A stretch of DNA of 64,000 bases from Raillietiella orientalis (lineage: Eukaryota). The stretch covers positions 1,736,001-1,800,000 of the forward strand of contig JAYWIR010000030.1 in NCBI GenBank assembly GCA_036172245.1. Direction: 5' to 3'. How positions within the stretch are numbered: the first letter of the stretch is position 1; the number at the start of each line of letters is the position of its first letter. The notes beneath the pieces were generated by a model that was not told where the DNA came from, did no database searches, and saw nothing but the letters and a program-made list of their open reading frames with translations. Below, piece after piece: positions 1-64,000 of this stretch. The position numbers and the translations under genes are program-made.

Positions 1-69
1 AAGAGAAGACCAATATCTGAAAATGAATGGTAGTTTCATGAATCATGTATATAATATGTTCTTACATAC

Positions 70-292
70 TTTGTGACTTTGAAAATCCTGAGCAAACGTA
101 GAGCTCGTAATACTGACAAACCAAATGAACCTGATTTGAAAGTAGACCAAACAACTTCAAAAATTGAGCCACTAATTACAGCACAGTCAAAACGATTAAA
201 TGAGGATTCAAAATAACTCCTTGGTCCAAGGGCATATAATTTCATTAACATTTCCAACACAAACAGTCCAAGAAAAACGAATTCTGCATAAT
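70..292 (-). CDS. cac: Cav2 alpha-1 exon, repeat II S2-S4 (gene continues beyond the left edge)
   Basis: Reads [36 protein letters not shown]...[18 protein letters not shown]. Acceptor TTTTAG at 294-293, donor GTATGT at 69. Length 223 nt, phases match the neighbouring exon. Confidence 0.97.
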
Positions 293-1219
293 CTAAAAGG
301 AAAACACAAACCTATTTAAAATTCAAATCAACACTTAAAGATTTTATTAATAAAATGACAAATTTTATCCATCATATACTTATTCTCAAAATGGTAAGTA
401 TATGAAGTAAAAATTTCAACAATTTTGTAAACACATACATGGGTAAAGAACAAAAGGAAAAACTACTAATTTTAACCATTTTTACTTTTGGAGATAATTC
501 CTGCGCGCTTGAATGAATTTGCTTTGTTCAAAGTGGTGTTCTTTTTTAAAAAGTGTACATTACTAAAAATTAATAACAACCGCTTTAAGATGGTATGGAT
601 ATTAAAATCTGGGTAATTCTTAATGTAATTCATTCATCATCAAGCAAGCAAACAGTCATATTAAATGTATAAGAGATTTTCTTTCTTATTTCACGCTTTC
701 CATTTGCTTATCAAACAAATAATTCACGTTTTTCAATTATAGCAACAAACTAGACGCTCAGAGTACTATTCCTTAAAAAATCGGAAAATTAAAATGTCAC
801 AAGCACGCAAGGAAACAGAGGATGCTAAAAAAAAAAACATCCCACTGCACCAAACAGGCTATCATTCTTCCTATAAAAAGTAACAAACTCTACGGATAAG
901 GCATATGCTAACTCAAGACTACATACTATCTACAAATTATAATACTGATATGCTGAAACGACAAATAATTTTTAAATAAATTAGTCTAGTTAAAACAAGT
1001 TGTAATCCAATCAACAGTGAATTCACAAAAGCATGCTTCAAAGCAGCTAATTGTTCAGATGGATGTAAAATGTAAGAAAGCAGAACCATTCTAATTAACT
1101 AATTACTAGTAGCTTGGTAATCAGCATTGCAGTTTTTAATGTAAGTGAGCAAACCTGCAATGCAAAGAGTGTTTAAATTTTCATATTTTTCAATTTTACT
1201 TTCACACAGATTAACTTAC

Positions 1220-1347
1220 ACAAAAAAGAAGTCAACCATTTGGGCTGATTGTAATGCTCGACAGCTACGCACACAGTATTAAAAAAAACCAATAATATGA
1301 CAAACCAATAAAAAATTTGGTGTTTCACAACTCTTCTAATGAAGTAT
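1220..1347 (-). CDS. cac: Cav2 exon, repeat II S1
   Basis: Reads [42 protein letters not shown]. Acceptor TTTCAG, donor GTAAGT. Confidence 0.97.
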
Positions 1348-1417
1348 CTGAAATTATTCAAAATAATTAAGACTTTAGACCAATACAAATCAAAGGAAAA
1401 ACAAAACTAAAACAAAC

Positions 1418-1487
1418 CTTAAGCGTTTTTCAAGATGCCAAAAACTTTTGAAAAATCCTTTATATTTCCGGGTGTTTCTCTGATATC
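1418..1487 (-). CDS. cac: Cav2 small exon, end of the I-II linker
   Basis: Reads (G)YQRNTRKYKGFFKSFWHLEKRL(R). Acceptor T7-AAG, donor GTTTGT. The 70-nt length bridges phase 1 to phase 2 exactly. Confidence 0.9.
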
Positions 1488-3091
1488 CTTAAAAAAAGAA
1501 ATTGCAAGTTATCAAAAACAATTTACAATGTAGGAGTAACGATTTAGTTGTATTCTTACATAGGGTAATTATTGAGTGTGAAGCAGCACACTATCATGAA
1601 GAATGAGTTCATATATGTTTCTGACGCATATGTGCTTACAGCAAATGTTAACATGTCTAAGCATGTGCACATCTTTTAATGCTTCGTTACAATTTTTCAT
1701 GATCTCATTGAATGATATCAAAATGCACTCAAGTTACATGGAACAAAACTCCATGATGAAGTTTTAATATGATTAGTCTCAGATTATGAAAGCTAATGCC
1801 TACAAACAAATCGTTCTTATATTTCAAGCAACATTTTAAAATAAATTCAATTTCCAAGACACTTATTATTGAAAAAATTCATACAAACTACATGACTAGA
1901 GTTTATTTGTGATTGGGCAAATGTCTTAATTATAATACCCATACGTGAAAATGTTGTTTAAGTAAATTTTGCATCATAACTAAATGGATTTTGCATTTTC
2001 ATCCTGCATCTACCTAAGTAAACATGTTTGCATGAATGCTGATAAAAATTATTCAACATGATTGAATACCAGAAAAGGGAAATTTAAATATTTGTCTTGT
2101 GAGTTTTCTATGAAATAAAAACATATTACAGATGCCTTTTTGATAGTTTGCAGCCATAATTACTATATTAAAGGCCTTACTATTATTACTATAATAAGGA
2201 CCTTTCTTAAAAGAACCAAAAATGGGTTAGTTTTTCAACTAAACTTATGCTAAAGTTCCGATTTTCACAACAAGATATACTTTTCCTAATAAATGCATGC
2301 TGCAAATTCTTCCAATGCGAGATTCCTGCAATCTAAATTAAAGCAAATGTAAGCATACGTAAATAAAGAAATGTGTTACAAATTGAAGCACTGATACTGA
2401 TAAGAAATATAGTGCTCTTTGTACTGTATTTATCAGTTACCAGCATTTCGTTACAAAGAGCTACAATGCTCTTTGTAACATTAATACAATTAATAATTTT
2501 ATATTGTGATCGTTGCAAGATACTTCATAAAAATCCGATAAGGGTGAAGCATTTGTTACAGAATATAACTTGCACAACAGCGAATAAGAAATAATTTGCA
2601 ATGCAAGGGGTCTTTGAAGAAAAAGGAATAACTATTATCGGTTTATGTAGAACATTTTTTGACTGAAAGTTGAATTCAACATGAAATTTATCAAACTATC
2701 AACATTAAGATCTTAATCTATTAAGTAATGAGTAAAAATAACAAATGAAAACTAATAGTTTTATATTTCATCGCAAGAAATATTTTAAACACTTTGAAAA
2801 CGGCATTTTTTGAATGACCGAAATCGAATACAAACATTAGAACATCAGTTTCAGCACTTGAAAAAAAAAAAAAAAAAATGAAAACATTTCATCATGATGC
2901 AATGTCACAGAACCATGTCGTTTGAACATGTACATGTAATAAGAAACTAATCTGTTGATGAATTTTTTGAATTCATAATTTGCTACCATCATTCACCAAC
3001 GGAAGCATTGATTTTGGAACAATAATGTTCACAAATACTATGATTGCAAGTAAACTTTGTAGTCTAAAGACTTCATAGTCACATTCCTTAC

Positions 3092-3187
3092 CATTGTCAT
3101 CATCTTCAGCATCATCATCTGTATCTGTACTTCTACTTTTTCCCATTTGAGTTAGCTTTTTTCTTTTGGCTGCAGCTCTTCTTCTTG
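3092..3187 (-). CDS. cac: Cav2 exon, I-II linker
   Basis: Reads RRRAAAKRKKLTQMGKSRSTDTDDDAEDDDN, a cac-like basic then acidic stretch. TTTTAG acceptor, GTAAGG donor, phase 1/1. Confidence 0.93.
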
Positions 3188-3582
3188 CTAAAAATTATAT
3201 TTGAAAGTTTCATTTTTTGGTTCTAATGCATTTTATTTTTAGTAAGAGTTTTTACACAAAACTGAACAATCGAACTGTGAGATTTTTGAAATGCTCAAAT
3301 TTAAATAATTCATGCCTAAAAACAACTCAGCTATCCATTTCACATAGAATATCAACTAATCAATCCATATGCATACACTTCATATATTAAATTTGACAGA
3401 TTGTGTTCAATAATTTGTTTTCAATATACTTTTTCAAATAATATTTGTTCAACACAACTTCACTGAAATTATACAAGCAGACTACCCATAAACTGCGGCT
3501 GTTCAACAACTCATAATTTTTATAAGATCAATGGAATTAGAATCATCACAATTCAAGTTTCTCACAAGCAAATGTTACTTAC

Positions 3583-3642
3583 TTTCTAAAATATGCAGCT
3601 TTTCTTCCTCTGTTGTTCTTTCTTCTGACAAGATAACTTCTT
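3583..3642 (-). CDS. cac: Cav2 exon, I-II linker after the AID
   Basis: Reads EEVILSEERTTEEEKLHILE. TTTTAG acceptor, GTAAGT donor, 60 nt, phase 1/1. Confidence 0.95.
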
Positions 3643-4132
3643 CTAAAAAATGTAAGAAAGCAAAAAATATGATTCTGAGTTTTTTAATCAAATAATTAAA
3701 TGTTCAAATAGAAAAAAATGGTAAATAGCCGAATGAAAACAAAATGCGAACATACAGATAAAATGCATGGGAATTGAAAAGACGAATTCACATGCATTTC
3801 CCAAAATCATTCTGTGGAGGGATAGTAATTCAGTGCACATGGTTGTCACAAAAAACATCATACTCCATAAATGAATATATAGCATTAAAACCAGTAATCA
3901 AACAAGAAATTCTAAAACAAATTTGTCAAGTACTGGGAGTAGTTTCTTATTCTAGCATGTATAGTTAAATGTGAGAAGGAATGAATTTTTAAAATAAACA
4001 CATAAATTTGCATGCAATGTCAATTCTTCATGAAAATAAAACATCATGTAATACAATTATAAAATGATACAAAGCGATCCAGTTCAGAGAAACTTAAGCA
4101 AACAGGAAAGAATATTCCTGTTATTTTAATAC

Positions 4133-4248
4133 CTGCTTTACAGATCCATTCTACATAACCATTCAATTCTTTTTCTAGTTGTTGCTGTCTACGTAATTTT
4201 AAAAAGGTCTGACGATTTTCAACTTTCTCTCTTTCCTTGGCGAATTCC
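4133..4248 (-). CDS. cac: Cav2 exon encoding the alpha-interaction domain (AID, beta-subunit binding)
   Basis: Reads [38 protein letters not shown], containing the QQxExxLxGYxxWI AID motif. AG acceptor, GTATT donor. Confidence 0.98.
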
Positions 4249-4621
4249 CTTTAAAATATAACTGCTAATCAACATATATAAACTCCAAAAAAAAGAAAAA
4301 ATTAACATTAAAATTGATAAGCAAAAATACCAAGTACATAAATCATAAAAAGTTACATGGTAGTATATTACATGATCCCTCACTAAAAAATAACCAATAA
4401 AACATGATTCTTGATCACATTTTCTGCATACCAATTTTCTGTCTGCAATAATCGTCATGAATTTAAAGAACAGTCTTAAACTGGTTGAACAAAGTCTAAA
4501 ATGCACATGCTGAAGACCAGTCAGATTCGTGTGCATGCTGTTATTTATGAGAAAACTTTTGTTAGGTTCCTTGTACTATATAAAAGAAACACTAAACCAT
4601 AAATGCTTCTTTGATAATGAT

Positions 4622-4652
4622 GAGAAAGAATGAAAAATCGTCAGACTTTTTA
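4622..4652 (-). other. Intronic element complementary to AID-exon nt 4200-4229 (candidate ECS or splicing duplex)
   Basis: Plus strand GAGAAAGAATGAAAAATCGTCAGACTTTTTA versus exon sense GAGAAAGTTGAAAATCGTCAGACCTTTTTA. The inverted repeat is directly visible; the function is inferred. Confidence 0.6.
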
Positions 4653-6008
4653 CTGTATTGTATTTTTATAACGTCCACGAAATATTTCGATTTCGACTCT
4701 TCGAAATATCAGTTGATTTCAATATTCTAGTTATCTTTAACATGATGATATTATTTCAGAAATACCGGAAAATAATTTGCTTATTAGGCCTTCACAGAGA
4801 AAAAGTTTTGCATTACTTTAAATATGGATCAACTCAATAAAATTCATTTCAAATATCCCCAGTGTTGTTGAACACATGGCTTCTCATCAGAGAATTGTTA
4901 GACAAATTTACTGTATTACAAGATAGGAAATAAACAAAACGCTGTTCTTGAATATTTGCCATTTAAGCGTATAATCATTAAGGGAAATGTGAAAATTGGG
5001 AATTTATTGCTTTTTTTTCCTTTCTAGATCATCTGAAGTTTCTAGCACTTCATTTCTTTAAGTACAAAAAGAAATTACTGGAATCAACAAATTAATTACA
5101 TAATAAGCAATTATATATCTGTTTTTAAATATTCTTGGAAAAAAGCATCAAAGCCTTTGGAAATAAAAATGTCATTCGTTAATAAAATACATATGCATCC
5201 AGTAAAACATTAAACAAATTATGCAAAAAATACAAACTAATACTACTGAACATTGATGAATGAGAGAAAAATGGCAAATACAAAAAACTTATTCTTACAT
5301 TAGGACAAAAAAATTCAAAGTTTGGGATCGGGATTTAATTCAGTTTTACAATATTAAAAGTAAAATTAATTTGCAAATTATGTGAATAATTATTTTTGGA
5401 AAAGAAAAACTACTTTCAGAACAGAATCATATTGTATATAATTATTATATTACAAAATATCACTCATTAACTACATTTAAAATTTAATTTCCATTACTAA
5501 ACTTATACAGCCTAATGAAACTTGATTTTCAGTGTTCTGGAAGATGACAGTGATGCAAATGGAAATTTCGAATTATTAAAGAAACTCGACATTTCCCCTA
5601 GTAATTTCCTGTGAATGAACAAGATTTTATAGGTGCGGATGACCCAAAGAAAAATCTTTTCAATTGTTTCATTTCGTAGTCAGGCATTTAATATTGGTAA
5701 TTTTCCAAAATTTAAATTTCTTCAATAGGGAGGTTTTCATGAACTTTCTTCCTGCATTGTGGTTTATCATGTACTCTTAGCTTATGTCATTTGCACCAGA
5801 AGTAATGAGAAAACCACAAACTATTTTCCATTTCAATATTAATGATCAGCTTCACTCGATATTAAATAAAACAAACTACAATCTACTCACTCAATGTATC
5901 ATGCTGACTGTTTATATTAAATAAAACCAAATGCATGTTATTTCTCAAATAAATATTCACTCATGAAATTTAATGGCAAACAGGAAGTATCAAAGTTCTC
6001 TTTCTTAC

Positions 6009-6112
6009 CCACTTAAAACGCCAAGAACCAGATTGAGCATGAAAAAGGATCCCAAAACAATGAGAGGTACAAAATACATCCAATTAAAAGAACTACCAAG
6101 AGCATCATTTGT
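6009..6112 (-). CDS. cac: Cav2 exon, repeat I S6
   Basis: Reads [41 protein letters not shown] acceptor, GTAAGA donor. Confidence 0.98.
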
Positions 6113-6390
6113 CTGAAAATATCAATAAATTCTGATATAACAATGTGCACAGTCTGTAAACATGGAATCTGTTGAAATAAACAAGTATTCATTCATGACA
6201 AAAGAAAGGATTCCAATATAATTATAATTATAATCCTTCATCAATACATGCTATCATTAGAACTATGAAGGTAAAAGCAAAATTCAACCATTAAAATTAA
6301 AAGATTGAAACAAGACACATAAAAATTGATAAGCAAAAGAATTTGTATTAATGGATCTAAGGGATAATACAGACCAATTAAAATGATTAC

Positions 6391-6611
6391 CCAATATAAT
6401 ATGGTGGTCCACCCTTCCATAGTTATGCATTGAAAAACAGTTAGCATGGCAAAGCCAATGTTATCAAAGGAAGTTATTCCAAAATTGGGGCCTATCCACT
6501 TCTCAAGGCATATGGACTGGTTGACAGGGCAAATATAACTACCTGATGGTGTAGAAGATATGGAATCACCTGCACATGGAGTTGCTTGGTCTCCTTCTGT
6601 GGCAATTTGAT
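6391..6611 (-). CDS. cac: Cav2 exon, repeat I turret and pore loop
   Basis: Reads [13 protein letters not shown]...[36 protein letters not shown], with the selectivity-filter glutamate in TMEGW. TAG acceptor, GTAATC donor. Confidence 0.97.
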
Positions 6612-6916
6612 CTATCCAGAGGAACAATTAGAGAAGTTTCTGTATGAAGGTGCATGAAGAGAAGTCTGATTAAAATTCTCGAAGTAAACATCCCAAGTTT
6701 TGAAGAAGGATAAGTGTACAAAAGTGCAAAAAAATAATTTGCACATTGTTCACTTTCCTTTATACTTGAAAAGGCTAAATGAAAGAATTATGTGATTCTA
6801 ATCTCAGCAAACTACTAAACAGGATGGATGCCGATCATGGTTCAAATAAATGGGCACCCAAGAGAATGTTGGAAAGCAGTGCTTACCAACTGGAAAAAGA
6901 CATCAAAATATCTCAC

Positions 6917-7072
6917 CTAAATCTTCTACACTATAGCATGTTTTGTGGAACACTCCTGAATAAAATTCAAGGCCAATAATTGCAAAAATCACAATGGCAA
7001 AAAGAACCAATAAACCAATTTGGAGCAAAGGTGCCATAGCCTTAATGATGGATTTTAAAACTACTTGCAAAC
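6917..7072 (-). CDS. cac: Cav2 exon, repeat I S5
   Basis: Reads [58 protein letters not shown] acceptor, GTGAGA donor. Confidence 0.98.
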
Positions 7073-7207
7073 CTAGAAGAATACATTGTTGATGATGATG
7101 AAAATGAACACATACAAAATAACTCAAATCATCACATAAATACTGGGGAAAAGGCATTAAATTTATACATAAGTTTACTCTATACATTATTCAGAAACTT
7201 GCAGTTA

Positions 7208-7381
<174 letters not shown>

Positions 7382-9945
7382 TCAATTAAGGAGAATATAC
7401 GAAACGATTTCTAGAAAGCATAGGCAATTTGTCTTTCCATTGAGTTAATTAAATCGTTGTGCCCATAAAACTAGTATTTTGTGAGTATGGGCAAATAAAA
7501 GTAGTAAAACACTTACCATAATTTCTTTTATTGGATGTCTCAGCTTTAAGGTCATGCTTTATGGGTTATGCTTTTAAATGATCGATAGTTATAGTTCATA
7601 CTTTTGCTTTCAGAAGTAAGAAATGATTCAAATTTTGTACATTGTTAAAAATTAGTGCACTACAAATTTGAAGTCTTTCAAGAAATCAGTCAAGAATAAC
7701 AGCAATCAACTATTTTAAATTTTGCCAGGACTTATCGAAATAAAGCAGTCTATACTTTCAAGAAAACTTAAAAAGATAAGCAAAAGAATCCAAGGATTTC
7801 AAAACAGACAAATTCTCCCCCTTCAGACATCATTTCTTTAATAGCATAATCAATTTTTCGCCTACACACAGTCTTTTGCAACACTTCAGATCCCATATTT
7901 TGCTGGACTCAGATCCTTAAGTTAGAAATTTTTAAATGTCATTGTTAATGTAGCTGTTATCTTGTTTCATTGAAGCCATTACTCTTTATGTATCTGCTGT
8001 TTTGTGATGAATTTAAGAATAATTTTGTCTGGCCTTAATACATTGTTCTGACAATTACATTTAGCCTCATAAACAAAATGCGAAATAATTAATTGCAATA
8101 ACTAAGACTGAGAAATTAAAGGCCACAATAAGGTACATTTTGAAAAATCTTACAATAATGAAATTATTATAGGAATTGTAAGATTTTTAAAAATAATCTC
8201 ATTAATAATTGCAAATATTAATGATTCTGATTCAAAAACCCACCCTGATGTGATACTCATATGAAGGAAGTAAATGCTACAGCCCAACTCACTATTCACC
8301 TAAGTCCTTGGCCTCATGATCCCCACTCATTAGGCTCTTTTATCTAAATGTGTATATACATGCCTGTAAATATAAAAAAACACATTTACATATACGATAC
8401 ATGTCTGTGTACATAAAACTCGAAATTGAATGGTATCACATGTTGCAGCTGTTGAGTAAGCAAGCAAAATTTTTAGTTATGGAATTCTTTTACCTAATTC
8501 TTCTTCCATTGCATTTAAAGTCTGATTGAAATTCCAACATTTTTGATCAAAGTGTTCTTATTTTGAACAACCTGATCTTTTCAACAATTAGCATGTTTTG
8601 TGTTATATTTCTGGTACAGATATTTGGACAAAAATGCACAACTCTGCATCCGAATGATTGCTCGAATTGAAAATAAAAAGACGCTATTTAAGGAATCAAT
8701 GGAGCGGAATCACCAGATCTTTATAAGCACTGAAGACAAATGAATGCGCAAAATTTGCATAACAAGAAACTCATGAAAAAGGAACTCAGTGTTGAAAACA
8801 AAGTTAAAATCAAGGCAAAAAGCAAAAAAAACTCCACCCAACAAAGAAGGCCAGAAAATTAGAACTAAATAACTTTCTTGAAATTAATGATCTGAGTGTG
8901 GATCCCTTTGATGAATTAAGAAATGGGTTCCAAATACGGAATACAAATAAGTTAAACTCGTAGATCATTTCTGCATTCTTGCAGGGGAGCTTCAAAATTG
9001 AAATGACACCCCTGTAAGTTACAATATAATGAACAAAAGTTAATGGAAAAATATGGGTATCCTACGGAAAAATTATGCTCCAGAATTGCCTCTACATTTG
9101 ATGACCGTTAAATGGGGGTGACAGGAAAGTCTTATGGAGAAAAGCATATTTATCATAGTATTACTATATCATGTTTATGTCTTTATAAATTTAAGATTGT
9201 TTATACACAAATTCAATTAAACATGGATTTAATAAGCACACCATTCCAAACATTTGTTGGAAAGATTGTGGACTTTCTCTAACATTGCTAAGATTTAATG
9301 ATTTCATGGTAAACACTGCATGAAAATCTACCTTCCCAGAAGATACTGCAAATGCCTAAGAAAAGCAAAGCAATAAAAATGACTTTCATTATCTTTCGAA
9401 TTGAAATTTAAAGCTTAAGCAATTTTGTGTTTTTTCAAGATCCTTCACAGAGGATCATATTCCAAGTGTTCTCAAGATTGAATCCTAGCAAGTAGAAAAG
9501 AAAAATGAAAAGCCTATCAGCACTATCTTGAATAATTATTAAAATATCAACTAGAAACCTATAAACGAACAATACTATTAGCAACCTTAAACTTTAATAT
9601 TAGAATGATGAAATTAAAAATAATTGTTGTCATACATACAATAATTTGAAAAAGTAACTTCAGCATGTGCTGGAACATAGCAAATGTAATAAATCAAAGA
9701 GAAGCACGTATGCAAAGAACAAAAGCCTATTTGACACTTGGATTAAACTGAATTTCCACAAAGTTTACATATGTATGATTAATGCAACATATCACTTACA
9801 AGAGTAAAACAAAAAAAAACCAGTACACAACTTAGTTTTAATTTTAATAACAAACAATTGTTACTATTGTAGACTGTTCTCATATGTCTGTTCAAATGCA
9901 TTTGAATAATCTGATGAAAACGCAAATGTAAAAAAAATAACTTAC

Positions 9946-10085
9946 CCTGTCAATACAACTATAAAATCCATTAAATTCCATATGTTTCTCAAATAAGCAC
10001 CACTGTGGAAGAACAGTCCCAGAGCAAGAATTTTAAGCATAGCTTCAACACAAAAAATACCCAGGAAATATGGTTCTGTTTTTTC
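9946..10085 (-). CDS. cac: Cav2 exon, repeat I S2-S3
   Basis: Reads [53 protein letters not shown] acceptor, GTAAGT donor. Confidence 0.98.
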
Positions 10086-13000
10086 CTGGAAATTAAGGTA
10101 TTCACATTTGACAGATGATACCAATGAAAACCTTACCTATTAATTCATTTAAAGTTACAAAGTTCATGCACATAATGTTAATTAAAATACATATGACATT
10201 TCCGTACTTTAGAGAATAGAAGCATACAAACAGATGAAAACTTTTAGGAGAATGCAAGCCATATTAACACTTCCAATGAATATGCAAAACCCTAAAGGAT
10301 GCTATTTTTAATCGTGACCCCACATTATCAAATGCTTATCATATACTTAAAATGAATTTGACTTTGTTTTTTATTTTTTTTGTGAATCTTAAAGTGAATA
10401 TCATGCTGTTGTATGCATATTTTAGCAGAAATGTGGTTAGATTTCATGCTTTCAATTATTCCATGCTAAATTCGAAAATTTTGTGAATTCATGAGGTTAT
10501 TTTACTTGTGCTATTCTTCCATAAGCACAATTTCCAACATTCATTTTTTTTATGCCAATTGATCACTATGATGGAATACAAATTAATTTTTTAAGGCTGA
10601 GTCCTGAAAATCCAATATTTCATCTATATTTTTACACTCAAAGAACCAAATACCATTTACATCATATTATACAGAACATTGTGAAGAATTTAATGCCAAT
10701 ATACACTGCACTATCCAGAAAATTGAAATATGCAAGAGGTTTCAAGCAATGGCTATTCACAAAGTTCAAGTGTTTCAAGATGGTGACAATGCATTTCAGA
10801 TAAAAATTAATGGATCTGATAAACAGAAATAATAAAGAAACCATCACTAAGAATGGCAGTTTGCCTAAAGATAGGGATGCATGAGACACATGTAACAGTT
10901 TTAACAAAAAGCATAATATCATACTGGGCAAAAGCAGAGATCTTTGCAGTGATACTAAATTGGGTTGATAGTCCGCGAATACATGCAAAAAGTTCTGTAT
11001 AGGGCAACAGAGTTAACCTAATATTAAATATGAAGATTGAAAATCTGAAGATTAAATTTCAAGGCAAAACGGTCAGCAGCAGGAGGTGAAACCATTCTTC
11101 ATGTTTTGCAGAGACTTGCTTGATAACTGTGTACATTTCTTCATTCTTTACATTAGCCTCAGTATTCTGAGGAACACAGAAAATAATCTAAAGCATGAAG
11201 AAATCGATTCCGAAATTCTGATCTGCAGATTCAGATTTCATACTAGTGCATGGTGCCCAAGGAGTCAAATGCAAACCTAGGATTTGTAGTCTTATATGAA
11301 TGCTGAAACCAAAGCAATTTATGTTCTGTTTTTAGAATGAAGCATGAAAAATAACAAAATCCATTTTAAAAATGACCAATTAATGCCAGTCATTTATTTC
11401 ATAATAAATTACTAATTCACTTGGATATCTCCACCCAACAATGAACAAAATTAGGTCCTTTACTGATTCAAATTTAAGATCAGCTGTGAATCATTTTCAA
11501 GAGCAGTTGTTCTGAATTCTATTTCTGTTTCTATCACCATTTCAACTGCTACCAGGATGCAATTGTCACACCATAAACTGTTAATTTTTTTTTTCCTACA
11601 CATGGTATTTCAAATATTTAAACTTAACACATCGATTGCCACAAAGAAGGGCAAATACTCACTGCTAATAGTAACTGCAAAAATGATGCTAATTTTGTAA
11701 AACGTTCGTGATTTATTAAACTGTTACAGAATAGGTATTCCTAGAGATTATATTCCTGTAGTAAACAAATTTATTTAAGATGCAAAAATTTGGTGAAAGA
11801 ACAAGAATGGATCAGAAAAATCCAATTTTCCAGTACTAAGGGGGAAAGATACTTTTTTCAATGCTGCATACACAATAGCCACAACTATAAATTTTGAACA
11901 AACTGCCATGCATATTCACTGAATGCTATTTTGAATACTGAAAATATGGAGAGCAGATATCAACGTGCCATGGTAAAGCAATAAAAATTTCAACTTCATG
12001 TTCATGGATTGCACATGGACGTAAAAAACTCTCAGTGCGAACATTTACCAATTTTTCTGAACCTTCTTTGAATTTAACACATTTCCATAATTTTTTTGGC
12101 ATGCGTGATACTTTTTGAATGTAATGGAAGGAAACAAATTCCCAGTTTGGTATAAAAAAGGGAAAACTCAATGGGTCACGTAAACATACGTGAATGAAGT
12201 GTTTGATTCCGGTTGTTCTGGGCCATTAGAATATTTATATAATGCACCTAGGGACCATGTGGACTAACTGCTCCAACATTAATCACTGCTGTGAAAATGG
12301 CACTATATTCTACAAGTCCTTTAAGCGAATATCCTTTTATTTATTTTTTCAAGAAAAAAGCTATTAGAATGGAATTTCAATTATTTATTTTAAAAACGAA
12401 GTCATCTTTCAATACAGCTTGTCAAACACCATCCTTTAAAGATCTGTTAGCACATGTATTATTAATACAAGACAAGACTAATAAAGCTAGTTCGGTTCGA
12501 CCTTAACTACAGGCATGAACAAAACCTGTTGTATTTTCAACTATTTGTTTAGTTACTACGCCATGTCTGTTATGCATTCATCACTTCAGCACATACTGTT
12601 TGGGAAACAGTGCCTGATTCAAGAAATATAACTACTGTCACAGCACATTTGCTTTTTTGTTTCCATAAATATCTACTTTGCAGAAATTGAAAGTTTGGGA
12701 AAATGTGAAAAGCTCCAGTCTTTCACTGATATGATCCATTTGTGTTATCAAACAACCACAAATTCTTTTCCCATAACGTTCCATTTAGGATGACCCTGGA
12801 TCTCGTTTCATGGTTCAAATTATTACATCACTTTGAAAAAGTCAGATCCATCTTTAAGGCGTCGATATTTTTTTCACATTTGTTTTTCAGCATTACTGCC
12901 TTTTACTGCCAGCTCGTTTATCCGCTGGGCAACGTCTAACTGGTGCAAATTCAAAACAAAGAATGTATCGATCCCTTAATCATTGCTGCTTTTAGATACC

Positions 13001-14984
13001 ACATTACCTCGCCTTTCCAAACCGATGGTTCCCTACGACCTGATCCATAAATTATGTTGCCTCTGCAAACATAAGTATATCACAGACTTTTAGTCACCAT
13101 ATTTATAATGAATGAAATGACGACGATGAATGAAAGGTTGGTGCTTAAAAGTGATTGCTTATTGAATTTTTCCCAATTCAACTGTCCCTTTCTGTTAGCA
13201 ATTCAGTTTTCTATTCTTCAACAAGTTGGTTGGATATTATAAGTAATGAAAAGATGAAAACAGATTTAAAAACTAGTAAAATATATCAAAAGTGCAGTAA
13301 TCGTAAGAATGGATTCACCGTTATTCTTAAGAAAAATATATTGAAAACAGAATGACATAAAGAAATAACCCAATTGTACAATGTTTTAGCATCCCATGTT
13401 TTCGACTATGGCACATTTCCTGAAATGAAATTATTTCCTGAACGAAGGAAGGAACCATTTCCTGAAATGGTTTCTTCCTTGTTATTCGATGAACCCTGAA
13501 GATATCCTTCAAGTATGCAAATACAACAGTAGAATGCAATACAACACCATAAAAACGCAACCGCAGAATGTACAGCACTTGCGAATTATTGTTTTCAAAT
13601 CAGTTTTCAATAATAAGCTTTCAAAAGTGTTCAAAGTACGAGAGCTTCAATTGTTTTTGAGCATTTTATGGAATGGCTCGAAGCAGAAGATTGGTCATCC
13701 AAATTTGATTGCATCACCCATGTCACTAAATAAAATTTAATGAAAAATGCAAAATGTGTTCGCTTATCTGAGCAACAAACTTAACATATAGTGAATAATG
13801 AAAGAGTATTCGTCTCCTTAGTCTCTTTTTTTTTTACTGCATCTAAATGGTGAAATGGTGGGAATTCTTGGGAAGCATTGATGCCGTATTCTCTCTACGT
13901 TGCCTTGTTCGTCTCTTTTCCGATTATAAAATTACTTGTATCCTAAACTCGTGTGGAACATTTCGCTAAAAATTTTTTAAACATTCTTCTAAATTCGTAT
14001 TTTCCTTATGTGTTGTCGTAATTTAACATACTAAAGCTCTCCTATTCCAGTCTTCAATAATTGCTGTGGATTTTGAAATCTACAAAATTCTAAAATTAAC
14101 GCTTGTAAGTGCCTTCCAACTATTTACCTGATGGTATATTAAATGCAAAAATATCAAGAAATCGGAAAATTTAAAGGGGAGGGGGGAGGAACAAATGGAC
14201 CCTTGCAATTCTATTCAGATTGCCTTATGCCGGATAGATAGGGAGAGCACGTTTTAATAGGGGATGGTTTTACATAAAATTGCCTGAATCTTGATAACGG
14301 TGAATTAAACACGATAATACGTAAAGTGGCAAAAGTTTAGACAATAGCTCGTGAGATCAATCACGTGAAATCAACTGGTTCACCAGAAACAAAACAGTTC
14401 ACTGAACAATTCACTAAATACTTTATTCTGACCTGTCCTTTTGTCTTTTAAGGCAAAGAATATAGAACGCTTATGTTGGCATTTGAGGAATTCCTTGAGA
14501 AGACATAGAATGAAAAATCCTCATGACAACTAAAATGAACTTTTTCCTTAGTTTTTGATCATCTTTTTCTAAATGTTCCTAAAGACTTTTGTGTTTATTT
14601 TGCATAAAACTTAAGACACAAAACCCAGCGTGCTCAAAATGATAATTTGTTTCAGTAATAATTTGCTGGTGATTAACTCTCAAATGTGATGAAGTGAGTT
14701 TTTCTACAAAAGTTTCATCTTGCTGCAAAAGGGTGTCTCCCGAAGCGCTACATCGAATGCATCAATAGTCAATTTCATGAAGTCTTTTCCGAGTTAAAAA
14801 GCTCTTAAGTCTACATGAAAAAAATTCACAGTGAGCTACTGGCCACATCAAAAACAAATTAGTAGCAGGAGAGGGTTAAAAGAAAATTTGTAAATGTCGA
14901 TAACAAGCGCCTAAATTCTGCATCTCTTCATTACTGAAGTGTTGATTATTGATCGACAAAAGGCTTATCACATGTATATATGCA

Positions 14985-15006
14985 TGTGTGTGTGTGTGTG
15001 TGTGTG
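14985..15006. repeat. (TG)11 microsatellite
   Basis: Read directly from the sequence. Confidence 0.95.
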
Positions 15007-15535
15007 TTTTTAATGAATACAACGACAGTTAATGTAGTGTTTTTCGAATACGTGTAAGTGTTGATTTGCTTTAAAGAACTAAAGCAAACGAGCAAAAGAA
15101 TAATGGCGTTATGTGGGGAGTCTGATGAAATCTTAAGTGGGAGCTTGCAAGTTTATCTCCATTCCAGGAGATGAATGAGCAATCATGACCTTGTAGTACT
15201 TGTAATGATTGCAAATATGGAAGAAGGAATTAGGAAAAGCAGTTTTCTTATCTTTTTAGCCTGTACGAGGTGTTTTCAGATGTCTGTGAAAGCAAGATGA
15301 AAGCAAAGAGAGAAGCATTCATTATTCCTTCATAAGAATAATGCATGCATCTGGTCGAAGCTTCAGATGGAAACTGAACAATTCACATGTCTCCATCTGC
15401 TATGATATTTACATGTTTTGTTGGCCTGCAACATTTGTCATTACTTTAGAAGTCATGCATTTTTTTCCCCCCAGTATATACACACACAAACATTCTGCAG
15501 CTCACATAGCACGGGCATCTCAAACAAACACTTAC

Positions 15536-15641
15536 CAGTTTTAATGCAAGCAAAGTCTTGTCCCCATGGGGAAGGTGTTCTTCAAGAGCCAAAACGATGC
15601 AGTTTGCAATGATAGTCATAAGGACGGCATATTCAAAGGGA
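15536..15641 (-). CDS. cac: Cav2 exon, repeat I S1
   Basis: Reads (P)[35 protein letters not shown]. Non-canonical AC acceptor at 15643-15642, GTAAGT donor. Not in the ORF track. Confidence 0.97.
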
Positions 15642-18217
15642 GTAAAGCAAATTAAGGATAGACATTTTGTCCAATCACATACAAATTAAGAATTCATGTA
15701 CACAGAGTTCTCTGAGCAGGGAAATCAGCCGATATTAAAAGCGTACACAATACATCAGCTGATTAAATTGTCAGCTTAAAATTCCTATTCTGCAATTCAG
15801 TGCTTCTCTTCCGTACTAATTGTTTTTTTGGCAGAAAAGAGGTTGAAAAAAAGGAAAAAAAAAAATGTGACAGCTGGTTGTTGCATCAGTTGCATGACCT
15901 GAAAATTCAGGGATTCGTTTGTTGCAGCAACAAAATAAATGAAGAGAAGCACGTTGTTTTGATGTACCAAAAGTGTATGTCAGAAATTTTTCATAATGAA
16001 GCGATCTTTCGATTTGTTTAAAAATCACCCAGAGAGAAAACGGCGTGATTCAAATCACAAAAAACCGAATGCAGGATGGTTCTGCGAATAATCAAAGTGG
16101 CCACTTTCAACGAAGCGTCTGCTAACAAATGAAGCTCCTCCGGTTCTCCTCAAAACCACGTCTACACGATGTGAGAAGATGAACTCAACCACGGAAAGTG
16201 TGAAAGAGGTTCACCGAAAGACAAACATGAATGAACTTTGCTGAGCGCCAAAAGTGAAGATGGTGACTGATGAGGATCGTCTGAGTTAAATGGATGATTA
16301 CGCTCGAGTAAGTGAATTCAGGTGACACTTGAGTGAAAAATCTCATTTCTGTAAACAGTTGCCTGACACTGATTAATGGATTGTTCAAAAAATTCCGGAG
16401 CCAATAGACTCGAGATGGCAATTTAATTAGTTGATGCCCTAGCTGAATGGGAAGCGCCCACAGAAGTACGGAAATCAAAACTAATTGACCGCTTTTATTG
16501 CAAGTATGATGTAGCCATCCATCTAATTAAAATTTCAAGAACTGCCAAGAAATGGTTAAACGAACCAGATCTGGAAAGATATTAAACTTTAAAGAGCAGC
16601 ATCGAATCCGGAGTATTGATTTGAAAGTGCACCTTGGAAACTAATCTTATCTGTTGCCAATCTTTAATATTAGAAATTGGGAGATGTAAGAGGACATTCA
16701 GGGATCAAAAGGTCACTCTTCTGAAAACCAACAAGCTAAACTAAACTCTTGAATGAAGCGCCTAAAGATACAGAATGTAAGCCATATTGTGTGTATTGAA
16801 AAAACAGCTGGAATGGTGATCCCACTGGCAATAAACGAGGCCTTCTTGAATGTTGACAATTTCACGAGGCAATTACCGCCTGAATAAAAGCTGTTAACTT
16901 TCCACCAGTGCGAATCAGTGTTTGATCATGAAAGATGAAACTTTCCATACTGGAAATTAAAATGCCGACTACTTAAGCACTTGCATTATGCTACAAGCAG
17001 AGGGCTGATGCAACCGGAGACAGAAGCATAAACAGAAGGATTACACAGCCGTGGAGGAGACCTCCAGCCCTAAACTGATGCCTAGTTTTCACGAATTTAA
17101 CGCACCGAATTGCAGCAGAGCTTGCGACGTGCATGCACGAGTCAGCAATGCGTCAAGCTCTCAGATGGACCACCCCGTGTACACCGATTCGGGTTGGTCG
17201 AATTTTTATTTATTTATTTATGGAAGTATCTCTATTTTTTATTTTTTTATAAAAGCGCTATTGGTGTGGAACTGGACGGAACGGAACAGCAAGACGGGAG
17301 AGAGCGATTGCTATGCACTTTGAAAGAAAATGAAAGAATGGATGCAGGTTGTGGAAGACCAGTAGGGGTCCGCGTTAATCATGATGCCTCAATCACTGTG
17401 CAGATTCACACCGAATGCTGCAATTTCTGAAGACGCTCAGTCGCACCGAAGGACAGCGCTACAAACGAATGGAAACTGCAAGTTGGCGAGGGCAATCGAG
17501 TCAGCAACTTTTACATGCTTTGGCATCCAGAGACGTGCACGTAAGAAACATGCATGTTTCTTATTTGGACACTGTTGCACACTACGATCAAGTGAGAACA
17601 CAGAAAGGAACCCCCTCCCTCCCTCCCCAAGGAAAAAAAAAAAAAAATCGGAAGCATACTTTTGAAGGCCTGCACAGAAAATGCGTTACGAACTTTGGGT
17701 AGAGGGAACGAATTTCCGGTAATCATGCACATGATGGAACAACGAGGAGTGGTCCACACAACGCCCAGTGAGTCAAAAATCGCCTCTGGAATCGGATCTT
17801 TCCTCCAAAGCGTGCTTCCCTTTTCTCGGAAATGGGGAGCACGAAAACACAGTTTTGAATAAATTTTCTTCCAGAATGAAAAAAAGGAGGGGGGAGGGGG
17901 AAGAAAAAAGGCAGGAAAACTTTGCTACGCTTCGACGTCTCTTGATTGGCTTCACGGTACGAATGCCAAGGAAACCGTACACAGGGACACAGGAGAAGGC
18001 TGGTGTCGGCGGTGCTCGAGCGTACAAGTGACATTTCGGTGGCATCGTAGCGTCAACTTGGATTTCGCGATCGCATTTGCTCTCCAGCTGAGACAGACAC
18101 GCGAACAACAGCATGCACGAATCAATTCAAGCACAAACCGATCTTCGGTTTCATTTTCAAGACATCAGAGAATTGCAGCAATTTCGCAATGAAACAGTCC
18201 CACGAAAAAAAGGATAT
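15642..18217 (-). other. U12-type (minor spliceosome) AT-AC intron
   Basis: 5' end ATATCCTTT at 18217, branch site TCCTTAAT at 15658-15651, 3' end TTTAC. Removing it restores the conserved IIEWPPFEY. Confidence 0.96.
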
Positions 18218-18430
18218 GGCCATTCGATGATGAATCGCGTGTACTTTCGGATGCGATTGCTGTCGCTGAAGATGAACAAGGAACTCGGCATCTTTTCGTT
18301 CTGGGATTCTGTTCTCCGTACACCGAAACCTCCCGTTGTCCTTTGCCGTTGACTTAAATTGCTCAGTCCGAACAGCCCTCCATCCTGAGCGGCTTTCTGG
18401 GCCTCTACTTCGGCCGTGATTGCCGTCAAC
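18218..18430 (-). CDS. cac: Cav2 exon, cytoplasmic N-terminus
   Basis: Reads LTAITAEVEAQKAAQDGG...MPSSLFIFSDSNRIRKYTRFIIEW(P); the SLFI...N.IRKYTRFIIEWP part is cac-like. Acceptor TCTGTCAG at 18432-18431 (phase 2). The 5' boundary is less certain than the 3' boundary. Confidence 0.9.
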
Positions 18431-18572
18431 CTGACAGATATTTGCTTTTAACTTGCGTGCATTGCAACAACGTGAGTGTGCAAATATTACAACATGGGAA
18501 CAATTGTCACGACAACGCCAGAGGGGGATCGCCACAGAACGTAGCTACAACAATCGGGGTCCATGAATTCAC

Positions 18573-18646
18573 TTTTGGGCGACTTTGCGCATGTGTCTTC
18601 GGATATCGACTCCGCAGGCACTGCATGTGTGCGCCCCACAACCCAT
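18573..18646 (-). CDS. cac: Candidate proximal first coding exon of Cav2 (MGCGAHTCSACGVDIRRHMRKVAQ-K)
   Basis: First ATG after an upstream in-frame TAA; 24 codons plus AA, then donor GTGAAT. A 142-nt intron joins it in frame to the phase-2 acceptor at 18431. Confidence 0.6.
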
Positions 18647-21399
18647 GCGCGGATGCTGAGTATCGACTATTATGGGAACAACAGATTTTTTTCCTCCTGC
18701 GGACCCCTTGAATAATTAATAGTATGATGAAACGTCTGAAGGATGAGTTGGGGATAACTGTGTTTATCACAATGTGATGGAAGAGTTCAGAGCAGGACAT
18801 CCAGCTCGGCTATGATTGCAGACGCATGGGATTCACTGAGGAAGAAGAAGACAAGGGCTGCACTGATGCGTGCGTTCGATCGTTACGCTGATGGCGGACG
18901 GCCGTTTGAATTATCCGCTTGCTGTTCTCGAACTGCTCTTCGTGTGCATCCTATCAAGATTTCAGCAACGGCGGCGACGCTATCAGCGACAGCTGCAAAG
19001 CGAAAAGAACATCAAGTTCCCACTCATCACGGTCGTATTTCATGTCACTTAGTTCGAGACAAGCCCGGAAGCTGAGGAAGCAAGAGTTCGGCTGCGGATG
19101 GAAGCGGAAACCACTGGAGTATTTGACGCTGCTAACGTGAACCGTAGAAGCAGCGTCGAATACTTCCAACAGGAGTCACTCTCGACCGCTTCGGGGCGAG
19201 CACAAGCACTTCGAAGGTGCGCGTCTGCTCGCTGACCACCTCACATCTCTCCTGCAATCCATTGCTCTCCCGTCCTTTCCTCCATTTCCTCCCTCAAGTG
19301 CTGGGGACGAAGTGCTCGTGACGCCCCGAAAAACTGCTGCTGCTGCACCCCGGAGAAGACGGAAACCCGGAGGAGGAGGAAGAGGAAGGGAGTCTTACTA
19401 CGGGAGAGGACAGCCAATTGACAGGAGCGCGGAATGCAAGGAACAGCGCCGGAAGAAAAAAAAAAAAAAGAACAACAGAAGATCTTCTCCAAGATGGACT
19501 CTTTAAAGGGGGAGGACGGGGCAAGGAAGCCGACAGCACCTGCCAAGCTGCAACGGTACCGGCAAAACTTTGCCACGGGAGCGCTCGCACAATAGGGATT
19601 AGAGAGTGTTGGGACAGGATCAGCGTGGAGGCTGCAAAGGTGGCGTTTCATGCGGGCGGGCTGACCTCGAGTAGGGAAAGCCCGAAAGCGATATCGGTGA
19701 GGTACCGCGTGAAGAGTCCACTCTTCACGCACATGGAGCTTTCCATTTCGGACGGTAGATGGCACGTCCATGAGCAACGGCGCCCCAGGTCGAATTCTGC
19801 GGAGCATAGAGGAGCGGGACGAAAGAAGAGGGAAGTGTCCAAGGACACCGCCCACAGGGAGGGACACCCCTCAATGAGAAGGCACATTGAGTAGAGCAGA
19901 TGAACACGCAGGAAGTCAGGTGTTTCGTTCGTGTCAAGGTCTCTTGCGTCCGTTTCGGATCTCTCGAGCGTACTCAGCCTCTGACCCGCCAAGAAGCTTC
20001 GCATCACCTGAATCATAGCAATGCCTTCCCGTTAGGAAAGCGGGAGTGAGATGACACTGCCGCTGCAGCGTCAGTGTCAGTCCTTTGATCCCTCCAAAAG
20101 CCTCTCGAGGCGAAGTGCGGCTTCAAGGGCATCCAGGAAAGACGACCGTGAAGTGTGATAGGATGGGAGACGCGAGGACGAGGAGAGCTCCAGAGAGCCA
20201 TAAGGACAGTCGCGGACGGCTCATGAGACTACGTGGCGCCGGTGCGCCGAATCCTCTGTCGGATTTCGGAGCATTCCTTCGCATGGCTATGTACAGGAAT
20301 GTTCTCCCCCCCCTGTTTCTCCCCAGGGGCCGCATTTTGAGGGGGAATGGAGAAAAGAAGAAGAAGAAAACGGAATGCACGTGGGTCGCGAGCACGTGAA
20401 TCCCGGAGTTTCCCGTTCGGGAAGCAACCTGAGGAAACTTCGTGCCGAGAAGTGTGCGCGCACGCTTCTAAGGATGCACATCGTGGAACGGAGATCCTGG
20501 ACTCGGGAACGCGGATCTCTAAGCTCATTCTTTGCAACCCGAATGCAGGGAAAGCTCCAAGGGGACAGAGTGCCTGCAGTTCAGAAGGGGAAGGAATCTC
20601 CCAAGAGAAGACGTTTCTGCTGCTTTCGTGCTCTGCGCAGGCGTTCCGGTGGAGGCCGCCGAATCCCAAACAGAACCATCAACACGCACTCGGTTGCTTC
20701 TAGTGGATTGGTTGATGAACAGTGGCTGCAGTGCGTCTACTGCGACACTGCCTTGTTTTGTGATTCCTTCTCCTCCTCCTCTTGCGTTCGGTTTTTGGTC
20801 AGCATTCCATTCAGGTTGTCCTCACTAACGGAGACCTATCTGGATGACTCAATTCAGGGAATCATTAGCATCGGTCGTGAAGAAGATAGTGTGTAGCAAA
20901 AGTATGCCAGAGTGAGGAGCGTGTTTCTTTAGGGATCCGCAAACTACTCTCTCGACTCGCCCTGTAGTCTCGATACTTGGGCCTCGTTCTTCGGCAGGAG
21001 CCTTGCGCAGCTGTTCCACTCACGAGAACATCCTCTTCAAAGAGAACGCTTAGCTCGAAGCCGCATCGAGGTCTTCTTTGACGCCAACTTCTTTTCCTTT
21101 CCCCCTTTCTTCCCGGAGAGAACTCTGCTCCCGTCTGAAGTTGCGGCCTCTTACTGACTCGATCGAAGGATCCTGGCTGCAGCTTCTGGGCAGGGAGCGA
21201 AATCGTGTGCTTCCTCCCTGTCGGTCCCAGGTGGCAGCTCCGTCCAGACCCTTCCCATTGCTCTCTGGGACGCAAGGAAGTTCTTCCTGGGATGCAAGAG
21301 GAAGGTGTTTCGATGCTTTGACGAATCGTCGGTGCTTCAGATGATCCTTCACGTCTGCTTCCTTACGGAGGATGTCCATTCCCCTTCGCAGGGACCGGG

Positions 21400-22100
21400 A
21401 GCAGCAGCAACCATCTGCTCAAACGACGGATGCTGCTCATCTTCCTTTTTGATCCCTTCGTTTTTGTTCTTTCGAACGCCTGAGGGACTGCGACGGAGGG
21501 TTCTCTCCGCGAGATCTGTGAGACGCCTTCGCATCCCAACACGTCCGCAGGCGCAGAGTCTGTAAGGTCGGACCGCGGCAGGTTCAGGGGCGCAGCTTGC
21601 ATGGTGCTCCGTGCGCTCTCCTGCAGCCCAACGCAGACAGGAATAAAGGGAGGAAAGAATTCGCGCGATTGGGATCTCGGGCTTCAAGTTTAGAACAGGA
21701 GTGGGACCGGGAAGCGACCGACACCGCCCGCTGCGCTCACTGGGAGATGCTGCGATGGGGACGAGGTACGGGATGCCCTCCTGCTGAAAGCTGATGGCTA
21801 CCGGAAAGGGAAGGGGCCATGGGAGGCTGTGGATCAGAGCGCAGAAGTCATCAGAGGGTCCTTTCAGCCTGAAGGTCTTTCGCCATCCCGCTGGCGCGCG
21901 GGACCTTGTGGTGCGAAAGAACTGAAGGCAGTCCTCTCTTGCAAAACCATGAGAGCCCGACTGCGCAACGCTTCGGCACCTCCCTAACAGAGAGCGAAGC
22001 GAGCGACCTCCAACACGGAGAAATAGCCCGTCAGCGCTTTCCGACCGGGGATGTGGTGAAGAGGGAACAGGGACGGGATGGTGCCTTTGGAGTCCACGGC
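21400..22100 (-). mobile_element. Decayed non-LTR retrotransposon (I-group-like) RNase H and C-terminus
   Basis: ISFQQEGIPYLVPIAASPSERSGRCRSL resembles I.FQWIPSHV.I.GNE.AD.LA, followed by remnants of the W..PP.H...RL.SGH region. Boundaries approximate. Confidence 0.45.
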
Positions 22101-22399
22101 AACTTCCGGGAGAGGGGGACAAAAAGGCACCCCTCTGCTTCCCCTTTTCCCCTCCCGCGGTTCCCTTCCTACATCTCCCACTTTGCTTTGCTTTTCCCAG
22201 CGTCCTCTCCCTTCCTCCCTAGCCGGGAAAGAGGGGAATGAGAGCCTCGTCCGCCCAAGCGGAAATCGTCACGCCCGAAGCGTTGCCAGGAAGGCCGCCA
22301 GCGAAGCTGAATGCCGCGTCAGGAGGCAACGAGGAAGAAGAGAGGGGGAAGAGAGGACTTCTGCGCGTGCGCGAGGTGTCTGCTGACGTGGCCCTTCTC

Positions 22400-23250
22400 C
22401 CCTCCATCTCCAACGGTTCTCCCAGTCTCGCCCTTGCTTTGGGTTGCAGGGAGACCGCTAGGGAAGGTGGCGACTCCGGAGATGCCGGAGCATCTGCAGC
22501 TCGCGTATCGAGAGACGGATTCTTCACCGTCCGCCCGGCTCTTGGAAAAGCCTCCGCCACAACCAGGAGGAGGTAGTGCCGGCAGAGATGCCTTCAGCAT
22601 CTCTGGAGAGCGTGCTTTCCTCTCGCGCGAAGTGGCTGGGTGAAGCCAGGAGATCCTAGGGCGCATAAGTTCGACGCAAGGGGGTTTCTCTTAGTATCGG
22701 GGACCGCTGCAAGGACCGCTTTGGGGCACCCAAGCTCTCCCTACGTAGCTCGTGCTCCCAGGCGGAGTCCTAGAGGAAGAGATGGAAGCTGGAAAGAAGG
22801 GATGCTCGTTGCTTTCTCATGGGAGCTGGCGAAGGGAAGCATGGGAGCAAAAACTGCGCTCGCCTTCTGCCGGGACAGACCAATGGGATCCTCGAGGAAC
22901 GCACGATTCGCGCTGGAAGTAAGGCGAGCCTGGGAGAGAACGAGGCGGAGGGATATTCGCAGCCTCTCCCCTGCCTCCAATGTTCCTCCTCCTATGGGCC
23001 GCTACCCCAGCCAGTGCGGGCACCAGGGGTGTGGCTGCAATGGTTCTCCTCCCTGCCATCTCCTTTCCATTGGAGAAAAGGAGAGAGGGAGAGCAGTTCC
23101 GGGGGTGTCCGATTACCAGAACGCTCTATTCTATCGGCTGCTAGGCGCGGCGGGGAGACGGCTGCCAGGGGAACGCAGTCGCTGCGCGTCTTCGGGCGGA
23201 GAGATGTCGACACACTCTTCCCGTCTGCGGACGGGTGGAAGTCGATGTAA
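22400..23250 (+). mobile_element. Decayed non-LTR retrotransposon (R1/LOA-like) RNase H end and CCHC knuckle
   Basis: GVKPGDPRAHKFDARG resembles WVKAH.G..GNE.AD; GHQG...PPCHLLSIG resembles TGHG.F..YL..IG. Boundaries approximate. Confidence 0.35.
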
Positions 23251-25199
23251 GAGACCGTCTCCGCGATCTGAGGTACCCTTGGAGACACAGCTATTTCCCT
23301 ATTCCCAGCATCCTCCGACTTGAAGCTCGCCGCTAGGCAGTGCCATGGTCCTATTTCTGCCAGGCGTCTCCGTTGAATCTGCGGGTCGTCAGGATGGGCG
23401 CAAGAGGCAGGGAAGGAATGAAAGGTGAGGGAAGGACGGAGATCTGTGGCCAGGAGGGAAGAGGAGATGATCGAGAGCTCAGCCAGCAGGTGACGAGACG
23501 CTCCCGGAAGTTCTCCTGAGAAGGGCGCTTCCAGACGCCAAGGTGCCGTCGAGGCGCGCGTGAACTCGTCTCCCGAGCTCTTCTCTCCTTCCTCCTCCGC
23601 GGGACCAAGGAAGAAGCCCGCCTGGCGGCGGAGAGCTCCATCGTCGGTTCTATCCCGGTGAAGGAGAAGGAGGAAAGGGGAGAGGGGAACTCTTCCCGGA
23701 AGGCTCTCCCGGAGGATCGCGTTGCTGCCTCGAGAGGGCCGAGAGACGTGGCCACTACACGGGAAGCCCCCCAGGACTCCTAGCAGAACTGACGATACGA
23801 TATGTTTCCTCTTCCGGGAGCCGCTCCACTTGCCAGGAGGCGGGGGAGTGGGCGTGGAGATACCTCGATTTTTCGGAGGGACCGGGAAGTGGATGGGCTG
23901 ATGCAATGAAGATCGAACGCGTACTCCCTCCGGACCCGCATCAGGGTGCCTTCATTTCAGGGCAGGGTGGTATCCGTGCACGCAGCTCCTCCCTTTGCTA
24001 CCCCCTGAGAGTATTCCGCCGAGAAGACCGTTGAGTTTGGCTGGGGTTGACCCAGCACCTTCAGCCACACACTACTTTCTCCAGATGGCGAGTCGCCCCC
24101 TCGACAGACGGAAGCTCTCGAGGAGCCGGTTGGGAACGCAGGATCGAAAGGAGGGGGGGATTCGCTCCCATTCCCTACCCTGCGAGGCTTTCAGAGGAGC
24201 AGGCGTCGAGGGCAGGCAAGGTGGTTGCCGCTCCTCCAGGAAGAGTCTCTGAGACCGTCGCGCGCTCCAGGAATAAGCGAGAAGAGGACAAGATGGGGAG
24301 AGGGAGGCAAGAGAGCTCTCTGTACCCGAGGTGCCCCCTAGCCTTGGCGCCACCGATGCGTGGAGGCGGCGTAGAGACTTCCTTGCCCCCCTTTCCCCAG
24401 GAAAGTTCGGCGCCCCTGCGCGTGTGCGCGGCTGCAGGAGGAATTTCATTTTTTCGCCCGGGCATCAGGGCAAAAACCTCTGAGGTGGGAAGGCCGCCCA
24501 AGTTTTCGTCCCCTCAGAAGGGACCCAGAGCACGCAGGAAGGGTGGCGGCGGCGGCTTTCTGGGAAGGGTGGGAGGTGTTCCCCTTCTTCTTCTGTCTTC
24601 CCCGACATTCCTGTGCTCTCATCCTCACTTCCTCTCTCGGAAGAGGTGGAGGAGGTGCGAAAACGCGAAGAGGGCGACTGGTTTTCGGTACGAGCGCGAG
24701 GAGGAGGAGGGGGAAGAGAAAGGGCGGACCCCGTGATGACTCTCCCCTCTGCCTGAGGAAGGCCGATGGAGGCTTCCAGGGAAGGGAAGCGGGATGTCAA
24801 ATGTGGTAGGTCAAAGGCAAGCCTTAGGCATCTCTGCGGGGTGGAAAGGGCGCGAGAGGCGGGGCGGGTAGGGAGGGTGAAGTACAGACGCAGTGCCCCT
24901 CGCCGCCCCGCACCTTTCCGAAAAGGGGCATCGGGAGGGCTGGTGGCATCCCTTCGCTCTTTCTCCGCCGAGGACGAGTGGGGGTGAAGGTGGGGAAAAA
25001 AGGAAGGTACCGGAGTCGTTTCGCATTTCTCTGTCTTCTCCCTCGTGGGGCCATCCTGTACCCCACTGGTCCGAGGGCACCCTCAGAGAGTTCGGAGCAA
25101 AGGTCTCTGCCCTCCACCCCCAAGGGCGGGAGATCCGTCCCTCATTACCGCTGTTCATAGTGTCTCCAGAGCGAAGAAAGGGAAGGGGCCGAAGGTCTT

Positions 25200-26700
25200 C
25201 CACCACGAAGTGTGGGCGGGAAGGGGCAGGGATCCCCCGGACCGATGAGCGGAGAGGAGGAAGAGCTCCCGCTCCCTCGGGGGATTTGCGGGGTCGGGAT
25301 GGGGAGCCTCCAGGAGAAGAAAAGGCGTTCTACTTACTTCCGGGGCTGCTCCGGGGGTCGGCAGCCTGCCGCCCCGTGGAAGGGGGTCTTACAGTTCAGG
25401 CTGAAGCGCTTTCGGTCCGCGACGGGCAGCTCCTCCTCCTCCTCCTCGGGGCCGGGGGCCGCCTCGACGACGCGCCTCTGGCGCACCAGCAGCTTGCGGG
25501 AGTCCGCGGAACTCCTCCTGCGCCCGCGGGTCACCTTCGGGCCCTCCGCGGACATCCCCGGCGGAAGGGGTCCCTCCGGGAGCGGAGGGAGGGCGGAGGG
25601 GCGGCGCGGGAGCTGCGCCGAAGGCGGGGACGAAGGGGTCGCCGCCGCGGGCCCCCGGCTGGAGGAGGCACAAGGTCGTCCTGCCGCCGCCGCCGCTGCG
25701 GTGGGCAGGCCGGGGGCGCACGCGGCGACGGCGACGTCAGCGGAGGCCCCACCGTCCCGCGGGACGGAAGGCGGGAAGCAGGGAAGCGGGATGCGGCGGC
25801 TGCCCTTCTCGTTAGGCTGGGGCCAAACGCGTGGGCCGTGAGGAAAAAGAGACGGCAACCGGGACGCAGGAGAGGCGGCGTGGGGGGTTCAGGAGCCCTC
25901 CGGGTCCCGAATCTAAAATGGAAATCTCTCGTTTTCCTCCTGCTGAACGACGACCCTTTCTTCCCTATTCCCTTCCCTGTCCGCTTCTCCTTTTCCCTCT
26001 CTTTCCCGACGCCCCGGAGAGGCCCTCCGAGTCTCACGGCAGGGCTCGCGCCCCTGACCACAGACACATGGCACATCCTCCCACGGCGGGAACAGCACGA
26101 CTGCTCACGTTCCGAGCGGCGAGAAGAGGGAGCGAAAGGAGCGAGAGGGGGGCGGAGAGGCTAGCGGCGAAGGAGGAGAAAGGGGGAAGAAAAAGGGTAA
26201 CTGGGCGGAAGAGGAGGGAGGCTACCCTGGCGGCCCCTGCACCTGCTGATGCCACCCTACCACCGCGACCACCACGGCCGCATCCCACTTTTCCCTCCGC
26301 CCCTCACGCGCCCCCCCTTTCCCCCCCGTTCGGTGCGCGCACGCGCGAGGAAGGGATCGATGCTCTGCCTCAGTCCCTCCCCGGCCTCCCGACTCGCCCG
26401 TTCGTCGCGGGCGGAGAGCAAACGCGGGTGCTGCGGAGCAGCTCGCGAAGGCGGCCGCCCGCTCCTGGGGAGGCTGCGCCGCGCGCGTGTCGGAAAGAGC
26501 GAAGGGCGGGGTGGGCGCTGAGGGTGAGCCGGAACCTCTCCCAGGAAGCTGCCCGCGGTGGTGTACTCATGGCGCCGCACTCGTCTCCCGGTCTCTAGGG
26601 GCACCCCCGTCGCCTCCCTCGCAGACATGGCCGGATCGTCGAGAAAGTAGGAGAGGGAGCAGACAGCTGGAGGGGTCCGGGCGCTTTCGGCCGCTCTGTC
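25200..26700. promoter_or_regulatory. CpG-island-like block, candidate promoter and 5' UTR of the distal Cav2 first exon
   Basis: Highest GC and CpG density in the window by eye, with GGGCGG boxes, surrounding and upstream of the candidate exon. Boundaries approximate. Confidence 0.4.
25338..25555 (-). CDS. cac: Candidate distal first coding exon of Cav2 (MSAEGPKVTRGRRRSSADSRKLLVRQRR...PPEQPR-K)
   Basis: Ends at a perfect donor AA|GTAAGT in phase 2, matching the 18431 acceptor. ATG at 25555 is the only in-frame Met of ORF 25334-25858. Lies in the most GC/CpG-rich block of the window. Confidence 0.6.
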
Positions 26701-29639
26701 GGGATCGCGGTGGCCTTGGCAACCAGCTAGGCGGTCTCCTCCCCGGCTATGGACATTATGAGGGGCGCGGGCATCCGCGAAACCCGGAAGGCTCGGCGGT
26801 TGGCCGATCGTTACTCTCCAGCGCGATGAAGGCAGCAGAAGATGAGCGCCCCCGTCTTTGGGGTCGAGTTGACTGAAGGAGGTCCCCGCGCCGTCTCGAG
26901 GGATCCTCCTGCCAGCTCATACCCATCGCGGAGTCGTGGGGCCCAGGAGCGAGGGGACGCAAGGTGGTGTTTCCCAAGACGGAGGACCCACCGCAGTTCG
27001 CAGCTTCACCGATGCAAGTTGTGGGCGCTGCGCCGCGCGTTTTCCTCAAGGAAGAGCGCCGGAAGGAGTTCATGGAGCGTCTACGACCCCCCTCTCCCAC
27101 TCCTCCGCGAAGTCGCAGGAGAACATCTCGGGTGCAGAGGACAGCCGAAAAAAAACACAGGAAAAGAAACTGCTTCCTTCTGGAGGCGTGAGTCGGGCAG
27201 TTCGGAGGACAGGATCAGCTCACTCCTTACGGAGTATCCCTCGGCCTTGCGGCTCGTGCTCGAGGTGAGCCTGCGCTCTCGAAGGGCTCCGAGTCCCCGC
27301 GCCCGCTGCCTCCTCCGCGACGCACCGTCCCTCAGAATGAAATCAGGGGCTCCTGGGCGCGATCGCCACTCTGCTCCCCGGCCTCCCACTGCCTGCAGGA
27401 TAGGAAGCAAGGAGGCTGAAGGCTGCAGAGCCCAGGGGAAACGACCGTCCCGCTTGTCTCCCCTCCGCCCCAGAAAGACCGACTGTTGCCCTTCACGCCG
27501 TCGGCCGCAGCCGGAGGTCTCGCTTTCCCATTCCCATTCCCAGAGGTGATGGGCGGCTGTTCCTCGCGCCGTGAAGGAGCTGAAGGGAAAGAGTAGGGAT
27601 CACCACCTGTTGTCGCAGTTGTGGGAGAATAGATGCGGGTGGTTGAGGAGAAGACACAGAGGAGGAGAAAAGCCAGAGAGCAGCAGAAGCTCCAGCAGCG
27701 CAGTGACGTGCTTGATGGTCTTCGGATCGTCCGAAGAGGCTGAGGGACGTGACTCGTTCCTGCACGACGCTTTCCCATAGGGAAGTGACTCTTTAAGGGA
27801 GAACTCGAGTGATGACCACGAGAGGGCGCGCGCATAGTTCTCTAAGCAATGACGGAAGAGGAACCCCTGAAAGGTCAGTCGAAGAGGCGCGCACGAAGCT
27901 CGTCACGTACATAACCGCAGCTTTCGTGGACCACCCACTCTCTGAAACGGCACGAGCCTTCGGAGGTCAGTCGTCTACGTCAGGGAAGCCGCGGAGCCCG
28001 ACGATCGGGTTTCGGAGAGGGAGGCACCACTGCGAAGCGAGGTCGGCCTCCGCCGGAAGCGGCCCTCGAGCGAAATCCAGGGCGAGGAGCCCTCTTCGGA
28101 GGGGCTGGATGCACGCATTTCCGGCGATCCGAGGTTGGAGCGTGATCACAACGCGCCCCAGGAGCACTGCGTGTGCCTTCTTGCCGGTGCCTCTCGATCT
28201 CTGCAGAGCAACAGCTGCCTAGGCTGCTCTTCCGCGTGGGGACTCCAAGCCTCGGAGAGTCGCCAATCCTCCAGGCAAGCCGAGCTCTCGCGTGCGAGTT
28301 TGGCGGAGAAAAGACTTGGGCAGTCCTCTCCGCCAGCGTCGGGAGACTTGGGCGGGGAAAGGGAGCCGGAAGGAAGGTAGACGCACGCCAATGATCCATT
28401 TCGACTCGTAGCGCCTTCTCTGCCAGGGTGCGTGGGAATGCAATCGATCCTCTTGCTTTTGTTGGTCCATTCTTCTTTCCAGGAATCTTTCGGACGTGCA
28501 CTGCGGTGAATGCAGGCTCAAGTTTCTCCGAAAACTTGCCCCTCACCGTGGCAACCGCGCGGAACCTCAAGCAGATTCCCATCCTGTCTCTTTTCCGTTC
28601 ACCGAGCTCTGGTTTCCATCTCCTCACGTACTCGAGAGTATCTGCATTTGGTCTCACAGACTCCGGCATCCCTCTAACTCTCTTCTCCCTGTGGAAAGAA
28701 CAGAATTTCTTCCTGTGCTTTTCGCGCTGAATGCAAATACAAGCAGCAAGTGCTCTTCTTTGAAGGAGATGCGTGCTCCACAAGCCTCCCTGGGATAAAT
28801 GACTTCCCGGAACACAAGAAACCTCGAGATTTCGAAACACTGCACAGAGATGACCTCTCTGAAAATGGTCTGCTTTCTGCTCCTGGCCGACCACTTTTAT
28901 TATCTACGATTGCTTTAAGCCACAGGCATGGCCATTTCCGGCCGTTCTGGAGTCTTCGACGAGGGCTTTGTGTGGCGAAGGTTTTAAGAAGACTTTCGTC
29001 TCTACCCCGGGATGCACCCCTGCGTGTTTGTGCGTGTATGTGTGTGTGTGTGGGGGGAGGGATTCGTGCCCGCTGAAGCAGCCGAAAAGTCCAAGCGCTG
29101 TTAGGAGCACATGCCCTTCAGGCTGTCGTCGAGTCTCATACAGGCGCGTTGGACCTTCGAGAAAGGGGCAACCCGGGATTCCGCCGGCTCCAAGCCCTCA
29201 TGGGGCACGAGCAATAGCTTCCCCTGGCGCTGCCGCCTCTCCGCAGCCGACTTGGACCCTCCCGTTGTCGTCAGCGGGAAGAGGCAGCTGCGCCTCTTTT
29301 CGCTACGATGAAGCTGCAGCTTACGTGAGCTGCAGCGCGGGGCTGCATGGCTTTCCCTTGCGTGGAGAGACGCCCAGGTCAGGGTATGGTCACGCCCTGT
29401 ATCGGGTCCGTCTGGAAGGCACCACCCGCGGGAAGAGTCGCGCGCTCGCGCCCTCAGTCGCTGATCATGAAACTCAGGCTCTATAGCCAGGATATGCGAC
29501 CTGACAGGTCAAATGAAAAGGACGGTGCAAAACCCCGCAGGACGTGGTGACCTCCGTATCATCGGTATGGGGCACCGACCCGCGATTCCGGCTGGACGTA
29601 GAGCCCCGCGACGAAAGATGGCTTGCTATAGCCGGCGGC

Positions 29640-30150
29640 TTCCTCCCCCGCCAAACAACGCTGCAGAGAAAGGAGACGTAGGGAACGAAGCAGAGGAAGG
29701 AGGGTGAATGCGGAAGCTGGGTGTCCACTTATCCTCAAGAGCCTGCTTGGGTGTGATCGCGGCTTCCCGTATCCCCGAGACGTGGTGTAGCATACAAGTG
29801 GGACTCTTGAAGGGAGAGATTCTGCCAACGTCCACGGAACATGGATGGGATGTAGTGGCGGCAACGCGACGAAACGAAGAAGGGGAGAATTCGGTGATGA
29901 ATCTCCCCATGTTCGTCCCCCGAAAGGCTAGAAGAACCGAGTGTGGAGGCGGAGGAGAATCGTCCGCCAGCATGTCCCATCCCTGGCAAAACGACGGCAA
30001 GGAAAAAATGCGGTCTCTCAGGGAAGAAAGAGAGAGGCGGGCGGACATGTCCCCCTCCGTTCTCCCCCCTCCTTCCATTGCAGAGCAGTGGGCAAATGGC
30101 TTCCTCATCGGTCCCTCTGCGCCACTGCCGAGCGCGCGCGGCACACGCAG
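29640..30150 (-). mobile_element. Decayed LINE RNase H domain
   Basis: Degenerate motifs in the expected order: FSLPSFCQ (LP..CSVF.AE), RFITEFSPSS (II.SDS.S), TCMLHHVSGIREAAITPKQA (H..V.GNE.AD..AK.A). Confidence 0.4.
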
Positions 30151-30265
30151 CCAATCTCGTCAGACGCGCTTCTTTCCCTCATTCTGGTGCATTTAGGTCA
30201 GATTAAACGATGATGATTTTCTCTTTCTCTCGATTGGGGAGACACTGGGATTCTTTTCCTATTTA

Positions 30266-30315
30266 ACAGACACAGACACACACACACACACATACACACA
30301 CACACACACACGCAC
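30266..30315. repeat. Imperfect (CA)n microsatellite
   Basis: Read directly from the sequence. Confidence 0.95.
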
Positions 30316-32799
30316 AAAAAGATCGCAGCTGATAAAGTAGGATCAACTTCCTTTTTCCATTTGATATAAAGAGTCTGCACAGATCGCATAAATCTCCGGA
30401 CATGTCCTGGGAGATCCCATTCTGGGAATTACGCGCACGTGACTGGATTCCTTCGGAATTCCATGGTTTCCTTCACCAATGGCTCTCTCCCGATTAGAAG
30501 CCGCGGCTTCGATTGCAAATTCTATCGGTGCTGATAGATCAGACTTTCTAGAGGAGGAAGAGGAGGAAGGGAAGGCAGCGTAGGGGATGCAGGAAACTAG
30601 GGGATAGCGCCGCCGCTCTCAGGAGCGTTCTTTTCGGGTGAGTGGGAGCAACCTTGCAGATGCTGCTGTACCGGTCACGTCGAGGCCGCTCAGAGAAGAG
30701 ACGGGAATCGGCCCAGTCTAGGGCGGGCGGGTAGGTTGGGAAGCGGAGGAAAAGGGCACAATCAGACCGTGCTCCCCCCTGCCCTTCCAGCAGGGGTTCA
30801 ACCCCGTCATGCTTCCCTCGGAGAAGGGAAGGTTGGCTGTCTATCCGCGCTGCGCCTCCACCCTGGAGTTAGGATAACGGCAGCTTCGGTAAGACGAGCA
30901 CCGAAAATAAAGCAACGAACGGGACCCTACCAGCTGCGGCAAACATCCGGGAAACACGAGCGCTTTTCATGCTCTTTCAGGAACTTTCATTTTCCCGGTA
31001 AAGCGCCTCGATAACGATGACGATTTTATTTTCTCCGAACGACATTCGGAGAAGATGAAGTCACCGTGAACGGACGGTCACTTTCAAAAGACTCTGTGAA
31101 AACCGACAAACGGTAGCCGAGGAAACAGCCAGGAGTGCCAGTGTTCGGAGGCAGGACAAGAAGTGCCGCCGCTGTGGACGGGAAGGATGTGCCTTTTGCT
31201 TCGCCTTCTGGGGGCGAGGTCGCCATGAGAAGAAGCGGTTTCCCGCGCCGCTGCTACCGATCGCTGGTCACCCAAACCGGGTTGCCCGCAGGTGTTCCTG
31301 ATGACCCGGCCCAACTTTTTCGCGTGTGCACGCTCCACTGCTCGCTAGCTGCCTGCCTGCAGTGCACTCCAGGGAGATTTTCTAAGCCGATCCGATTTCC
31401 CGGGATGACGTTTCGCGACGGGGTTGAGATGGAACACCGGGCAAGAAGTGGTCCCCATGCTTTTCGAGAGCTCGGGATTAAGTTTCTACTTCAATCAGCA
31501 CGTTTCTGAGCAACCGGGGAAAGGGAGGAGGGGGGAGGAGGAAAAAAAAAAGGAAAACTTGGGACACCCGTTCGCATCCATTCATTACCGAGCCTATCCC
31601 GCGGAGACTGCCTCCCTTAATTTGCAGCTGCAAATGCCTGAGAACACGTTAACCTTCCCCCGTGATTTCGTAGAGAAACCGGTGCTGTCTAATAAAATGG
31701 CATCACGCTTCCTTCGTGAGTAATCATCTCGTCAAAAGATACCAGGCAAGTAGGAAGTCCACTGGACTGGGAGGGAACCCGGAAATGAAAGTGTCCTCCC
31801 GCTCCCGTGTACAGGAAGAGGAAGAAGAGACTCTTGTTAAAAGGGACGGCGGATGGATGAATGGAACGAAAGAGATGCCGCTGAAGAGGAGAATTTCGTT
31901 TGTGGAAGGGAAGGTGGAGCCGATGGGTCCTTCGTTCGAGGAAAATGCGTGGGTTCTGAACGGAGTGCGCTCTCGCAGCCGAAGAGCGAAACTACGCGTG
32001 CTTTTCGCATCGACTTCCCCACCCTTTCCGCCCCTATTTTGTTTATTTCAATTCCGTATTTCCTCCTTTCGAAAAAGAAGTCTATCTAGAGGATGATCGA
32101 TCAGATGTGGGACCGCAGCACTCTCGCTCGACTCTCGCGCGTTCGGTCCCGAAAGCCGCTGCGGACGCCGCCCTCGAGCCACGAATACGCACGTCTCGCA
32201 AGATGGGCCGACCGAGATCAACGCAGGCCTCTGCCGTATTTGGAGAGAATCGACTGGTGTGTACTTTTGAAGGCACATCCGGCATCCCGGGGATGTGAGG
32301 CGCGTAAGAGCAACCGGTCGGAAGGAATCGTTTGGGTGAAGGAAAGCGGGAATTTGTGGGACGCTCGAGGTGTCTCGGTGGGTCAGCGGATAAGGGAAAA
32401 AGGAAAGGGAGGAGCAAAAGAAGCGCAATAAAACCGAACCTCCCTTTCCAGGAAGGTGCGCCATGGCAACGGAGCTCCGAGGCTCTCGATCCATATAAAC
32501 CAAACTTGTTTTTGTGGATAACACGAAGAGTATAGGGTTAAACTGGTCGAAGGAATTGCAAGCAAAGACTCAACTGTTGTGGAGCGCGCGTCTGAGCGCT
32601 GAGTAGGCACACTGGACTTCTGTCCAGAATCCGCACCTGTCGTTCAAACAGTAGCTTCCTCAAAAGTGTCCGGGTTCTCAACTGGACTGGACGGAAACAC
32701 AAATCTTGGAAGGGTTGAGGCAGCCAGAGGATCGCCATGAACGCGGCGGAGAGCCATTCTACGCGGCAAGTTCAGCCACCTCGAAAGGTCTCTGTGGGT

Positions 32800-34600
32800 G
32801 ACCTCACAAAACTTGGATTCGGAAATCCTTTCGTGTAGTTATGATTTCCCTCCCAGACAACAAAGAGGAATTTGAAGAAGGTTTTGAAGAATCGGTCGAG
32901 TGTTGGCTTGGAGGCGGAGGAGATGTGCTGCTGCACCATGAGGAGAAAGATAAGTTACAGGTGGCTGGGGTAGCTCGACAACCTATGATGGATGCAAGTG
33001 CTCTGAACATTTCGAGATGAAGGACCCCAGATAACTATCGGAGAATTCACATTTGGTAAACACGCGAGGAGCAAATTTACCGCTGGATTGCGCAAGCACC
33101 GGCGCAGGAAAACTTGGAGCTCCCTCATCGACAGGCATCCAGGAAGCCATCCCCTCCGTCAGCCACTTCTCGCATGCCTGGCAGTATCTGCGATTCTCCG
33201 ACTGCCGCTTCACGCATGGTGCTACTCGATGGGGCGCTCCTACTGCACCGTGAGGGCGGCGGCGCTCGGAATGGGAGGAGTTTCTCGACGCACCGTGCTC
33301 CCGACATCTGGACAAGAACTTTTACCCCGGTTGCTGACGCGATCAACCACATCGAGGAAGATGAAAGCTGGCGTCCTCGAACCCAGTCCTTCCGGAGAAC
33401 ACCTTGAAAGTCCTCCCCGCCCTGGCTCCCCGAAGCGAAAGTCAAGTCGTGGTGCTTCGTGTTGCCTGCGCTTGCGAGGAGCCGCAACAGCATTCGCAGG
33501 AGCACAGCAAAGACAGGAAACCAAACACGGAAAACTGTGTCTTCGTTGTTTGCAGACAGAGGGGTCTCGGCTTGGGTAAGAACGCTTGTGGTGGTAGCCC
33601 TGGAAGCCTGGCTGCGACGAAGAACGACCTCGGAGAATTTGGAATCCATCGGGCAAAGGAAGAAGACATGAAGAGGAGGACGTGGCGCACACCGTCATCC
33701 GGCCACATCCTGCATGGCTAGGGCATTTTTTAGGGAGAGATCTTGGTTCGCCCTCCAGGATGAACGACCATCGGTAGGAAAAAAGGATAAGGGGAGTTGC
33801 AAAGGATCTCCCAAACGCTCATTGTGAAAGTGAGATTGAAACTGACCCTTGGATAGCCCAGCAAACTGAAGAGAGACCAGAAGCAGCGATACCAATCAGA
33901 GTTGCAGCCGATCTGGCAGAGTGCACGCTCGTGAACGAAGTCGAACCTTTCGGGAAAGTTCGGGGAGAGAAGAGGAGCAAGGACGTGCTCCGCTGCGGTT
34001 ACGAAATGCGACGTTTCCCGGTCATCGCGAGCTGTGCTTAACGTTTATAGGGACCCTGCGAGAACGATGCCCCGAGAAAGTTGAACTCCAGAGTCCCGAT
34101 CTCCAAAGCTCTTCTGGTGCTCCGCAACCCTCGGAGTTGTCTACCAGAGAAGCACATGTCAAGCCAGCCGGAAGAAGGGACCTTCGTCGAGACCACCTCA
34201 TCCGGATGAGCTCCGGAAGGCCAGCTGCTTTATGAAGAATTCTGAATCCCTCCCACGTAGAACTGAACTTGGAGAGGACGATGTGTGTGAACATCCAGAA
34301 CGGCCGGACAAGTACCGGGGACAAATCTCAGGTCTCCTGCAAGCATGAACAACGGTCTGCGAACGATCCCCCTGTGGCAAAATCGCGCGAGAAATTGCCA
34401 ACGTTCATGCCACGAACCAAAATAAAAGGAATCCCAGGATGGGCGGGGCACATCCTATAAACGACTGTTACTATTAGAGGGATAAACAAAAGAAATCTTA
34501 GTTGTTCTGGCCGGGAGGCTTTTGTTTGAGAAATGGAGTAGCGGGCTGAAGATGCGATGCCTGGCAGCACTTTCAATCCAGAAGTCCATTTCGAAAACCA
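32800..34600 (-). mobile_element. Decayed I-group LINE ORF2 (RT core and thumb)
   Basis: Colinear across frames: ILPQGDRSQ (G.PQGS.LSP), SKGQFQSHF (D..L.F..H), GRSSWRANQ (G..WGA), VVLRRSQASRATTTSVLTQAETPL (ALR.ITGA...TP...L..EA..PL). Confidence 0.55.
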
Positions 34601-37199
34601 GGGAATTTCATTTATTTATTTGTTTTTTTCTTCAAGATATCGTTTGCATGTTTTTCACCAGGAAAGACTCCAGCGCAATTTTGGATGACAGGAGGATTCC
34701 AGGCGTAACAAAAGGGAGCGTTGGATGGCAGCTTCAATTAACGACTCGTAGATACACACGCGACTGCTCCGCTTCGTGGGAGTCCCTACTTGCGGGCTGA
34801 GTGCATCCGAATGCCGTTGGAAGACTCGAGTCTTCCCACATCATCACTCTCCAAGACGAGTGGGAATCAAGCTTACATCATCCGCTCGCATCCTGCATCA
34901 GGAGGGAATGGAAGGGGAATTCGCGGTCGGTGATCTGGAGATTCTATTCCTACTTGGGCACGCCGGAGGGAGTCAGAAAAAAAAATCTTTCCGAGCAGGT
35001 CCGTGACCATGCGGACGCTACTGAATCCGGAATTCTTGGGTGGCTGGACGAGGGGAGGCGGAGGACCGCCCTAGAGGAAGCTAGCAGAGCCTGAGCTTGA
35101 GGATCTGTTTATAAAAGGAAGAGGGACTGAAGACGCTCGCTCGATCCGCGACCGGACGGTTGCAGCTCTGTGGATGAGAATGAATCCGCCCACTCTCGCG
35201 TGCGCATGGTGCCGATGCTTTCTTGCATCCGCCTATCACGGGCAGTAAGCAGGGTTGCCACCGTTTTCATCGGTCCGTTTCAAAGTGCTCTGAAGGGAGA
35301 GTGATCCTGGCATCGCTGCAGGTTCAAGGTCACGGCCATGGGGTTCTCGAAATTTTGTTGCCGTGCCACGGTAAGGAAACTGAACTCGCTGCTGCCACGG
35401 TGAGAACTGCGCTGAGAACACTAAAGCACCTGCGCCTCGGAAGCTCTCTCCCATGTTAGTGTTACTCCTATGCTCGCATCAGCAGCCTTTCAAGCCCATG
35501 TTGGTGCTGGTGTCATTTTCCTCTTCATCCTGCACTCATGAATTTATGATGACGGAGTTTGCTCGAATGATGCCCGGAAGTTATCAAAAGTTAATTGTCA
35601 GCCCTCATCTGAAGCGCAATCGTTAGCGAAGTGATGCGGAACCCAAGTCCGCAAGACTGCTCTATGGACCTTTTTGCTTGTTTGTGTGGGTCAGAAAGAA
35701 GCAGGAAGGTACCAGATCTCTCCTTCGAACGGTGGCACATCACATACAACAGCAAGTACCGGAAATATAGACTCTCCCCCAGAAGACTCGGTTTCAGCCA
35801 AACTCGATACCGATGGCCGCAAAGCATTCTTTCATCGATTCTTGAAGCGCCGAACAACCGATCCTTTCCTATAGGGGCGGCAAGTTTCCGGGAGCAGCGT
35901 AATCTCTGGACATTAAAGCGTCACGCCATGCTAGACTGCAGCTAAATTCTAGGGATGATCGGGGACAGGGACAACAGGGCAGCAAACATCTTCTTGCAAC
36001 TAATGTGGACGATCGTTCATCTCTTCTCGTTAACCCATGTAATGATGCCTCGGCTAACCTTCCTCCCTCCCGAGTTGCAGGTTTCGCTATCGCCAAAGGG
36101 GTGTCTCCGGATATCCGCCGCTGAACGAGGATCCGTTACGAGGGAGCAGTAACGCCTTCGGTTGAATCGCGGAAGGATGAAAGAAACTTCAAAGTCGGAT
36201 TCTCCGCCTGAGCTAATTGCACTAATTGCTTCTGGTATGCCTGCCATTTGCTGACCCACGAATCCTTAATCACTCGTTAGGTCATTAGTACCCGCGTTGC
36301 GGATGGAGATGACCCAGCTCCTTCCTCAAAAAAAAAGACCGGCAGTTTGATCCCGGTTTTCTTGAGACTAGCTCAAGTAACAGTCCTACACTAGAAAAGG
36401 GAAGAGCTCTGCGGGGAACCTGCAGCGAAGGTCATCCCCAGCACAGCCTCAGGATAGGTCCCCCTTCTCCTCCCCCCTTTCCTTATGAATATTCAGCGGG
36501 AAGGTGAATATTCATAAAGGAATATCTAGGAATGTTCTCGAAAAGTCTTGCGGGAGATAATTTATTCTGCCGCTCTGCAAAGTTTGGGACCGCATGATAT
36601 CTCACGCAGATCATCATTTATTATTCTTTATCAGGGTCTCCATTTTTCATTAATTCCGAAAGCTGTAGAGATGTGCAGGAAGAAACACACACTAAATAAA
36701 ACCAATGAATTTTACATAAATCTAATTCGTCTCTGTGCCTAAGATAAACGCATAATCAGCTCGTAAAAAATGCACATCTCGCTTGGAAAATTCATATTGC
36801 GTGGGTCCATCGTTTCCCGGAAGGTATTTAGGTAATCATAATCCAGAAGTTCCATTTCACCAAGAGTGAGAGCCATGGAAACCTAATCAAGTCCTTCAGC
36901 GGATGTCGCACTCGTGATCTTTACATTTGATGACGAGAATCATCATTTGATGATGAATGGAATTCAGAAGGAATAGGACCATGTTCTGATTTCAGTTTAC
37001 ATACAGCCCAAGAGTGTACTTTCTAGCGCGTTAGCAGGGAAGATTCCACGGAAGTGCAGTTTTTTCACGGAAGCGAAAAAGTGAAAAGCTCCCCTGAGGG
37101 ATTCGGGCCACGCCTCCAGCCTCCCTAGTCCGACGTCGTCGCACATCGCATCGGTATCGCGAGCTGCGGTCGCAAGACCCTGACCTGAAGTAGGTGCTA

Positions 37200-37700
37200 A
37201 TACCAGCAGCCACCTCTCAGCCACCTTTCCGCCCAACTCTGAGGGAGTCACATGGAAAATTCAGCTTCCCATGCTTTTCCTGTAGGGAGTTTCTCCCTTT
37301 CGGGTGGTCGTCGTCCACGACGACGCAAAATCACGCCGAGCTCAGTGGATCCGGTGATCTCGAGAGAGCATGTGAAGAGGATTATTTGCCTGAGCAAGTG
37401 GTGGGGGTGAAGAAGAGGTTTCCGCGACCCCGCCACATGAGCGACAGTGCCCAAAGATGCCAACAAGTCCAACAGATGCTCCATTCTGAGAGCGAAAGGC
37501 AAGACCTGTTGAGGGAGCTGTCTTTGCGAAGGTGTTCTCTGTGCACTCGGAACGAGAGACTGTTCCTTCGAGCGCCACGAGATAGAGAGGGCGCAGGAGG
37601 CTACGCAGGACGAGCTAGACGCGACTCAATTCCAGGCTGCCTTTTACGCACAAAGTTCACTTGTCCAACTTCACCTGTGCTACTGAACCAACAAAACCGG
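37200..37700 (+). mobile_element. Decayed LINE ORF1 (gag-like, zinc knuckle) fragment
   Basis: LPEQVVGVKKRFPRPRHMSDSAQRCQQVQQMLH resembles LP..V.IG..RF.VR.Y....RC..CQ.FGH. Confidence 0.4.
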
Positions 37701-38402
37701 AAGTGACTCGTTTTTCGAGTTGCTCTTCGTATCGTCCGTTCCACTCATGAGGACCGACACATCAGGGTGGTGGTGTACTAGCTGAAACGATGGTGAAGAT
37801 GACTGAATGGACAGCCATTTCTCAGGAGCAACCGTGTACCAGAACCAGCACTATTCTTTATCTGTCTTGACCACAGAAATCACTGCCCACACAAGAAAGC
37901 GGGACAGATGGAAATGAAGATACCGAACGGCATCGTCTACAAGAGCAGACAAGGGGAAAGTCCGTTGAGGGATTGACAGCACTGCGAAATGAAACGATAG
38001 GACACATGCACTTTCCTCAAGCAGCATCAAGCGCGGCAACGCGTACTGCAGCGCCATCGAGACGAGTGATGCAGTGAAGCAGCCGCCTCAGGTTCATCTT
38101 GATGCTGTTCGCTCGCATCTGCCTCCATTCGGAGGAATCTTGTGATCCGAAAACCGAAGAATGCATCCATGCTCCTTGAAGAACGACTAGCAGCGAAGAT
38201 GATGAGGAAGGTGGGGAGCCTACCCCTCAAGAAAGGAGTGTTTTTTTCCTTCCTGGTCAGTTTTGATTCGGCACGTTCGAAACAGCAGTTTCCAGAGGCT
38301 GAGGTCATGTCTTTTGGTCATGTCTATGGCTTTCTTCCTTAGAATGAGCTTCTGGTGAGAATCTGGCTAAGTTTCGATTGCCACAAGACAGCTTTGCCGA
38401 AT

Positions 38403-38780
38403 ACAATCCTTCATTCACGCTACCAATTAAATAGCTAATTATTATGCTACCTTAGCACGGTCAAAATACCGCAGCTGTTTAATGTACACTGAGCAGACCC
38501 TACCTTACATCGCTCATAAGAAAATGTTTCTAAGAAACATTTTAAACAAATTTTTGCCAAGTTCCTTATAATGTCCTCACTTCACAACACTCTTACTAAT
38601 TAAAACATTATTTCACATAAATTATTATTAATTACATTTTATTTATATAATACCTTAAAAATCAACATTAATTTCTTGTTAAAACCCTATAATAGCTACC
38701 TCTAAGCCCATAACTCATCACTACTACTTTACAGCTACAAAAAAAAACGAGCTTATCCCTGCTCTTTTGCTTATTAATAA
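38403..38780 (-). pseudogene. rrnL: NUMT, fragment of mitochondrial 16S rRNA (rrnL)
   Basis: Minus strand shows, in order, GGGATAAGCTCG, AAGGAACTTGGCAAA, TGTTTCTTAGAAACAT (16Sar-primer-like site) and GCTGCGGTATTTTGACCGTGCTAAGGTAGCATAAT. It is an AT-rich island in a GC-rich context. Confidence 0.9.
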
Positions 38781-41700
38781 TGAGAAGTGCTAATTTGCCA
38801 GCATATCACCTCCAAACAGAATTCAACGGGAGATCGGAAGAAAGTTTTGGCCTGTGCTCTGGACCTTCTGCCTCGTGAATGGATGCATCTGTAATGACCA
38901 AAAAGCGTACAGTTTCTGGAATTTCAGCTCTTCCCGTTAGACGGGGGCAGTGACACTGAGCTAAGAATGAGGTAGCACATAGAACTCAGAATGTCCTGAT
39001 CGATCATCCTCGAAGAATGGCAATGGATGGGAGAATCATAGTCATGAAGCAGCCGATCCAGTCCTTTATTGATCTTCATTTGTAGAGCTTGCTCCAAATC
39101 AATGAAAGCGGAAGAAGGCAGCAAGAATGACGCCCTTTCCGTCTTTTTTACGCGGACCTTGAGAACGCGCTTGGAAGCGTCTTCGGAAACAAGTGGTCCG
39201 GGAGTAGCAGTGAGTGTTTTCGGACGTCGTCACCTCGCATCCTAATATCCACTCTTATCAACCAACGTCCGAACCCCAGTAGCCCCGTAACAGTAATGAT
39301 CTCTTTCCAGCTAAGAAAACTGCAGTCAAAGAATGACAGACGGAAATGAGTGTTTCTACTTTAAGGAAAAAAGCAGGGCGTCAATCGCACTGCCGACCTG
39401 TTGCGGCGCCTCACGATGGCATCGCCGAATCTCTGATTACGAAGGAAAACCAATTAGTAAGCTGCAGATGGGTCCAACTTTTCGGGAACTCGCCACCTCG
39501 GCTGTGTGGACTTTTGAAAATGCTTAATGCCTACATGGTACCAGATGTACTTTTGCAGTTGATTTTTCAGATAAAATTCCTCTTCCTTCCAGAGCAGCGG
39601 CTTAATTAAATCAAGGCGGTTTTGTTGGACTTCCACTTCCAGGGTTCGGATCCATAAATTTCATTTTGTCTGAAGGCAACGAGCCTAGTGGATGCATTAA
39701 TCGAGGAACTTCACCATATTGGACAATCAATCCTCTTGCCATCTTCATCTGAATGATAAAGCTTTACGCGGATTAGCCATGGTAGCCCTACGGTAGTTTT
39801 TGCTTAGGTTAGTGGTTTTTTCGGATGGAGCATCCCCACGATGTCGAGTGTCAAACGACGCTTCTGAAGACGAGTGGTCGGAAGTAAACAAGCGCGGCAG
39901 TTTACTTGCGAAGGGAACCGATGAAAACACGTGCTCAAAGGCAAATGGGACACCCACATAAAAAACTTTATGCTCATTTGTGCGTACTGCGCAAAAGGAA
40001 CACACTGGGAACTTTTCGAAAAAGCCTTATGGGAGCGAAGCCCCACATGGAAACACGTGGGGCATTTCTCAACGAATGCACTCCTGCAAACTCGATGTAG
40101 TGGATCCCAGAATCTGAATCTTTTCACAGCCTGAAAATCGAGATGCAGTTACCAAGTGCTGATGATGTTAATCCTGGAGCCGGATGAGCGGATCCCGAGG
40201 AAAGCTTTTCGAATTTTCATGGAAAGATAGAGAGGAAATTCAATGCAAATGGCATGTCGGCATCCAGAAGAATATAGAAAGATGGTAGTTGTATCTATCG
40301 GGCATGTAGCCATTACAGCATCCTGTATGACGGATAATTTGCAAGCACGAGCTCCAAATGGCAAATGGAAGACTCTTGAATTTTTCTTATTGGCCTTTAG
40401 GAACCCTTGTGTTTCCTATAATGTTCTATCCGATCACCTCAAGGCGCTAATTGTGTTTCCATCCCTAGCTCCCAACGCTCTCATCACAAGACACCAGAAG
40501 GAGGAGGCGAGGCCAGCCTCCGTACCTCATGTGCCATTATGGAGATAAACCAGCAGAGCTCCCTGCTTCCTCATGACAGAATCGAAGTACTCACTCAGGA
40601 ACCACTTCTTACTTCTTTATCTCTTATCATCCATCATATTCGAGTGCCTTCATTAGCTTCATCGTCCAAGGAAAAGCGATAAAAGGAATTTTCGACGAAG
40701 CGATTGCCGATTAGCGTGGATTACTCTAGTACCACATAACTACTAGCACAACTTGATTAATGCGTTACTATGCACTAATCAATCTATAACTCATCTTCGT
40801 TCACTGCTTGCACCTGCATGGCTGCTGATAGCTTAGGTCGTTATGGGCTTAACCGCTGTCTGTTCTGAGAGGAAATCGCGCCACCAAAGTGTGGAAATCC
40901 ATTCCTATGTCCGAAAAACTTTTATTCATATATACTGAACGAGATTCCGTATGGCTTTAGCTTGTCTGAAAGACTTGTCTGTTCCCCATGCCAGAGAAAG
41001 GGCGCCCTTGCATTCACGGCAAGCACTTCACGGTAAGTCAGAGGGTAAATGATTAAGGAGAGAAAAAGTCCACAACTTGTCGAAGAGCGTTCGTGGTGTT
41101 GGAATGAACGCAAGCATAAGCGGAACCGCGCGCCTTTTCCTTTGTGCACACCTTCTTTGGCAGGCCCTCTGAGTGCACCAGGACCGCAAAGAGGTAGCAA
41201 CTACGGGCCTCCCTCCCAATCCCAAGGACATCACCCATATCGACGCTAACCCTCTCTTAAATAAGGTGAGTGTCTTTCACTATTTTTTCCCAACGAAATG
41301 CTATTCATGAACGAAAAAAAAAAAAAAGAATACTGAGGTTTCCTGCTGCCACTTTTCTTCTCTATCTCAAGATTCTCGGAATACATTCCCAGACCCAGAC
41401 TTTTCATTTGCAACTTTGATTCGAATCCGTGCTTTTCCATGTACCTTTCTAATCTTCACAGAAGTAAATGCCTAACAGCAGCAATCATGGATTGATGCTA
41501 ATTAACAGAACATTACTCAGCTGGTAGAACTTCGAGATAACTGAAGGTTCGGATTGGCTCTGTTCTGAAAAAATGAACACCCGGTCTGCACGCCTGAATT
41601 CACCGAACATCCCACTCGTGTGAGTGTGTGTGCATCGGTAATTTTTACCCTCCATCGCTCTTTTTATGCATATGTAACGGTAACGCCGGAGCTTCTGAAA

Positions 41701-42334
41701 ACGTACGCTCTAATCCTTTTCATTTCTTCAGCCGAAATCTCGCAGACTGAAGCGGCCGAGTGAGTGTCTGGTGGTCGTTTGCCTGCTAATTTTTTTTTTG
41801 CCAGGTTGGATCCACAGTCTTTGTTTCCGCTGAAACGAATCCTGGAGAACGCAAATTCCATTGCAGCCAAATTTCCTGCTCATCATGTTCCAAAACAGCA
41901 AAGGCAATTTCCCGAGGGTAATATCGAGCCTCTGTAGAAATTTCTGCCGAGGATTAACCCTGTCTAGTTTGAAGATTGCTGGTGATCCTCATTTTACTTC
42001 TTTCTCCTTTCGTCGGAAAATCTTTTCTTGACTACATGAAGGAGTACACGTCCATTCGCACCCTCAACATTGCCAAGTGTGCACTTGCGTGCCGCAAGTG
42101 CAAGTTTGCTACTGCACTGCACTGAAATGGCTGACCAATGGAGTTGGTGGAGGCAGGAATTTCTCCGGCTGCTGCTCGCAATGGTTCGGCTGCGAACTTT
42201 TTCTCCATAGTGGTGGTTCAAGGGGTGGGAGGCGGCTGACAGGATCATCCTCAGAACACGAAGTCAGAGCTGCACAGACTTCGCGCTTGTCTGTGCACAT
42301 CTCACGCGGATACTGAGAAATCAATAAAGATGTA

Positions 42335-43254
42335 CGAGGCTCATCTCAAAAGCAAGAGCCGATCGGACATAAATAAAGAACAAATAAGAGAAACGAAAAT
42401 GTATTGGTGGTTCCAAACACGTACATCCCCACGTCATTTTTCTGCCTGGTCACCATTTTTTTGCAAACACTTTGGATACCGTGGAACGAACTCTTTCAAA
42501 TCCTCTGCGTAAAAATGGCGCCCCTTGGGAGTTTAGCCAGAGCTAGGTTTTCCACTCGTCCTCAAATCGCTGAGATGCAAGCCACTTGTTGAGATGCAGG
42601 AAGACGTGGTGGCCACTGGGCGCGAGGTCAGGACTGGGTGATCAAAAAGTTCCCATTTGAATCTCTGAATGGTCTGGGATGAGCAGACAGCGTGTGTTGC
42701 CATGGGGCGCGTTGTCGCGAAGGAGAAGAACAATTCCTGATCTCAGCATTCCACGTCGTCGCTTCCGAATGGCACGCCGCAGTTTGGAAAATGTTCCTAC
42801 ACGGTCGACTGGAGAAGTGATGGGTGCTCCACTCTTCCTAAAGTCCACCCTTCAAAAGCACATCCTTTTGCTGACACACACACTGTCGTGTCCGCGCATC
42901 CCAGACCATTCAGAGATTCAAATGGGAACTTTTTGATCACCCAGCCCTGACCACGCACCCAGTGGCCACCACGTCTTTCTTCCTGAACCTCAAGGAGTGG
43001 CTCGAGGAGAATTCGAGGAAAGGGAGGAGGAGTTGGAAGCTGCAGTGCTGAACTCCCAGGCGGCGGAACTTCTTGCAGAGGGTTTCCAAGAGCTCATTCC
43101 ACGGGATGGAAAGTGTTTGGAGAAAAAAAAAAGTGGTGACTAGGTAGAAAAATGGCGTAAGGATGTACGTGCTTGGAACCACCAATACGTTTTCGTTCCT
43201 CTCATTTGTTCTTTCTTTGTGTCCGATCTCTCCTTGCTTTTGAGATGAGCCTCG
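42335..43254. mobile_element. Non-autonomous palindromic mariner derivative with TA target-site duplications
   Basis: Ends TA-CGAGGCTCATCTCAAAAGCAAG and CTTGCTTTTGAGATGAGCCTCG-TA. Inverted arms of about 350 bp encode transposase C-terminal remnants (GIVLLLRDNAPH, RFKWELFDHP, AEGFQELIPRDGKCL, GD*VEK). Confidence 0.92.
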
Positions 43255-46200
43255 TAACACGTTCCTCTACCCTACCCGATCTATTCGACAGTGCGCTAAC
43301 TGATCGTGAATCATCATTACGTCGCACAATCAACCGTACGCTGGACACACTGGTTTCCCCCCCCTCTCTCTCTCCTCCAGTAAATAGTGAATAATCGGGA
43401 GATAGACCTCTGGTCTAAAATGCATCTTCACTAAAAGGCTCTCAATAATTCAAATTTTCATTTATTCCGTTCGGATGGGCTCATTTGTTTTCGCTCGCTC
43501 TCCAGAAACGTCTTCAACCTTTTCTCCTTGCAGTCGTGCAATTCTTTTTTTTTTTTCGAAGAGAAACATTCGTCCCTCTGACTTTCGTTTTTCCGCTTCT
43601 TCCTAACATAATTGTTGTTGGTCCAGCATTAATCAATTATGCGGATGGGCACTAGGAAATTCTACTTGCATGCCGCTGATTATCCGCCCCCTGACTTCGA
43701 ATCTCCTAAAAGAACAAGTCGCAGGATCGGGAAGTCCAATGGCCGAGAGCGTGCCTGCTGCTGCCTCGTGTACACCGAGAACCCCGGATTGGAAATCTCA
43801 TTCCGGGCGCTTGTCGCTCCCCGCGGCAGGAAGGAAAAGGGAAGGGTGGATCTTAGGTTTCCCGGCACACTGGAGAAGCGTTTCGGAGGCCGGGAATCAC
43901 CGAGGAGACGCGACTGAGATTGTGACGTGCTGCGCTGCAGATTGCCCGCGAGCGCAATGCGGTCGGATTCCCCCCCCCCGCCAAGGGATCTTCCGAAGAA
44001 AACCAGTCAGCGCACTTCTGGACATTCGCTTCATCTCGGAACTTTCTCCCGCCAAAATTCGTCTCTGCAGGTCGATTGGAATGTAAACGGTGGCTGGGCC
44101 GCAAGCACCACTTCGATCCACGCGCATCCCAGGTAGCGCGTGCGACTACCGAATTCTTCCCACGATTCGATGCTGGGTCCGAGGAGGGGGAGGGGAGAAG
44201 CATCGCAATGGCGACTGAAGGGGATTTTGCATCACACGCTCTTCATCAGCTCGAAAGCGGCTCCCGGCTAAGAGCTGTTTGTGGGAATGAAGAGCTGCTG
44301 GTACTTGGGGAAGAAAGGGGGGAAGTCTTCCTTTCTACCCCCCATCGCACCCCCACCCCACACTAACGGATTCTCCTGCGGCACCTTTGTATCTGAATTT
44401 TCATGAACTTCGCCAGTTACTTCTTTTTCTTTTGACTATGCTTCTTCGGCTTTTTCATCTTTTCCTCTGGTTGCTTCTACTGAAGCCCTCGATTCAACCG
44501 AAAACCAAGGTTGTGATAATCCAACCCGCAACACACGATGGCACCGAGGTCTCATGCTATCGCGTGTTGCGGCGCGGACGGGTCGGGTGTCATGCCACTT
44601 GAGTCTTTCTTTTTCGAAGTCCTTTCAAGAGGGATCGCAAACGGAAGACCCTGAGATTCCTTGCCGCTCCTCAAGCATAAGAGCGGACCTGGACTGAGAG
44701 GAAATAGGGCGGCGCGTATCATTTTCAAAGTCAGCTTTCACCCGTGACATCAGGTCGAAAAATTTCCACACGGAAGATAAAAGCTGCAATCTTCCAAGAA
44801 AACTCTGGATGCTTTTATTGCTTGCGGCATCCATCACAGTGCCCACGCAACGCAGCCCTATCGACCCCGACGACTCCATCGGGATGGTACACGATTCTCC
44901 TCAGAGCTTTGGTTGGAAAGGAAAAGAAACTTGTCGAGTGGTGACCATTCTGGAATGGCCGATTCCATTGCACATCGACATCCCCCGCGTGAACTCTTTG
45001 TTCTAAGTAAGAAACTACTCATGAGTGCTTGTCATAGGGCGACGACGCGTTGCTTCGACGACGAGGTACTGGTGGTGGTTCACCCCCTGGTTACCGGGCA
45101 CAATACGCAAGCAGCCACGATCTTGCATGACGTTTTCTCGGGACGTTGAGTGGCATCTCTGTGAGAAGGTTGAGGGAAAAGGGGCTGGGATTGCATGCGC
45201 GGATCGGCGTCCTCTGGGATCAGCGGTCGCCGGGAGAACCGAAGTGCCTATCCCGAAAAGCGGGAAGGAGGAAAGAATTTGCTCCCTTCACCGGGACTGC
45301 CGCTGGATTTTCCAGTCCCTCTGCGGAGATGCGCACGCGAGCGCAAGGTTTTGCGGAGGAAAGCGGAGGACGTCACTTCGCTGCGACTGACGGCGGGGAG
45401 CACGCGCAAGCGCCGCGTTTCTTCAGAAGGCGGAACCCGGATGCGGGGGTCATCCATCGAAGACGAAAAGCGCAGTCTGTGGAAAGGCAGATGCCTTTGA
45501 GCACTCGAGTGGCGCTCAAAAAGAGTGGCACTCGAGCGCCTTCCGCCAGGAAGAGACAGTCGCGGAGTCTTTCTCGGCCGCCTGGATCTGTGCTTGCGTG
45601 TAGACTGCAGCACTGTCCAACAGGTTCGTCCGGCACGGTTCTTCGGAGAGACCTTTCCCGGTTCTCCTTGTAACGATGGGAGGGTGAAGAAAGCCCTTGG
45701 AACCAGGGATCGCACGCCCAGAGTCGTCCCGCCTCTGGACCTGAACGGAAGTCAGGGGTGGGAGGAAGGGTGAGTGGGGACAGATCGTCTCAATAATGAC
45801 AACGTCGTGAGCCATGCGTCCTAGGGTCCTCTCCGAGGTGCTCGCCGGCGCTGCGCTACGTGCACGCCCGGAACGAGGAAGCAGCCACCTTAGAACCGCG
45901 TTGTTGCACGCACAAGCACGCAGGGAGTAGTCGCATGGCGTTCCGTGGTCCAGCCCAAGGTCTTGGACAAGTTTCACCTAGCGCGAGCGCTAGAGAGGAT
46001 CGTCCGGGTGGAAGAGGAGGTCCTCGAAGGGAGAAGCGCCAGAACTCAAGCAGCTGCGCAGAGCTGCTCCAGACTCTATCGGAGGCTGATCCGGTCAGGT
46101 AGACGGAGGGTATGATGTCGTTCCTGAAGCAGCGCGCGGGCTGAATTTCCAGGAACTATACGACAGGAAAAAACTATGCGTGGCTGTGGTCTTCCCGGTC

Positions 46201-47439
46201 TCTCCACGAGAACTGGCTCGTTGGTGGAGCCTCGACAGCCTCGTTATAAGGGCGAATGCTTCGCTGAAACAGCTGACCTGCGCCAGCGAAGTTTGACATT
46301 GCGGGAGGGCGGGACACTAGCGGGAGGGTGGTTCGTGCGTAGGCGGTGGCAAGGCAAAATAAACCGCACTACAGCCAGCTGTCAAAGGTGGGCGCCCTGC
46401 ATGCGGGAAGGCGGATGGGGAGAGATGACGCAATGCAGCCGAGATGACGCGGCTCGAACGGTCAGAGAGGAGAGGATAGCATGTGAACCACGAAAGCGGC
46501 TCAGGCGCGTAAATGGTCGCTGGACTCATGGCTCCGCAAGGCGTGGTGCGGGAAGGCGGATGGCACAGACGAGTCGGCGGACGCAGAGCTTCGGCACTGA
46601 GCCGCCCTAACAGGCTCCGCCCATGTGACTCCGTTTGTTTCCGAGGCGATGGAGATGCTCGCTTTTTCCGCACTGGGCGTTTTCCCTGATCCCCAGTTTT
46701 CCGGTGGTGATCCCTTGACCCAAACTAGGCGCGCGGGTGAAGACTGCGGTTCGTTTTTTCTCAAAGTTACCTCAAGGGAAAAAGGCCGCTGCCCAGGGGG
46801 AGAAAACCAGAAATTACTTAGAGGTGTTCGACGCCCTTCGAATCCTCCGCTGCTTTTCGCGTTTCTTCGCGGTAACAAGAGCGACGTGCAACCTGGTCGG
46901 GACGACTGCTAGACCCGTCGGCCAGGGCACGCTTCAAACGACCGGGCGCGGACCTGGGCGGTCGAGTTTCTCCGGAAGACAACCAGCGGTCCCTAGACCC
47001 GCGCAGAGTCGAAATTCAAGCAACGGCGAAAGTTCCCTGGGACACGTCCGTGTCTCCATGGAACACTTTCACTCTTCAGCACCTGTCGCGGGCCAATCCT
47101 CTGCAAACAGCAAGGAAGCACGACATGCCAGGATGCAGTGAAAGCTGCGGAGCGTCCCTGATCTCAGCAATGCATCTCCGGAAGGCTCTCTCGTTGCTTT
47201 CAGTTTGTCTGCCGAGTTAGACTGCAAATCCTCTTTTAGGCAGTTCTTTCAATAACTGCGCAGATCTTCAGTGCTTGGATGATGACTCTGGATTCCTGCT
47301 TCTCAATCGGAATTCCCCATATTTTTCTCGAAACGTTCCTTCTTCCTTGAGAGCTGACTTGTACTTGTTCGCAACTGCAGCATCGGTCTGTCATCGCTAC
47401 CTCATCGGAAGGATGAAGAAAGTTCCGCAGTCAGTTTGA

Positions 47440-48100
47440 AGCTCCAAACGCAAGCGGAGTCCGTGAGACGTGCAGAGATGAACCCTTTGACGAGAATGGG
47501 GACCGATTCTTCACGACCTTCATGAAGACGGTGGTCTGGTCCAGCATTTTAATACAGTCTGGACATCTGGGCATCCCACCTTGCTGACCTCTAAGAGCTT
47601 GAGAGCGGACCTAAATATTCGAGTCGTCACGAGACGAAAAGGCTTCATACCCACGTGGCAGCAAAACTCAAGGCAGCACGCTTGCCATAGTGGTCAACAC
47701 CTTAATGCCTAAAGCGCAAAAGGCTGTGAAAACGGACGACAAAAAGGTCCAGAACTCAAGCAAAATCCTGCAGCCACCACTCATAGACAGTCGACTCAGA
47801 TCAGCCCTTAGTCAATACCAAGGATGTTTTGGACAGGTTCAGGAACGGAGGAAGCTGTGAAAAATTCCAAATTCTTAGATAAGTCACTGTGGTTTTTTAC
47901 TCATGATTTCACGTATGGACTGCCTCCCCTCTAGTACCCCCTTGACCCGTGGGACTCTTGAGCATCGGTACTACTGCAAACAACTGCTGCCTCTACCAAG
48001 TTCCTTCTTCCCTCTTCGAAGGCTTCCAGATCCGGGAACTCCGAAGTTGGGGGGTCTCTTTGGTTTCCAACGGGACTAAGTCTTCACCGATCAATCCACC
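47440..48100 (+). mobile_element. Decayed I-group LINE RT thumb to start of RNase H
   Basis: PAF*YSLDIWAS...ELES resembles P.LEY...IW...LE.VQ, followed by PLDPW and VFTDQS (YTDGS). Confidence 0.45.
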
Positions 48101-51100
48101 CTGTGAGTAAAAGATGGATCCTCCGCGAAGATTCTGAGAAACATGGTCTCTCATCCATATCTTGGCAGATGAGGAAAGGATCTTTTTTGTTTCCTCTGAA
48201 CCAGAGATGCTGCTCTTGATGCAGGCAAGGGAGCTGAGTGGCTCTCCCGTCTATTTTCCAGATCCTCTAGGGAATTAAGGTTGGTTTCGTTCGCGTGGAA
48301 ACCTTCGAAGCGACAGCTTCATCATTACCTGAATCCTTTTCTGTTACTCAGTATTTCTTCATCCAGAAATCAATGCCATCTGGAATCTTCCTGTGAAGCT
48401 GCTCTCCATTCGTCACCTTCTTCCTGGAACCTTTCTTCTCAACCTTCACCCTGCTTTCTTCCTCTCTTCCTGGGAGTAACCAGGGACCCAATTCACTCTT
48501 CGGCTCTTTATCATTTTTTTTTTTTTTTTTTTTTAGAAACCCAGTGCGTTCGTTTGATCGCTGCTTCAAGAGAATCGCGGGCCGCCACGATATCTTTCGA
48601 CGTAGAGGAAGCGAGGTTTTCTCCGTCATTCTTCCCCTCGGGAAAACTTCAATTTCCTGCACCTTTGCGCACAGAAACCCAGAGGTCAGCATTTCCGGAG
48701 AAAGCAACCGTTGAGGAACAGAGTTCCACGATCGATCCTTTTGAGCTGAAGAGAGAACGACGCTTACGTGCCTTCCCGCTCCGAGGCAGGAACTCACGGG
48801 TTGCGTGCCCCACGTCCGGACCGAACTCGCAGAGGGGGAGGGAGAGGGAAAGGGGGGGGGACGCGCTCTTCCGGGTACGGCCGTCCGTCGCCGCTCGTCC
48901 TTCTCGAACTATTCCCTTTTCCTCCCCACGACTACTACTCCCCATCCAAAGTTGCGGCAACTCGATCACTTGTAATCCGGTTATCGCCTGCGCGAGAATC
49001 ATCGAACTCGCTCGCTATTGCATCGGGATTTTGTCGGGGACAACTTCTAATGAGATTGCATGGACCAGGACGAGATGTCATCTGATTCTGTAGGTATGGC
49101 TTTTTTTGCACTCTAAGGTCGGTAAGAATTCCCACTGAGATCCTGAAAGCAAACTTCTCCGCTTCCACTGACTCCAGTTTGGGAAAGGCAATTTTCGCTT
49201 CCGTTGATCTGCACGATCGACGAACTCAGAGACATACGAGTTCTCCCAGAAAATTCCGAGTCCGCTGTTTCCGTGGGAACCACATGGAACAGAAACGTCC
49301 ATAATCAGAGCTTAAGCAGCCAGTTTCGAGTCAAAAGACCCGGTAATTTGACCTGTCCCTCTGACCATGATCTACCATCTCGAGACAGGAGCATTTCGAG
49401 AGAGGAGATGGCCTCGTGTAGGTGGCTCCTCAGTCGCGTGCGCCGATGGCGATCCGCATGACGAACTCTAGAGTGCCGGAGCTCTTGACCACTCCAGCTG
49501 GCAATCTTGCCGCTGCGGCCTGCACGCCAGCAAATCTCCAGCTATCAGCGAGACCATGTGTTGTGGTCTGGGTGCACTTCGGAAAAAGAGGAGCCTTTCT
49601 TCCACGGTTTGCGACGAGGGTGGTCAGCTAGGATGATGCAACGCATTCTCCACAGCTGGCTACTTTCTCAGTGCAGAATTCAACGTCATTCATCCAACAT
49701 TATTCTGGAGAAACAACTAGCAGCGAAAGATGAGTGCTTTTCTTTGAGACGGGGGTGCAGCGAAAGGCATCTTACTGATGGCGTTTCCACAAGTCATTCA
49801 TCCATGCATGATGTGACCTCCAGGTTACAGTCCATGAAAGTCAAAGCAAGTTGGGTGCTGAAGTTCGATTACGCCAGACCAGACATCAGGCTGATGTATC
49901 AGGCCAGACACGGGAACGCGAGCCAGCCCGGAAGCTGCGTCCCGTGATGGCCCTAAGCAAATGCAAACTCATCGACTTGCGATCTGACATTGACAGATGG
50001 AGGCGGAAGGATTCGCTTCCCAGAGACTCCATCTGGGAGCACACGAACTCCTCGACTGACGGAAGCATCTTGAGTCTGGATCTCCTTTGGGGTACGAGCC
50101 CAGAGCCCAGGTTTCGCGCACCGCCGCACGCGACCGAAAGTGACCAATAAGTGATTCGCTACATCGCTCACGGCTTGGACGGGTGCCTCCCGTGCAGCCT
50201 GGGGGTCCTGTCGCTGGGCTTCTCGAAAAGATTCGGCACAAAACGCTTCCTGCATCGAGCTTTTCGTGGAAAGCCGAATGCCACCAGCTGAGAAACAGGA
50301 AGAGGGCAGGCGTTCTTTGTGACTGAATTTGCAACCGGATATTCAGCGAACAGGATGCTGCTTGCAACCGAATCTTTCAGATAGCTGCCAGGAAGAAAAG
50401 ACAAAAGGAAAAACAGATCAGACAGATGATGAGGGAGATTCTGAACCTCTGATCCGCTTCGCTGATCCCAAAACATAATTCTAGGAACAGGGAATCTGGA
50501 GATCCCGGCACTCTGCCTCCTCGTTTCTTAAGAATCTCCCACAGCCGAAGGAAGGGGGTGGAAAGGCGCCGTCCTGTTACGTGGCAAAAATTTTCATCTT
50601 TTCAATTTCATATGGGGCAGTTCTTTCGAACTGACTCGAAAAAAACGAGACGTCGTCCCCAGGCAGCATGGAGCTGGCCATCTCGAAAACATCCGCTGTT
50701 TCCTTTAAGTTTGTTCCTTGATGCACTACATCGTAGACAATCTCGATCTGTATGCACATCCCTGTTTGTTCGTGGTTCATAAGCTCCAAGATCCACGACT
50801 TAAACACGAATGGCCCTAAGGGTTTTGGCAGATATTTTCGAGTAGCTGCAACCGAATGATCCAAATTTTCATCGACATCTTCTCCATGTGATCTCCTTTC
50901 GTGGTTCTTCGCCGCTGGGATGTGACATGGAGTTCTTACAAGGCACTTCGCAATTTTTGTTTCGCTTTTTTTCAAAGTGACTCCTAAAACGCTCACGTGG
51001 GTCATTCGACGTTCATTTTGATCATTAATTTTTCATGTTAGGTGCCGATTTCAGAAGGTGCAAAAGCTTTTATGGCCGATTCATCCTTTATGGCCACGCA

Positions 51101-52779
51101 ACTAAGTATCAGTAAGGGACCTCAAGGAAATTTCACACTGGATACTCGTTCGTTTCCAAGGGCAATCGAGTTCATCATTCTCATATATCTTTCATTTGAA
51201 GTTTGGCTTTGAATTGGGACTTGGGAATTTTGGCGAAAACTTCGTCATTCCTACGGCTAAGCCATTTCGTATTTACACGTACAAATTCTCAACCCGAACT
51301 TCTGCTCAAAGCCCAACTGCTCATAAATGCTCTACTGTACACAAGGCTTTTTGTACAGTCAAGAATACTGGTCTCCTGGAACGGAAATTTGTCATACATT
51401 TAGCCCGTGACAAGGAATGAACGAATTTTTTTTTCCTGAAAAATATGAAGGATGCCGCTGTCGAAGCAACAGCCACTGTAGCTGAATCGATCAGAGTTAA
51501 AGTCACTCAGTCTCTTCATCTTGCTCATTATTTTATTCTTTCGTCGATAATTGTCCATGCCGTTGTTTCTACCTTAACTGATTCCGACTCTCCCAAGATG
51601 GGGCAATTCCATGCAGCATAAAGCGATTCGTCTCTGCCAATGCAGGCTGCAGGAGGATTCGATGTTTTTTTTTTTTTTTAAATTTTATGCTGCTACGATC
51701 TCTTGAGAGTAGCTGGAAATGATCTCCACAATGTCCTGCTTCACCTCGGCAGCCATTCTTTCATATCTATCGTCGACGCTCTACTATCATTCCAAGGCTA
51801 GTGGTAATATTGCCATCCCCTTCTAACAAATGGAGGCGAATTCTGGACATTTGCGTTAGCAGCGCGGAACCTGGAGCCCACTCCTTTGCTGGGAGAGAGA
51901 TACCCCTGTTTCCAAAGGAAAGGATCAACTGCTACCTCGGGATCCGAAAATCTCAGGCCATCTCGAAGATTTCAGTCTTTCAAGATTTTTTCCAGTGCTC
52001 TGGATATGCGTCGAGGTTTTGCGAGCGGAAAAAATTTTCCCTCCATGTCCGCGCCCGACTTTCCTAATGAATTCGTCCCTGGTGCCGGGATCACGCTCGC
52101 TAAAACTCTTGCCTCAGGCAGAGTTTGTTTCACTGTCTCTTCGAGAATTATTATGACATTAGCCAGAAGTGCTACAGGATAGACTCTACCCTTCAATGAG
52201 CTCTTGTCGAACGGGTGAGAAGGGTTTCTCGACCATTTCTCAGTCGACAGCTCACCGTCGTGTTTCCATGGAACTCGATCTGGAATCCCGACTTCATCTT
52301 CTCGTTCTGCCCATGAAAACCGCGGCATTTGTGGCTTCTATCGCCAAGAGTTTTCGTACATGGCCATCCGTCTCTTCAACTCCAGGCATGCAGATTGCTT
52401 CCCTTACTCTGAACGTGGCAGAGGCATGAGTCTGAGTTTCCTTTGTGCCAAGCCATGGAAGGACCCTCCATTTAATGATCTTTCCTTAAAAAATCTTTCT
52501 ACGGAATGTTTTTTTCCCTTTCTTTCTTCTCATCGTTAATCCCGTCGGGCATCGCTTCAAAATTGGAATGTTTTCGTCAATGCTGTGCTGGTGAAACACT
52601 AGTGAGACCTCACCAACTTGAAGCAGTGGCTCGCAGCAAAGAAATCTGGAATAAGGAATCCTCTTGCTTCCTTCCCGTTCCACAGGACACGTGGCAACGG
52701 CTGTACCCAAGGTCCAGATTTGACCATTTGAGATCGAGAACAGTTCGCCACCAGTGGCAACCGCCACGAACAACATAGA

Positions 52780-53400
52780 AAAGGTTGAAGGAAGATTTAC
52801 CCACAGGACGCGCGAGATGTGGAAAAACTGGAACAACAAGGCGTGGTTCGGAACAATAAAACCTGCGAGAGGATGGAGAGACAGTCAGGAGGAACGACCT
52901 GCTACGAGACTCTCACGACCATTCCTTCATGTTTTCACCACGGAGGGATCCTGAGTGGATCGAGGACGGAACCCCGATCAGGCGACGTCGAAGACGAGCT
53001 CTGCATGGCGTGTGGGGCCAAGGAAACGAGGCCCCGCACCCAACGCTACGCCCAAGACTGGACAGCGCTGAAGGCGGTGACGGATCCGCAGAGCGGCTGC
53101 AAGAATGGAAATCCTGAAGGGATTGTTCGTAGAGGACGACGGCAGCGCTCCCCCGATACAGTCCCATGGTGCGAAGAACAATTGCCCCTTTTCATTGCCA
53201 GCGCTATGATAAGAAGGGAGGGGGAGGAGAGGGGAAGGAGAAATCCAAGGAAAGCAACGCCTGCCGTGGACATCTTGAAAGGACTCATTCAGAGGAAGAT
53301 GGACATCAGGAACTGCGGCGGAATTCCGGTCCGGTCATGTCGCCGCATCTTGAAAACGGCTGCGGATCGACGCCCGCAAGAGCAGAATGCCCAATGGCCT
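52780..53400 (+). mobile_element. Decayed LINE ORF2 C-terminal CCHC region plus an RNase H fragment
   Basis: MWKNWNNKAWFGTIKP..GW....EE..ATRL and DELCMACGAKET match W...W....IKP...W...R.EE..LTRLR...C..CG..ET. Confidence 0.5.
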
Positions 53401-54169
53401 CTAGTGATCAGGTTGCGAAGGCAGACCCTCTCCTTCTGGCGTTTGACCCACAGAAGTGACGCTAGGTGCTGCGAACGTGTCTTTGGCGCTGTCTCGGCGT
53501 GTTTTCTCGCTCGTGAGCTGCGTTTCCATGAATTCGCCCCACCGCCCGCCCGTCGGACTGGGGGGGGGGGGGGGGGAGTCACTGATGCTGCGCGCTTTCT
53601 AGACGGAACTTTGCCGGGCGTATGGAGCCAGCGGGCACGCTGACTTGAGCCCCATGGCTCGCATCCAGCACGGGAAGAGAAGTACCCATCTGCGAGTCTT
53701 GCACAGCGAGACGAGACCGTCTCGCTCCGATGGCCCGATCGCTCTCCGCGAAGCTCAGGGTGGGAAGCAAACACCGCTCCAGCACTTTCCTCCCTCCCCC
53801 CGGACTCCAGGCCGCTTGACGCTCGTCTGTTTCTCGCTTGGTACAGATCCTCTAGAGGGATCTGTGCCGCCTTTGGTCCCTCACCTCTTCGCTCTGAGAG
53901 CGCGTGGGAGCCGCTGAGGTATGCTGGAAGAGTGAAGCCTGAAGTACATGCCAAGGGTAGGACCGGGAGGGTTTCTTGATGCCGGGACACGCGAGGATCC
54001 GCACGTGGAATGGCGTGGCTCAGGAAAACGCGCATCTTTACCTGGGAAATCTTCTCATTCAGTCTCCACGAGAGCACTGGGAAGCTTTTCGGTCCACCCC
54101 TGCGACCATTCCCGAACCCGTATGAAGGAATCCACTCGGAGCACCTCCCCGAGAAGAGGAAGGAGGATC

Positions 54170-54520
54170 ACTTGTCATTCCTCCAACCCGGAAGGTGCTT
54201 CCGGGGAACCAGCCGGGAATTTCCTTCCGATTTAGAAAGCCCAGTCTCGCGGTGGAACGGGAAGCGGCCAGTCGTCGGAGCTCGTAAGTGTTGTTCTCTC
54301 ACGCTACCCAACGGCAGGGACGCCTTGCCGTTGGGCGCGTAGTCCCTTAATCGAAAAGCTTCTCGGCCGACGTGGGAGTTCGGAGCTGCCAGAAGAAATC
54401 TGAGGCAAGGGAGGCGTTCGGGACCACTGACGACTGACGGCAGAGGGCTACTCTCTGAAGCTGCGCGCTCTTGGTAAGTTCGAGGCAACTGAGCTGAGCG
54501 GAGTCGGGTGGCTTCCAGCA
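54170..54520 (-). mobile_element. Decayed LINE ORF1 (gag-like) fragment
   Basis: CLRFLLAAPNSHVGREAFRLRDYAPN resembles L.F...P..V.VG...F.VR.Y.PNP. Confidence 0.45.
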
Positions 54521-55099
54521 AGCTGCATCAACCAAGGATGACACAACGGAGGGACCGGGGATGTCAAAAGTTGGGAAGGGTCGCGAGCCGAGCTTTCAGT
54601 CCAAGAGTGCCTCCACTATTCGCCATGGAGGGCAGGTTCTGAGGTCATCACCGCCTTCGTTCCCTTCCAGAAGAGTCAGCTCTTTCACGGTGATCCCAGA
54701 TGCACAATCGCGACCTCCTCTCTCGTTTGCAGGGCGCCTCATGAACAAAAGGTAAAGACGCGCCCAGATGTGGACCCCCACCTCATGCGCTTTTCGTGGA
54801 CAACTCCAAAATCGGGAGAGGGGAGGGAGGCGGAAAAAAGACCAACGCAGAGGCTGCTGCCGACTATGCCGTGCCACAAAAGACCCGCCAGTGTCCCGAA
54901 TGTGTGCGTGGAGGGAAGAGTCTTCCCCTGAGCAGCAACCCGACCTCGTCCTCTCGCCGATAGAAAGAATCGTCCACTCGAGGTTCTCCTAGGGAGCAGA
55001 GAGAAGGCTCCTTCTTGGTAGGCAGTCCAGGAGCGCAGAAGAGCAGATTTCTTCCCATTCCCTTCAGCGACGGATTCCTAAAGGCTGCCTGACCCTCCT

Positions 55100-55900
55100 G
55101 TTCATCGGGCGAGGGGCAAGAGAAAACTCCGTTTCCCATTCCTCTTGATCCTGGATGGCACCCGGGAAAACCGGGCCCTGATGCTAAACATGCGTGGACC
55201 GAAGATGGATTCCCGCCGTTCCCCTCCCAGGCATTGGAGACTCCACTCGTGCTCGACGAAGGGAGGAGCAGCCGGAGCTTTGACGAGAGACGAGAGCGAC
55301 GGCCGCATAGGAATAGGGCCGACCTGACCCTTTTCCAGGAGAATCCGGGCATCTCGAGTGGCATGTCGGACCACGGATTCCTCTGGGCTCCCGGGCTGCC
55401 TCTCTACGAGAATCGTCCTCCGTGACACACACTCTGAATCGTCGAGACCGCTCAACAGGCGGAGCGAGCGGACTCGGCGCCGCAGACGAGCAGACCGGCG
55501 AACTACGCGAACGCCACGCCTTGTCGACCAGCTGTGAGTGGAGAAGAACCGAGGAAGACCGAGGAAACTACGGAAATCGGGAATGGACGGACCTACGGGA
55601 CAGAAGCGCCTCGTCTTCCAGCTGCTGCTCCTATCATCGGGATCCAGCATTTCCTTCCAAATGGATCAATCGCTTCATGGATCTCTGTCCAAGGAAGACC
55701 CCGAACTGCGGGGAGAGGAGGGAGACGTTCTCTCCCACGTTTGCTTCCCGGTGCGCTCGCATCCCAACGTCTTCAACTCCCGGTCCGCCAGGAAGGATGG
55801 CGATTCTTGCAAGGAAGCCGCGCCGGGAAACGAAAGCGTCCGCCTAATTCTCCCACGGCAGTCTCCGTGGTTCCCAGATCCGACAAGGAGGCTCTGCAAT
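55100..55900 (+). mobile_element. Decayed LINE apurinic endonuclease fragment
   Basis: LVLDEGRSSRSF...RADLTLF and RRADR resemble L.LLN.G..T.F....DLTL and KADW. Confidence 0.4.
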
Positions 55901-58249
55901 CGGACTGCGCTCCTCTTTCGTCCAAGAGCCCCTGGTCCAGACGCGGGATTCCTCCCTTGGAGAGGCACATCATCCTGTTAGAGAGCAGACGCTTCTAGCG
56001 TGCGCCAGCGAGTTTATGCCTCCCTGAAACGCAAGAGTTTCCGCTTCTGGAGCGGCGGATTTCCGTGTCCCGCGATGACGAGAAATGGGCGGCCAGAGGG
56101 CGTCCCGAAGCCGATGCGGAAGCACGAACGCGAGAATGCTGACGTACTCCTTCAAGCCCGGCAACCGGCTCTATAACTCTGACTTCATCTGCAGGAAGCG
56201 GCACTGCTAAGCACTCCTTAACGACTACCTGGAGTTCAGGTTGCCCAGGAAGAACCAGCTGCCCGGTTGCGAGGATTGGCCCGGGTTCACAAACAGGCTT
56301 GCAGCCCGTCTCCGAGGTCACTCTGTGGCCTCGGAGACGGACTGCAAGAAAGGAAGGGGATCAGGTAATCGCCATCTTGCGGCTTTTTCCCGAACAGCGG
56401 AGGGCTACACGAAGCACCAGAGATGCAAATGAGGAATTCGCTTAGCGCTCCACCTGAGAATCTGCGAGTGCTCTGCACAGCGGCCTTTGACGGAAGGCAA
56501 CGCGGGACTCCCTGCGGATGGTCCGGCGGATTCAGAGCACGCACGCAAAAATGGCCCGCCGCCCCGCTCTTGCCTGCTGCTTCCTTGGTCATCCCGCAGT
56601 CTCGGGAGACGAACAGCGGGAAGTCGCGGGCATGTCGGGGATTGAGAGGTGCTGCCGGCCCGAGTGCACCCAGCCACCAGCGACAAGCCTCAGAGCTGGC
56701 GCATCCCTGCCTCTCGAGCCTTCTGCTTTTGGAAAGTTAGACGGTCGCTGACGTCATCGGAGCCCAGCCCTGCTCCAGCCGGAAACGCATCCTGCAGCCC
56801 GGGATCGGACCGATCCATCGGGAATTATTGCTTGCATTTTGATGCGCCGCATCTGGGGAAGAGGAGGGAGGCTGCTCCAAGTTCCCGGTTCATCGCAGAC
56901 TGCGTTTACAAAGCGCATTTCCGAGAGCCTGCGGCCCGGAACCCTTTTCGGATCCCGTCCCTTACAAAATCATTCAAATAAGTTGGAGCCAATTTTGGCG
57001 ACCCAAAACCGAAGCAGGAGATTTGTCAGGGAAAGGAATCGCCCTCGAACGCTGCTGAGCGGGGAGAAAAAAAAAAAAAAATAGGAGGAGGAGGAGGAGA
57101 AGAAAGAAATTGACAGACGGACGCTCTGTGCAAGAGATCTGCCGATTCGAGAGCGCCGGAAAGCAATCTTCGATTTTTCATCCCAGATTTTGAGTGCAGA
57201 TTTGGCAGATTGAAAATCATGCAGATGAGGCGCAAAAACCATCGGCGTCTTCCCTCCTTCCTTCCTTTTTTCCCCCCCTTAAAAACAAAAGAAGGGAAGC
57301 GCAAAGTTAAGGAGAGAGAGAAAGAAAGCTGGAACAGCGGGGTCGAAATCCAGGAGCCACTCGGTGGTGGTGACTGCTCCGCGGCGAAGACAGGCGCTCG
57401 GAGGGAGGACAGCATGGCGCGCACGCGCGCACAACCTCTCCTTTGCGATGGCAGACCTGGAGCCGAGATGGAATCGCCATCCATCGCCGCTTTCCCCACT
57501 CGTGCGCCCGAGGTGTGCTGGGGTGCTCTTCTCTTCGCAGCGTTTCTTCCTCTCGGAGCGCCGTCCTCGACGGAACGGCTGTATCCCTTGCGCGACCCCT
57601 TTCTCGAACGAGGTCTCGGGTGTAGGCGCGGCTGTGCCTTCCGCCCTTCGGATGACGGTACGGGGGAGGGCGGGCCGTCGCCTCGACGCTGACGTCGACG
57701 GCTTCCGAGCGGACGGAACCGACTTCGTTCCGTATCGAGGAGTAGGGAGGCGAATTCCGGAGGAGCAAAGAGGACGGCGCTGTCCCCTCCCAGCCCGGTC
57801 GCAGCTCGGAGTCACAGAGCGCGCGTCCTGGATCCGCAGTGCGAGCGTGGCAAGAAGGGGAGAGAAGGAGCGAGGGAGGAAGGGAGGGAAAGAGGAGGAA
57901 GACCAAAGAGGAAGGATCCATAGCGATTTACGCCTCGTGTCATTCGGCAGCCGACCAATGGAAGGCAGCGGCATGAATTTTTAACTCCGTGTAATTAGAA
58001 TGCCACCCCGCTGATCAATGTTTGCTTGGGAACGTGCCGAGCGTTCTTGCGCCAGGGGCGTGCCATCGGCCCGGCTGCTGAGTGCATTCCCGACACCCGA
58101 TCCCTTTCGAGGGTTGCCCGACTCCGCGACTGCCCCAGAAAGCGGTGGGAGCGAAGGAAGCGAAGCGAAATGGAATTTCACACACGGAGGGAAGGAGGAA
58201 TTTTCAATTTTCCCGTCATCCCTTTTCCGCTGATCCGCCCGTCTCGAGG

Positions 58250-58950
58250 AGGACGAAATTTTTTTCGGGTTCAAACGGCTGCTTCCAGTCGTTCGGATCT
58301 GCTTCCAGGAATTTCGAAGTGCCTCCCGCTCAGAAGGGAAAAAAAAATTCTTGCATCCGCTGCCAGAATAGGGGGGAAGGGAGACTCCGCAAGCCGCACG
58401 TGGGAACCTGAGGTTGTTTCGCCCTGCTGCAGCAACGGCTTTCTTCAGCGAGGAGGAAACACGGATGGCTCACTACTGGGTTCAGCTCTGCACGCTCTTC
58501 CTTCAAGAATGAGAAAAGGTCGAGGCGCAACAGGACGCAGAATCCAGGGCTCTCATTCCCTCGAGCGGTCATCGCGTTCGGATTGACCGCTGGCTTCGCC
58601 TGTTCTCTTAAATGGTTGCCTCGTTCGACGGTGCGCCTCAGTAGCTCGGGAATTTCCAAAGACACAGGGATGCGACGTACGTCCGAGAGTGCCCTGCTGG
58701 CTGGGCTCCGGTCCGAAACTGACCGCTGCCTTCACATGGCAAACCGTTGCTATAACAGCTACGTTTGTTGCTATCCTGTCCATCCAGGAGCGCGAGATGC
58801 TCAAGACCCACAGAACGAGGTCGGCTGGGTGTTTTATCCCAGAGACTCGTGTGAAGTCGCAAGATTTCCAACAGTAACGAGATCCGTCTCAACCACCGTC
58901 AAGACCGACAGGCATTTCCCTGCCGACGTCTGATCCTTCCGCGGAGTTCG
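58250..58950 (+). mobile_element. Decayed I-group LINE RNase H and C-terminus
   Basis: KFFSGS (IFSDS), GGNTDGSL (GNE.AD.LA), RTSESALLAGLRSE (R..QT.LARLRSGH), followed by cysteine remnants. Confidence 0.4.
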
Positions 58951-60659
58951 GTAAGTGACGTAGAGGGATGCTCACCTCTCTAATGGATTGGGTTCTGCAC
59001 ACCGCGAGCGCGCCTTTCACGTGACACGCACTGTCTTTTCGATTTTCGGATCTTCGTTTCCACTACCAGCCACATCCGTTCGCGGACCGTCATCTACGTT
59101 CCATCGTCTGCTTGTGCGGATACGTGTGTGCGCGGTGCGCTCAAGAGGATCGGTCGACGGCGACCCGAGAGAGTTCACCTCGCCTCCGTTCCTTCAAACC
59201 AGGATGGCCAGGCTCACGCCACCCACCAGCGGGTCGTGGTGCTGGCACTCGAGCCAGGTCAGCAGGCTTAACTACGCTTAACGTTTCCCTTCCCGCTTTT
59301 TCGACCTCCGAACATCAGGAGAAGCGCTGAAGATTCGAGAGCGCTCGAGATAGCTCGAGAGTTTCAAGATAGCTAATTGATCCGAAGAGCCTCATTATGA
59401 CAGGCATACACTTCACAGGATGACCCCAGAATAAAACCTCGAAATGATCCGAAGAACGAATCACCTCAGGAAGGGAACTGTAGACTGAGATCCAGCACGG
59501 CGTCCTCATCCGAATGGTCACGTGCCCTTTATATTGCCGAATAAAACGCCAAATTAATGGTTTTTTCTTTTATCATCTTGTATTAGGCATCCAGTTATCC
59601 CCTTAATGTTGGATTATGAGTTGGCGTAACTCCAGTTTTTCGGACTTCATGGTTGTTCTTCCTGATACCCACTGCCCCTTTGAAGCTTGAATGAAGGAAA
59701 GGATGTGGTGCTTGACACGAACTACAAATACGCTACGGATGCTGCTTCTCGGTTATGAATCGTTTTCATAACTGAACGCCCATTTATTTACTCAGCTTCC
59801 GATAGGTGAGGAGCTCATAACTGCAACGAATTTAATTTTACGCATAAAACTGGCTTCTAAGATAAAATTAAAAAAAAAGACAAGAACACGAGCGCACACA
59901 CAAATGCACACACACATTGCAACAGATTGCATGCCGCAGGCGATATGACAGATGTGCACAATCTATATACTGGTCCAAAGATGGGTCATCTTTCCGTAAG
60001 GAAGCAGAAAACTCTCCCGGAAGCATTGCTCTCGGAAGGAGAGCTTCCTAAAAGAAACCTGAGTTGCAGCTGGGAACAAGATCTCGCTTTTCTAACTGAA
60101 ATCCCGTGTCCTTAATGCATTTGTTTATTTCTCCTCTTTCGCTTGCTCCCCCCTCCTTCCTGGTAAGCATTCTGGAAAACTCACTGGGACCGAAAGCTTG
60201 CGTCCATCGGAAATCATTCCCCATATGCAGTTTGTGGACATTCCTTGGAAGCATTGCAAAAAGCCCTAACGCTCCGAAATCTGGAAGCTCTTTATTCGGA
60301 GGATGTCACAGTTTTCGAAATGGGTCGATCACGCATTTATTTCCCTACCAAAGTTTCCGGGTCTGCATTTCCATCCCAGGACAACAGCGCCTCATCTCTG
60401 ATGCAAGCCAGGTGAGATCATCCCTTTTCTTCCTTTTGTTCTTCGTTTTTTTTATTGCCTTTTCCGCATCATTTCTTAGAGGCTGGTTAGCATAATTTCC
60501 GACGGAATCATTAAAAAAAAAATAGAAGCCAATGGAAGGACTTCAGACTGCAGCCCAATGGGACAGAATGAACTGTACTCGGAGTCAACAGTGGAAACCT
60601 GAAGAGATGCATCGACCTCTTTTTGTAAGGCGTTTGTGCGGATGATGTGGGCAACGGAC

Positions 60660-60792
60660 TTTGGACTGTTACTCAACCTACGGCCCGGGGGCTGCATGCG
60701 GCCCTCCAGGCTTCTACTTGCGGCCCATATCACAGTGCACATTCGATATGGTGATCTTCTATCGAAGATGCTTTTGACATGAGCAGCCCTCG
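60660..60792. mobile_element. Short hAT-Charlie-like MITE remnant
   Basis: CTCAACCTACGGCCCGGGGGCTGCATGCGGCCC resembles hAT-Charlie terminal and subterminal sequence, with repeated GCGGCCC. Confidence 0.4.
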
Positions 60793-60946
60793 ATGTGGTC
60801 AACGTTTTCAGTTTTCTGTCGTTCGGTAAAGGAAACTTTCTTCAACCGCGTTAAAGACAGGGGGGAAAAAGGGGGGGAGATTCGCTCCCTGTGCAAATGA
60901 AAGGTTAGGTGTTTCACGTGAAATCGAAAAGGGAACGAAGGTCAAA

Positions 60947-61956
60947 GTGCCGCGTTTGAAATCTGACGCGGATCAATCAGTCATTTCGGAAATCGCGCCG
61001 AACAGAGTGGACCGAAGGGAAGGCCACGTCGCCTCACGCTGCGGTGTCCCGAAAAACGGGATGACTCGGAATGTCCCGACATGGAACGAGCGCTACATCC
61101 GTGGCTTCTGGCCACAGCGAGGCTTGGAAAACGTCATCGTCCCAAATGAAATCTGGAAATTAGAGGCCACGGAACTTCATGCTCGGTTGGGATGCGATGG
61201 GGAATTTTCGGCAAGTGGTGGGTGGCCGAGCAACGTGGAAGAAAGACGTGGCATTCGCTCGTTCACCACATCCGGGGAGAAACTTTCGTGCGACGCCTCA
61301 CGGGCTCCAGCTTCCTCGGGAAGATTTAAAGAGACAGTTCATGATCCGTTACGAGCGTGCAGGAGGAAACGGAGATGAGAATAAGGGAGGTTCGGAAATT
61401 TGACAAAGTGATTGACCACCCATTCAGCTCAGCTATGGAGTGGTCAGCAAGCGTCTGCCCCTTCCCGTTCGTGACGTCCTCCTCTCCTGAGAAGAATGCG
61501 GGAAAAAGAAATGGTGAAAAAGCTTGGATGAAATTTCGTATCACCACGCAGCGTCACCATTTTTACTTTTGCAACGTTACCAAATTCGTTCGTTTGATTA
61601 TGAAAATTCGTGTTACTGTTCAACGATTGGGTTCATTTCATTATCCAAAATTAAGTTTATTTTTTTTAGACTACCCGTCTCGGTACGATCCACAACATTC
61701 TAGCAAAGGTGACCATGTCGAACGCCCCACGGTATTAAGAATAGCATGTAGCAACATAAATCGGATTTATCTAACATAGTCAAAAAGTGTCAACATCACA
61801 TAGTACCCTAATTTTTAAATAGACTCTTGGTTTCATTTCGATTTTGAGTTTCATTTTTTTACATGATTACACATTACAATATGTAGCGTACTATATGCAG
61901 CCCGCCTTATGTTGGAAACGTATGCATGTGGTCCGAGGGGGTCGAGTACCACTGTA
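60947..61956 (+). mobile_element. Tigger/pogo DNA transposon remnant (CENP-B-type HTH, internally deleted)
   Basis: ELHARLGCDGEFSASGGWPSNVEERRGIRSFTTSGEKLSCD matches F.AS.GWL..FK.RHGI.....GE..S.D. Tigger-like terminus ...GTACCACTG-TA ending at 61956. Confidence 0.75.
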
Positions 61957-62449
61957 CGAAGTAGTGGAGCACATGCTGACCGATCTCAAGGAGCATTGAG
62001 CGCTATCTAGCGGCTGAGCTGAAAACTTTGGTAGTATCGTGGTTCGGCGAGACGGACGCTGCTGCATCCAGAAAGAGATTTTGAGTTTGCGCTCCTTGAC
62101 TCAAAGGAGGACATCCTGCGCTTCCCAAACGGCTGATCCTCGATCCTCATTTGCAGGTCGGCGCAATTCACCACCAAAGTGCAATTCCGTCCTGCGGACG
62201 AGCGAGTGACTCGCTGAGGACAAAGATCGTTCCCTTTGCGGCTGCGCGGTTTGACAAACAAATTCACACACGCAGAAGCGACTGCAAACCCCATCAACCC
62301 CACCAGATTGCTATGGTTGCAGCTTGCAGATTTCACGGACCGAGAGAGCTGATAGGGAGGAAATAAGTAGCTAGTTGAACGACGCAGGTAATCGGTATAA
62401 AGAATGAATAATTACAGAGGGCCATGACCAAACCACTCTGTCTCAAGTG

Positions 62450-63200
62450 GCAATACTTTATGGATGTATCGGAGATTTTTCTGTGTTTCCCCGAAGGACG
62501 TTCTTGACTTGCATCCGCTTGAAAGAACTCCCGGAGGCCACGCTACTTCAACGACTCGTGCACCCGCCGCGATCCGATTGCTGGACCTTTCTCAGAGTTT
62601 CGTGAGGGTCGGATCTTGTACCCACTTCCAATGTGCATACGGAAGCACAGATCGGAGTGAGCACAGCATTCACGCGGCGGAGAGGAAAGAATGCACGAGA
62701 AAAATCCCATCCCTCATCCTGAACATCGATTCCAAGTCAGGCCCCATTCCCTGCATGCCGCGCCATCTATCCTCAGGTTTATACACTCCAAGTACTCCAT
62801 CTACAAGAGCGCGACCTCCGCTCGCACCCCACGAGAGGAAAGCACACACATCTCGCTAATCCGTTTCGCACTTCCGTCTCCGCGAAAAATCAGTTGCACA
62901 TGCCGGAGATTCACAAGGATCCTCAGAGATACTTGGGAAACTGCATTTGCAAGGATCGCTTTGCCCGAGAGGATCGCTCTTATGTGCGAGAATTTGACAC
63001 GTCGAACCTGCCAGAGTGGCTTCTGCTTCTTGAGCACCTTCCCGGAGAAGCAGCATGCAGCGCCGGTCTCGCCTCGCAGTGGACGGTTGCAAGGAGGACC
63101 TCACCATCTCTGCAGTGCCATTGACCACCGAGATGCGTGTCTCCTTACTTGGAGCGGGTCAGCGCGAGGTTTCGTGAATCCGTCTCCAGATCGCGCGGTC
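62450..63200 (+). mobile_element. Decayed I-group LINE RT C-terminal fragment
   Basis: PSLILNID...PIP, SILRFIHSK (YLG..FD.KL), QRYLG and TISAVPLTTE occur in the expected order. Confidence 0.4.
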
Positions 63201-64000
63201 GGGATCCGAATGAGGGAGGGTTTGAAAAGAGCTCTTAGAGAAACTCCTGTGGGCGGCTTCGATGAAGGAAGTTCCGATCTGGATAGAGTCATCAGCAAGC
63301 ATCTTACTGGCTCCAGACCAGAGGCAAGATCATTGAAAACAAGCACCCGGGGATCAGGGGATCTGCATGATGGAAATTCTTTTGGATCCTTCTGCTTTCG
63401 CTGCTTTCCCTCCCAGCTTCCCCCCCCCCCTTTTTTTTTTGGTTCCCTAAGTGTTGAAGAACCGCTCGCCTCCCCAGGGACAGCTCACTTAACTCTTTGG
63501 CAAACCTCGGGTGGCTGTTCACGCCACCCGAGGGTGCATGCAGTGACTCTCCAAGTTAGGAGGTTACTCCGGGGGGACCATACTGTGAATTCAGGAGGCT
63601 CCGGAGGGAAGAGTCCGTTCCTCCCACGCTTGGGGCAGGGAACCAGATGGAAACCACCTCTTCCTTCGCTTTCTCTTCCTTCTCTGGTCTTCGGAAGGAG
63701 TCCCTGGAAGGAGCAACGCGCTTGTTGCACTCGGAAGAGGCAACCCCCCGAGCGAGGGTATCAACCAGCTCTATGGTACGCAATGGAGGGTCTCCCCGAG
63801 AGGGGAAGGACGAGCCCATTTTCACAGCCGGAGGGAAACCCCAAAGGGAACCGGTTACTTGATTCCTGGAAGGACCCTGGAGGGTCAGCTTCCGGTCGGT
63901 CAACGGGGACATCCAGTTTCCACCAGTGCGCCACTCCGCGAACGGTAGTGCCTGGCTGCAGGGAACCGCTCGAATGTGGACGAGGATCCAATAGCCAAGA

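Follow-up and report, generated by a model that had tools for sequence, protein, structure and literature searches.

The duplex that can form between the AID exon of a cacophony-like calcium channel gene and the intron upstream of it is probably a fortuitous, lineage-specific complementarity and not a selected regulatory element. The match is real and compact; nevertheless, in a gene with a GC content of 28%, it is not clearly distinguishable from chance. Since the helix is within the range of chance and none of the orthologues examined has it, we infer no selected function for it. Such a match may have arisen by chance where a purine- and A-rich exon segment met a T-rich intron in a gene of this composition. 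If the helix has any consequence, this would most likely be opportunistic, low-level A-to-I editing by ADAR before the intron is removed, for which the candidate codons would be AAU (N to S or D), CAG (Q to R), and AAA (K to R).

Gene and exon structure

The window, i.e., the whole 64-kb stretch of DNA that was analyzed, carries on its minus strand a gene which, as judged from its translated exons, is that of a Cav2/cacophony-like alpha1 subunit. Readable exons with canonical splice sites were found for IS1, IS2-3, IS4, IS5, the pore loop, IS6, AID, the I-II linker, IIS1, and IIS2-4. The pore-loop exon used as a query returned 1313 protein matches with a best identity of 75%, and the matches listed were arthropod Cav2/cacophony proteins, with one tapeworm fragment as the sole exception. 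This best identity and the arthropod matches suggest that the organism is arthropod-like and that it had no close relative among the proteins searched. The exons and the intron around the duplex are as follows.

3583..3642, minus strand: exon next downstream of the AID exon in the mRNA (EEVILSEERTTEEEKLHILE), from translation and splice sites
4133..4248, minus strand: AID exon of the Cav2/cacophony-like alpha1 subunit, 116 nt, 38 aa, from translation, splice sites, and a match to the arthropod Cav2 peptide
4249..6008, minus strand: intron between the IS6 exon and the AID exon, 1760 nt, containing the intron arm of the duplex
6009..6112, minus strand: IS6 exon, the upstream neighbor of the AID exon in the mRNA, from translation and splice sites

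The acceptor of the AID exon ends in TTTTAAAG and its donor begins with GTATTA. The product of this exon comprises the IS6-AID linker and the beta-subunit interaction domain, and the same peptide is present in arthropod Cav2 proteins. The sequence-only reading was correct about the anatomy: it gave the right strand and codons, placed these in the IS6-AID linker, and expected editing to appear as plus-strand T>C.

The base composition of the window is uneven, with a GC content of 28-30% in the gene body (1-12 kb) versus 52-65% at approximately 18-30 kb; the jump begins at exon 1, and the GC content is 44-59% thereafter to the end of the window. The GC-rich part contains long stop-free frames on both strands, among which no gene was recognized by eye, and searches of this part revealed no tandem repeats, Rfam matches, or tRNAs. 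Across the whole window, Rfam at gathering thresholds and ARAGORN each gave 0 matches.

The intron between exon 1 and the IS1 exon (15642-18217, minus strand) resembles a U12-type AT-AC intron. Exon 1 ends in GAATGGCC at 18218, the putative intron starts with ATATCCTTTT at 18217, and a TCCTTAAT branch-site motif at 15658-15651 is located nine bases upstream of the TTTAC at its 3' end; the IS1 exon begins at 15641, and joining of the two exons across this intron yields EWPPFEY. Minor-class introns are known at conserved positions in voltage-gated channel genes.

The intron-exon duplex

An inverted-repeat search identified arms of 30 nt at 4202-4231 and 4622-4651, with an ungapped complementarity of 80% and a spacing of 390 nt. 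Gapped pairing of exon positions 4200-4234 with intron positions 4616-4652 gave helical segments of 7, 13, and 6 bp separated by a 3x4 internal loop and a bulge of 1 nt, and an energy of -32.1 kcal/mol over 35 and 37 nt. The parts of the resulting compact, helix-like structure of approximately 26 bp are listed below.

4200..4234, minus strand: exon arm, ten codons between IS6 and AID, from the inverted-repeat search and gapped pairing
4207..4219, minus strand: exon half of the exact 13-bp core (RNA AAAAUCGUCAGAC), from sequence complementarity
4616..4652, minus strand: intron arm (candidate ECS), which in the RNA precedes the 3' splice site by 373-404 nt
4634..4646, minus strand: intron half of the exact 13-bp core (RNA GUCUGACGAUUUU), from sequence complementarity

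The paired exon segment is GA-rich, and the adenosines of the exon arm in the RNA correspond to plus-strand T at 4200, 4208, 4210, 4216-4219, 4224-4226, and 4228. Deamination would convert N to S at 4216 and to D at 4217, Q to R at 4210, K to R at 4225 and to E at 4226, E to G at 4219 and 4228, and T to A at 4208, and would be synonymous at 4200, 4218, and 4224. The 3' splice site of the AID exon (4248/4249) sits between the two arms in a loop of approximately 390 nt, which also takes in the branch region and the exon's initial 17 nt. An inverted repeat between 4622-4652 and 4200-4229, with a 13-nt core and flanks of 7 and 6 nt, had been claimed from the letters alone, and the repeat search and gapped pairing bear it out. 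The further claim that this repeat would form an imperfect duplex of approximately 26 bp looping out the 3' splice site was confirmed at the level of sequence complementarity and predicted folding.

Folding models predict that the two arms pair in the pre-mRNA. In a 491-nt fold, the helix was present in both the minimum free energy (MFE) and centroid structures, with the 7-bp flank paired in the former; this fold had a z score of -2.48, and 2 of 100 shuffled sequences folded as well. The mean pair probability of the 13-bp core was 0.82 in contexts of 491, 801, and 1401 nt, and that of the 6-bp flank was 0.89-0.94 in the same contexts. A substrate of ADAR would be expected to consist of imperfect double-stranded RNA of roughly at least 20 bp between an exon and a nearby intron, and the predicted helix has these features.

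Comparison of the duplex with chance

Taken as a single pair, the AID exon and its upstream flank match better than most shuffled sequences. When the upstream intron was dinucleotide-shuffled 2000 times, an exact 13-nt complement appeared in 16 of the shuffles, and the Watson-Crick-only score of the pair was matched by 5 of 400 shuffles, a repeat run giving p = 0.025; the per-pair p value was, therefore, approximately 0.01-0.025. A local score that tolerates wobble pairs was reached or exceeded in 140 of 2000 dinucleotide shuffles of the intron. When real 116-nt tiles of the gene body were used in place of shuffles (n = 121), only the tile of the AID exon found a 13-mer within 1760 nt upstream, and its wobble score was reached in 16 of the 121 tiles. 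Among 22 exon/flank comparisons, the AID duplex also had the longest contiguous Watson-Crick helix (13 bp, versus 11 bp or less in the others). RNAduplex applied to the whole intron gave sprawling duplexes and was unusable as a statistic.

The test across the whole gene is the relevant one because any exon could have been picked. With 21 exon/flank pairs shuffled jointly, a Watson-Crick local score of at least 22 occurred somewhere in 55 of 400 trials and an exact complement of at least 13 nt in 69 of 400, corresponding to a family-wise p value of 0.14-0.17. The 21 pairs showed no gene-wide excess of exon-intron complementarity (Fisher's combined p 0.34), with a median p value of 0.53 and 2 of the 21 pairs at p<0.05. 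The upstream match of the IS6 exon (p 0.010) was nominally better than that of the AID pair (p 0.025). Judged against shuffled sequences, the match is unusual for the single pair but not for the gene as a whole, and the complementarity is only weakly non-random.

Predicted energies and folds point in the same direction. Against 60-nt intron windows, RNAduplex gave energies that matched or surpassed that of the AID flank duplex (-33.6 kcal/mol) for 7 of 10 other exons. In partition-function folds in full context, 3 of 11 exons were predicted to pair at long range with intron sequence over at least 11 bp, at a mean pair probability of 0.69 or more, namely, the pore exon (11 bp, 0.98), the linker exon (16 bp, 0.69), and the AID exon (11 bp, 0.91). 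The AID duplex, therefore, resembles chance long-range complementarities in AT-rich introns, as comparable helices and energies occur at other exons and 14-17% of gene-wide shuffles yield such a match; it differs from these in having the longest perfect core (13 bp, versus 11 bp or less) and the most compact geometry.

Two other complementarities in the gene were inspected individually. That of the IS6 exon (6032-6092 with 7523-7586) had a score of 19 versus a shuffle mean of 12.9, and its intronic part is situated beyond other exons. For the linker exon (3113-3168 with 3705-3769), the p value was 0.095, and the predicted helix of 16 bp, comprising Watson-Crick and GU pairs, had a pair probability of 0.69. 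Both are loopier than the AID duplex.

Comparison with orthologous loci

Metagenome contigs were scanned using the stop-to-stop frame containing the AID exon as the query, and 17 orthologous AID-exon loci were obtained. Fourteen of these were genomic with AG/GT borders, 13 of which included upstream sequence, and all were distant at the nucleotide level. In the other three (L009, L016, and L017), the AID exon is directly flanked by the coding sequence of the neighboring exons, and these loci resemble spliced transcripts, not genomic DNA. Against genome and viral contigs, the same query gave matches (L018-L020) confined to the intronic tail of the frame.

No equivalent duplex was found upstream of the AID exon in the 13 distant arthropod loci that extend upstream of it. 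Exact complements between the exon and its upstream region did not exceed 10 nt in these loci, the best shuffle counts being 27/300 and 41/300, and the 13 core nucleotides differed at synonymous sites in every orthologue examined. Since all of the orthologues are distant, the lack of a duplex in them is weak evidence and argues only against an ancient shared element. In a near-identical pair of ant-like loci (L013 and L014; AID peptide ending in NCYLNWICKA), we observed an 11-nt exact complement approximately 1360 nt downstream of the AID exon, which pairs the downstream intron with the purine-rich start of the exon and was equaled in 9/300 and 3/300 shuffles, respectively.

Alternatively, the intron arm may have been left behind after a short stretch of the exon was duplicated in inverted orientation. 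In support of this, positions 4616-4652 on the plus strand resemble the exon as read in its sense orientation, and tblastn aligned ERMKNRQTF with EKVENRQTF. However, the similarity between the arms ends beyond approximately 36 nt, the 60-nt flanks on each side were no better than shuffles (562/1000 and 510/1000), and no other copy was found within the 64-kb window. We consider this origin to be highly improbable.

Possible role in RNA editing

Besides para and Shaker, the Q/R and R/G sites of mammalian GluA2 are examples of editing directed by exon-ECS duplexes, and editing sites in cac were reportedly listed by Smith and colleagues in 1998. The mechanism invoked in the sequence-only reading, editing guided by an intronic ECS, is well established in kind: according to Yablonovitch et al., 2017 (PMC5691062), the editing of prominin requires an intronic ECS almost 1 kb from the exon and is abolished by its deletion, and cac has several recoding sites. 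Its premise that Drosophila cac is edited also holds, as table S4 in Yu et al., 2016 (PMC4965139) gives 8 coding sites for D. melanogaster cac, comprising R>G, N>D, N>S (three sites), E>G, S>G, and I>M.

As in the exon-ECS duplexes of Drosophila prominin and cac, an exon here is predicted to pair with an intron segment a few hundred nucleotides away in an imperfect helix of approximately 26 bp, and the setting is again the pre-mRNA of a presynaptic ion channel. The present duplex differs from those in being a candidate identified from sequence, in the intron arm not being conserved in the orthologues examined, and in lying within family-wise chance.

It is possible, albeit rather unlikely, that the intron arm is a selected ADAR ECS that directs the deamination of one or a few adenosines and thereby recodes the IS6-AID linker; the resulting changes, for instance N to S or D, Q to R, or K to R, would alter the coupling of the beta subunit to the gate. 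An imperfect duplex of approximately 26 bp with an intron arm approximately 390 nt away fits known substrates, the modeled pair probability is high, the pair is rare when taken singly (p approximately 0.01-0.025), and none of the other comparisons among the 22 gave as good a contiguous helix. Genes of this class are known ADAR targets, with cac being recoded at the 8 D. melanogaster sites in the table referred to above. Furthermore, other animals encode R at the K and Q positions (ERER and NRR), which editing of AAA and CAG would mimic.

Several observations argue against a selected ECS. The family-wise p value is 0.14-0.17, and the distant orthologues lack an equivalent duplex. The exon adenosines of the helix are all opposite U, none of them in an A-C mismatch, and several are preceded by G, a 5' neighbor that ADAR disfavors. 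The D. melanogaster sites in table S4 also fall elsewhere. Seven of the eight cac sites are annotated in all 15 isoforms in this table (Yu et al., 2016; PMC4965139), and since the AID exon of Drosophila is mutually exclusive, these seven must lie outside that exon; the remaining site is I>M, a change that requires an isoleucine codon, of which there is none among the ten orthologous codons. Therefore, all 8 D. melanogaster cac sites in this table lie outside the ten orthologous codons, which weighs against a selected ECS at this position.

Possible role in splicing

A role of the duplex in splicing is another possibility: with the purine-rich 5' part of the exon held in the helix and both the branch region and the 3' splice site looped out, recognition of the AID exon would be modulated. 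Consistent with such a role, the loop contains the 3' splice site together with the exon's initial 17 nt, the paired segment is GA-rich, and many arthropods have the homologous exon as a member of a mutually exclusive pair. Bell et al., 2025 (PMC11828482) describe a mutually exclusive pair of I-II exons in Drosophila, and the AID exon occupies the same position as this insect cac I-IIA/I-IIB pair, which is mutually exclusive in Drosophila and many arthropods. Among the matches listed, an alternative EFSNER-type exon was present in 14 of 120 proteins. We also noted that, among the matches listed, the I-IIA type of exon was found in insects and a shrimp.

A search of the window for a second AID exon by tblastn, using the B-type peptide together with eight orthologous I-II exon peptides (seven A-type and one B-type), returned only 4134-4247 with either exon type. 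By the same method, both mutually exclusive exon pairs of Drosophila cac are missing here, with one AID exon in 3643-6008 and one IS4 exon in 7073-9945.

In Dscam exon 6, competing RNA structures formed by a docking site and selectors choose among mutually exclusive exons. The present duplex resembles structures of this type in being a long-range pre-mRNA helix next to an exon. It differs from them in that the AID exon is single, one arm is exonic, and there is no second selector. Control by competing structures needs tandem homologous alternative exons, which the window lacks, and a docking site and selector that are both intronic, whereas one arm here lies inside the exon. Moreover, the AID exon is 116 nt in length, such that skipping it shifts the reading frame, and the family-wise frequency of chance matches (55-69/400) applies equally to a role in splicing. 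Since the AID exon is single and of this length, regulated skipping and a selector-type or inclusion-control role are unlikely, and the suggestion from the letters alone that the duplex may control inclusion of the AID exon is weakened. We regard a regulatory role in splicing as very unlikely.

Implications

A fortuitous, lineage-specific complementarity remains the reading that we prefer, although some points speak against chance: the rarity of the match for its own pair, its longest helix among the comparisons, the uniqueness of the 13-mer among the tiles, the predicted formation of the helix, and a gene class known to be targeted by ADAR. The duplex is also of cautionary value. By chance, a gene with a GC content of 28% yields a perfect 13-bp core between an intron and an exon, together with a high predicted pair probability, in about one gene fragment in six. 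As chance cores are this common, RNA or comparative support is needed before such arms are called ECS elements.

The duplex may, on a tentative view that we hold to be unlikely, direct ADAR to a recoding site that is specific to this lineage and lies in the rigid IS6-AID linker, the guide being an intronic ECS 390 nt upstream. Our literature search found no report of A-to-I tuning of this kind for this segment of the Cav2 I-II linker. A true ADAR substrate here would add a recoding site to the segment that links the beta subunit functionally with the pore gate in a presynaptic calcium channel. The editing of AAU, CAG, or AAA would then replace N, Q, or K within the helix relaying beta-subunit binding to the S6 gate, and editing in the IS6-AID linker would be a means of tuning the gating of presynaptic calcium channels.

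Follow-up and report, generated by a model that had tools for sequence, protein, structure and literature searches.

The 5' third of a Cav2 (cacophony / type-A alpha-1) gene lies on the minus strand of the window, by which we mean the whole stretch of 64,000 nucleotides analysed here. A 74-nt frame beginning Met-Gly-Cys (MGC) may supply the start codon of the long Cav2 N-terminus in at least one transcript form, a reading to which we give a probability of about 0.4. As a proximal leader exon, the frame would either have its own promoter and come first in the transcript, or be internal, 94 nt long and preceded by a possible acceptor ending at 18667. The 24-residue peptide, specific to this lineage, would do no more than supply the initiator Met, like the short, unrelated leaders of other arthropods. 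The rival explanation, in which the frame is a chance ORF, is nearly tied with this one. For annotation, the case matters because the conserved exon at 18430-18218 needs an upstream start and its acceptor keeps the same phase across arthropods; of the candidate starts for that exon, the MGC frame lies nearest.

Invertebrates have a single Cav2 gene, so presynaptic channel diversity comes from isoforms, according to the excerpted text of PMC11828482. The leader, if real, would be one more lineage-specific Cav2 leader.

A conserved second exon without an early start codon

The initial annotation had assigned the gene to Cav2, and our searches agreed: the closest proteins are Cav2/cacophony-type alpha-1 subunits. 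A search with the pore-loop exon returned 935 proteins at E <= 1e-5, and almost all of the 120 that were listed are named type-A alpha-1 or cacophony. Eleven exon pieces, running from 18288 to 66, showed about 66-76% identity to the Cav2 proteins of Daphnia, insects, a collembolan and a tick; since these are equally distant, no close relative was available for comparison. The first of the exons considered in detail, and the first ATG within it, are as follows (here and below, a slash marks a splice boundary).

18218..18430, minus strand: conserved Cav2 exon (exon 2), 213 nt, reading G + LTAITAEVEAQKAAQDGGLFGLSNLSQRQRTT...EKMPSSLFIFSDSNRIRKYTRFIIEW + CC and ending ...FIIEW
18289..18291, minus strand: first ATG in exon 2 (EK-M-PSSLFIF, codon 47), a possible alternative start inside the exon, use of which would leave out the conserved N-terminal part

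The acceptor of exon 2 in the window reads cag/G TTG; it is in phase 2, with a single base separating it from a Leu codon. Fifteen related loci were taken from metagenome collections (the contig of P0006, the closest exon-2 relative, is not among them), and ag/N TTR was found at the same position and in the same phase in 9 of 9 related genomic loci from these collections. In L009, a cDNA-like contig, the splice join falls on the same base as the window acceptor. The sequences after the acceptor have a common exon-start motif, L-x-A-x-x-x-E/A. Exon 2 begins with LTALSEAEA in P0006, with LSALSAES...GGLFGG in the partial Ixodes protein P0079 (which starts exactly at the acceptor), with LQALSAEV in L008, L009 and L013, and with LAAAQEAA in insects. 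An initial pairing of K-LTAIT of the window with RR-LTSLY of L008 and P0010 was dropped; it is LQALSAEV that shares the exon boundary. By these alignments, exon 18430-18218 and its phase-2 acceptor are genuine and deeply conserved.

The first 46 codons of exon 2 contain no ATG. Translation of this conserved 5' part would therefore require a start codon from an exon further upstream, and that exon would have to end in phase 2. P0006 has Ala at the position where exon 2 of the window has its internal Met.

The same part of the exon holds a short basic motif.

18337..18351, minus strand: QRQRT, in ungapped alignment to QRART of human Cav2.2 (R52/R54, 'RAR') and Cav2.1

When the 70 residues of exon 2 were searched against PDB sequences, only three chains were returned, Cav2.3, Cav2.1 and Cav2.2. 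The likeness to the vertebrate Cav2.1/Cav2.2 N-terminus lies in the ungapped QRQRT/QRART pairing, whereas the overall match is weak (E 0.05-0.1). QRQRT and QRART are equally far from the (I/T)EW end of the alignment. However, P0006, the closest arthropod relative, does not have the motif; for this reason the match is not strong, and the alignment is suggestive rather than strong in pointing to QRQRT as a counterpart of the RAR motif. In vertebrate Cav2.1 and Cav2.2, the start codon lies in the same exon as the RAR motif. The R52/R54 arginines of the Cav2.2 N-terminus are needed for G-protein modulation (PMC4940211, in the part available). Because the Cav2 N-terminus carries determinants of G-protein modulation in vertebrates, a new leader could alter regulation or trafficking.

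The candidate leader frame

Upstream of exon 2, the following features bear on the candidate leader.

18573..18646, minus strand: coding part of the candidate leader exon, 24 codons MGCGAHTCSACGVDIRRHMRKVAQ + AA, with K across the junction
18718-18716, minus strand: upstream in-frame TAA, 23 codons before the ATG
18431..18572, minus strand: candidate GT-AG intron, 142 nt, with a weak donor AAA/GTGAAT and a 3' end ...tctgtcag/
18667..18668, minus strand: possible acceptor AG (ttgttgttcccataatag/TCG), 20 nt upstream of the ATG, which we infer from the sequence only

The ATG of the leader is at 18646-18644 on the minus strand, and the run from this ATG to a phase-2 GT is 74 nt long, in frame and has no stop inside. 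The initial annotation had described this MGC stretch, the in-frame stop that precedes it and the donor AA/GTGAAT, all of which are correct on the minus strand. Its in-frame splice over 142 nt to 18430 was likewise confirmed: the join 18573/18430 is stop-free over 95 codons and reads ...VAQ-K-LTAITAEVEAQKAAQ. If the AG at 18667 is used, the leader is an internal exon and not a first exon. The region of the leader exon is single-copy within the window, and the context of its ATG, with C at -3 and G at +4, is moderate only.

A second ATG, at 18800 on the minus strand, begins an open stretch of 97 codons that runs across the MGC start in a different reading frame, and we found no ATG on that strand between 18800 and 18646. 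If transcription started above 18800, the longer frame would act as an interfering upstream ORF. Use of the MGC start would thus require transcription to begin below 18800, or the exon to begin at the site ending 18667.

GC content has a local peak of 56.8% in the leader exon, a mild point in favour of a real exon, compared with 42.2% upstream of it, 45.8% in the 142-nt intron and 52.4% in the conserved exon; third-position GC in the leader gave no frame-specific signal.

Leaders at the same junction in other arthropods

Among the 120 Cav2 proteins listed, 85 reach the FIIEW motif, of which 34 begin at an internal Met and 51 carry an extension. The canonical distal exon (...RRRRAVTTSDHKSCALIQTRLKLGDI-M, with a GD[IV]-M end) is present in 37 of these 51 extended proteins, from insects and a barnacle. 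The leaders of the remaining 14 are mutually unrelated (MELSDMG, MEMPT, MAV, MS, MGR and longer ones), and those ending in R may reflect read-through of the cag/G acceptor. In Periplaneta, at least 11 isoforms (Gnomon) begin MELSDMG/LAAAQ. For Drosophila, the excerpted text of PMC6435823 reports that 14 of 15 isoforms start at the Met of the common exon, and that cac-RN starts earlier and is longer by 107 residues.

The contig L009 (positions 1-741) comes from a metagenome, and its U12 and later introns have been removed. Joined upstream of its acceptor is an exon that lacks an ATG and contains an in-frame stop. In this transcript the LQALSAEV region would thus belong to the 5' UTR, with translation starting at an internal Met. 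From the isoform annotations, Drosophila and L009, it follows that alternative 5' exons at this position, coding or not, are known in arthropod Cav2.

In termite-like loci, the upstream sequence covered, which extends to at most 10 kb, does not contain the distal exon, and this puts its distance above 10 kb. About 180-190 nt before the LAAAQ acceptor, all five such loci (L001, L003, L004, L006 and L007) carry an ATG together with donors, a layout similar to that of the window. This proximal exon candidate may correspond to the MELSDMG leader exon of the cockroach; a search of the five loci for MELSDMG with up to 2 substitutions found no match. The arrangement there is ATG GCC AGT (CGT) CG/GTGGGT overlapping a strong GG/GTGAGT donor, and only the weaker of these two donors suits the reading frame of the first ATG. 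Two Cryptotermes isoforms occur among the 15 listed of 31 cluster members, and both have a long N-terminus.

Like cac-RN and the Periplaneta MELSDMG leader, the window candidate would be an exon with an upstream ATG that joins the same acceptor in phase 2. Those arthropod leaders are short and unrelated between lineages, whereas the candidate is longer (24 residues), Cys-rich and starts MGC. With the canonical distal exon it has in common the acceptor, the phase and the resulting N-terminal extension, but the MGC peptide has no significant similarity to that exon, of which no counterpart was detected in the 45 kb upstream. None of the 120 Cav2 proteins listed starts with MGC, and the collections searched yielded no close relative of this species. 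The leader architecture itself is not new: annotations of arthropod Cav2 include many alternative N-terminal leaders at the junction. The initial annotation had suggested an isoform with a lipid-anchored N-terminus that it did not know to be described for Cav2. This holds insofar as the limited literature searched yielded no lipid-anchored extreme N-terminus of a Cav2 alpha-1 subunit; it does not hold for the use of alternative leaders at the junction, nor for N-terminal S-palmitoylation of alpha-1 subunits, which is reported for Cav1.2 and, by proteomics, for Cav2.1.

Leader exon or chance reading frame

The explanation that competes most closely with a leader exon is that the MGC frame is a fortuitous ORF in intron or promoter DNA, with the true start in a distal exon that lies beyond the window or is too diverged to be detected. 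We regard this as a serious rival, although we would not give it even odds.

The donor of the leader is one reason to take it seriously. Scored with a hand-entered matrix of consensus frequencies, on which a consensus site would reach about 8.7 bits, the donor has only 1.26 bits. It has neither G at -1 nor G at +5 (AAA/GTGAAT), and it is weak beside the other donors of the gene, nearly all of which are GTAAG or GTGAG. Frames of this kind are also not rare. We counted 792 ATG-ORFs that end at a phase-2 GT over the 45.5 kb upstream of the acceptor, and 30 of these have a donor score at least equal to that of the leader, a density of 0.66 per kb. At this density, the probability of a chance neighbour in the nearest 150-250 nt is about 10-15%; the MGC configuration is therefore better than chance, but weakly so. 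In the nearest 1 kb, two candidates exceed 1 bit, namely the leader and one at 19244. Against a fortuitous origin, no stronger in-phase candidate with Cav2-like content was present among the 29 upstream candidates listed (the leader itself is just below the cut-off of that list). Moreover, the 142-nt interval is typical both of the short introns of the gene, which measure about 60-170 nt as estimated from HSP ends, and of the Blattodean proximal exon.

The composition and the peptide of the frame fit a chance ORF, in that the former carries no frame signal and no homologous peptide was found for the latter. The 24-aa leader peptide matched no Pfam family. When the 48-aa read-through product (P0001) was compared with proteins of 85-2000 aa, none shared three 5-mers with it. 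Because the databases searched seem to lack even the Cav2 of this species, the failure to find a related peptide is weak evidence.

The other arthropods also lend weight to a true start further away. The distal exon is the commonest partner of the acceptor, and its distance of more than 10 kb in termite-like loci means that the exon of the window's gene could lie beyond 64 kb. Termite-like loci have a comparable proximal ATG, yet it is the long N-terminus that the two listed Cryptotermes isoforms have. What stands against this is the result of searching the 45 kb upstream, where no exon of the distal type was detected. A tblastn search of this region with 17 N-termini for an insect-type distal exon gave noise only, and a profile of six N-terminal stretches run against 2,669 six-frame ORFs had a best E of 0.4 (1.3-1.7 on the correct strand). 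The region from 18.7 to 64 kb has many long GC-rich ORFs, and 0 of 150 ORFs of at least 110 aa on both strands matched Pfam at E <= 0.01; no neighbouring gene limits the 5' region.

One ORF in this region, P0137 (36020-36265, minus strand), contains ADIRRH, which resembles VDIRRH of the leader with 14 of 15 nt identical. Its FNRRRYCSL recalls FNRHRRLTSL of other arthropod Cav2 N-termini, and it has 'FNR.RR..SL' in common with P0009. We rejected P0137 as a Cav2 N-terminal exon: its similarities are at chance level, with E 0.13 in BLASTP against P0009, nothing aligned to P0010, E 17 for a profile built from the L008/L009/L013/P0010 extension and E 3.6 for the 14/15-nt DNA match.

Possible translation from an internal start

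The leader might instead be transcribed and spliced, with translation beginning at the exon-2 Met (18291) or at Met19 of the leader, so that the MGC peptide would be absent or minor. We consider this unlikely. Internal starts are common at this junction, both in the listed Cav2 proteins (34 of 85) and in the Drosophila isoforms (14 of 15). The upstream exon of the L009 transcript, which has no in-frame ATG, and the moderate context of the leader ATG also agree with such a start. However, if the mRNA includes the exon and transcription starts below 18800, the ATG at 18646 would be the first AUG and in frame, and scanning ribosomes should then use it. In addition, the exon-2 Met lies downstream of QRQRT and is replaced by Ala in P0006.

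Possible acylation of the leader N-terminus

The initial annotation had read MGC as a dual-acylation signal. The leader resembles Src-family kinases and G-alpha-i/o in its N-terminal Met-Gly-Cys, and differs from them in having His6 and no K/R at position 7. The NMT pattern given in the available part of PMC9018777 is M1-G-[not DEFRWY]-X-[not DEKR]-[ACGST]-[KR]7. Leader residues G2, C3 and A5 agree with positions 2-5 of this pattern, but residue 6 is His, which is outside [ACGST], and on this residue the dual-acylation reading failed. Residue 7 is Thr; the same source describes K/R at this position as preferred, and NMT substrates without it exist (PMC9018777). It also reports, for the MGC heptapeptide of G-alpha-o, that replacing Ser6 by A, C, G or T keeps membrane binding and that R, N, F or V leaves the protein largely cytosolic; His was not among the residues tested in that part of the source. 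With His6 outside the NMT pattern, a myristoyl-palmitoyl switch of the Src/G-alpha type is unlikely for this peptide.

S-palmitoylation without myristate is conceivable because the channel is already membrane-embedded, and we infer that one or more of the leader cysteines (Cys3, Cys8, Cys11) could possibly be modified in this way. According to the excerpted text of PMC9963536, Cav1.2 alpha-1C is palmitoylated at the N-terminal C136, which shifts voltage dependence, and brain proteomics places an N-terminal palmitoylation site in Cav1.2, Cav1.3 and Cav2.1. The likeness of Cav1.2 C136, Cav1.3 and Cav2.1 to the leader is that of a cytoplasmic N-terminal Cys in the pore-forming subunit; their cysteines, however, are in a membrane-proximal helix just before IS1, whereas those of the leader are at the extreme N-terminus. 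In the part of PMC9662827 available, palmitoylated beta2a or Lyn11-beta slows Cav2.2 inactivation and lowers PIP2 sensitivity, depending on linker length. For Cav-beta2a (palmitoylated at Cys3/Cys4) and Lyn11 (MGC)-beta, the anchor is on the auxiliary subunit; the putative anchor of the leader would be on alpha-1, in cis.

A Cav2 isoform with an S-acylated extreme N-terminus, perhaps myristoylated despite His6, and with its RxR region pinned to the inner leaflet, seems to us distinctly improbable. A limited set of literature yielded no lipid-anchored extreme N-terminus of a Cav2 alpha-1 subunit. If such an isoform existed, it would have an anchor acting in cis as that of beta2a does in trans, with the RxR motif about 50 residues away, and inactivation, PIP2 sensitivity or G-protein modulation might be affected. 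The idea is of interest only if the exon and its acylation are both shown.

The fully lipid-anchored form of the leader, in which Gly2 is myristoylated, Cys3 (possibly also Cys8 and Cys11) is palmitoylated and the N-terminus is tethered, has an equally low standing. The residues at positions 3-5 after M-G-C are permitted and a basic cluster, RRHMRK, is nearby. Alpha-1 N-termini can be S-palmitoylated, as in Cav1.2 and Cav2.1 (PMC9963536, in part), and anchors placed near Cav2.2 through the beta subunit change its inactivation and PIP2 sensitivity (PMC9662827, in part). Against it are His6 and Thr7, the former at a position where the pattern demands [ACGST], and the G-alpha-o data, in which several Ser6 substitutions gave largely cytosolic protein and loss of Gly2 (G2L) abolished Cys3 palmitoylation (PMC9018777, in part). 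This form also depends on the leader exon being real.

Last, a real leader might bind a metal ion through C3-x2-H6-x-C8-x2-C11, which offers four potential ligands within nine residues, but with no Pfam match and no conservation of the pattern in the proteins searched we consider this extremely improbable. The C3-x2-H6-x-C8-x2-C11 spacing matches no zinc motif known to us.

A U12-type intron downstream of exon 2

Exon 2 is followed by a minor intron and the next Cav2 exon.

15642..18217, minus strand: U12-type AT-AC intron, 2,576 nt, with donor CC/ATATCCTTT and 3' end ...TTTAC/
15536..15641, minus strand: next Cav2 exon, starting (P), then 35 residues; donor CTG/GTAAGT

The U12 intron splits a Pro codon after FIIEW, and its branch site, TCCTTAAT, is at 15651-15658, 9 nt before the terminal AC. 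In 13 of 13 related arthropod loci that are unspliced, the donor has exactly this sequence, TGGCC/ATATCCTT, and it is this conserved, unspliced sequence that makes genomic ORFs there read 'EWPYP'. Minor introns occur in voltage-gated Ca2+ channel genes (PMC8767276, in the part available).

GC content changes sharply along the window. Over 1-14 kb, where the gene body with its AT-rich introns lies, it is 28-34%, and over 18-34 kb it reaches 52-65%. The third-position GC of the exons falls along the same gradient, from 61% in exon 2 to 46% in exon 3 and 18-41% in the exons after it.
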